Of a DNA stretch of 32,000 nt, positions 1 to 32,000 are shown one piece after another. The notes beneath the pieces were generated by a model, which saw nothing but the letters and a program-made list of their open reading frames with translations, did not search any database and was not told the origin of the DNA. Numbering within the stretch: the first letter of the stretch is position 1; each line of letters begins with the position of its first letter. This stretch comes from Candidatus Heimdallarchaeota archaeon (GTDB lineage Archaea; Asgardarchaeota; Heimdallarchaeia; Heimdallarchaeales; Kariarchaeaceae). The DNA is taken from positions 180,001 to 212,000 of the forward strand of contig JASBSB010000006.1 of NCBI GenBank assembly GCA_030149205.1. The letters run 5' to 3'. The translations under genes and the position numbers were made by a program.

Positions 1-225
1 GGAAAACCTACAAAACTAAACACTTTGGAAGCGATAGGGAGCGCACTTTGGATTCTTGGAGAAATGGAAGGTGCTGAGAAGGTATTTCAATCTGAAAAAT
101 ATGGAAAAAACTTCATTGAATTGAACTACGAGAGACTGGAGAGATATGCTAAGGCAAAAAATGCTCAAGAAGTTATTCAAACCCAGGCTGATCTCATGAA
201 AGAGCTTTACTCAGATTTAGCCTGA
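1..225 (+). CDS. tsr3: Tsr3 (DUF367) SSU rRNA aminocarboxypropyltransferase, 3' part only (5'-truncated by window edge)
   Basis: Frame 1 is open from base 1: GKPTKLNTLEAIGSALWILG...KYGKNFIELNYERLERYAKA. This matches the Tsr3 C-terminal pattern GKPxKLsTxEAxaaALxIxG...KWGxxFxELN..LxxY. Confidence 0.82.
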   Translation, partial: GKPTKLNTLEAIGSALWILGEMEGAEKVFQSEKYGKNFIELNYERLERYAKAKNAQEVIQTQADLMKELYSDLA

Positions 226-2429
226 AGGAACACATCATTAATTAGATCATTAATGATATCAAATACGGGTGATCCACTCGTGATAACCTCAGTCTCATTA
301 AAGTAATCAAGAACCTTCAGTATTTTTAGTTTATTCGTAAAATCTTTGAATCTGCGACGTGTGGTGTAGGTATCTGAGGCTGTGACTATTACACAGGTGT
401 AATCATTTCCTATGGGATTTAAAAGTAATACATAACCTTCTTGTTCTATTTTGTTTAAACTACCACTTCCTAAGACCTCTCTGGAGAAAGTTGTTATTGC
501 ACCAAGAAGAGCAGAAACCAAATATTCATCAATTTTTATCTGTGAATTTAATTTTCGAGTAAAAGCTGTTAATCCCGATGACTTCGTTATTAAGATCAAC
601 GCAGGGACCTCATCTTGCTCTCTTGGTTCGTCTGAAGAAGTTGCTTGTTGTAATTGTAAAAGATTTAATAGTCGTATCCCCTCAAAAGCACTTAACTTAG
701 CCAAATTGTTACTTTCGAACCATGACCTAAAGCCATCAATAATACCCTCAGCCTCACTATTAAACTCCATTTCTAAACTTACTGAAACCGATTGGAGTCG
801 TTTATTTATCAGTTGTAACTCTTTTTTCTGTTCTTCTGTGGTTTCCTCTGTTACCAGGGTTTCCGTTACCTCAAGAATGATCTGGTTTGCACCCCTTTCT
901 CGATTTATGCATAAATTTGCGTAAGCCTCAACAATGAAGAATATCATGTTATAATATGGATTTTCTAATTTTAGGATAATGGGTCTTAAGTCGCTTAATA
1001 TTTCAAGAATAAGTTTGATATCCTCTTGAGTTCCATCATTAATGAACAATCTAAAGAGAACCTCAAGATATATGATATTCAACTCTAAGATTTGAGAAAA
1101 TTGATTTTCCTTCTCAGCTACTTCGATACCTTTTTCCACAATCAGTTTTGCGTCACGGAGATTTCCCTTTTTCATAAAAAATACGGAACTTGCATTAATA
1201 AACCATCCAAAGGCATATCGATCGACTATGTTGATTTGATTTACATTCTTAAGTGCAAGCACAAGCTTGTCAAGAGATGAAAAGTTATCAAAGGTGGTTT
1301 CCGCCAATCTCCCTATGAAGATTTCAGCTTCTGGAAAGCTGTTTAATTTGGAATAAAGGTTAGCGAAGTATGCAAAAGTGGCAGGTTCTTTATCATCTGT
1401 AAGTGTAAAGAGGTGTTCTGCCTTTTCTAAAAAGGTTTTTGCGAGTTTTGTGTTGTTACTTTCAAGATAAAGCTTACTTACAAGGAGAGAATAAACTAAT
1501 GACATATTGTAAGTACTCATTTCGTTTAATGTCACAATCACTTGTTCTAATAATTCTCTTCCCTCCTCTCTTCTCCCCTGGACAATTTGACCAACTGCCA
1601 AATTTGCACCTACAGCACCAAATTCTCTCCTGGCCTGAATTAGAGCAAATTGATCAATTGATTCATTCCAAACTTTAAATCCAAGTGATGCTTCGTTTTT
1701 CATCATAAATTGAATGCCCTTCAAGTTGAGATATTGACCATAGTAATAGGGGTCTGAAACACTGTCAATCCAAGAATTCAAAAATTGAATTGTCTCATTA
1801 AATTTTTCAATATCTCCTGAATAAAGAGATTTTATGATAAGGAGTATATAGCCAGGTAATACAAAATTACTCAGTTGATTTTTTGGAATAACTTTCTTGA
1901 ATTGACGAGAATCAGTAAATAATTCGTATTTTCTTATGAATTGATCTGCAAGATCCATATTACGTGAGTAGATCGAATTTAATCCCAATGCATAAATTAT
2001 TTGTAAATATTGCAAAGTTTCAATAAAGGTCAATCCAAAAGATATGTTTTCAGTTAAACTGTCTAATTCCTCATTCAGATCCTCTTTTACTGCATCATAC
2101 TGTGCTTTATAAATCAGAGACATATAATAATAAATTTTAAAATTTCTATTGTCTGTAAACTCCTGAGTTAGCTTCTCTAACATGGAATATTTTCCTTGTA
2201 TGAAGTATAATTTTGCCAAAATGAATGACAAAATCTCAGAACCCTTTGTAGAAACTCGAAACGTGCTTTCCATTGCTTGGGCAAAATCAACATAAAAGTT
2301 ATCAGATTTTGTTACCCTCTCCCAAGATAGAAGAAAACTATCAATTTCAGAGGCGGATAACTCATTAAAATAAAGATTAAGTTCATCTGGAATTGATAGT
2401 TTCCCTAGGTCAGCCGAAGTATACTCCAT
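207..2429 (-). CDS. Large helical/TPR-like repeat protein with C-terminal longin domain
   Basis: 740-aa ORF. Residues ~1-600 are helical with TPR-like patterns (YGQYLNLKGIQF, AVGANLAVGQIVQGRREEGRELLEQ). Residues ~608-736 follow longin order b-b-a-b-b-b-a-a (ALILITK / GLTAFTRKL / DEYLVSALLGAITTFSREVLG / LNKIEQE / YVLLLN / YTCVIVT). Confidence 0.75.
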   Translation of the reverse strand: MEYTSADLGKLSIPDELNLYFNELSASEIDSFLLSWERVTKSDNFYVDFAQAMESTFRVSTKGSEILSFILAKLYFIQGKYSMLEKLTQEFTDNRNFKIYYYMSLIYKAQYDAVKEDLNEELDSLTENISFGLTFIETLQYLQIIYALGLNSIYSRNMDLADQFIRKYELFTDSRQFKKVIPKNQLSNFVLPGYILLIIKSLYSGDIEKFNETIQFLNSWIDSVSDPYYYGQYLNLKGIQFMMKNEASLGFKVWNESIDQFALIQARREFGAVGANLAVGQIVQGRREEGRELLEQVIVTLNEMSTYNMSLVYSLLVSKLYLESNNTKLAKTFLEKAEHLFTLTDDKEPATFAYFANLYSKLNSFPEAEIFIGRLAETTFDNFSSLDKLVLALKNVNQINIVDRYAFGWFINASSVFFMKKGNLRDAKLIVEKGIEVAEKENQFSQILELNIIYLEVLFRLFINDGTQEDIKLILEILSDLRPIILKLENPYYNMIFFIVEAYANLCINRERGANQIILEVTETLVTEETTEEQKKELQLINKRLQSVSVSLEMEFNSEAEGIIDGFRSWFESNNLAKLSAFEGIRLLNLLQLQQATSSDEPREQDEVPALILITKSSGLTAFTRKLNSQIKIDEYLVSALLGAITTFSREVLGSGSLNKIEQEGYVLLLNPIGNDYTCVIVTASDTYTTRRRFKDFTNKLKILKVLDYFNETEVITSGSPVFDIINDLINDVFLQAKSE

Positions 2430-2452
2430 GAGGTAAGTGTTGTTAGCTATCG

Positions 2453-2464
2453 CTTTATATAAAG
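2453..2464 (-). promoter_or_regulatory. Putative archaeal TATA box (palindromic CTTTATATAAAG) for the TPR-longin gene
   Basis: TTTATATA lies about 26 nt upstream of the ATG at 2429, consistent with a leaderless archaeal promoter. Confidence 0.5.
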
Positions 2465-2527
2465 TTTCTAGGGAACTTAAAGAGTAGAAAAATTCAGTTC
2501 TAAGGTTTCTACGTTAGAATTTTTTCA

Positions 2528-3409
2528 TCATCCTCTGTCTATTTTTAAGTCATCTGACAACTTATTTATCCATGATAAAATTTCATTAAAAGTATCTTCT
2601 CGGTTAGTTTCATTAAGATTTTCGTGAAAGTTTTCAGGAATTTCATACACCTTAGATAATTTATTTTTCACATGTTCCGTCAGTAACTTTAGTGAAACAT
2701 CTTTGTTCGCTAAATGATCATCACCAGCAATTACAGCAAAAACTGGAAGATTTATATCAGGGAAATTATTGATCAGCTTTTTTTGAGCTGTAAGTAATTG
2801 ACTGGCCATCTTCATACTTGATTTACTTCCTCTTAATTCGTTATGTTGGTCTCTTTGAAATTGCTCTGTAATTTTCTTATCGTGGGAAAGCATATTTGTA
2901 AAATCATCCATGGGAACCGGTTTTTTAGGCAGGATTTTTGAAACAACACTTGACACTCTTATGATTAATGGGTGAACAGGGATCGCGTTTTGATAATAAG
3001 GAGACGATAAAATTAATCCTTTGGCCCCCAAAGCTTCAATTCTTTCTGGGTACTCCATAATTAGGGAAGTTAATATTAACCCTCCCATTGAGTGACCCAG
3101 AAGGAATAGTGGAGTTTCAGAGTACTGTTTGTGAACATGTTCCAAAAAGTATAGTGAATCATTCAATAGTTGACTATAACTTTCGAAATGAGATAAATAC
3201 TGTTTATGTCCTCTCAGATCATATGATACGGTTAAAAACCCGTGTTTCTTTAAATATAACCCCACATTTCTGTAATCACCAGCATGTGCCATCCCCCCAT
3301 GAATCGCACAAATTACTCCTTTAATATCATCTTTAGGTTTCCAGTAATGAACATCTGTACTAAAATCATTAGAAATTTGAAGTTTTTCTATAGAAGATTC
3401 GTCAAACAT
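2528..3409 (-). CDS. Alpha/beta hydrolase, lysophospholipase / monoacylglycerol lipase-like
   Basis: HGGMAH oxyanion region, DLRGH, nucleophile elbow GHSMGG, Asp in GDDHLA and His in FHENLNE; 293 aa. Confidence 0.88.
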   Translation of the reverse strand: MFDESSIEKLQISNDFSTDVHYWKPKDDIKGVICAIHGGMAHAGDYRNVGLYLKKHGFLTVSYDLRGHKQYLSHFESYSQLLNDSLYFLEHVHKQYSETPLFLLGHSMGGLILTSLIMEYPERIEALGAKGLILSSPYYQNAIPVHPLIIRVSSVVSKILPKKPVPMDDFTNMLSHDKKITEQFQRDQHNELRGSKSSMKMASQLLTAQKKLINNFPDINLPVFAVIAGDDHLANKDVSLKLLTEHVKNKLSKVYEIPENFHENLNETNREDTFNEILSWINKLSDDLKIDRG

Positions 3410-3501
3410 GATTTAACTGAGTTTGAGAAATATTTAAATTTAAATTGAAGTTATTGGATATTTATGGGGATTTAATATAAGAGTTTACTATTTACAGTTT
3501 T

Positions 3502-5328
3502 TTAAATTTGAGCAACACCATATCCATTGTACGGAGTCCATGCTGTAGATGCAGTTTGGTAGGCAAGAGTGTGTAACAACCCTCTTAAAGTGGATGAACC
3601 AGTGTCTGAGAAAGTGCCTACTGGTAAATGACCATATTGACTGATTAATATTGCGATTACTCCTGTTACATGTGGTGTGGCCATAGAGGTACCTGCCCAT
3701 AGAGCATAAGATGAATCTTTAAAGGTTGAAAAGATCATTTCACCTGGTGCAACAACTTCAAGATAAGATTCAGTATTCGAAAAAACTGAGACCTGATCCT
3801 TTATGTTAGAAGAACCAACAGCAATCACCTCAGGATAAGCTCCGGGGTATGAAACAGGTTCAAGTGTTGAAGTATTTCCATCACCATTGTTTCCAGCTGC
3901 TGCAACCAGCGCAACGTTATGAGAATATGCGAACTGAATTGCTGTGTGGAAAGACTGTGGTGGAACCTCACCTTGTGTGTCAAAGGACATTGAGATAATG
4001 TTTGCATCATCTTTTGTCCCTACAACTCCATCAGGCCCTCTTACTGCTGCATATATTGCTTGAGTTGCCCAACTGTATTCACCTTTACCTGTAGTACCAT
4101 CAACCACCTTCATGGAATATAATTTTGCACCAGGGGCAACTCCCACTACACCTTGTCCATTCTTCAAGGCTGCGATTGTACCTGCTACATGAGTCCCATG
4201 ACCACTGACGTCTGTTAATCCAGTTCCAGTGAAATCCTTACTCCAAACTACCTGACCAGCTAAGTCGGGATGTGAAGCATCAATACCACTATCAAGGACG
4301 GCAATATTTACACCAGAGCCAGTTGAGGATGTAAGAGATATCTTATTATGTAAGACTCTTTGAACTCCCCAAGGTGTTTCTGGGTTGAGATTTGCCCATG
4401 ATGGTAATGAATGACCCTTTACTATATCCAAGATTGAACCTACTGATAAGTTTTTCATGGATTTGACGGTAGCTTTAAGATCTTTGAACAGAGTATTCAA
4501 TGATTTCAATGAGTCTATTCTTTGCTTCAGTTCTGACTTTACGGTTTTTAATGTGTCAACAGAAAAGTTAGATTCTTCAGGGTGCTTGAGCAAGTCATTA
4601 ACCCATTTTAACATTGACCGATGCATATCAACCATATTATTTCTAGCATCTTTCAGATCAGAAATTGCAGTTTTCAGATCTTTAATAGCTTGGTGAACTG
4701 TTGTAGAACCATCCCAATTTTTGGCATAATGTAATGCTACACTCCAGTAGGGAACGCTCCAGTAGGGGACACTCCAATAAGGAACGCTCCAATAAGGAAC
4801 ACTCCAGAAAGGAGTACTCTCAAAGGGGACGCTCCAGTAGGGTGAGTTCTCATAGGGGACACTCCAGTAGGGGACACTCCAGTAGGGGACGCTCCAATAG
4901 GGGACGCTCCAGTAGGGGACGCTCCAGTAGGGGACACTCCAGTAGGGTGAGTTCTCATAGGGGACACTCCAATAGGGGACGCTCCAGTAAGGAACACTCC
5001 AGTAGGGTGAGTTCTCATAGGGGACACTCCAATAGGGGACGCTCCAATAAGGAACGCTCCAGTAGGGTGAGTTCTCATAGGGGACACTCCAGTAGGGGAC
5101 ACTCCAGTAAGGAACACTCCAGTAGGGGACGCTCCAGTAAGGAACACTCCAGTAAGGAACACTCCAATAGGGGACGCTCCAGTAAGGAACACTCCAGTAG
5201 GGTGAATTCGAAAACGGAGTTGATGCAAATGCTGAACTCTTAATTCCTGCAGATGAAAAGGATTGAGGGTTATGCTGAGTTGAGTCAGCTACCACAGTTC
5301 CAATTCCTGGGAAAAGAGCACTTAGCAT
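3502..5328 (-). CDS. S8 subtilisin-like serine protease with N-terminal PYWSV pentapeptide-repeat array and helical prodomain (true start probably ATA at 5370)
   Basis: Triad motifs AVLDSGID, GHGTHVAGT and GTSMATPHV; oxyanion AAAGNNG; mature N-terminus-like TPWGVQRV at aa ~318. The GPDG..D.ANIISMS loop resembles archaeal Tk-subtilisin-type enzymes. Repeats span aa 38-197. Confidence 0.93.
   Translation of the reverse strand: MLSALFPGIGTVVADSTQHNPQSFSSAGIKSSAFASTPFSNSPYWSVPYWSVPYWSVPYWSVPYWSVPYWSVPYWSVPYWSVPYENSPYWSVPYWSVPYWSVPYENSPYWSVPYWSVPYWSVPYENSPYWSVPYWSVPYWSVPYWSVPYWSVPYWSVPYENSPYWSVPFESTPFWSVPYWSVPYWSVPYWSVPYWSVALHYAKNWDGSTTVHQAIKDLKTAISDLKDARNNMVDMHRSMLKWVNDLLKHPEESNFSVDTLKTVKSELKQRIDSLKSLNTLFKDLKATVKSMKNLSVGSILDIVKGHSLPSWANLNPETPWGVQRVLHNKISLTSSTGSGVNIAVLDSGIDASHPDLAGQVVWSKDFTGTGLTDVSGHGTHVAGTIAALKNGQGVVGVAPGAKLYSMKVVDGTTGKGEYSWATQAIYAAVRGPDGVVGTKDDANIISMSFDTQGEVPPQSFHTAIQFAYSHNVALVAAAGNNGDGNTSTLEPVSYPGAYPEVIAVGSSNIKDQVSVFSNTESYLEVVAPGEMIFSTFKDSSYALWAGTSMATPHVTGVIAILISQYGHLPVGTFSDTGSSTLRGLLHTLAYQTASTAWTPYNGYGVAQI
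4738..5217 (-). repeat. Coding tandem repeat, 32 x 15 bp (25 PYWSV, 4 PYENS, PFSNS, PFEST, PFWSV)
   Basis: 480 bp with a strict 15-nt period (plus-strand units such as gggacactccagtag and ggaacgctccaataa). Variation among PYWSV units falls at third codon positions of the subtilase frame. Confidence 0.97.
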
Positions 5329-5377
5329 TACTATTGAGATGACAATGGAAAGTATTTGCCTTCTATTTATGGTAATT

Positions 5378-5384
5378 CCTCCTT
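5378..5384 (-). promoter_or_regulatory. Shine-Dalgarno site AAGGAGG for the subtilase gene
   Basis: Minus strand reads TAAGGAGG-AATTACC-ATA, a 7-nt spacer to an in-frame ATA at 5370. Confidence 0.65.
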
Positions 5385-5577
5385 AAAAGTCGTCGATTGA
5401 CAACTAAGATGCAATGTTTAACTATTCTTACTTAATAAACTTTTTGCAGTTATTAATTGAGTAGTTATTTTTCATAAGGAAATAATTATTAAATTTATTT
5501 TTCGAATTGTTTAACATTTTTTATTTTTGCTTGTTTAATGTATTAACAAAAAATGGAGGATAAAATGACAAGAAGCA

Positions 5578-5586
5578 TTTATATAA
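5578..5586 (+). promoter_or_regulatory. Putative TATA box TTTATATAA upstream of GNAT gene
   Basis: About 20 nt upstream of the GTG at 5606. Confidence 0.4.
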
Positions 5587-5605
5587 GCATGCGAAAAAGT
5601 TACAT

Positions 5606-6283
5606 GTGGTTGATGGCAAAAGAAAATCAACAAAAAATTCTCTATCTAATTTTGGATCCAGCCTGAAAATTAAGAGATTAATCAGAAGAGACGTCAGTCC
5701 TAATTTTATAAATAAAAGTTTAGAAAAACACCTTTTCTATCAAATGGAGATGCCCTTTGCAGAAGCACAAGCTAAGAAGAAAGAAATTAAAACAAAAGTC
5801 AGTAGTCATCCAGTAGCTTCTCAAGTTATAATTAAAAAATTGGATCATACTGAAGATAGTGAGACTTTCTGTGAAATGTATAATGAGATATTTCTTGCTG
5901 CTCCAGATCCATCCAGGGATTTAAGTCTTGAAGAGGTCAAATTATTCGATGAGAATTTGACATTCATTGCAAAAATTGGTTCAACTTTTGCAGGATTTGT
6001 CTATTTAAATATAATTACAAGTTTTTCAGACCCTAAGGCAAAGTCTGGTATCATTGCTGGCATTGGAGTCAGACCAAGATATAGGGGAAAAAAAATTGGG
6101 CTCAAGCTCATATATCATGCTATTAAAAGTTTGGAAAAATATTCTGTAGATTATCTTGCATGTGAAGTTTATGAGAAAAATGAACCTTCTATGAAGATGT
6201 TTCTTTCTTTGGGGATGAACATTATAAATAAGATTTATCTTGAAGATGAGAATACCACAAAAAGTAACACAAATACAGGCTAA
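5606..6283 (+). CDS. GNAT family N-acetyltransferase with basic N-terminal extension
   Basis: Acetyl-CoA motif IAGIGVRPRYRGKKIGLKLI and VYEKNEPSMKMFLSLGM; the start codon is uncertain. Confidence 0.85.
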   Translation: MVDGKRKSTKNSLSNFGSSLKIKRLIRRDVSPNFINKSLEKHLFYQMEMPFAEAQAKKKEIKTKVSSHPVASQVIIKKLDHTEDSETFCEMYNEIFLAAPDPSRDLSLEEVKLFDENLTFIAKIGSTFAGFVYLNIITSFSDPKAKSGIIAGIGVRPRYRGKKIGLKLIYHAIKSLEKYSVDYLACEVYEKNEPSMKMFLSLGMNIINKIYLEDENTTKSNTNTG

Positions 6284-6316
6284 AAACAGAACTGTTATTA
6301 AAATAGGTCTAGAATA

Positions 6317-6985
6317 ATGGGTATGGAATTATCTGAATATTTGGGTGGCATCTATCCAAAATTCATATCGGAAGAGGATTTGAAGAAGATTAAAAGGTCA
6401 CCAAGGACATTTTTTAAGGATAAAACACTCCTCAGCTTGGATCTAAGTGGAATACATCTCCCGGTAATCCAAAAAAATTTTTTTGAGAAATTAACAGACC
6501 TTGAAACCCTAATTCTTGCCAATAATGATATTGAATACATTCCTGAAGGATCTTTTCAAAGTTGTGGTAAACTGCAAACGTTGGATATTTCTAACAACCC
6601 AATCTATTCTCTGCATAAAAATGCATTAGTTGGCTTGGAAAATATAAAACATATTAATTTGTCACACACACTTATCTATCAGTTTGACAACAATCAAGAG
6701 TTCCCTGAAAATTTGGAATCTTTAAATTTACGCTCAACCTTAATTAATGACCTTTTAGAAGGTGATAATCTAAGAGATTTTATAGTTAGGGTTCAAAGCA
6801 ATAAAATGAATTTTATGAGAAAGGTACCTGCAAAGCAATATTTTTGGAACACTCTAAAGTTTACCTATCTTGGCTTGGGTTTTCTTCTGGTTAATCCCCT
6901 TCTAGGAGGGGTGAATTTGGGATACCTATCTCTCTCGCTAATCCTATTTGCATTTTTCGTAGGATTGGATTTAAGAGAAATTTAA
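6317..6985 (+). CDS. Leucine-rich-repeat protein (about 5 typical-class LRRs) with C-terminal membrane hairpin
   Basis: Repeats of about 24 aa (LETLILANNDIEYIPEGSF, LQTLDISNNPIYSLHKNAL, IKHINLSHTLIYQF); hydrophobic C-terminus FTYLGLGFLLVNPLLGGVNLGYLSLSLILFAFFVGL; no signal peptide. Confidence 0.85.
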   Translation: MGMELSEYLGGIYPKFISEEDLKKIKRSPRTFFKDKTLLSLDLSGIHLPVIQKNFFEKLTDLETLILANNDIEYIPEGSFQSCGKLQTLDISNNPIYSLHKNALVGLENIKHINLSHTLIYQFDNNQEFPENLESLNLRSTLINDLLEGDNLRDFIVRVQSNKMNFMRKVPAKQYFWNTLKFTYLGLGFLLVNPLLGGVNLGYLSLSLILFAFFVGLDLREI

Positions 6986-7716
6986 CGTCTAAAGATTTTT
7001 GACCAAAAACCCTTCTTATCGGACATTCCCTTTCTTTCAGGCTTATAACCTAGTTCCCTTTTATCTTCAATTGACACATCACTTTTCTTTTTACTTAAAG
7101 TTATTAAGGCTTCATAAAAAGACTTTTCACTTTTTGTTCCTTCTCCCTCATAAATTGTGTATTGTAATGGTAGGTAATTTCGCTCTGAGTCAAGTTTTTG
7201 GAGTAATTTTTGTCCCTGAAACCGTTCTTCTCTATTGGCATTTTTACCAACCCAACAATAAAGTTGGCTGTTTCCATCAACGATGAAAACATCATCTGAT
7301 TTTAAGGATGACCTTGAAAGTGGAACCTCTACCACCTGAGCTTCATCAATCGAACTGGTTTGCTTAGGAGTGTGAACTTTGAACATTTTATAGGTGACCA
7401 TATCAAGTTCTACATTCCTGAGAAACCCTGGGGTGTCTCCTTCTGCAATAGTGAACTCTATGCTAGAGCGAAATTCTTCAGGTTCTTCTCCTTGATTTAT
7501 GGTTACTACTTCAGGTGCACCCTTTCTATCCTGATCCATTTTGTTTGAAACCCAAGCTGCGACAGTTCCCTCATCAACAGAGGAATATTTTCCTATCCAG
7601 ATCCAAATTTTGGAATCTTGGTCAATGACATAAACATCACCATCTAAGAATTTAAATGCGGAATGTTTGACTTCAAGTGGTATTAATTCTTTACCTTCTA
7701 CATGAAATACTTTCAT
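6982..7716 (-). CDS. Two-domain gelsolin (2DGel-type actin regulator) with C-terminal tail
   Basis: Two gelsolin repeats, FLDGDVYVID...IWIWIGKYSSVDE..AA and LKSDDVFIVD...LYCWVGKNANREE. The linker GFLRNV corresponds to gelsolin GFKHV. Confidence 0.92.
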   Translation of the reverse strand: MKVFHVEGKELIPLEVKHSAFKFLDGDVYVIDQDSKIWIWIGKYSSVDEGTVAAWVSNKMDQDRKGAPEVVTINQGEEPEEFRSSIEFTIAEGDTPGFLRNVELDMVTYKMFKVHTPKQTSSIDEAQVVEVPLSRSSLKSDDVFIVDGNSQLYCWVGKNANREERFQGQKLLQKLDSERNYLPLQYTIYEGEGTKSEKSFYEALITLSKKKSDVSIEDKRELGYKPERKGMSDKKGFWSKIFRR

Positions 7717-7842
7717 TAGATAAACTTATGTTTAAACTACTTATGTTTTGTGCTATTCAATTGAACAATGTTAAATTCTTTACCTTCTAAAATATTTTTA
7801 ATTTATGATCATTGAATAGGAGAGTAAGGCATCCATTTAAGA

Positions 7843-9681
7843 TTACTGGGAAGAATCCTCTAATATTTTTCCATCCAACATTTTAATTATACGAGTCCCA
7901 TATTTTGCAACTTCTGCATCATGAGTAACTAGAATAATTGTTTTACCTCGCTCATGGGCCATTTTAAGTAGCTCCATGATTTTAGCCCCTGTTTTGTGAT
8001 CGAGGTCTCCAGTTGGTTCATCTGCAAATATCAATTCTGGTTCATTCATTAAGGATCGGGCAATTGAGACTCTCTGTTGTTGACCCCCTGAGAGCTTATT
8101 TGGCTCAGTTTTAGAAAATTTGCTTAATTCAACATTTTCAAGAAGTTGTAATGCTCGTTTCTTTTTAGATCCAATCTTATTTGCAGTTCCAAAATCTGCA
8201 GGAAGTCTTACGTTTTCATAAGATTGAAGAAGTGGGATCAGGTTATAATTTTGATAAATAAATGAAATAATATTCCTACGAAAGTATTGCAGGTCACCTT
8301 TTTTTGCTCTTCGCATATCAATGCCAAATACCTTAAGTATACCTCTTTCTGGTTTATCTAAACCTGCCATTAGATTGAGCAATGTTGTTTTTCCTGACCC
8401 AGATGGCCCCATTATAACCACAAATTCACCACGCTTGATTAAGAGATCAATACCTCGAATAGCATAAACTGTGTGAGTGTAAAGTTGATAAGTTTTGGTA
8501 AGATCGCTAGCGAAAACCACGACATTTTCTAGTGGTTCGTCTATATCTGCCTCTACCAAAGCATCTGAACTCATTGGAGAAAAACTAGCTATATCAACAT
8601 AAATGTCTGCTAAAAATCGGAATTTTTCAAAACTGATGTAGAGTAGGTTCATTTTGTTAAGCAAATCTGAAATATTAGATGATGGGGCACCAATTTGAGA
8701 GTTACCTATCTCTTTGTTGAAATTTCTTAGGTTTTCTACATTTGCACTAATTACTTCTTCAAGTCTAATTAAGAGAAGATCTAGATCATCGAGGGATTTT
8801 GGGTTAAGTTTTTCCTCCAGAATTTTATCTATGTTGATCTTGAGTTTCCCTGCCTCTTCGTGAAGATCATTGGGGAGCTCTCTATATCTTTTTACCTGTT
8901 TCCTCGCAGAGTTCAATGAGTCTCTTATTCCAAGAGTCTTTCCAACAATAATACTGGCATATTCCATCAACTGATCTTTAATTGCTTGGTTGGGTAATAC
9001 AAACTCTTTTGCGGATGTGCTATGTAAGTCATCAATAAAAACCTGTAGATGTTTAAACAATATTTCACTATATTCCAATAATTTAGGCAAATGTAATGAA
9101 GACATCTGAAGCAGCACTAATTCATCAGCTATGTTAGTTAATTGAGATGAGGGGTTTTCTAAGGAATAAGCGAGTGAACCAATTATCAAATTGTTTTCTT
9201 TAACAACTTCATGTCCCCATATAGTAACATTGGTATTTTTGTAAATCTCTTCAACTTGACTTCTTATTTCAGCAGGAATTCCTTTGATGATACCATAATG
9301 TTCATTATTCATATTGAGTAATTTTGATAAATTTCGAATAACTTTCAATGAACTTTTCAATTCCTCATCCTGGGACAATTCTTTTTCTATCTTCTTTGCA
9401 ACTTTTTTTGAATGATTCCTTTGTATCTTCCTGAACTTATCTAGGAAAATTTGTCTTTGAGGACCTGATGAAAATCGCTGTACGGGAAGAGTAGCAATTG
9501 CGTAAGCAAAAATGTTAAGATCCTCCACATTCGAAGTAGTCTTGGAAAATCGTCTTTGAAATATTCTACCCCTACCAGAATCTAATGTTGATTTCAATTT
9601 AGCATTCAGATCTAGATTTTCTCTTTGATAAGGCCGGTAGGTGGGAATTATTGAAATAAAATTTATTGTTTGATCTGTCAT
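7843..9681 (-). CDS. ABC ATPase (LolD/MacB/FtsE family) fused to a 386-aa N-terminal soluble domain of unknown function
   Basis: C-terminal 225 aa contain GPSGSGKT, LSGGQQQR, DEPTGDLD and VTHD. The N-terminal part is helical with no TM segment. ATGA overlap with the upstream ATPase at 9678-9681. Confidence 0.9.
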   Translation of the reverse strand: MTDQTINFISIIPTYRPYQRENLDLNAKLKSTLDSGRGRIFQRRFSKTTSNVEDLNIFAYAIATLPVQRFSSGPQRQIFLDKFRKIQRNHSKKVAKKIEKELSQDEELKSSLKVIRNLSKLLNMNNEHYGIIKGIPAEIRSQVEEIYKNTNVTIWGHEVVKENNLIIGSLAYSLENPSSQLTNIADELVLLQMSSLHLPKLLEYSEILFKHLQVFIDDLHSTSAKEFVLPNQAIKDQLMEYASIIVGKTLGIRDSLNSARKQVKRYRELPNDLHEEAGKLKINIDKILEEKLNPKSLDDLDLLLIRLEEVISANVENLRNFNKEIGNSQIGAPSSNISDLLNKMNLLYISFEKFRFLADIYVDIASFSPMSSDALVEADIDEPLENVVVFASDLTKTYQLYTHTVYAIRGIDLLIKRGEFVVIMGPSGSGKTTLLNLMAGLDKPERGILKVFGIDMRRAKKGDLQYFRRNIISFIYQNYNLIPLLQSYENVRLPADFGTANKIGSKKKRALQLLENVELSKFSKTEPNKLSGGQQQRVSIARSLMNEPELIFADEPTGDLDHKTGAKIMELLKMAHERGKTIILVTHDAEVAKYGTRIIKMLDGKILEDSSQ

Positions 9682-10373
9682 TTAACAAGCTCTCCATTTT
9701 CTACTATTTTTCCATCATCAATTCTAATCACCCTATCACAGAGTGAACCTATGAATTCAGAATGAGTCACCAATAACAGAGTTTGTTTGTTTTCTTTATT
9801 GACCCGTCTGAATAGCTTCATTACATCCTCAGAAGAGGATAGGTCAAGGTCTCCTGTGGGTTCATCTCCTAAAATTAAAGCAGGTGTTGTAATTAATGAC
9901 CTTGAAATTGCAACTCGTTGCTCCTGTCCTCCAGAAAGTTCTCTTGGGAAATGTTGCACCCTACCGCCTAGGCCAAGTTCTCTCAAGAGAGTTGTTGCTT
10001 TGGTACTTGCATTATTTAAGCTGTATCCCTGTATGAGAAGAGGAAGCATAACATTCTGTTCTGCAGTTAAATACTCTAATAAATTAAAATGTTGAAATAT
10101 ATATCCAATTCTGTCTCTTCTTAAAGCTGCTAGTTCTTCTTCTGATAGTTTTGTTACATCTGATTCTTCAACGAATATTTTACCAGAAGAGACAGGGGTT
10201 AACCCACCGATAACATTTAACAAGGTAGATTTTCCAGACCCAGAAGGCCCCATCAATGCAACCATCTCACCCTCATTTATTGTCAGTGATATATCATCAA
10301 GCGCAACAACTTCATTCGTTTTACCCTGGTTATAAACTTTCTTAACATCAATTAGCTCTAACATTTTCTTCAT
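9678..10373 (-). CDS. ABC transporter ATP-binding protein (LolD/MacB/FtsE family)
   Basis: GPSGSGKS, LSGGQEQR, DEPTGDLD, VTHS; 231 aa; a GGTGA RBS overlaps the permease stop codon. Confidence 0.95.
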   Translation of the reverse strand: MKKMLELIDVKKVYNQGKTNEVVALDDISLTINEGEMVALMGPSGSGKSTLLNVIGGLTPVSSGKIFVEESDVTKLSEEELAALRRDRIGYIFQHFNLLEYLTAEQNVMLPLLIQGYSLNNASTKATTLLRELGLGGRVQHFPRELSGGQEQRVAISRSLITTPALILGDEPTGDLDLSSSEDVMKLFRRVNKENKQTLLLVTHSEFIGSLCDRVIRIDDGKIVENGELVK

Positions 10374-10381
10374 GATTTCAC

Positions 10382-13300
10382 CTAACCTGTATACCTCAAT
10401 GCATCACTAGGAGGGATGCGTGATCCAAATAACCCTGGCAAAACAGCTGCAAGCAGTGCTGAACCTAGAGTGATAGCTATATAGATAGTAAGGATGTCTA
10501 TGGGGATAAGAAGCTGAACACTGGTTCCAGCACTTCCAGATCCTGACCGTATGATCCCATAGGCGAGCACAATCCCATTAATTATACCAATCACAAGGCC
10601 TATAAGACCAGTCACTATCAACTCTAACATAACAGCATATAAGACATCACGTCTTCTGAACCCAAGGGCTCGTAACATCCCAATTTCTCGTTTTCGTTCA
10701 GCCACTGATCTGTAAGCCACAACAAATAAACCGAGGATACCTACAACGAATCCCATTGAGGTGAAAGCTTGTAGGAATCCGAAAAATCTGAATTGACCCT
10801 CAAGTTGAGCCTCAAATATTGAATAGACTGAAAATCCATAGACACCAAATAATCCATACTTAGTTCGAAAGGCAGATCCATTTTTATTTGAAAAAATTTC
10901 AATATCAGTAATTAAACGGTCGATGCTTTTACTTCTAACATCTCCTGCATTACTTTGACCGAGAAATACATTTTGTGACGTTGTTAAACCTGAATAGGCA
11001 GTTAAGTTTTGCGTCCATTGATCTGAGACGAACCAAATACCTGACCCAGCCCCTGGTGGCCCTCCTCCTTGACTTTGTGAATTCAATGGGTTTTCTCCCA
11101 AAATTGATCCCACGACGAACTCTTGTAAACCTCCTGTAGTAAGGTTTAACCAAACAGAATCCCCAGGTCTCTTCAGTTGTTTAACTTGTCCACCTTGGAA
11201 GCTTACCAGAGTATTGAGTAGGATAATAGGTCGTAAAGTACCATTTTTATTGGGGATATACGTGTTATTGCTAAGTGCCTTCCAAACGGCTTCATCTTCT
11301 TTATTCGCAGAGGGTTGCCCTTGGATATTTTTACCTGTTTCAAAGGGGGTACCTGTTTTGTTGTCCAGTAGATTGAATTTTAAAATCCAAGAACCTTTAC
11401 TATCCCACAATGAATTTGAATTCACTGTTAGTAAGGTTCCTCCTCGTTTAAGTGACCCGTTTTTCTGCAGATATCCAGTTGTGGGATTTGAATAGGTGAA
11501 TCCTTTCACAAAATTTAACTTAAGACCACTGTTATTACCAGGTGTCTGAAAATGGTCAGTTAACTGTTTTGAATAATTCACCGAATTGGGTATGGGTTGC
11601 CCCGTGAGAAGCATTACATCTGAACCTGAGGTTGCTGTAAGTATGACATTGTCAAACCCATATCTAAAACTATAGCTAAATGTCCCAAGAAAGATATTCA
11701 GGGTTAAGATCGTTGCAAACAGAGCAAATGTCAATGTGGATCTAACCTTCTTGCTCCTCATTTGTCTGAAAGCAACCATTGATGTCCCTCGAATTGGAGT
11801 TTTCTTGGTCCGAGCAAACAGATTAAACAACCATTCTCCCACGTTAGCAATAAAATCAAGGTTTGTTCCTATAAGGGCAATTGTCCCCACAATTAGACTA
11901 AACATCAAATAAAGAATATAGTTCAACCCTCCTGATCCAGTTTTAATCCAATCAAAAACAACAAAAATATTGAAATACGCCCAGAAAACAAGGCCTGCTG
12001 AGGCAAGAGTTAGCCCAAGCTTCTTTGATCTGTAGTAGGCCAATAATAAACTGGGTCCAACTATTAGCGTTAAAATATTTAAATAATTAGTTTCACTAGT
12101 TGTAAAGTTTGTGAACGCCTCTTGCCCCTTATAAAAAACACTGTCTTGATAAAGAAGATTCTGAAATATTGCAAGAACTGTTAAAATAGCTCCTAGGTAT
12201 AAACTTTTCTTTCCAAATTTTTCAGAGCTAGGAGGCTTGATTCCTCTTAGAACCTCAGCTATATTTACACGTGATGCGTTAATCGCAGGGATAAGTCCAG
12301 TTATCTGTGAGAGAACAATACCTGCAATAAATGAGTTAATTATAATTTGAGTTGTAATCACTAAACTTAGGTCTGTTAGAGATATCCCAAAACTGTAACT
12401 AAGTATCAGGATTAAAATCTGACCATAAGCGGCCCCTCCAAGGATTCCAAACGCTGAACCAATAATACCTAGAAACAGAGATTCGGTAAGATTGGTCATG
12501 GTGATCTGGAATCTAGATGCGCCAATAGCTCTTACAATGCCTGTTTCCTTTTCTCTTGATTGTAGTGCCAATGATTGAATATTAACGATTACCAGCACAG
12601 CTGCAAACGCTATGAGACTTCCAAAGACATTTAATAACAGGGTTAAACTATCGGCAATCAGTTTAACAAAACTGTCTATTACAACTATTGAATTTGAATA
12701 CTGATAAAATTGGCTAAATTGAGGTCCAATAATCAATTTAAAGGCATCACGCGTTGCATTAAATGCCATAGTTCTTTTGTCATTGGTGTTTACATCAGCC
12801 TTCCAATGAACGATAATTTGATTGATTGGATTTACACCGTAGCCAATAACTGGTAAAACTGATTTTGCTCGCTTCGATTGTAAAGCATCTTTCATGACTT
12901 GTTGAACCCAACTAAGAGGAGCTGCGATGAATCTGCTTAACTGCTCTTTACCTTTACCATTATCCTCAAACACACCTTTTACCAGAATTGATTTGTTATA
13001 AGAAATTAATGAAGATGGAATTGGGAATTTCCCGAAAGGAACTGCTAGACTATTGAATGAGCCAGAAATAGTCAGGTTCTGTCCAATAATCTTGTCATTT
13101 TTTGCAAATAGAAGATTAGCAAGAGACCGCCCGATATATACTTCTCCCGGTTTTAAATCTGAGATTTTTAATATTTGGTTATTTTTGTTTGTTAAATCTC
13201 CGAATCCTGTTTCATTTTTTGGGATACCAACAAATGGCTCTGAAATTTCTATTGTTCCCAGCAGATCATTTACCACCGTCACTGAAAACTGTAATCTTTG

Positions 13301-13624
13301 AGAAAGAGATCCCACATATTGGTTCACTGTTGAATTAGACCTCAACTCATTCAGATAATTTTGTGCATAAGTGTTCTTTCCAGAAGGCAAAATATTCGTG
13401 TAGGTATTGTTATCCACGAAGAAATTTGTAACCCTATTTGTTATAGCTGCATCTTTACTTCCAAGGTTATGTTTAGCTACAGCACCAAAACCTTGTGCAA
13501 GGGTGTCACTGCCAACTTGTATTCCAATAAAAAGTGAAACTCCTAAAAAAATACCTAAAAGAACTGCAAGGTTTTGAGAAGGTCTACGAAACACATACTT
13601 TCTTGAAAGACCAATAATTACCAT
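10382..13624 (-). CDS. MacB/FtsX-type (type VII ABC) permease with internally duplicated architecture
   Basis: 1080 aa. Two modules, each with a TM, a large extracellular domain and an FtsX motif (SREKETGIVRAIGASR; ERKREIGMLRALGFRR), plus intervening TM helices. Confidence 0.92.
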   Translation of the reverse strand: MVIIGLSRKYVFRRPSQNLAVLLGIFLGVSLFIGIQVGSDTLAQGFGAVAKHNLGSKDAAITNRVTNFFVDNNTYTNILPSGKNTYAQNYLNELRSNSTVNQYVGSLSQRLQFSVTVVNDLLGTIEISEPFVGIPKNETGFGDLTNKNNQILKISDLKPGEVYIGRSLANLLFAKNDKIIGQNLTISGSFNSLAVPFGKFPIPSSLISYNKSILVKGVFEDNGKGKEQLSRFIAAPLSWVQQVMKDALQSKRAKSVLPVIGYGVNPINQIIVHWKADVNTNDKRTMAFNATRDAFKLIIGPQFSQFYQYSNSIVVIDSFVKLIADSLTLLLNVFGSLIAFAAVLVIVNIQSLALQSREKETGIVRAIGASRFQITMTNLTESLFLGIIGSAFGILGGAAYGQILILILSYSFGISLTDLSLVITTQIIINSFIAGIVLSQITGLIPAINASRVNIAEVLRGIKPPSSEKFGKKSLYLGAILTVLAIFQNLLYQDSVFYKGQEAFTNFTTSETNYLNILTLIVGPSLLLAYYRSKKLGLTLASAGLVFWAYFNIFVVFDWIKTGSGGLNYILYLMFSLIVGTIALIGTNLDFIANVGEWLFNLFARTKKTPIRGTSMVAFRQMRSKKVRSTLTFALFATILTLNIFLGTFSYSFRYGFDNVILTATSGSDVMLLTGQPIPNSVNYSKQLTDHFQTPGNNSGLKLNFVKGFTYSNPTTGYLQKNGSLKRGGTLLTVNSNSLWDSKGSWILKFNLLDNKTGTPFETGKNIQGQPSANKEDEAVWKALSNNTYIPNKNGTLRPIILLNTLVSFQGGQVKQLKRPGDSVWLNLTTGGLQEFVVGSILGENPLNSQSQGGGPPGAGSGIWFVSDQWTQNLTAYSGLTTSQNVFLGQSNAGDVRSKSIDRLITDIEIFSNKNGSAFRTKYGLFGVYGFSVYSIFEAQLEGQFRFFGFLQAFTSMGFVVGILGLFVVAYRSVAERKREIGMLRALGFRRRDVLYAVMLELIVTGLIGLVIGIINGIVLAYGIIRSGSGSAGTSVQLLIPIDILTIYIAITLGSALLAAVLPGLFGSRIPPSDALRYTG

Positions 13625-13652
13625 AGTTTGAGCTGTAAACGGTATATTTAAG

Positions 13653-13670
13653 ATTATACTTTTGTATAAT
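13653..13670. promoter_or_regulatory. Perfect inverted repeat ATTATAC-TTTT-GTATAAT, putative operator of the ABC operon
   Basis: 7-4-7 palindrome immediately upstream (minus strand) of a TTAAATATA TATA-like box at 13643-13651. Confidence 0.45.
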
Positions 13671-13702
13671 TTTTAGTTTGCTATTTTTTAAAAATTTACC
13701 TA

Positions 13703-15133
13703 CTAATAAGATTGGGCAAAATATACCATTTGAGTGCCTTTTTTCTCACAATAAATGCAGGGCCCATCAGGGGTTTCATCTATATCCTCTCTTGTTCCAC
13801 GGATGGTTGCTTTGGTTTCTTCCTTTATCTTAGTTGCACAATTTAGCGATCCACACCAGTTACCACGACCAATTCCTCGGCTTGTATTCATCATCTTTTT
13901 GAGGTCATCATAAGTTTTGACATCAAATATCAATTCGTCAAGGATGTTGTTAGCTCGTTCAAGCAGAACTTTATGGATTTCTTTTTTTAGTTCATTAACT
14001 TTACTAACAACTTCAGAGTCCTTCACTGAAAACTTTTCACCAGTATCTCTACGTACAAACAATACAGATTTGTTTTTCAAATCTTTTGGCCCGACTTCTA
14101 TGCGTAATGGTACTCCAAGCATTTCCCATTCGGAAAACTTCCAACCTGGTGTGTAATTTTCCCTAAAGTCTGCTTTTACTCTGATTCCAGCGTCCATCAG
14201 TTCTTTTTCAAGTTCTTTTACTCTGTCAATAACTGCTTCAGTTGACTTTTTAAAAGTAATTGGAACTAAAACCACTTGCGTTGAAGCAAACTCAGGAGGT
14301 AGAATAAGCCCCTGATCATCACCGTGTAAGGCAATAACTGCAGCTATAACTCTTGTACTCATCCCATAACAAGTTTGATAAACCAGCTTGGTTTCACCAT
14401 CTTTATCCAGGAACTTAATATCAAAGACTTTGGAAAATGATTGACCTAAATTATGTGTTGTTCCAATTTGAAGTATTCGACCATCAGGGAGTAATGTATC
14501 ATATGCTATGCTGTAATCTGCACCAGCAAAGGTGTCATGAGGAGGTCGTCTAAAGGTCATATATGATATTGCTAATGCATCAAAGACCCCTTGGTAGATG
14601 TCCATAGATTCTTTAATCTGCTTACTTGCATCTGATGCATCCACGTGGCATGTATGAGCCTCGCTCCATTGAAATTCACGATCTCTTAGAAGTGGCCGGG
14701 TCTCCCCAGTATCCATCCTAATAATATTACAAAATTGATTGACCTTCAATGGTAAATCAGCATGTGAATTTATCCATTGGGCATACATGTGATACATAAT
14801 AGTCTCACTCGTTGGCCGCAGGGCTAACTTCTGCTTCAGTTTTGTTGTACCAACCTGTGTGACCCAAGCAACTTCTGGGACAAACCCCTCAAAATGTTCC
14901 GCTTCTCTTTCCAAAAACTCTTCAGGTATAAAAATTGGAAAGTAAGCATTCTGATGTCCAGTATTATAAAAGAAATAATTAAGTTTCGATTTTATCCCTT
15001 CCCAAATCTGGTAGCCATTGGGTAGAAGGACATTTGCCCCTTTAACTGGTGTTCGAACGTCAACAACATTTGCTCTGAGCAGTACTTCAGAGTACCACTT
15101 AGAGAAATCGGATTTAGGATTTTCTAAAGGCAT
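13703..15133 (-). CDS. proS: Prolyl-tRNA synthetase, archaeal/eukaryotic type
   Basis: LRPTSET, LLRDREFQWSEAHT, QIGTTHNLGQ, anticodon domain GWKFSEWEMLGVPLRIEVGP, C-terminal Zn motif (WCG..NC / CIYC) and terminal FAQSY. Confidence 0.98.
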   Translation of the reverse strand: MPLENPKSDFSKWYSEVLLRANVVDVRTPVKGANVLLPNGYQIWEGIKSKLNYFFYNTGHQNAYFPIFIPEEFLEREAEHFEGFVPEVAWVTQVGTTKLKQKLALRPTSETIMYHMYAQWINSHADLPLKVNQFCNIIRMDTGETRPLLRDREFQWSEAHTCHVDASDASKQIKESMDIYQGVFDALAISYMTFRRPPHDTFAGADYSIAYDTLLPDGRILQIGTTHNLGQSFSKVFDIKFLDKDGETKLVYQTCYGMSTRVIAAVIALHGDDQGLILPPEFASTQVVLVPITFKKSTEAVIDRVKELEKELMDAGIRVKADFRENYTPGWKFSEWEMLGVPLRIEVGPKDLKNKSVLFVRRDTGEKFSVKDSEVVSKVNELKKEIHKVLLERANNILDELIFDVKTYDDLKKMMNTSRGIGRGNWCGSLNCATKIKEETKATIRGTREDIDETPDGPCIYCEKKGTQMVYFAQSY

Positions 15134-15369
15134 AATTTTTCACCAATGTTTCGTTAGATCTTACTTTGGGAATATTTGTAAATCTAGTTAAGTGGAACGT
15201 ATTCACCCATTTGTAATACCTAAGATTTTGTTGAGTTAAGGCATATTAAAGAGTTAGCTTACTTTCAATAGGTTTTTAGCTAAGCAGAAGTTTTTATAAC
15301 TTTAAAACAATAGAAATTTAGAGGTTTTGATAATTCAAAACATCTTTTGAGGTGAAGTAATGAAAACAG

Positions 15370-16098
15370 GTGAATGCCTTCCAGTCTCTCGAAACTTATA
15401 CTACAAACAATATTAAAGGAATTTGTGTAAAGTTAAGCAAATTAGAAAAACAGAATATAGGTCTGCAGGATGTGATTGATACATTCTCTCAACAAGTCAT
15501 AGTTGATGCAGAATATCAATCGCTAGATGAGGAATTTCAACACACTCAGGTATTGGAATCACTTTCGAAGAACGAGAAAGAAAGAATCATTCCTACCCTT
15601 CAAATGCGTCGAACAAACTTTGAAAATTCAATTGAATACTTTAGCAACCTAAAAATGGGTTTTGCTTTGGTACCTGGTCACAAGGCGTACTTTAAGGTTC
15701 AAAAAAGGGTCACAGATCAAGTAAATTTGTTAACGACCTACCATGAATTAATTCGTTATATTGCTGTAGGTGAAAAATTACGTGATCAGCTTAGTAACAA
15801 ACATTTGCTCAGGTTTAGAGATGATCAAATTCTAGAACTCTATGGTGAACACTACTCCAAAAATTCCACACTTTGGACTTTCTATGCAAACCGGTTTACG
15901 GAGGAGCTTGATGATTATATCTCAAGGAGAAATAACCAGAGGACAACAATGGAAGACATTCGAAATTCATATAGTATTTACAACTATGGAGAGTTATCAA
16001 ACTCATCAAATAATTATCTACTTTATGTAGGTGTGAGTTCTAAAGAAGAATACCTTCAAGAGCTTTCTCGGTTATCTGATTTCGTCTCCTCTTCTTGA
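15370..16098 (+). CDS. Hypothetical soluble protein
   Basis: 242-aa ORF with protein-like composition and no recognised motif; the start is ambiguous. Confidence 0.6.
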   Translation: MNAFQSLETYTTNNIKGICVKLSKLEKQNIGLQDVIDTFSQQVIVDAEYQSLDEEFQHTQVLESLSKNEKERIIPTLQMRRTNFENSIEYFSNLKMGFALVPGHKAYFKVQKRVTDQVNLLTTYHELIRYIAVGEKLRDQLSNKHLLRFRDDQILELYGEHYSKNSTLWTFYANRFTEELDDYISRRNNQRTTMEDIRNSYSIYNYGELSNSSNNYLLYVGVSSKEEYLQELSRLSDFVSSS

Positions 16099-17924
16099 CT
16101 AGAGGTTAATGGCTTTAAGATTATCCAACCTTTAAACGGGTATAGTATGAAGGCAATTAAAGCCACAATCACTCCAATGTAAAAGGAGATGGATTCTAAA
16201 ACCTGGAATATCTTTAATATAAATAACAATGCTCTTGTCGAGCTTAAAAACGCCAGAGGAAGAAAGTTATGCTGTTTCCCAATAAATTGATCCAATGATG
16301 AGATATCCCCATAGATTTTGACAACGATAAGCAAAAAAGCTGAGCTTATTAGCAGGAGAAATAACACAAGATCTTCTTTAATTCGTTCTATAACAATACT
16401 AATTGAGAAGAACTTTATACTTGCACCAAAGATAATATACAGCGGAATCGCAATAAGTATAACTGAAGTATAAATTTCTGACTGAATGAAGGTGAAAGTT
16501 AACAGATCAATAATAAATTGAAAGCTTGACCTTAATCCAAGATTTGGCAGGGAGATGGGAATCTGTTCCTGTATTGAAATATACAGTATGATAAATCGAT
16601 CTATAAGAAGACTAAACCAGCTTCCGATTAAGATAAAGGGGTACAGTCTTGAAAAAGCAGTGGTTACTCCACCCCAGAAGGATCTTTTCTTTGCACTCGA
16701 AGATTTTAGCGCTGATTTAAATCCACCTCGTAAAAACAATTGGACAAGGCTAAATATCGAAAATCCTTCAACAAACCCTAACATGGCAGCACTGAGCCCA
16801 ATAATAAATATGAAATCTAACTGTAAAATTCGGAGTGGACTAAGAAAATTAATTTGAAGTAAGGTTCCAATAATGAACATAATATTAGAAACTGAGTTAA
16901 ACGATAAGTCAGAAATACTATAATTTCTATTTCCTGTAAAAAATGTGACTGTTTGAGGGTCAAAAGCTGTTCTTTGTGTGGTGCTTAACAACAGAATTGA
17001 GTAAATGTCCCATGTTGTCCAAAGAAAGACAGGTAGTAGATAAAATAATGAAACAAAAGGTAGAACCAATAATAAGTTAGCACCTCCGAATTTTATGAAC
17101 CAACTAATTAAATTAGTGAAAAATGAAGTTATGTAAACAAAGACTATGATGAAAATCAATCCCACAATAATAACTACGACATTAGTTAGCAATAATAAGA
17201 AGATGTTATCCAGATTGAATTGAGTGGTTGTGAAGTAAAGCCAATTTCCATAGAAAACGAACAAGAACAAAAGTACTGATAATAGTTTGATTAGTTTAAC
17301 CCACAATGAAGATTGAAAAATAAATGGATTCGTGGGTTTTATCTCTTGAAAATTTTTCTTCGCATACCTGGTTAAAAGAATCAACGATAAAATAAATGGA
17401 AATAAGACTAACATTACGAATAAATTCAAGAAGAATAATGATCTAATTTCTGAGTACATATGCCGAAATCCCAGCAGGTAAGTTGGATCATTTGTGTTTC
17501 CCATCAGCCCTAATGCCCAAACCAAAGTTGTTGACCCCTGTAAGAAAAAGATGTTAACTAAAGCAACATCCAAGAGTATGAAAACTAACCCGACAAATAA
17601 TATCTGGAGTGTAAAAAGGATCAATGTTCGAACGCTAAAAAGTTTATTTGTCCCAAATTTGTTTCTTTGACCTATAAATATAACATTCCCAAATAACAGG
17701 TTAATTAAAATAAAAAGCAACACATCGAGGAACATCAGTAGAAGATGTAAAGGTGTTACTCCTAATACATTTGGGGGATCAAGTAAAGTTTGGTTTACAA
17801 GTAAACTGGAAAAATAGAATATTAATGTAGTTAAACTAACAATGCTAAGTGGTCCTAATGACCTCTTTAGTAACTTTCGCTTTTTATTAGGGACAGATCC
17901 TTCGCTTTCGCTCTTTTTGCTCAC
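16056..17924 (-). CDS. Polytopic membrane protein of unknown function
   Basis: 622 aa with roughly 12-15 hydrophobic segments and charged termini; no recognised transporter signature. Confidence 0.75.
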   Translation of the reverse strand: MSKKSESEGSVPNKKRKLLKRSLGPLSIVSLTTLIFYFSSLLVNQTLLDPPNVLGVTPLHLLLMFLDVLLFILINLLFGNVIFIGQRNKFGTNKLFSVRTLILFTLQILFVGLVFILLDVALVNIFFLQGSTTLVWALGLMGNTNDPTYLLGFRHMYSEIRSLFFLNLFVMLVLFPFILSLILLTRYAKKNFQEIKPTNPFIFQSSLWVKLIKLLSVLLFLFVFYGNWLYFTTTQFNLDNIFLLLLTNVVVIIVGLIFIIVFVYITSFFTNLISWFIKFGGANLLLVLPFVSLFYLLPVFLWTTWDIYSILLLSTTQRTAFDPQTVTFFTGNRNYSISDLSFNSVSNIMFIIGTLLQINFLSPLRILQLDFIFIIGLSAAMLGFVEGFSIFSLVQLFLRGGFKSALKSSSAKKRSFWGGVTTAFSRLYPFILIGSWFSLLIDRFIILYISIQEQIPISLPNLGLRSSFQFIIDLLTFTFIQSEIYTSVILIAIPLYIIFGASIKFFSISIVIERIKEDLVLFLLLISSAFLLIVVKIYGDISSLDQFIGKQHNFLPLAFLSSTRALLFILKIFQVLESISFYIGVIVALIAFILYPFKGWIILKPLTSSQEEETKSDNRESS

Positions 17925-18144
17925 TGATATATTATCAGCATTGAATAAATAAATTTAATGTATAGCAATTTGAAAATTCAACAGAAAATTCATTCACCAT
18001 TCAATACATTATTTGAAATTTTACAGGTAATTTGTGTGTGAGTTGATTTGGAAGATTGGAGGCATGAAAGTAAACAAAATTTAGACGTTACAGAGAGATA
18101 GAAAATACAACTATTTCTTTAGAAAGTTTTTTGTTTCTCGTATA

Positions 18145-20220
18145 ATGAGGAAGAATGAATTGCCCATAAGTTCTTTGGAGATTGATTATTATGTCAATGA
18201 GGTTTTCGATGAATTTATTATAAATAAGTTGCTAGAGGAACCAAATTTATCTCCAGGACTTCATAGTTTAATCCTTGGGGAGGATAAGTTTAACCTTTTT
18301 GTTTTGCTGCTGTTCCTCGAGTTAATCGAAAAAGGAGCAAGCCAGGAGAATATTAATTTTAATCATAATTTAGGTGAGATATTTGCCGAATTACATCAGT
18401 TTAAAAAAAGTAACAATCACCTTTTCGAAGAGAAAACTCCTGTAATACGGACTTTCATTGATAGATTAGAGTCAGATATTTATGATGACCCTCTCGGCAC
18501 TCACCTCCAAGATCAATTAAAAAAGGGTGTCAGAAAAAACAGAGCTGTAAATTTCACAAACCTTTGGGTAAGTCGAAACATTTTATCTTTTATAGACAAG
18601 GGAGATAATTTTCAAGATATAATAGACCCATTCGCTGGGGATGGAAGACTCCTTTCACAAATTGTCGGTGAAAAAGGACAGAAGAAAAGAAAGGTTTTCC
18701 TGTTTGAAATTGACCTGACATCAATTGTGATTGCAATTATCAATCTGATCCTCTACAATCAACTTCAGGAAAATATCAATTTTAAATGGGGTGATACCTT
18801 TCGAATCATAAACAATGAGGCTTTGGCTGACCTCATTATAACTAACCCTCCTTTTACCAGAAATGAAAATTTGAGCAAGGATGAAACAAGATGGCTTCGA
18901 GGGAGATTCAAAGAATATAACAATTACTTTGGTCCCCATATGGGGCTTCATATATTTAGCATGTTTCTGATTCATGAATTGTTAAAAGAAGGGGGCATTT
19001 GCTTAGCTATTCTACCTGCATCCACGCTTTACTCAGATTATGGGAGAGGATTAAGGAAATTTTTTATTGACAATTTCACAGATATGAAATTTTTTCAATC
19101 CTCTGAAAATATTTCATTCTCAGATGGTAGTGATTTAAAAGAAATAATTTTTGTTGGAAAGAAGGGGAATTCAAACTTAGGAAATACATACTTCAACACT
19201 ATTAATTGGAACCCTACACTCAAGAGAATTCAAGAAGAATCTTCATCTCTAGTATCTATAAATGAATTGAAAACATCATGGAATTGGATGAAGTTCTTTG
19301 AAATTGAAATCGTTGAATTAGTAAACAATTTAACATCAAATCTAAAATTAGAGACGATGGATGGAATAAAATTTACGATTAAACGTGGGATAGAGATGTA
19401 TGGCCCAGAATTCTTCTTCATTCCTAACAGGAATTGGTCAATCCTAACCTCTGAAAATAAGGATTCAACAAATAATTTAACTATAGAACATGATGGAGTG
19501 ACTGTTGAAATTGAATTGAAGCATGCGAAGTTATGTCTCAGAAAAACTCAATACTACAAAAAAAAGATAAGTGCAAAGGTTGAACATTTTGTACTTTCTT
19601 TCCCCTCCTCATATAAAGTCCCTAGATCGTACCTTACAAGTCAGAGAAAATATGCAACAAGCGCTCAAAAGAAATTCGGTTCAGACTGGTTCTCCCACAT
19701 TCAATCTCAGATTAGAAGAAAAGAACCGTTTTCACATATTTTCGTGTCAGATAAATCTCCTCTTTCCACAGCTGGAACCTTTATTCATTATTTTGAGAAC
19801 AAGTTAACGGCTTCCAAAAACTTCTATCTCATTGAAGGATCACAGAGAGTTTCAAAATTGCTTGCTGCTTGGATGTCAACCAGCTTTTTTTTCTTGATTT
19901 ACTTAAACTTCAGAAGAGAAATTGGTGGAACCTATGGAAGATTACAAATTAGTGATTATAAGCGAGAAAAGCTGTTCTTGTCAGAGAAAATTCTCTTAAA
20001 TTATGAACTTGAAATTTGTAAGATTTTTGATCATTATAGGAAATTGGATCTACCACCTTACAAAGAACAGTTTGGTTGGGATGAAAGAAGGAAGCTAGAT
20101 GAAGTATTTCTTCGTATAATTAGAACAGAATTTAATTATCAGATTGACCTCGAATCTCTTTATTCATTAATCAACAAACGTTTGAATGAGTTACTTATTA
20201 GTGATAATTCACGAAAATAG
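18145..20220 (+). CDS. Amino (probably N6-adenine) DNA methyltransferase, gamma class / Eco57I-like, with C-terminal target-recognition region
   Basis: Motif I IIDPFAGDG, FLFEID, GDTF and catalytic IITNPPF in gamma order; RGIEMYGPEFFFI in the TRD region; no nuclease domain is evident. Confidence 0.85.
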   Translation: MRKNELPISSLEIDYYVNEVFDEFIINKLLEEPNLSPGLHSLILGEDKFNLFVLLLFLELIEKGASQENINFNHNLGEIFAELHQFKKSNNHLFEEKTPVIRTFIDRLESDIYDDPLGTHLQDQLKKGVRKNRAVNFTNLWVSRNILSFIDKGDNFQDIIDPFAGDGRLLSQIVGEKGQKKRKVFLFEIDLTSIVIAIINLILYNQLQENINFKWGDTFRIINNEALADLIITNPPFTRNENLSKDETRWLRGRFKEYNNYFGPHMGLHIFSMFLIHELLKEGGICLAILPASTLYSDYGRGLRKFFIDNFTDMKFFQSSENISFSDGSDLKEIIFVGKKGNSNLGNTYFNTINWNPTLKRIQEESSSLVSINELKTSWNWMKFFEIEIVELVNNLTSNLKLETMDGIKFTIKRGIEMYGPEFFFIPNRNWSILTSENKDSTNNLTIEHDGVTVEIELKHAKLCLRKTQYYKKKISAKVEHFVLSFPSSYKVPRSYLTSQRKYATSAQKKFGSDWFSHIQSQIRRKEPFSHIFVSDKSPLSTAGTFIHYFENKLTASKNFYLIEGSQRVSKLLAAWMSTSFFFLIYLNFRREIGGTYGRLQISDYKREKLFLSEKILLNYELEICKIFDHYRKLDLPPYKEQFGWDERRKLDEVFLRIIRTEFNYQIDLESLYSLINKRLNELLISDNSRK

Positions 20221-20278
20221 TATATATTGAGAAAGGCAAAGAAATATTCAAGAAAAGTACCCTTCAATCAGAAATTAC

Positions 20279-22135
20279 GTGAAAAATGTATTAGTTGTCG
20301 GGGAAAAGACAAGTCAAGTAAAGAAATTTGCTGAAACTCTCTGTGGGTCATACAAACCAACAAAATTGGCGAAATATATTTATTCATATCAAGGTATTTG
20401 GTATAAATCAAGTAAAGAAATTTTTAATATCACCTTTTTTCCATTATCTGGACACATAACCTACCTAGACACACCTAAAGGATTTGGTTGGAACGAATGT
20501 AAACCAATTGAGGTAATCCAAAACCTTAATTCTTTAAAAGTATATAACAAGAGACCTTATGTTAGCCTTTTAAACAAAACGTTAGATGGAAATGAAGAAC
20601 TCTGGCTTGCTACAGACCCAGATGCAGAAGGAGATAACATAGCCTATGAGGTTATGGGGATACTCAAAAAAAACCTCACAAAAAACAAAATCACTGTTCG
20701 AAGAATATGGAATTCAAGCCTAACAAATAAAGACATTCAAGCGTCCTTTGCCAACCCAAGGGAATGGGTTGAAAACCTCGCTTTAGCAATCCAAGTTCGC
20801 AGAATTATAGACGCACTTCTCGGTTTTGCTGGCACAAGGGAACTGACCCAAGCTGCTCGTAGAAGGGCAAATGTGAAAGTTATCTCAATTGGCAGGGTAC
20901 AACTTCCCACACTAAACCTCATAGTTCAGAGAGATTTTGAACATGAAACCTTTAAATCTAAACAACTTTGGGGTCTTGCTGCTATTGTTCTGGATGGAGC
21001 TAATAGTGTGAAATTTACACATATTCTTGGAAACATCCATGAGAGGGAGAAGATTGTCGATATTCAGAGTAAGCTTGCTGAGGTTTCTACAGGGGTGATA
21101 ACATCAGTTACTAAAAATGAAAAGAAAGTTAAACCTCCTGAGCCAATGAACACAAACTCTGCTCTTGTTCTATTGAGTAAGGTTTTGAAAAAGACTGCAA
21201 AACAAGCAATGGAGATTATTGAGAGATTGTATGAACTAGAATTAATTTCTTACCCAAGAACTGAGAACACTAAGTTTTCTGAAGAGTTTCCACATCATGA
21301 AATACTGAATAATCTATCAAATATACAAATTTTACAACAGAAGGTCACTCAGATCAAAAATCCAATTGTAAGAAATAATGGAAGAAAAAGGGACAAGGAG
21401 GATCATGATCCAATTCATCCAACTGGGAGCCTGAAAAATATTATCAAATTAAATGATATGGAGCTTGGAGCTTGGAAAATAATCACCTTCTACTATCTCT
21501 CTTTATTTTTTCCAGATTCCTCAAGTCTCAACTATGCATTAGTTCTTGATATACAAGGGGAAAAATTTACAGCAAATTTCCGAAAAGTTTTGGCACTTGG
21601 GTGGCGTGAACTTCATTTCTGGAGTTCTGTTAAAGCTGGAATTGAAGTTTCATTTCAGGAGAAGGAAGAGGTGAGAATAAAAGAAATCATTGTAACCGAA
21701 ACCAAAACTGAACCCCCAAAACGATTAACCGATGGTCAATTGTTGTTAAAGATGGAGAAGCAAAACATAGGTACTAAATCTTCAAGAGCAGAAATTATCA
21801 ATTTATTGGTTCAACGGGGATACGTAAAAAGGGAGAAGAGTCAAATCAAATCAGAATTACTGGGAAGAGCATTAATCGTTTCTCTCACATCCATCTGGGA
21901 TGAAATTTTAAGTGGTGGATTCACCTCTGTTGTTGAGGAGCAAGCTAATGAAATTATAGCTCAAAATTCAAGTTTCAACGAGATATTAGCAAAGTTACGG
22001 CAAAAATGTGTAGAAAATCACATGAAACTCATAAATAGAATAGATTTTTTTGTAGAAAGTTTTTCATTAGCAAAGTATCCTGAAGTTAATGAAGATAAAC
22101 TTTGGAAACTTTTAGCTAGAGCCAGCGGGAGATAA
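20279..22135 (+). CDS. topA: Type IA DNA topoisomerase (TopoIII/archaeal TopA-like), no C-terminal Zn ribbons
   Basis: TOPRIM motifs VVGEK and LATDPDAEGDNIA, GRVQLPTL, catalytic Tyr in LISYPRTE, IGTKSSRAEII. Confidence 0.92.
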   Translation: MKNVLVVGEKTSQVKKFAETLCGSYKPTKLAKYIYSYQGIWYKSSKEIFNITFFPLSGHITYLDTPKGFGWNECKPIEVIQNLNSLKVYNKRPYVSLLNKTLDGNEELWLATDPDAEGDNIAYEVMGILKKNLTKNKITVRRIWNSSLTNKDIQASFANPREWVENLALAIQVRRIIDALLGFAGTRELTQAARRRANVKVISIGRVQLPTLNLIVQRDFEHETFKSKQLWGLAAIVLDGANSVKFTHILGNIHEREKIVDIQSKLAEVSTGVITSVTKNEKKVKPPEPMNTNSALVLLSKVLKKTAKQAMEIIERLYELELISYPRTENTKFSEEFPHHEILNNLSNIQILQQKVTQIKNPIVRNNGRKRDKEDHDPIHPTGSLKNIIKLNDMELGAWKIITFYYLSLFFPDSSSLNYALVLDIQGEKFTANFRKVLALGWRELHFWSSVKAGIEVSFQEKEEVRIKEIIVTETKTEPPKRLTDGQLLLKMEKQNIGTKSSRAEIINLLVQRGYVKREKSQIKSELLGRALIVSLTSIWDEILSGGFTSVVEEQANEIIAQNSSFNEILAKLRQKCVENHMKLINRIDFFVESFSLAKYPEVNEDKLWKLLARASGR

Positions 22136-23488
22136 AATCTCCCTGTTCTTAAAATGTAGCGGATCTCTTGTCTTAATATACACATATTCTATTAGAATTA
22201 TTATTAGAAAAGTAATGACTATAAAAATCAAAGTAGCTACCTGGTGTCTACCTAAATAAACAAAAAAGAGAATTAATGTTATTCCAGTTAAAATTGAACC
22301 TAGAAGTGGAATGATTCTTTTCTGTGGAATTTGCTTCTGATGGAACAATATCACATTGGCAACCCCAAATATTAAGATAAAAGAAACAGATGCAAAACTT
22401 ACGACCTGATCTAAAGTGCCTAATATTGTTAGAATGATGGTTATCGCTGAAATCACAATTAGAGCATTTTTAGGAACATTCTTATCTGTTCTTTGGTTAA
22501 AAAATTTGGGAAGAAATTTCTGTTCAGCTATTTTATCAGCAAGCCTTGACGTCGAGAACAAGGTTGCATTTATAGCAGAAGCAGTTGAGAAAAGAGCTGC
22601 AATAACAATTAGGATGAATGCTATCTCATCTACCAAAGTATTCGGAAACAGCTTTTGGGCAGCGAACCCAAGGATTGTCTCCTTATACTTATTTATCTCA
22701 GTCAAAGTAACTAAGCTACTTGTAACAATTGTCACAAAGATATAAACCACAGTTGCAATAATTACGGTCCCATAAACCCCCTTTGCAAGGTTAACTCGTG
22801 GATTCTCGATCTCCGAGTATTCATAGCTTAATAATTCAAAACCTTCAAATGAAACAAAGATAGCTGCGATAGCAACTATGAATGTAAATATTCCAAATTC
22901 TCCTGTGTTAATAGCCGTCTCAAAGTTTGCAAAACCCTTTAAGGTATAATTTGCAGAACCAAGAATGGCTATTAAGCCTACAATCCCAAATAAAGCCAAT
23001 ACGGAAATTTTAAAATAAACTAATACGTCTTCTGTTGAACCTGAAGTGTGTGCTCCTTTTAGGTTCACCCAAAGAAATATCAATACAACCACTGAAGAAA
23101 GTAACGGTCTGCCCCAAAATGAGAGAGTTATTCCAGTGGATTGCGTTAACACGTCAACTGCAAACGAACCAAAAGCAAAAGCATACATTGCCATGGTTCC
23201 AATATAGGCAATTAACAACATTGCAGCGGAAATCCCAGTTGCAAAATTGTTTTTATAAAAATACTCTATGAAAGTAAACGTCCCCCCTCCTTTATTTAGA
23301 TGAAGAGTTAATTTTGTGTAAGAATATGCTGATAAAAGGGCAATTATCCCTGCGATAAAATATGAGAGGTAAGCGACATCTCCTGCAATCCCAATAGCTA
23401 CACCTAGGGCTGCGAAGATCCCTCCACCTATAGTACCACCAAGACCCATTGCTAGAATTTCTCTTAGCCCTAGTTTGTCTTTTTCCAT
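22112..23488 (-). CDS. APC superfamily amino acid permease
   Basis: TM1 motif GGTIGGGIF, SFEGFE in TM6, about 12 TM segments; 458 aa. Confidence 0.92.
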   Translation of the reverse strand: MEKDKLGLREILAMGLGGTIGGGIFAALGVAIGIAGDVAYLSYFIAGIIALLSAYSYTKLTLHLNKGGGTFTFIEYFYKNNFATGISAAMLLIAYIGTMAMYAFAFGSFAVDVLTQSTGITLSFWGRPLLSSVVVLIFLWVNLKGAHTSGSTEDVLVYFKISVLALFGIVGLIAILGSANYTLKGFANFETAINTGEFGIFTFIVAIAAIFVSFEGFELLSYEYSEIENPRVNLAKGVYGTVIIATVVYIFVTIVTSSLVTLTEINKYKETILGFAAQKLFPNTLVDEIAFILIVIAALFSTASAINATLFSTSRLADKIAEQKFLPKFFNQRTDKNVPKNALIVISAITIILTILGTLDQVVSFASVSFILIFGVANVILFHQKQIPQKRIIPLLGSILTGITLILFFVYLGRHQVATLIFIVITFLIIILIEYVYIKTRDPLHFKNREILSPAGSS

Positions 23489-23607
23489 AAGTTATCTTAT
23501 AAAATTTACTAATAAATTGTTTGATACTACAAAATTAGAAATTGACCTCTATCCTAGTATTTTTACAGACTCTTCAATTATTTTCAATAATTATTTTTTA
23601 TATTTAA

Positions 23608-25197
23608 ATGAAACAATTTTCGAAAATCAATCGAGTTGTTCATATAAGAGTACTTATAAAGAAAAGAATAGTGTCCGATGAGAGTATTGTCTCTAAATTA
23701 ATTTTCGCTGGTTTAGACGCTGCGGGTAAAACTACAATTTACAAAGCCACCATGCTTGAGATGCCAGCGAAAGATTTGGAGAAATCAAAACCAACCCGGG
23801 GAATAGACCGTCATGTCTCAGATTTTATGGACTATGATTTCAGTGTATGGGATTTAGGAGGTCAGAAAACCTACCGAGAGACGTATTTATCTAGACCGGA
23901 GGTCTTCAATTCAACAAAGGCTTTGATTTTCATCGTGGATATTCAAGACACAGATCGTTTTGAAGAGGCTTACGCTTATTATGTTGACATTATGAATATC
24001 CTTGTTAACGTTGATCCGATTCCAAAAGTCTATGTCTTCTTTCATAAGTTTGATCCAGATAAAGCAAGCAGGTTAAGAGCACATTTTTTCAAGGCAACAA
24101 AGCTATTTAGACAGGCAGATACTATTACAGGCACCAAATTCACAGGATTTGCCACTTCAATTTATTCTAACAGCATACAAAAAGCGGTAAAGCGGGTACT
24201 TTGGGAAAACCTCGAGGGCTTCCAACCATCATTAGAATTTAAGAGACCAGAGAGTCAGGAGCAAGAAAACAAGGTTCCTGTGATTTCTAAGGGATCAACT
24301 AAGAAACCAGGTTTATCAAAATCCCAAATTCCCAAAGCACCAATAGTCCAACCAGTCCAAAAGGCTAAGGATGATCCTGAGGAGAAACCGCAACTGGCAA
24401 CCTCATCAATACCGAAATCAAGTATGCCTGCAACTCAAACATCAGAGGGGACACAAGTATCAAGAGACAGTTCTGTCCTTGAACCATTGGAATCTAAAAG
24501 TTCACAAGCGGCAGAAACAAAAGCAATTCAAAGCGAAACTAAAACTCCATTAAAAGAAACATTCAGTGAAATTAAATCCCCTCCTGAAGAGACCACCTCA
24601 CAGGTTACAAAAGAGGTTTCAGCAGAAGATGAAGTCATTTCACACAAGACATCGTTTGAAGAGGGAAAAACATATGAGGCAATTCCAAACCTTTCAGACC
24701 TTTCAACTCATATAGTTGATAAACTCTCGAACGTAATTAATAAGCGAATGCATGAGAGTCCAGAAATTCTGGCACTGGCTATTGTTGGAACTGACGGAAA
24801 AGTTCCCCTGGCCGTAACTAAGAATGAACTCGAAAAACAGAAGATTGATATTTTACAAAATGTGGTTAAGGAGTTAAACCCCAAACAATTTTTCTCGGAC
24901 ATTGGTGATATTGAGTATAGGGGACTTGGACATCTGACTATAGGAGATTTTGACATCTACTTCGCCAAGCTTTCTCCCGAGTATGCAATTGCAATCTTAG
25001 CGAATGATGTATCAACACCGATGTTAGAAAATTCACAGAGAATTGTTAAAACTATAAGACAGGGACTGGGTATGGTTGAGAATGATGAACCAGTTGAAGA
25101 TGAACCTAAAACAAAGGATGAAAAAGCTGATTTGATTGGAGACCTTCGAAACAGACTCAAGAGAATTGGTTCCTTGAACAGTATGAATGATAAATGA
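23608..25197 (+). CDS. Small GTPase (Arf/Rag-like) + low-complexity linker + roadblock/LAMTOR-like domain (start possibly GTG 23671)
   Basis: G1 GLDAAGKT, G2 PTRG, G3 WDLGGQ, G4 HKFD, G5 TSIY; S/T/E/K/P-rich linker at aa ~204-363; roadblock pattern at aa ~364-488 (EILALAIVGTDGKVPL...DFDIYFAKLSPEYAIAILA). Confidence 0.88.
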   Translation: MKQFSKINRVVHIRVLIKKRIVSDESIVSKLIFAGLDAAGKTTIYKATMLEMPAKDLEKSKPTRGIDRHVSDFMDYDFSVWDLGGQKTYRETYLSRPEVFNSTKALIFIVDIQDTDRFEEAYAYYVDIMNILVNVDPIPKVYVFFHKFDPDKASRLRAHFFKATKLFRQADTITGTKFTGFATSIYSNSIQKAVKRVLWENLEGFQPSLEFKRPESQEQENKVPVISKGSTKKPGLSKSQIPKAPIVQPVQKAKDDPEEKPQLATSSIPKSSMPATQTSEGTQVSRDSSVLEPLESKSSQAAETKAIQSETKTPLKETFSEIKSPPEETTSQVTKEVSAEDEVISHKTSFEEGKTYEAIPNLSDLSTHIVDKLSNVINKRMHESPEILALAIVGTDGKVPLAVTKNELEKQKIDILQNVVKELNPKQFFSDIGDIEYRGLGHLTIGDFDIYFAKLSPEYAIAILANDVSTPMLENSQRIVKTIRQGLGMVENDEPVEDEPKTKDEKADLIGDLRNRLKRIGSLNSMNDK

Positions 25198-25246
25198 AAC
25201 TGAGTAGTACACAGATAGCAAAATAAAATTTAACCTAGATTTAATT

Positions 25247-25795
25247 TTACTCAAATGGGGGTAAACCTAACTGAGATTGCCAATTTTTTAGGAGAAATCT
25301 AAGGTGATTGAGTAACCAAACTTCCTCTTCCAAAAGGTTTGGATTTTGTTTATTTTCATTGGCATTAACTATTGCTTCCTGCAATATTTTTTTCATCCTG
25401 TTTCTCATAATCTTATTAAACGAGCCTTCAATACTAGTTAACTTCCTAATTGCCATTTTGTTATTCTCTGAACTCAGCCTTTTGATTTCTGCACGGGTTC
25501 GTTTGATAAACAGGCTGGAAGGAAGCCTGGCTAACTTTTTTTCACGTCCCTCTTCATGAGCATATTGAGCCATGGTTCTATAGTTTATTTCTTCATCACT
25601 ATCAAACTCAACTAGGTCTCTCTCAAGAAGTATCTCAGCAATCCAATATGGAACCTTAGCACTTTGCCCCTCAGGGATATGGACAGAGATGTTATCGATA
25701 TCAAAGGTTTCAAATTTTTTAATGCAGATTACCTGAACTGGTTCTTCCCCGAAATCAAAGTCTATACGGTTAAGTTCTTCAACAAAATCTATCAA
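25247..25795 (-). CDS. gins23: GINS complex subunit, Gins23 (Psf2/Psf3-like, B-A domain order)
   Basis: N-terminal beta domain with KVPYWIAEILLERDLV followed by a helical domain; directly downstream of mcm, a known archaeal arrangement. Confidence 0.85.
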   Translation of the reverse strand: MIDFVEELNRIDFDFGEEPVQVICIKKFETFDIDNISVHIPEGQSAKVPYWIAEILLERDLVEFDSDEEINYRTMAQYAHEEGREKKLARLPSSLFIKRTRAEIKRLSSENNKMAIRKLTSIEGSFNKIMRNRMKKILQEAIVNANENKQNPNLLEEEVWLLNHLRFLLKNWQSQLGLPPFE

Positions 25796-25870
25796 TAGCT
25801 AACAATTTGAACTCATTTAAAGAACTCTTCGAAATCATTTGAGGGATTTAGAACATGATTTATCTAAAAT

Positions 25871-28800
25871 TTATAATTTGCTCAATGTCCCATTATTTGG
25901 TCTATACAAACCCCCTTGTTTGACTAAATCACGGATTGCTTTTTCAACAAATTCAGAAGACAGTCCGGCTTGTTCTGCCTCAGCATACACTTCACTATCC
26001 TTAAAAGGTCCAGATGAGATGTTTTGAAGATGATCAATGATTTGCATTAATCTTGAAATCTTTGACCTTCTTACCGAAGTAATACCGCTTGCAAAGGCAT
26101 CATAATCCAATTGACCAGATTCTGGATCAATAGCTATTTGAGTGAGGCTATATTTTATGAGGTCTATTGCTTTCTGAGCATCCTGTTTTGTAACTGTGTC
26201 TCGTAGTGCGATCCTTGCTCTTGCCTCTGCTAATCTCACTATCCCTTCTAGCTGCCTTGCAGTAACAGGGATTGAACCGTTTCCCTCAACGTTACCTGAG
26301 TTTCTTAAGTTAACATAGAAATCTTGGATCGTGTCTACAGATTCTCTGGAAAGCTTTGGATGAGATTTTTGTTTTGCAAAAGCAATATATTTTCGTAGTT
26401 TATCAAGGTCAATTGGTGGATTTTCAATGAGATTTGAATCATAGTTGAAATGCAAGTTTAAGATATGTTCTGCTTTTGATTGGTCTTCTTTCTCATCTGG
26501 AAGGTCTCGAAGCGTAAAAATAAGATCGAAACGCGACATAATTGCAGGGGACAAATTTACATTTTCAACAAAGGTTTGATTTGGGTTATATCTTCCTAAT
26601 TTGGGGTTTGCTGCTGCAAGTACCCCTGTTCGAGAATTTAAAGTTGCGACGATACCGGCCTTAGCTATACTTATGGTGTTATGACAGATTAAAGAACCAG
26701 ACAGAAAGTTTTGTTGTGGTTCCACTGTTATATCATAAACATACTCTGCGTTAGAAATTTGAGAACTTTCTATTGTTTGGACATCAACAACCCTTGCCCA
26801 TCCGAGCTGTAAAAGTTCACGAATCTCTTTGATTTCAGATTGTATATACACTAATACCTCACTATATTTTGAAATTAGCTGTTGGTTTTGAGATTTTAAA
26901 TCAGAATAAACCAGAATCTCTTCAAGGGAATTAAGACTGGATTGTAACTTGGACTTGGACGATTGGTTTAACTTTATTGGAACAAATTCATTATCCAGTA
27001 CCATTTGAAGCTCTTTAACCCTTAACGAAAAAAATTCAGGTAATGAGTCAGAATAACTGTTATCCCCATAAAGAGGAACATAGGTTGATATGGGAGTTTC
27101 TTTTGAATTTATTAGGTCAATTGATTGAGTGTTTAGATTAAAATAAAATAGGGGATGGTCATCTGTAACAACAAAAGAAATTCCATTTGAGAGCTTAATC
27201 AAAATAAACTGTTGCGGCCCTTTATGTCTTACCAACCTCATAATTTTTGAAGTTTGTTTTACTTTATCACCTAGGTCAAAGGAGTCTGTTTCAAGATATA
27301 AACCATCAACCCTTGATAAGTCGAGAATTTCACAGTTTGGAGCTGGTTCGATTTTCGTTTTATTTTCTGCAAAATATTTTTCTACAAGCTCTCCCAGCTT
27401 CCATTCAACGCCATTAATTTTTACTGGGTGATCAAAATGATAAGATTGTTGTTCCATTGCCTCATGTATAGCCGATCGATCATTGTCACTCATTTTATCA
27501 AATTCATCTATCAGACATACACCTTTATCAGCAAGAACTAACGCACCTGCCTCTAAAGTTAAATCACCTGTATCAGGGTCTCGAATCACAGCTGCCGTAT
27601 TATGGATTAAAAACCCATTTCCGATAAAATTATGTGAATCTTTTACGGTCAAATCATATACAAAATCGAATTCAGACCTTACATAACTTACATCTGTAAT
27701 CTTACTCCATCCCAGAGTGCTCTTTTTAAGATTGTCAATAAAATTTAACTGGTTTACAATATAGGAATGTTTTGCCTCCAACCTTCTTAATAAGTCTTTG
27801 AGAAACACTACAGTCGTAGTTGGTAAAAGTAGTTCCATGTTACGAATTATATTTTGAAGATGAGAGTAGCTAATTTTTATATTTGTGTCCTGATTTGGGT
27901 CGCCAAACAACAGTTGAGCAAGTTCTTTTTCAGTAACTGATAGCAATAATGACACCTTTCTTAAACTAGAGAAATCTACAAGTTTATGAAGCAAAGTTTG
28001 GATTTCTATCTCGGTTAATTTCGAGGATAAATTTTGGAGCAATGGAGTTTCACTTGTGACACTTTCGAGGTATTGGAGCTTAAGCTCCTGTTTCAACCCT
28101 TCAGATTTATCAAGGACATATTTTTGAATTTGTGGGTCTCCATTTACTGTCGCAATGACATCCCCTCGGCTTAAACTTTTAGATTTCATCCAGACAAATC
28201 CATTAATTGGGTCAAATGTGAAAATTGAGGTTTCTGGTGTCATTCTAACTGAGTTACCGAAAGATTCTGTGACCTGTACAAGAAAAGGTGGAGCCTTAAT
28301 TTTCCAAACATTTTCAATGAGCCCCTCTTTTTGTTTTAAGTTCGCTGAATGAGTAGTTGCATTATTTCCTATTAATTCCATTGACTGTTCAAGAGGTGAC
28401 TCCAAACCAACCTTTTTACTTAAGTGAAAAACAGGTTCAATTAAATCTTTTATTTTTATTAGATTCGAATTTATGGTGATTTCTGTATCTCCAGCAACAC
28501 AAAGCCCTGCTGCACTCGATCCTTTCCCAGATGTGTAAACTCCACGTGGTGCGATCTTATGAACAGCTTTGAGTAACTGGGATTTTGCCACCCCAGGGTC
28601 ACCAACCAATAAGATATTAGTTTGTCCCCTTGTTTTAAATCCATTCGGATGAACTTTGTCCACCCCTCCAAAGAGGAAAAACATAATTGCCTCTTTCTCC
28701 TTTTCTAGCCCCTTGATCTGAGGGGCAAGTGATTGAATAACCATATCATAAATATCTGGGGATTGAGAGAGTTCCAAAAACTCATTCTCCTCCTCCAAGG

Positions 28801-29629
28801 TTATCTCTGTTAGATCTGTATCTTTGTTCATCGGTTCAACAAACACTGCATCAACCCAAAGATCCAGAATAGCTTGTTTACCCTTCTTAAATCCTTCTGC
28901 ATTTCTCGTTTTTACTATTCCAGTTAGAATAGCCCGATCTCCTGGTCTTACTATGTCAACTAAATCATCCATCAATCTACAGGAAATTGATTTGGGGCTA
29001 GCACCAGAAACCAACTCCTCTGGTCTCTCTTGAAGAGTTATGGACTGCCAATCAATTAAGTTGGAGTCAGCAATGGAGAGAAAAAAATCTTTACTCCTAC
29101 ATGTTGGCTCACTACATCTTCTGGGAGTGGAATAGTTCCCTTGCACAAGAGGAACAAGTACAGAATGTTCTGGATTTTCCCTGCAAATAAAATGTGCAGT
29201 AACCATCAGTGGTTTAATTTCAGAGGTTCTAACCACTATACCCTCAATAACTTTTAATGCACCAATCTGGTTACTTCGAATATTTCTTAACTCAATCTTT
29301 GATGGTACGTTCGTAAATCTTGCGTGAAATTTGTCTCGATTAAAGAGTGTAATTTCTTGGAAATATTCAAAATCTTCTTGTTTGATTTGATTCTCAAGAG
29401 CAAGAGTCGCTGCCTCAATTGTCTCTTCGGGGAGTTCAATTAAAGCAGAGCTTAATCCCAGCTCATGTGTTGCATCCATGAGATATAGATCATTAAAATC
29501 TATGACTAGGCTTCTTTCCCCATCTTTAATCATTCTTGTAATTTCATCGTCATATCTATAACTCCCATCTTCGGCTTGGAAATTCTTGAAGAACTCCAAA
29601 AACCCGTTCATCAAATCTTGGTCAAGCAT
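25871..29629 (-). CDS. mcm: MCM replicative helicase precursor with two inteins (about 695 aa after splicing)
   Basis: QERPEE, Walker A GDPGVAKS, Walker B IDEFDKM, Arg finger SRFD, TARQLE, C-terminal winged helix. 1252-301-256=695 aa. Zn finger C-x5-H-x16-C-x4-C. Confidence 0.97.
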   Translation of the reverse strand: MLDQDLMNGFLEFFKNFQAEDGSYRYDDEITRMIKDGERSLVIDFNDLYLMDATHELGLSSALIELPEETIEAATLALENQIKQEDFEYFQEITLFNRDKFHARFTNVPSKIELRNIRSNQIGALKVIEGIVVRTSEIKPLMVTAHFICRENPEHSVLVPLVQGNYSTPRRCSEPTCRSKDFFLSIADSNLIDWQSITLQERPEELVSGASPKSISCRLMDDLVDIVRPGDRAILTGIVKTRNAEGFKKGKQAILDLWVDAVFVEPMNKDTDLTEITLEEENEFLELSQSPDIYDMVIQSLAPQIKGLEKEKEAIMFFLFGGVDKVHPNGFKTRGQTNILLVGDPGVAKSQLLKAVHKIAPRGVYTSGKGSSAAGLCVAGDTEITINSNLIKIKDLIEPVFHLSKKVGLESPLEQSMELIGNNATTHSANLKQKEGLIENVWKIKAPPFLVQVTESFGNSVRMTPETSIFTFDPINGFVWMKSKSLSRGDVIATVNGDPQIQKYVLDKSEGLKQELKLQYLESVTSETPLLQNLSSKLTEIEIQTLLHKLVDFSSLRKVSLLLSVTEKELAQLLFGDPNQDTNIKISYSHLQNIIRNMELLLPTTTVVFLKDLLRRLEAKHSYIVNQLNFIDNLKKSTLGWSKITDVSYVRSEFDFVYDLTVKDSHNFIGNGFLIHNTAAVIRDPDTGDLTLEAGALVLADKGVCLIDEFDKMSDNDRSAIHEAMEQQSYHFDHPVKINGVEWKLGELVEKYFAENKTKIEPAPNCEILDLSRVDGLYLETDSFDLGDKVKQTSKIMRLVRHKGPQQFILIKLSNGISFVVTDDHPLFYFNLNTQSIDLINSKETPISTYVPLYGDNSYSDSLPEFFSLRVKELQMVLDNEFVPIKLNQSSKSKLQSSLNSLEEILVYSDLKSQNQQLISKYSEVLVYIQSEIKEIRELLQLGWARVVDVQTIESSQISNAEYVYDITVEPQQNFLSGSLICHNTISIAKAGIVATLNSRTGVLAAANPKLGRYNPNQTFVENVNLSPAIMSRFDLIFTLRDLPDEKEDQSKAEHILNLHFNYDSNLIENPPIDLDKLRKYIAFAKQKSHPKLSRESVDTIQDFYVNLRNSGNVEGNGSIPVTARQLEGIVRLAEARARIALRDTVTKQDAQKAIDLIKYSLTQIAIDPESGQLDYDAFASGITSVRRSKISRLMQIIDHLQNISSGPFKDSEVYAEAEQAGLSSEFVEKAIRDLVKQGGLYRPNNGTLSKL
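26678..27445 (-). mobile_element. Intein 2 in MCM (256 aa, aa 729-984), Ser1-initiated, no LAGLIDADG motif
   Basis: Interrupts HEAMEQQ|TISIAKAG. Starts SYHFDH, block B VTDDHP, block F VYDITV, ends CHN with +1 Thr. Confidence 0.92.
27599..28501 (-). mobile_element. Intein 1 in MCM (301 aa, aa 377-677), no LAGLIDADG motif
   Basis: Interrupts SSAAGL|TAAV. Starts CVAGDT, block F VYDLTV, ends IHN with +1 Thr. Confidence 0.93.
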
Positions 29630-29846
29630 TGTATTAAGTTACCCCGTAAATTGAAGAATATATGAGTGTAATTCAATGATTCTATATTTATGATTAATCT
29701 TAGGTGGCTCAATTAAAAGTGAAGCAATAAATTTATGAAAGAACAATTTATGGTAACAAATAAAACAGACAACTATGTTTCTTTTGAGTAACTAAAGAAA
29801 CCACTAGATGTCTTCATAAAATCATAACTTTTTACTGAATTTAACT

Positions 29847-29863
29847 GAAAAGGTTTATTTAAA
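29847..29863 (+). promoter_or_regulatory. Putative BRE + TATA (GAAAAG-G-TTTATTTAAA)
   Basis: The TATA ends about 25 nt upstream of the GTG at 29888. Confidence 0.45.
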
Positions 29864-29887
29864 CGATTTCCTTACAATCTAATCAGC

Positions 29888-30298
29888 GTGAATTCGACCT
29901 GTCAATATCATCCTGACATAGAAGCATCCACCAATTGCCAAAAATGTAAATCTCCAATTTGTGAAATTGATCTACAAACTGAAGATCAAACGTTAATAAT
30001 TTATGATAACGGGTATTTTGGACAGAAGATACCACCAAAAGACATCTGCATTCCTTGTTACCAAGCACAAAATACACCGAGTTTTAATCCTATTCTTTTG
30101 CTAAGCACAATTTTAGGTCTCTCTGTGGCTCTTGTACCTTTTTTTCAATTTGGTGGTGATGGATTTTTGTATTATTTTTGGATATTGATGTCCTCGATAA
30201 TACTTTTTCCTGTTATTATTATGTTTTCTTTGAAATTAACGATTTATAATTCTAAAAAGAAATACAAAACTACCTTGATTTATGGATCTGGAAGCTGA
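29888..30298 (+). CDS. B-box-like Zn-finger protein with two TM helices (paralog A)
   Basis: C5-x2-H8-x8-C17-x2-C20-x4-C25-x2-D28-x25-C54-x2-C57, followed by two hydrophobic helices. Confidence 0.75.
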   Translation: MNSTCQYHPDIEASTNCQKCKSPICEIDLQTEDQTLIIYDNGYFGQKIPPKDICIPCYQAQNTPSFNPILLLSTILGLSVALVPFFQFGGDGFLYYFWILMSSIILFPVIIMFSLKLTIYNSKKKYKTTLIYGSGS

Positions 30299-30516
30299 GA
30301 AATAAAAGTAAATTGAGAGCTTTGGAAATTTTTCATATAAAGTTATTTTTCTTATTCCGTAGATTTAGTTTGATAAATCGAAAAAGGATGATATACAATT
30401 TCGGAATGATTTATTTAACTTCGTACAGAAAAAAATGACAATAATTTTTTGATTTTTTGAGTAAACTCAGATATGTACTGAAAAAGATTTAATTAGTCAA
30501 AGAGAGGATTGTATGT

Positions 30517-31095
30517 ATGAGCAACACGACAGTTTGTGCTTATCATCCAGACAGATATGCAGTCAATATCTGTGAACGTTGCAGAAGTCCAATCTGTGCA
30601 AATGATCTCAGAGTATATCGAAAAACGAGAACAGAATGGGTGGGTGAAGTTGCAACTGAGAGTGTAGAAAGTTTTAATTATTGTCTCCCCTGTTTTGCTG
30701 ACCAAACTACTCAGGATGTGAACCCTTCAGGAGTACTAATTATAGCTAGTGTAATTATTGTATTATTTCTAGCCTTTTTTCAAATTGCCTCAAGAGATTT
30801 TGCCGGGTTTTTTATTTTGTTTGCTCTTGCTGCAGTTATTATCACTCTAGTGGGCTATTTAAACAAAAAAAGTAAAGCTGAAAAAGCTCAATCAGAACTT
30901 ATGATGTTTCAACAGGGTCTTGAGAGCTATGACAAAGGCAGTAAAAGAAATTCAAATACACATTTAACCTCTAGCCATAATAAGTTGGAGATTAATTGCT
31001 TCCAGTGTGGACAGATTTTGCAAAAAGGAGATAGATTCTGTAACAACTGTGGAGATTCCACTGAAGATGAGAAAATGGTGTTTGGAGAATTCTAA
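30517..31095 (+). CDS. B-box-like Zn-finger protein with two TM helices and C-terminal zinc ribbon (paralog B)
   Basis: Same ligand spacing as paralog A (C7,H10,C19,C22,C27,D30,C56,C59), two TM helices, then CFQCG...FCNNCG. Confidence 0.82.
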   Translation: MSNTTVCAYHPDRYAVNICERCRSPICANDLRVYRKTRTEWVGEVATESVESFNYCLPCFADQTTQDVNPSGVLIIASVIIVLFLAFFQIASRDFAGFFILFALAAVIITLVGYLNKKSKAEKAQSELMMFQQGLESYDKGSKRNSNTHLTSSHNKLEINCFQCGQILQKGDRFCNNCGDSTEDEKMVFGEF

Positions 31096-31105
31096 AATGA
31101 AACAT

Positions 31106-31135
31106 TATTGTACTAACCTGGATTAAGGTACAATA
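31106..31135 (+). terminator. Stem-loop just downstream of paralog B stop codon
   Basis: TATTGTAC (31106-31113) pairs with GTACAATA (31128-31135). The stem is AT-rich and no U-tract follows. Confidence 0.25.
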
Positions 31136-31324
31136 CATTGATTTGAAAGATCAATTTAGAAATTATATCCCTAGAAATTGAAAATTTTAGTTGTTTGTTC
31201 TAAAGAGATCCACGTTGATCTTCTCTATTTTATTTTGAAATAATAGATAACAACTGTGAAGAAGATGTGTTAATTTAACCTATTAAACTGCAAAAATTTT
31301 TAAAATGGAAGGAAATAGAGCCTC

Positions 31325-31891
31325 ATGTACTCAGGAGAGCTCGTAATTTTAAGACTACTTGATAAGACGTATATAGACTCAATGACTGCACAGATGAGAG
31401 AATATAACTCACTAAAATCAGTTGGGAGGGTCTTTCCAATATCAAGGAGTATTGAGGAAAATTTTGTTGAACACACCCTTAATCAGTACAAAAAGGGATC
31501 TGGTTATTATTTCGCAATGGTAAACAAAAACACCGATGAGCTTCTGGGTACCTGCTCATTAGACAATATCGATCCTAAGGATAGGAGAGGTGTCTTGGGA
31601 ATATTGATTTTTCAGGCAAAAAACCAAAACATGGGATATGGGACTGACGCCATGAAACTGTTATTATGGTTTGGTTTCACAGCGTTAAATCTTCACAGAA
31701 TTGAACTGACGGTTTTCGATTTTAATGAGATTGCTATCCATGTATATGAAAAAGTAGGATTTACAAAAGTTGGGAGAAAAAGAGAGGCATACTTTGTTGA
31801 TGGGGTGTATAATGATGTATTGGTTATGGATATATTAGAGGGAGAGTATTATTCAAACCATCCCAGAGGTAGTAAACCTCCATGGGAATGA
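31325..31891 (+). CDS. GNAT N-acetyltransferase, RimJ/RimL/SpeG-like
   Basis: QNMGYGTDAMKLLLWFGF..LNLHRIELTVFDFNEIAIHVYEKVGF. Confidence 0.92.
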   Translation: MYSGELVILRLLDKTYIDSMTAQMREYNSLKSVGRVFPISRSIEENFVEHTLNQYKKGSGYYFAMVNKNTDELLGTCSLDNIDPKDRRGVLGILIFQAKNQNMGYGTDAMKLLLWFGFTALNLHRIELTVFDFNEIAIHVYEKVGFTKVGRKREAYFVDGVYNDVLVMDILEGEYYSNHPRGSKPPWE

Positions 31892-31972
31892 AATTAAGAA
31901 TTTACTTTTAAAAGACTCTAGAGTGAATAATTATAAATGAAGAATTTAGGGTAACACAGAGAAAGATTTGAG

Positions 31973-32000
31973 ATGGATATTGATGAGTTAGATTTAGATT
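31973..32000 (+). CDS. Possible start of an Lrp/AsnC-type regulator (3'-truncated)
   Basis: Only 9 codons are visible (MDIDELDLD). They resemble the usual Lrp N-terminus lDelDxxIl. Confidence 0.25.

What the first reader, a model, noticed from the sequence alone, without database searches (positions are those of the whole stretch)
4738..5217. Subtilase carrying 32 tandem aromatic pentapeptides (PYWSV)n: top candidate for an undescribed system
Seen: 160 residues of strict period 5 (25 PYWSV, 4 PYENS, PFSNS, PFEST, PFWSV). Of these, 58 are Trp/Tyr/Phe and 32 are Pro. The array lies between the signal peptide and the prodomain of an intact S8 protease. Synonymous-only variation among PYWSV units points to selection on the peptide. 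Read as [STV]-P-[YF]-x-[SN], the unit fits the small-x-hydrophobic register of pentapeptide-repeat beta-helices but has Pro at the second position. Inferred alternatives: (a) a new aromatic solenoid or self-assembling fibre/anchor with stacked W/Y ladders; (b) an adhesin or substrate-binding surface; (c) a multi-core peptide precursor released by its own fused protease, by analogy with repeat-core RiPP precursors (cyanobactin precursors processed by the S8 enzymes PatA/PatG; Tyr/Trp-rich cores fused to plant BURP cyclases). I do not recognise this repeat as a named family.
Basis: partly seen in the sequence, partly recalled or inferred. Interest (0 to 1): 0.8.

Follow-up and report, generated by a model that had tools for sequence, protein, structure and literature searches.

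The report
Aromatic-repeat tail on Heimdallarchaeial subtilases
A secreted protease of an Asgard (Heimdall-type) archaeon really does carry 32 tandem PYWSV-type units, and this undescribed, strongly selected aromatic tail marks a small family of such proteases whose purpose (most likely keeping the enzyme stuck to a surface) is still untested.

Summary
They lie between a signal peptide and an intact S8 catalytic domain.

The array is not an oddity of one genome. At least 11 related proteases from independent assemblies (two records are labelled Candidatus Heimdallarchaeota) share the plan: signal peptide, then 12 to about 70 or more motifs [P/A]-[F/Y]-[W/Y]-S-[T/V/M/F] spaced 5 or 10 residues apart, then a variable Lys-rich helical linker, then a Tk-subtilisin-like domain. 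They form one clade (support 100/100). Third codon positions are near saturated while aromatic-aromatic-Ser stays fixed.

No Pfam, NCBIfam, PDB, Atlas or literature match describes the array. AlphaFold2 gives it no fold (pLDDT 26-31). No RiPP maturase lies nearby, and the gene neighbourhoods differ between loci. The PatA/PatG model scores far below its cut-off, and the "prodomain" is not an I9 domain.

My best reading (about 35%) is a disordered, K/R-free aromatic sticker tail that retains an otherwise anchorless protease on a surface. Rivals are a self-consumed pseudo-substrate pro-region, a multi-copy peptide precursor, and a Trp-laddered beta-solenoid.

This scan earlier noted bacterial S8 proteases with C-terminal Trp pentapeptide tails. 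That is a similar theme, not the same family.

The parts
5378..5384 (-). Shine-Dalgarno-like AAGGAGG, 7 nt upstream of the proposed start
   Evidence: Read directly from the sequence
5368..5370 (-). Proposed non-canonical ATA start codon. An in-frame TAA lies at 5383-5385, and the first ATG (5328) falls inside the signal-peptide core.
   Evidence: Relatives G053 and G054 start with TTG after GAGGTGA.
5287..5370 (-). Signal peptide, residues 1-28: basic n-region NRRQ, hydrophobic core, V-V-A then D-S
   Evidence: Read from the translation. AlphaFold2 helix 2-17. No signal-peptide predictor was run.
5218..5286 (-). Lead-in of degenerate units (residues 29-51, ...SAGIKSSAFAST). Relatives have similar lead-ins (GGFKATAF, AGGFAAAGF).
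4738..5217 (-). Aromatic repeat array: 32 pentapeptides (25 PYWSV, 4 PYENS, PFSNS, PFEST, PFWSV), with no Lys or Arg
   Evidence: pLDDT about 26 and 31.
4381..4737 (-). Lys-rich helical linker (residues 212-330). It has no Pfam family above cut-off, and its length varies from about 35 to 117 residues among relatives.
   Evidence: (helices 224-319, pLDDT up to 95)
3505..4380 (-). Peptidase S8 catalytic domain (residues 331-622), Tk-subtilisin-like. It ends without any C-terminal extension or anchor.
   Evidence: Pfam 3.9e-52. PDB Tk-subtilisin 3.9e-59. Foldseek 2z56 TM-score 0.82 normalised by target length.
4291..4293 (-). Catalytic Asp360
4198..4200 (-). Catalytic His391
3889..3891 (-). Oxyanion-hole Asn494
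3685..3687 (-). Catalytic Ser562
3958..3993 (-). Substrate-binding strand SMSFDTQGEVPP. Other subtilisins have S-L-G-G here. The change is shared by all repeat-bearing relatives and absent from the repeat-less sister clade.
3502..3504 (-). Stop codon

Best explanation
The array is the defining module of a small, monophyletic family of secreted Tk-subtilisin-like proteases of Heimdall-type Asgard archaea. The module is a chain of short linear motifs, [P/A]-[F/Y]-[W/Y]-S-[T/V/M/F], repeated 12 to about 70 or more times at 5- or 10-residue spacing. It is predicted to be disordered, very aromatic, free of Lys and Arg, and mildly acidic.

Proposed mechanism: the protein is exported by its signal peptide, which is then cut off. 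The catalytic domain has no C-terminal membrane anchor, unlike several other large subtilases of the same genome. The aromatic tail therefore acts as a multivalent sticker. It would hold the enzyme on the cell envelope or membrane interface, or on organic particles, so that the peptides it releases stay near the producing cell. The lack of Lys/Arg and the altered substrate-binding strand may limit self-digestion of the tail, or allow slow self-trimming.

Shown: the architecture, its conservation, purifying selection on the motif, the absence of a predicted fold, the extreme interfacial hydrophobicity, the Lys/Arg depletion, and the absence of a C-terminal extension. Inferred: signal-peptide cleavage, binding to a surface, the identity of that surface, and the fate of the tail.
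For: Same architecture in at least 11 proteins from independent assemblies: window, P0003, P0004, G053/L005, G054/L019, G042, G043, G047, G051, L018, and the N-terminal fragment G079. The repeat-bearing catalytic domains form one clade with 100/100 support, sister to repeat-less secreted S8s of the same archaea. Purifying selection: third-position heterozygosity is 0.31-0.47, while the aromatic, Trp and Ser codons are fixed at positions 1-2. Ser is written as both AGY and TCN in the same arrays. AlphaFold2 gives pLDDT 26 in context and 31 alone, with no secondary structure. The array is the most interfacially hydrophobic 160-residue window among 1983 ORFs of the genome (-46.9 kcal/mol on the Wimley-White scale, values entered from my own knowledge), yet Pro at every fifth residue makes transmembrane helices unlikely. 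Lys/Arg in the spacers: 4 seen against 65 expected. The protein ends right after the catalytic domain. The genome carries about 14 S8 genes, and at least 5 of the large ones end in a hydrophobic segment plus a basic tail. General context: surface-attached peptidases are thought to tighten hydrolysis-uptake coupling in subseafloor sediments, and Heimdallarchaeia there encode amino-acid degradation enzymes (PMC9979476).
Against: No experiment or expression data were available. Generic stickiness does not explain the near-invariance of Ser, the fixed order aromatic-aromatic-Ser, or spacing that is a multiple of 5 in 227 of 237 intervals. Acidic spacers and the absence of Lys/Arg should weaken binding to anionic membranes. 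A disordered stretch full of x-[P/A]-[F/Y] sites tethered to a subtilisin is what such enzymes usually cut (the classic substrate is suc-AAPF-pNA; my own knowledge). The tail may therefore not survive on the mature enzyme. Small repeat-less secreted S8s of the same genome also lack anchors, so an anchor is not obligatory.
Confidence: 0.35

Rival explanations
1. Self-consumed pro-region. Each unit is a tethered pseudo-substrate for the enzyme's own active site. One register is S-x-[P/A]-[F/Y] then W-S, with P2 = Pro/Ala and P1 aromatic as in suc-AAPF. The other is x-[P/A]-[F/Y]-W then S. The array would occupy or inhibit the protease during and just after export and then be chewed away. Only the protease is the product, and copy number sets the delay.
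For: The catalytic domain is closest to Tk-subtilisin and to intracellular subtilisins. The latter are inhibited by a short N-terminal [LVI]-[IFLV]-P-[YFH] motif that lies across the active site (PMC6220982), and V-P-Y in the unit resembles it. The family lacks an I9 prodomain. The array sits where subtilase pro-regions sit. In decapeptide versions the conserved block is D-P-Y-W-S-T, around the putative scissile bond, while the interiors vary. The substrate-binding strand is changed in exactly the repeat-bearing clade.
Against: Dozens to about a hundred copies are far more than inhibition needs, and an array with 58 to 147 aromatic residues is costly for a throw-away part. The LIPY/F pattern is not met at its first position (Ser). 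Pro is replaced by Ala in about half the units of G053 and P0003. The change at the Gly127-equivalent position could narrow the S1 pocket and disfavour aromatic P1 residues (my own knowledge, untested). Repeat-less sister enzymes manage without any pro-region.
Confidence: 0.25
2. Multi-copy peptide precursor fused to its own processing protease. The enzyme cuts every unit and releases dozens of aromatic penta- or decapeptides (for example WSVPY or SVPYW). These peptides are the functional product: a signal, an antimicrobial or a self-assembling peptide. The analogy is with yeast alpha-factor and Kex2, Bacillus Phr peptides and subtilisin, or cyanobactin PatE with PatA/PatG.
For: Identical units are kept by selection at the peptide level. 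Aromatic residues are costly. S8 proteases process multi-copy precursors in other systems (my own knowledge). The scan's earlier notes on bacterial S8s with Trp pentapeptide tails beside membrane sensors raise the same idea, but those notes are unchecked.
Against: No maturase, transporter or receptor gene is conserved next to the gene in four neighbourhoods. The PatA/PatG model scores 46.7 against a cut-off of 421, and no PatG-type structure is among the best 50 Foldseek matches. Within one protein the would-be products differ: position 1 is A, P, I, V, L or Y in G053, and the spacers of G054 vary. That does not fit one defined bioactive peptide. Units abut with no recognition spacer.
Confidence: 0.12
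3. The array folds into a regular beta-solenoid related to pentapeptide-repeat proteins. F/Y would sit at the inward centre position, T/V at i-2, a small Ser at i+2, and Trp would form exposed ladders. This would give a rigid stalk or a binding surface.
For: Spacing is a multiple of 5 in 227 of 237 intervals, even where spacers have diverged, and the spacers keep the template x-h-h-[SAG]-[DNT]. In the window, PYENS recurs every 4 units three times, which is one quadrilateral coil. Weak profile hits to the SV2C luminal pentapeptide beta-helix align F/Y with its central Phe (E 0.08).
Against: AlphaFold2 gives pLDDT 26-31 and no strands, and the ESMFold2 run of the complex job also left the peptide unfolded. 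Pfam pentapeptide models find nothing at E<=1. Higher-order periods differ between proteins (20, 15 and 10 residues). Met, Phe or Asp at the would-be inward i-2 position in several members fits poorly. The PDB hit is not significant.
Confidence: 0.12
4. Assembly artefact, or a functionless low-complexity expansion from replication slippage.
For: Tandem 15-nt arrays are hard to assemble. Several relatives break at contig ends or hold N gaps in the array. Raw reads could not be examined.
Against: The array is in frame on a 669-kb contig, with 18 distinct unit spellings that differ synonymously. The same module occurs in at least 10 other independent assemblies across several genera and families. 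Aromatic-aromatic-Ser is conserved while codons are scrambled.
Confidence: 0.03

Closest known systems
Tk-subtilisin of Thermococcus kodakarensis (PDB 2z2x, 2e1p and others) and subtilases in general (Pfam PF00082, MEROPS S8)
   Same: The catalytic domain is about 42% identical, E 3.9e-59, TM-score 0.82 normalised by target length. It has the same Asp/His/Ser triad and oxyanion Asn, is exported by a signal peptide, and is archaeal.
   Different: Tk-subtilisin has a 69-residue alpha/beta I9-type propeptide. Here there is no I9 domain, but a 160-residue aromatic repeat plus a helical linker. The substrate-binding strand reads S-F-D-T-Q-G instead of S-L-G-G.
Intracellular subtilisin proteases (ISPs) with the inhibitory N-terminal LIPY/F motif (PDB 2x8j, 2wv7; PMC6220982)
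   Same: They are the second-closest solved relatives (about 1e-51). Instead of a folded prodomain they carry a short N-terminal hydrophobic-Pro-aromatic motif that binds across the active site, and V-P-Y in the unit resembles it.
   Different: ISPs have one copy, no signal peptide, and the pattern [LVI]-[IFLV]-P-[YFH]. Here there are dozens of copies, Ser sits at the first position, Pro is often Ala, and the protein is secreted.
Pentapeptide-repeat proteins (Pfam PF00805 clan; for example the SV2C luminal domain, MfpA, Qnr)
   Same: Strict period 5, a hydrophobic or aromatic residue at a fixed position, and small residues two positions away. There is a weak profile hit to SV2C.
   Different: No Pfam match, no predicted beta-helix, Pro in nearly every unit, and an aromatic doublet with invariant Trp/Tyr-Ser.
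Multi-copy peptide precursors cut by S8 proteases: yeast alpha-factor with Kex2, Bacillus Phr peptides with subtilisin/Epr/Vpr, cyanobactin PatE with PatA/PatG (my own knowledge)
   Same: Tandem identical short peptides behind a signal peptide, with an S8 protease as the processing enzyme.
   Different: Here the precursor and protease are one polypeptide. No basic or AYD-type recognition sites, maturases or receptors are seen. The PatA/PatG model is far below its cut-off.
Bacterial S8 subtilases with C-terminal Trp-every-fifth-residue tails noted earlier by this scan (SSWSG, GGTWS, SNAWD, SWAGK, xARQW units)
   Same: An S8 protease joined to an undescribed period-5 array with Trp, often W-S, encoded by 15-nt repeats (unchecked notes).
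   Different: Those tails are C-terminal, Gly/Ser-rich rather than Pro/aromatic-doublet, occur in soil bacteria, and usually sit beside a membrane sensor gene. Here the array is N-terminal, archaeal and has no conserved neighbour. No sequence relationship was tested.
Cohesive aromatic low-complexity domains (FG-nucleoporin repeats, elastin-like VPGXG polymers; my own knowledge)
   Same: Uncharged, disordered, periodic aromatic 'stickers' separated by polar spacers. Such domains show multivalent self-association or surface association.
   Different: This array is extracellular, has a much higher aromatic density (31-42% in most members, 24% in G054), has Trp, lacks Gly, and is fused to a protease.

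Membership tests
Peptidase S8 (subtilase) | Pfam PF00082 above the gathering score | tested here: met
   177.8 bits against 21.8, E 3.9e-52
Peptidase S8 (subtilase) | Asp-His-Ser triad in that order, plus the oxyanion Asn | tested here: met
   Asp360, His391, Asn494 and Ser562 lie in conserved motifs. The columns are invariant or nearly so in a 46-sequence alignment.
Classical secreted subtilisins with an I9 propeptide (Tk-subtilisin, BPN') | N-terminal Inhibitor_I9 alpha/beta prodomain | tested here: not met
   No I9 hit at E<=1. The segment is all-helical in AlphaFold2.
PatA/PatG cyanobactin maturation proteases | NCBIfam TIGR03895 above its cut-off | tested here: not met
   46.7 bits against a cut-off of 421. 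The best 50 Foldseek matches are subtilisins or intracellular subtilisins, with no PatG-type structure.
RiPP multi-core precursor systems | Maturase, transporter or immunity genes conserved beside the precursor | tested here: not met
   Window neighbours are an S33 hydrolase, a GNAT, an LRR protein, gelsolin and a MacB-type ABC system. The neighbours differ in L001, L003 and L004/L005.
RiPP multi-core precursor systems | Release of discrete modified peptides | not testable with these tools
   Needs LC-MS of the wild type against the Ser562Ala mutant.
Pentapeptide-repeat proteins (PF00805 clan) | Match to a Pfam pentapeptide model | tested here: not met
   No pentapeptide family at E<=1.
Pentapeptide-repeat proteins (PF00805 clan) | Right-handed quadrilateral beta-helix fold | tested here: inconclusive
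   AlphaFold2 pLDDT 26-31 with no strands. A weak SV2C profile hit at E 0.08. Register kept in 227 of 237 intervals.
ISP-type LIPY/F inhibitory pro-peptide | Motif [LVI]-[IFLV]-P-[YFH] (PMC6220982) | tested here: not met
   The unit reads S-[VTMF]-[PA]-[YF]. The first position is always Ser, and Pro is Ala in 32 of 70 units of G053 and 17 of 37 units of P0003.
Extensin-like proteins | Pfam PF02095 above its cut-off | tested here: not met
   17.5 bits against 105. This is a compositional match.
Aromatic-doublet repeat subtilases of Heimdallarchaeia (family proposed here) | Signal peptide, then at least 12 motifs [PA][FY][WY]S[TVMF] at 5- or 10-residue spacing, then an S8 domain with S-[FL]-[DG]-[ST] in the substrate-binding strand | tested here: met

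The most novel reading that the evidence does not exclude
The protease and its substrate are one polypeptide. After export the subtilase cuts its own tail at every x-[P/A]-[F/Y]/W-S junction and releases dozens of identical aromatic pentapeptides (WSVPY-type). These would act as a diffusible signal, an antimicrobial or a self-assembling material. That would make this an archaeal, self-contained counterpart of the alpha-factor/Kex2 or Phr/subtilisin systems, in the lineage closest to eukaryotes.
Probability: 0.12. Interest if true: 0.85.

Novelty: new variant of a known kind. Interest (0 to 1): 0.55.

Why it matters
Subtilases are among the best-studied enzymes, yet this N-terminal module has no name, no predicted fold and no paper in the libraries searched. 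It is kept by strong selection across several genera of Heimdallarchaeia, the archaea closest to eukaryotes, and it is costly: up to 147 aromatic residues per protein.

If it is a retention device, it would be a new way for a cell without an outer membrane to hold on to an exoenzyme. That bears on how sediment archaea feed on detrital protein. If the tail is cut into peptides, it would be the first self-processing multi-copy peptide factory in archaea.

There is also a practical lesson. Gene callers truncated at least two family members to 372 residues (P0005, P0006), and short-read assemblies break inside the array. Such modules are therefore under-counted in protein databases. Together with the bacterial Trp-tailed subtilases noted earlier in this scan, this points to a recurrent, unexplained partnership between S8 proteases and period-5 Trp arrays.

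Tried and rejected
1. Complex prediction of the catalytic domain (residues 322-621, aligned) with eight repeat units gave 'no answer' (ipSAE 0.00 and 0.01; controls were not run). It is not used as evidence either way.
3. phmmer of the array against 1.84 billion representatives gave 2714 hits at E<=0.001. Among the best 150, only the protein itself, P0003 and P0004 carry [FY]WS units. The rest are unrelated period-5 proline repeats: PLGSI/PLSSI in giant bacterial proteins, and IPYHT, LPYLT or TVPYR in probably spurious ORFs.
4. Word-based searches of the array region found only the protein itself and P0003 (near lengths) and nothing among shorter proteins.
6. The ESM Atlas feature search gave no usable hit.
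7. Literature searches for the unit strings, for Heimdallarchaeota plus subtilisin, and for Trp-rich tandem pentapeptide propeptides found nothing relevant.
8. I compared the residue at unit position 5 (V, T, M or F) by eye with residues at the S4-pocket equivalents (104, 107, 126) in seven members and saw no clear complementarity. There are too few independent points.
9. The 740-residue neighbour (207-2429, minus strand) is homologous to a gene 5 kb from P0003 (27% identity, E 5e-84) but not to the large neighbour in G053. I read this as residual synteny, not a functional partner.
10. A Tat reading of the signal peptide (NRRQIL) is not supported: the relatives have no twin arginine.
Full report
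OBSERVATION

The minus strand of the window carries one open frame, 3502-5370. Residues 52-211 (window 4738-5217, exactly the coordinates given) are 32 consecutive pentapeptides: 25 PYWSV, 4 PYENS, and one each of PFSNS, PFEST and PFWSV. They contain 58 aromatic residues and 32 prolines. Tandem Repeats Finder sees the same array: period 15, 30.9 copies, score 441.

The 32 units are spelled in 18 different ways. All differences among the PYWSV units are synonymous third-position changes. The array occurs once in the 3.3-Mb genome, and no other period-5 aromatic-doublet array is present.

Downstream lies an intact Peptidase_S8 domain (Pfam 177.8 bits) with Asp360, His391, Asn494 and Ser562.

Two corrections to the first description:
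- The signal peptide exists only if translation starts at ATA 5370, 7 nt after AAGGAGG. An in-frame TAA precedes it, and the first ATG falls inside the hydrophobic core.
- The roughly 120 residues between the array and the catalytic domain are not a known prodomain. No Inhibitor_I9 hit appears at E<=1. AlphaFold2 predicts long Lys-rich helices there, with pLDDT up to 95.

ORGANISM AND CONTEXT

The window also encodes gelsolin, a RagA/Gtr1-Arf-type GTPase, an intein-bearing MCM and an LRR protein. That set is typical of Asgard archaea. The two closest family members that carry record titles are labelled Candidatus Heimdallarchaeota.

The immediate neighbours of the gene are an S33 alpha/beta hydrolase and a GNAT. 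Further off lies a MacB-type ABC system. No radical-SAM, P450, YcaO, BURP or similar maturase is present.

The neighbourhoods of three orthologues (L001, L003, L004/L005) differ from the window and from each other. The one exception is a 740-residue cytoplasmic protein shared with L001, which I read as residual synteny.

A FAMILY, NOT A SINGLETON

A homology search found two full-length relatives with the same plan:
- P0003 has AFWSM, PFWSM and PYWSV units.
- P0004 has PYWSF and PFWSF units with DQSAQ spacers.

Two 372-residue 'relatives' turned out to be truncated gene calls:
- Upstream of P0005, the frame is open for 909 residues and holds 70 [AP]FWST-type motifs.
- Upstream of P0006, at least 55 PYWST/PYWSV units run to the contig start.

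A DNA pattern scan of 400 genomes of the phylum and a protein search of the class added further members:
- G054/L019: decapeptides such as LLLAD-PYWST.
- G042 and G043: PFWST.
- G079: PYW[NS]T.
- G047: PFYSF. G051: PFYST. In these two, Tyr replaces Trp.

Orthologues at E<=1e-70 occur in 9 of 83 genomes of the class: 4 of 11 in the window's own family, 3 of 3 in a second family, and 1 of 2 in a third. Several arrays sit at contig ends or contain N gaps, so the distribution is underestimated.

In a maximum-likelihood tree of catalytic domains, the repeat-bearing proteins form one clade (100/100). The clade also holds P0009, a 347-residue protein from a 1,076-bp contig that I had labelled repeat-less without examining its N-terminus. 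This clade is sister to a clade of small repeat-less secreted S8s from the same archaea. Tk-subtilisin and the intracellular subtilisins lie outside.

WHAT IS CONSERVED

The motif is [P/A]-[F/Y]-[W/Y]-S-[T/V/M/F].

- Within a protein, position 5 is uniform or nearly so: V 26/26, T 70/70, F 22/22, and mostly M (24/37) in P0003. It differs between proteins. Position 1 is the most variable.
- Third codon positions are close to saturation (heterozygosity 0.31-0.47), while the aromatic, Trp and Ser codons do not vary at positions 1-2. Ser is written with both AGY and TCN codons inside the same arrays. That switch needs two non-synonymous steps, so it indicates selection for Ser itself.
- Motif-to-motif spacing is a multiple of five in 227 of 237 intervals across seven proteins. 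This holds even where the spacers have diverged completely, and those spacers keep the template x-hydrophobic-hydrophobic-[S/A/G]-[D/N/T].
- The spacers almost lack Lys and Arg (4 seen, 65 expected from the proteome composition) and are enriched in Asp and Glu (114 against 68). The linker that follows is rich in Lys.
- All repeat-bearing members replace the substrate-binding strand that reads S-L-G-G in Tk-subtilisin (residues 125-128 of subtilisin BPN' by my own knowledge) with S-F-[D/G]-[S/T] (once S-L-D-S) plus an E-x-P-P segment. The repeat-less sister clade and Tk-subtilisin keep S-L-G-[A/G]. This is one evolutionary event, not independent replication.

STRUCTURE

AlphaFold2 on the full protein with a 46-sequence alignment gives a confident catalytic domain and helical linker. 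The array gets pLDDT about 26.

The array alone, with an alignment of arrays from five other members, gives pLDDT 31, pTM 0.10 and no secondary structure.

Foldseek finds Tk-subtilisin first, and no PatG-type structure among the best 50 matches.

A profile of the arrays against PDB sequences gives only non-significant hits (E 0.08-0.4). These are to the SV2C/SV2A luminal pentapeptide beta-helix, with the motif's F/Y aligned to its central Phe.

On the Wimley-White interfacial scale (values from my own knowledge), PYWSV scores -2.1 kcal/mol per unit. The array is the most interface-seeking 160-residue window among 1983 ORFs of the genome, on a par with polytopic membrane proteins. Pro at every fifth residue, however, makes transmembrane helices unlikely.

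IS IT KNOWN?

I found no description of it:
- Pfam gives only a sub-threshold Extensin match for the N-terminal part.
- NCBIfam gives nothing for it.
- The ESM Atlas gives no usable hit.
- Full-text searches for the unit strings and related terms found nothing.
- A phmmer search of 1.84 billion representatives is swamped by unrelated period-5 proline repeats. Among the best 150 hits, the only true relatives are the protein itself, P0003 and P0004.
- Word-based searches agree.

The scan's earlier notes describe bacterial S8 proteases with C-terminal Trp-every-fifth-residue tails, often beside membrane sensors. The theme is similar, but position, composition, host and gene context all differ. 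I did not test any sequence relationship.

HOW IT MOST LIKELY WORKS

Four readings remain.

(1) Retention or adhesion tail (about 35%). The protein is exported and ends without any anchor. The genome has about 14 S8 genes, and at least 5 of the large ones end in a hydrophobic segment plus a basic tail. A disordered, extremely aromatic, multivalent tail is physically suited to hold the enzyme on the envelope, on the membrane interface or on particles. Surface attachment of peptidases is thought to tighten hydrolysis-uptake coupling in sediments (PMC9979476). Against this reading: generic stickiness does not explain the invariant Ser, the fixed residue order or the kept register, and the acidic spacers should oppose binding to anionic membranes.

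(2) Self-consumed pseudo-substrate pro-region (about 25%). Read as S-x-[P/A]-[F/Y] then W-S, each unit mimics the classic subtilisin substrate AAPF (my own knowledge). It also resembles the inhibitory LIPY/F motif of intracellular subtilisins, although it fails that pattern at the first position and often at Pro. In decapeptide versions the conserved block surrounds the putative cut site while the interiors vary. Against this reading: the copy number and the cost in aromatic residues.

(3) Multi-copy peptide factory (about 12%). This is not excluded, but it has no support from gene context, and the products would be heterogeneous within a single protein.

(4) Trp-laddered beta-solenoid (about 12%). 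The conserved register and the weak SV2C hit favour it. Two structure predictors and the Pfam models do not.

An artefact or functionless expansion is unlikely (about 3%).

These readings are partly compatible. A sticky leash that is slowly trimmed by its own protease would combine (1) and (2).

VERDICT

Neither the solenoid reading nor the RiPP reading gains support, and the 'prodomain' is a helical linker.

I class this as a new variant of a known kind: a Tk-subtilisin-like protease with an undescribed, family-defining N-terminal aromatic-doublet repeat module, so far seen only in Heimdall-type Asgard archaea. Its function is open, and the experiments that would settle it are ordinary ones (express wild type and Ser562Ala, then MS, binding assays and CD). 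Interest 0.55.

Noticed in passing
window 5368-5385 (minus strand): The subtilase appears to start at ATA, 7 nt after AAGGAGG and just after an in-frame TAA. The first ATG (5328) would cut the signal peptide in half. Orthologues in G053 and G054 start with TTG after GAGGTGA, so the ATA is peculiar to this genome or is a sequencing error.
   Followed up: partly
L005:32-2761, L018:8-2044, L004:3353-6119: Public gene calls truncate family members to 372 residues (P0005, P0006), omitting arrays of several hundred residues. Spurious ORFs of 210-269 residues are called on the opposite strand across the repeat. Scaffold L004 holds an N gap inside the array.
   Followed up: yes
window 4734-5243 (+) and 4737-5228 (-): Two long ORFs in other frames of the array (RGHSS... 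and GVFLTGAS... repeats) are mechanical by-products of the 15-nt periodicity, not genes.
   Followed up: partly
window 207-2429 (minus strand): A 740-residue cytoplasmic protein with no Pfam match. It is homologous over its full length (27% identity, E 5e-84) to a 741-residue protein 5 kb from the P0003 subtilase in L001.
   Followed up: partly
G000: C7:283327-287715, C4:589766-591622, C1:116361-119393, C7:211364-215656, C7:269018-272626: The genome carries about 14 S8 subtilase genes. Several large ones end in a GGF/AGF-like motif, a hydrophobic segment and a basic tail, which looks like a C-terminal sorting or anchor signal.
   Followed up: no
P0123, P0128, P0131, P0133 and many others: Giant bacterial proteins (2000-5600 residues) carry dozens to more than 100 tandem P-[LFVI]-[GSA]-[SA]-[IV] pentapeptides (PLGSI, PLSSI, PFGAI). 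They give only sub-threshold Pfam Pentapeptide_2/4 matches and seem to be a separate, widespread period-5 proline repeat class.
   Followed up: partly
P0181: A high-GC, apparently bacterial protein has tandem PHWGT units interrupted by PYLDM, PYEDS and PFVDA spacers. Superficially it is the closest non-archaeal look-alike of the PYWSV/PYENS pattern. It has no Pfam domain.
   Followed up: no
window 25871-29629 (minus strand): An MCM helicase gene interrupted by an intein (Intein_splicing, 97.7 bits).
   Followed up: no
window 7843-13624 (minus strand): An operon of a 1080-residue duplicated FtsX/MacB-type permease and two ABC ATPases. One ATPase carries about 390 extra N-terminal residues of unknown function.
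   Followed up: no

Follow-up and report, generated by a model that had tools for sequence, protein, structure and literature searches.

Many Asgard archaeal GTPases that carry an Arf annotation are nearest to Rags and are fused to a roadblock or a longin domain (Tran et al. 2024, PMC10933270), and the eukaryotic Rags fall inside the Asgard RagGtr clade, apart from ArfR (Vargova et al., 10.1101/2024.02.28.582541). Solved structures exist for two Rag-like GTPases of Lokiarchaeota, identified by the titles of their entries as LokiRagO (8YL2) and LokiRagM (8ZLA). A second point of reference is the MglA-MglB pair. MglB consists of a roadblock, a disordered spacer and a D/E-rich C-terminal helix, and this helix binds a basic pocket of MglA at alpha5, beta2 and beta2-beta3 and promotes nucleotide exchange (PMC6785124). 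The GAP interface seen between MglA and MglB is not formed by the roadblocks of Rags, and Rag-type GTPases are predicted to be open to MglB-type allosteric control (PMC11016934).

The protein described here is encoded on the forward strand of the window, by which we mean the whole 32,000-nucleotide stretch of DNA that was analysed. It belongs to the Asgard RagGtr class of GTPase-roadblock proteins, which is already known, in a variant form with a tether, an end helix, roadblock-plus-helix paralogues and a Ragulator-like gene cluster. With LokiRagO (8YL2), LokiRagM (8ZLA/9M28) and the GTPase-RB class as a whole it shares the G-domain clade, the motifs, the C-terminal roadblock and the Arf-like annotation that these proteins routinely receive. 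In LokiRagO-type proteins (~300-320 aa), however, the roadblock follows directly upon alpha5, whereas in the present family a linker of 49-360 aa intervenes, the roadblock belongs to a distinct subfamily, and the chain ends in a conserved helix. The eukaryotic proteins RagA/B, RagC/D and Gtr1/Gtr2 are likewise similar in fold, domain order, G4 HKxD and G5 TSI, and Gtr1 is the top structural match (Z 24.6); at the same time they form an obligate heterodimer, whereas here there is no second Rag paralogue in the genome and a long linker and an extra tail are present. Our literature search, outside which most subscription papers lay, returned no description of the long unconserved linker, of the conserved end helix and its stand-alone roadblock paralogues, or of the clustering with LAMTOR-like genes in Gerdarchaeales.

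Gene extent and class of the G domain

The features of the locus are as follows, with residues numbered throughout in the 529-aa frame that begins at ATG 23608.

23671-25197, + strand: whole gene, 508 aa from GTG (orthologue starts)
23641-23648, + strand: possible archaeal TATA box, ~27 nt upstream of the GTG in an AT-rich region (sequence)
23689-24213, + strand: RagGtr-type G domain, residues 28-202, G1-G5 intact (Pfam, PDB matches, structure, invariant columns)
24220-24681, + strand: disordered linker, residues 205-358 (model, conservation)
24691-25071, + strand: roadblock, residues 362-488, helix-strand-strand-helix-strand-strand-strand-helix (predicted structure)
25072-25125, + strand: flexible spacer, as a rule acidic; orthologues have 11-35 aa (model, conservation)
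25126-25185, + strand: conserved C-terminal amphipathic helix (conservation 0.75, complex prediction)

A single intact open reading frame spans 23608-25197 on the + strand. The initial annotation had closed the gene at 25071, which is the end of the roadblock; the frame runs on for a further 126 nt, or 41 residues, to 25197, so that the earlier end leaves out both the spacer, which is acidic, and the terminal helix, which is conserved. At the other end, translation almost certainly begins at GTG 23671 rather than at ATG 23608. All but one of 35 orthologues (34) have 4-17 residues ahead of G1, where the present protein would have 13 if it started at the GTG but 34 if it started at the ATG, and the upstream extension is not helical in the model, observations on which we reject the ATG. 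A GTG start occupies the equivalent place in several orthologues, and the extension itself, with a hydrophobic moment of 0.19, is missing from orthologues. The basic N-terminal helix whose existence was thought to hang on the choice of start is not to be found from either codon, residues 1-28 being non-helical in the model. The position of the possible TATA box would be compatible with a leaderless transcript.

The closest named relatives are proteins of Kariarchaeaceae and Heimdallarchaeota, and from these, and from a gene set with actin, ESCRT-III, Vps4 and many small GTPases, the host would be an Asgard archaeon of Kariarchaeaceae type. Two genes on the opposite strand converge on this one: a probable GINS subunit, by our reading of its sequence and with no Pfam match (25247-25795, -), and an MCM helicase with intein insertions recognized by Pfam (25871-29629, -). 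Beyond them lie tandem genes for small B-box-like zinc finger membrane proteins (29888-30298 and 30517-31095, +), of which the latter also has a zinc ribbon at its C terminus. The neighbours of the gene vary among Kariarchaeaceae loci, and adjacency to GINS-like and MCM genes is limited to close relatives.

The initial annotation had regarded the protein as an Arf/Rag hybrid, with Arf-like G1 and G3 motifs and Rag-like G4 and G5. The motifs lie exactly where they had been placed, with GLDAAGKT (G1) at 23710-23733, WDLGGQ (G3) at 23848-23865, HKFD (G4) at 24043-24054 and TSIY (G5) at 24154-24165, and switch-I Thr63 and switch-II Gln86 are invariant columns in the G domain alignment. Their Arf-like look is nothing special, being ordinary in the Asgard RagGtr clade: among 75 other Asgard Rag-like sequences, GLDxAGK[TS] occurs in 58, the exact G1 in 30, WDLGGQ in 65 and HKxD in 59. 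G4 HKxD and the TSI-aromatic form of G5 are Rag-type, as alignment to Gtr2 and LokiRagM shows. GTP binding and switching are to be expected from the intact motifs and from the family.

Profile, sequence, structure and phylogeny agree on a Rag assignment. In Pfam the Gtr1_RagA profile scores 89.7 bits and is matched across positions 1-172, versus 66.4 bits for Arf over positions 16-110 of 174 only, a profile that Arf-type control proteins cover from 10-174 and 5-172. By sequence the nearest solved structures are 8YL2 and 8ZLA, then Gtr2, Gtr1 and RagA, and then Arfs; by structure the top 14 rows are all Rag/Gtr, with Z from 24.6 (Gtr1) to 20.0, and Arf, Arl and ArfR score ~19-20. Against RagD the G domain gives Z 21.4, with an rmsd of 2.4 over 170 residues. 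In a tree that contained no eukaryotic rows, and whose Arf side consisted of two Arf-type references and one long-branch protein from the same genome, the family groups with LokiRagO-type proteins (including P0055) with support of 96/98, and the branch that separates the two together from Arf-type, MglA-like and Rab-like GTPases is supported at 97/98. Arf and the Asgard ArfR/AArf proteins (8OUK, 8OUM; PMC11914678) do resemble the protein in the look of G1 and G3 and in overall fold (Z ~19), whereas its G4 and G5 are Rag-type (HKFD rather than NKxD at G4), the Arf profile is covered only in part, the tree places it on a separate branch, and there is no N-terminal amphipathic helix. Together with the generic character of G1 and G3 in Asgard RagGtr proteins, these results rule out the hybrid, and we are highly confident that the protein is an Asgard RagGtr GTPase of a Heimdallarchaeia-centred subfamily. 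Thus, of the proposal that a Rag-like architecture had been built on an Arf-like G domain, the architecture stands, with a true roadblock, and the Arf-like G domain falls; nor is the protein any more informative about the Arf-Rag split than the rest of the Asgard RagGtr proteins.

The roadblock and its tether

The C-terminal domain had been taken for a roadblock fold, and so it is: the model has roadblock topology at a pLDDT of ~90. The initial annotation had itself named an already characterised architecture as an outcome that would count against it, and this applies in part, since the architecture belongs to a described class (PMC10933270; solved as 8YL2 and 8ZLA/9M28). The structure matches are to the roadblock of LokiRagO (Z 11.2, rmsd 2.6, 106 residues aligned), to MglB (Z 11.1) and to LAMTOR2/3. 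Pfam did not detect a roadblock domain, and sequence searches of PDB and Pfam with the roadblock and tail returned nothing meaningful; a match to LolA at E 0.1 was dismissed as chance. By analogy with solved roadblock and Rag proteins, the domain would form dimers, either homodimers or pairs with stand-alone roadblock proteins, and serve as a docking platform. We consider roadblock-mediated dimerisation quite probable, and a dimerisation or docking role for the domain is likely on the same analogy.

Between the two domains, the low-complexity linker that had been put at ~160 aa measures ~154 aa, is rich in S, E, K, P and T, and is modelled with pLDDT <50 over residues 206-356. Its length ranges from 49 to 190 aa in 39 close orthologues and reaches ~360 aa in P0138, its proline content runs from 4 to 24% across orthologues, and its column conservation is 0.25, against 0.75 for the G domain, 0.71 for the roadblock and 0.75 for the terminal helix. 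The linker thus has the character of a tether whose sequence is hardly constrained. As a passive tether, long and variable, it may uncouple the G domain and roadblock, which in Rags are held in one fixed pose. In eukaryotic Rags the roadblock packs directly after alpha5; here 154 aa intervene, and the full-length AF2 model (pTM 0.62), which brings the domains together, differs from the Rag pose by a two-domain rmsd of 8-11 A.

Such a tether could also allow a roadblock dimer to reach the switch face of the G domain in the MglA-MglB geometry and to speed hydrolysis in cis, as the initial annotation had suggested. The linker is long enough and the pose is physically possible, the roadblock is equally close to MglB and to Rag roadblocks, and the full-length model does put the domains together in a pose other than that of Rags. 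The G domain, however, is Rag-type rather than MglA-type, and Rags lack the MglA-MglB interface (PMC11016934); moreover, Gerdarchaeales members without the switch-II Gln keep both roadblock and tail. We therefore regard a GAP in cis as quite unlikely, while noting that it can coexist with the explanation that we prefer for the tail, in which the terminal helix acts on the protein's own G domain.

The terminal helix and its possible partners

The tail consensus, D-L-[VIM]-x-[DE]-L-[RK]-x-[RK]-L, corresponds to residues 508-517, and the modelled helix extends over 509-526. It is as well conserved as the G domain; L513 is invariant, and the charge class at 512, 514 and 516 is kept in 36-37 of 37 rows. 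The tail has a net charge of +1, a mean hydrophobic moment of 0.45, 1% aromatics and two conserved acidic positions. A tail profile matched no other protein in the same genome, its matches in 151 Asgard genomes were confined to the family of the window gene bar three weak ones, and an Atlas feature search with the tail gave nothing meaningful (best 0.78). The same tail also terminates stand-alone roadblock paralogues that have no G domain, several of which share a genome with the full protein.

Other relatives vary the architecture in other ways. One roadblock paralogue without a G domain (P0140, 269 aa) has a helical N-terminal domain in its place, and others (P0130, P0132, P0134) carry long, repeat-containing disordered tails. 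In the sister G-domain paralogues L186, L187 and P0048, the roadblock and tail are swapped for an unrelated helical region. Further afield, Asgard Rag-like proteins of ~412 aa with an extra N-terminal domain (P0060, P0064, P0068 and relatives) end in a different conserved basic amphipathic helix, and terminal helices may be recurrent in Asgard Rag-like GTPases, to judge from these sequences.

Overall, we favour a reading in which the protein is a Rag-like switch that dimerises through its roadblock and carries its own regulatory helix at the C terminus, in the style of MglB; it is our best reading, and we place its chances a little below even. The terminal helix would fold back onto the G domain, either in cis or across the dimer, a step for which the support is weak, and once docked it would regulate nucleotide exchange allosterically, much as the Myxococcus MglB helix does on MglA. 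The stand-alone roadblock-plus-helix paralogues would then act in trans. The likeness to MglB lies in the succession of a roadblock (Z 11.1), a flexible spacer of ~15-20 aa and a single terminal helix. MglB is, by contrast, a separate protein that acts on an MglA-type GTPase and bears a D/E-rich helix, whereas the present module shares one chain with a Rag-type G domain and its tail has net +1.

Beyond this analogy, the reading draws on structure prediction. When a complex of two G domains, two roadblocks and two tails was predicted from alignments of our own, with only the tail scored and no interface output, the tail score was 0.45, in the weak band, against 0.00 for the best of three controls, which included a replaced G domain; of 80 solved pairs 58 reached the mark applied to this score, as did 2 of 110 mismatched pairs, but only 7 of the 80 and both of the mismatches did so at 0.60 or below. 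Agreement between runs was 61% of contacts or better, with a tail pLDDT of at least 57. In the full-length AF2 model the tail reaches a pLDDT of ~62, versus ~51 when modelled with the roadblock alone, a model of which the complex score is not independent. A possible receptor site is suggested by alpha5, where R196 and E200 are present in 88% and 76% of tail-bearing members, versus 7% and 14% of tail-less Rag-like proteins; our guess, from these residue patterns, is that they might pair with D512 and R516 of the tail. Paralogues that have lost the roadblock and tail still have Lys at 196 in three of four cases and Glu200 in two of four, and because these tail-less sisters partly keep the charges, the alpha5 signal may reflect ancestry and not co-evolution. 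That the tail acts on its own G domain is a tentative proposal, one to which we give slightly less than an even chance.

A different kind of partner is suggested by the hydrophobic register of the tail, which is the same as that of the local ESCRT-III tails. The tail would then be an ESCRT-III-type MIM1 that recruits an MIT-domain protein, either Vps4 or an MIT-like/longin fusion, and so connects a Rag-like switch to membrane remodelling. The MIM1 consensus is (D/E)xxLxxRLxxL(K/R). A core LxxRLxx[LI] does stand at the chain end in 24 of 37 tails, versus 0.2% of random 30-mers, while the full consensus occurs in none of the 37; the third hydrophobic residue is missing from Gerdarchaeales tails, and the conserved N-terminal D-L-[VIM] of the tail falls outside MIM1. 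Possible partners are at hand, as the genome encodes Vps4, two ESCRT-III proteins and an MIT-like/longin protein, in addition to actin and many small GTPases, but there is no synteny with ESCRT genes, which lie 17 kb away on one contig only. The MIT-like/longin protein (L185:193-900, G000:C1:133092-133802; 236 aa) looks like an MIT-like three-helix domain followed by a longin domain, with no Pfam match at E 0.01 and a weak MIT match at E 0.04 in the genome search.

The charges also fit poorly. In VPS4B, an MIT Glu pairs with the MIM1 Arg. The local ESCRT-III tails have Glu or Gln where the tail has Arg or Lys, and the MIT domain of Heimdallarchaeia Vps4 has Lys where VPS4B has Glu (8 of 8 extracted), which suggests a swapped charge pair and a poor fit for an Arg-bearing tail. 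We consider the MIM1 reading very unlikely. Both ESCRT-III paralogues of the window's genome end in a helix with Glu or Gln at the MIM1 Arg position, and across Heimdallarchaeia (L001, L005, L006 = G000:C8:40453-45822; L118, L122, L130-L148) Glu or Gln at that site in ESCRT-III tails is found alongside the Lys of Vps4 MIT. A charge-swapped MIT-MIM1 pair in Heimdallarchaeia is thus possible from the sequences.

The helix might instead be an actin-binding motif, akin to a WH2 or central helix, with a proline-rich linker that binds profilin and a GTPase that controls actin. It is basic and amphipathic, and in the window copy ends in LKRI; Gerdarchaeales tails resemble what we take to be the pattern of a WASH central helix; the linker can hold as much proline as noted above, and the genome has one actin gene. 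Yet an LKKT-type motif is present in only 4 of 37 tails, the tail profile has no Pfam WH2 or PDB match, and proline runs do not exceed 4 residues and are missing from many orthologues, including the window protein, all of which makes this reading highly improbable. To our knowledge no Rag protein is directly coupled to ESCRT-III/Vps4 or to actin. Were the tail an MIT-interacting (or actin-binding) motif, the sole Rag-type GTPase of Kariarchaeaceae would be coupled directly to ESCRT-III/Vps4 remodelling (or to actin), an outcome that we judge improbable.

Finally, the helix could bind membrane, in place of anchoring through Ragulator. A terminal, amphipathic and slightly basic helix would suit that role, but the scarcity of aromatics, the two conserved acids and the conservation at the level of individual residues point to a protein partner, and we hold membrane binding to be extremely unlikely.

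Distribution and a Gerdarchaeales gene cluster

Among 83 Heimdallarchaeia genomes, the roadblock-plus-tail module is present in 10 of 11 genomes of the window's family, in 1 of 1 and 3 of 3 genomes of two small related families, and in 11 of 12 Gerdarchaeales (f7); it was not found in three other Heimdallarchaeia families (0 of 31, 0 of 22 and 0 of 2 genomes). One member lies outside Heimdallarchaeia (L178, G105:C51), and there the gene has on one side a gene that fuses a longin to an Arf-type GTPase and on the other a fusion gene with a Rab-like GTPase. A G-domain profile search of the window's own genome, which is 93.5% complete, found one Rag-type gene, and of the family's 10 positive genomes, 8 likewise have just one.

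In Gerdarchaeales the gene has consistent company. At all seven loci (L168, L173-L177, L179), which are related to one another and so count as roughly a single observation, it lies within ~6 kb of LAMTOR3-like (MAPKK1_Int) and LAMTOR5-like roadblock genes and adjoins a longin-looking gene, and at six of the seven a DENN-like gene with an SMCR8_C match, or a homologue of it, is nearby. G3 lacks the catalytic Gln in these members. In the roadblock-DENN operon known so far, the GTPase is not a Rag, as noted by Liu et al. (10.1101/2020.10.19.343400). The Gerdarchaeales cluster, judged by its gene content, is a candidate proto-Ragulator with a Rag-type GTPase. The window's genome also encodes a stand-alone LAMTOR3/MglB-like roadblock (L184:208-720, G000:C8:247907-248422), with an acidic C-terminal helix of its own in the hydrophobic register of the tail, which is kept in Gerdarchaeales.

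This cluster raises the possibility that the roadblock forms complexes with LAMTOR3-like and LAMTOR5-like roadblocks and with longin/DENN proteins, as in a Rag/Ragulator-like docking module, and that the tail binds another subunit or an effector, or oligomerises. Both LAMTOR-like roadblocks have orthologues in the window's genome, and the tail is retained on stand-alone roadblock paralogues; since these have no G domain, an external partner explains the tail equally well. As far as the roadblock is concerned this possibility is compatible with regulation of the G domain by its own tail, and the two differ for the tail alone. On the other side, the cluster is absent in Kariarchaeaceae, where neighbours are variable, the seven Gerdarchaeales loci are not independent, the longin label is a sequence reading with no Pfam match, and the predicted docking of the tail is lost when the G domain is replaced. 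We think this docking-module reading, taken as a whole, unlikely. Considering the tail by itself, we rank its own G domain first, with a likelihood just under one half; next comes a partner in a Ragulator-like complex, and then, further down, MIM1 and actin.

If the tail indeed works in the manner of MglB, a fused roadblock, as in Rags, and helix-driven exchange, as in MglA/MglB, would be combined in a single chain, and the protein would offer a test of whether Rag-type G domains share this allosteric site, as has been predicted in print. Most Asgard lineages have many Rag-like paralogues, and Kariarchaeaceae usually have one, which makes this GTPase a clean target. The Gerdarchaeales cluster, for its part, supplies concrete candidates for a proto-Ragulator.
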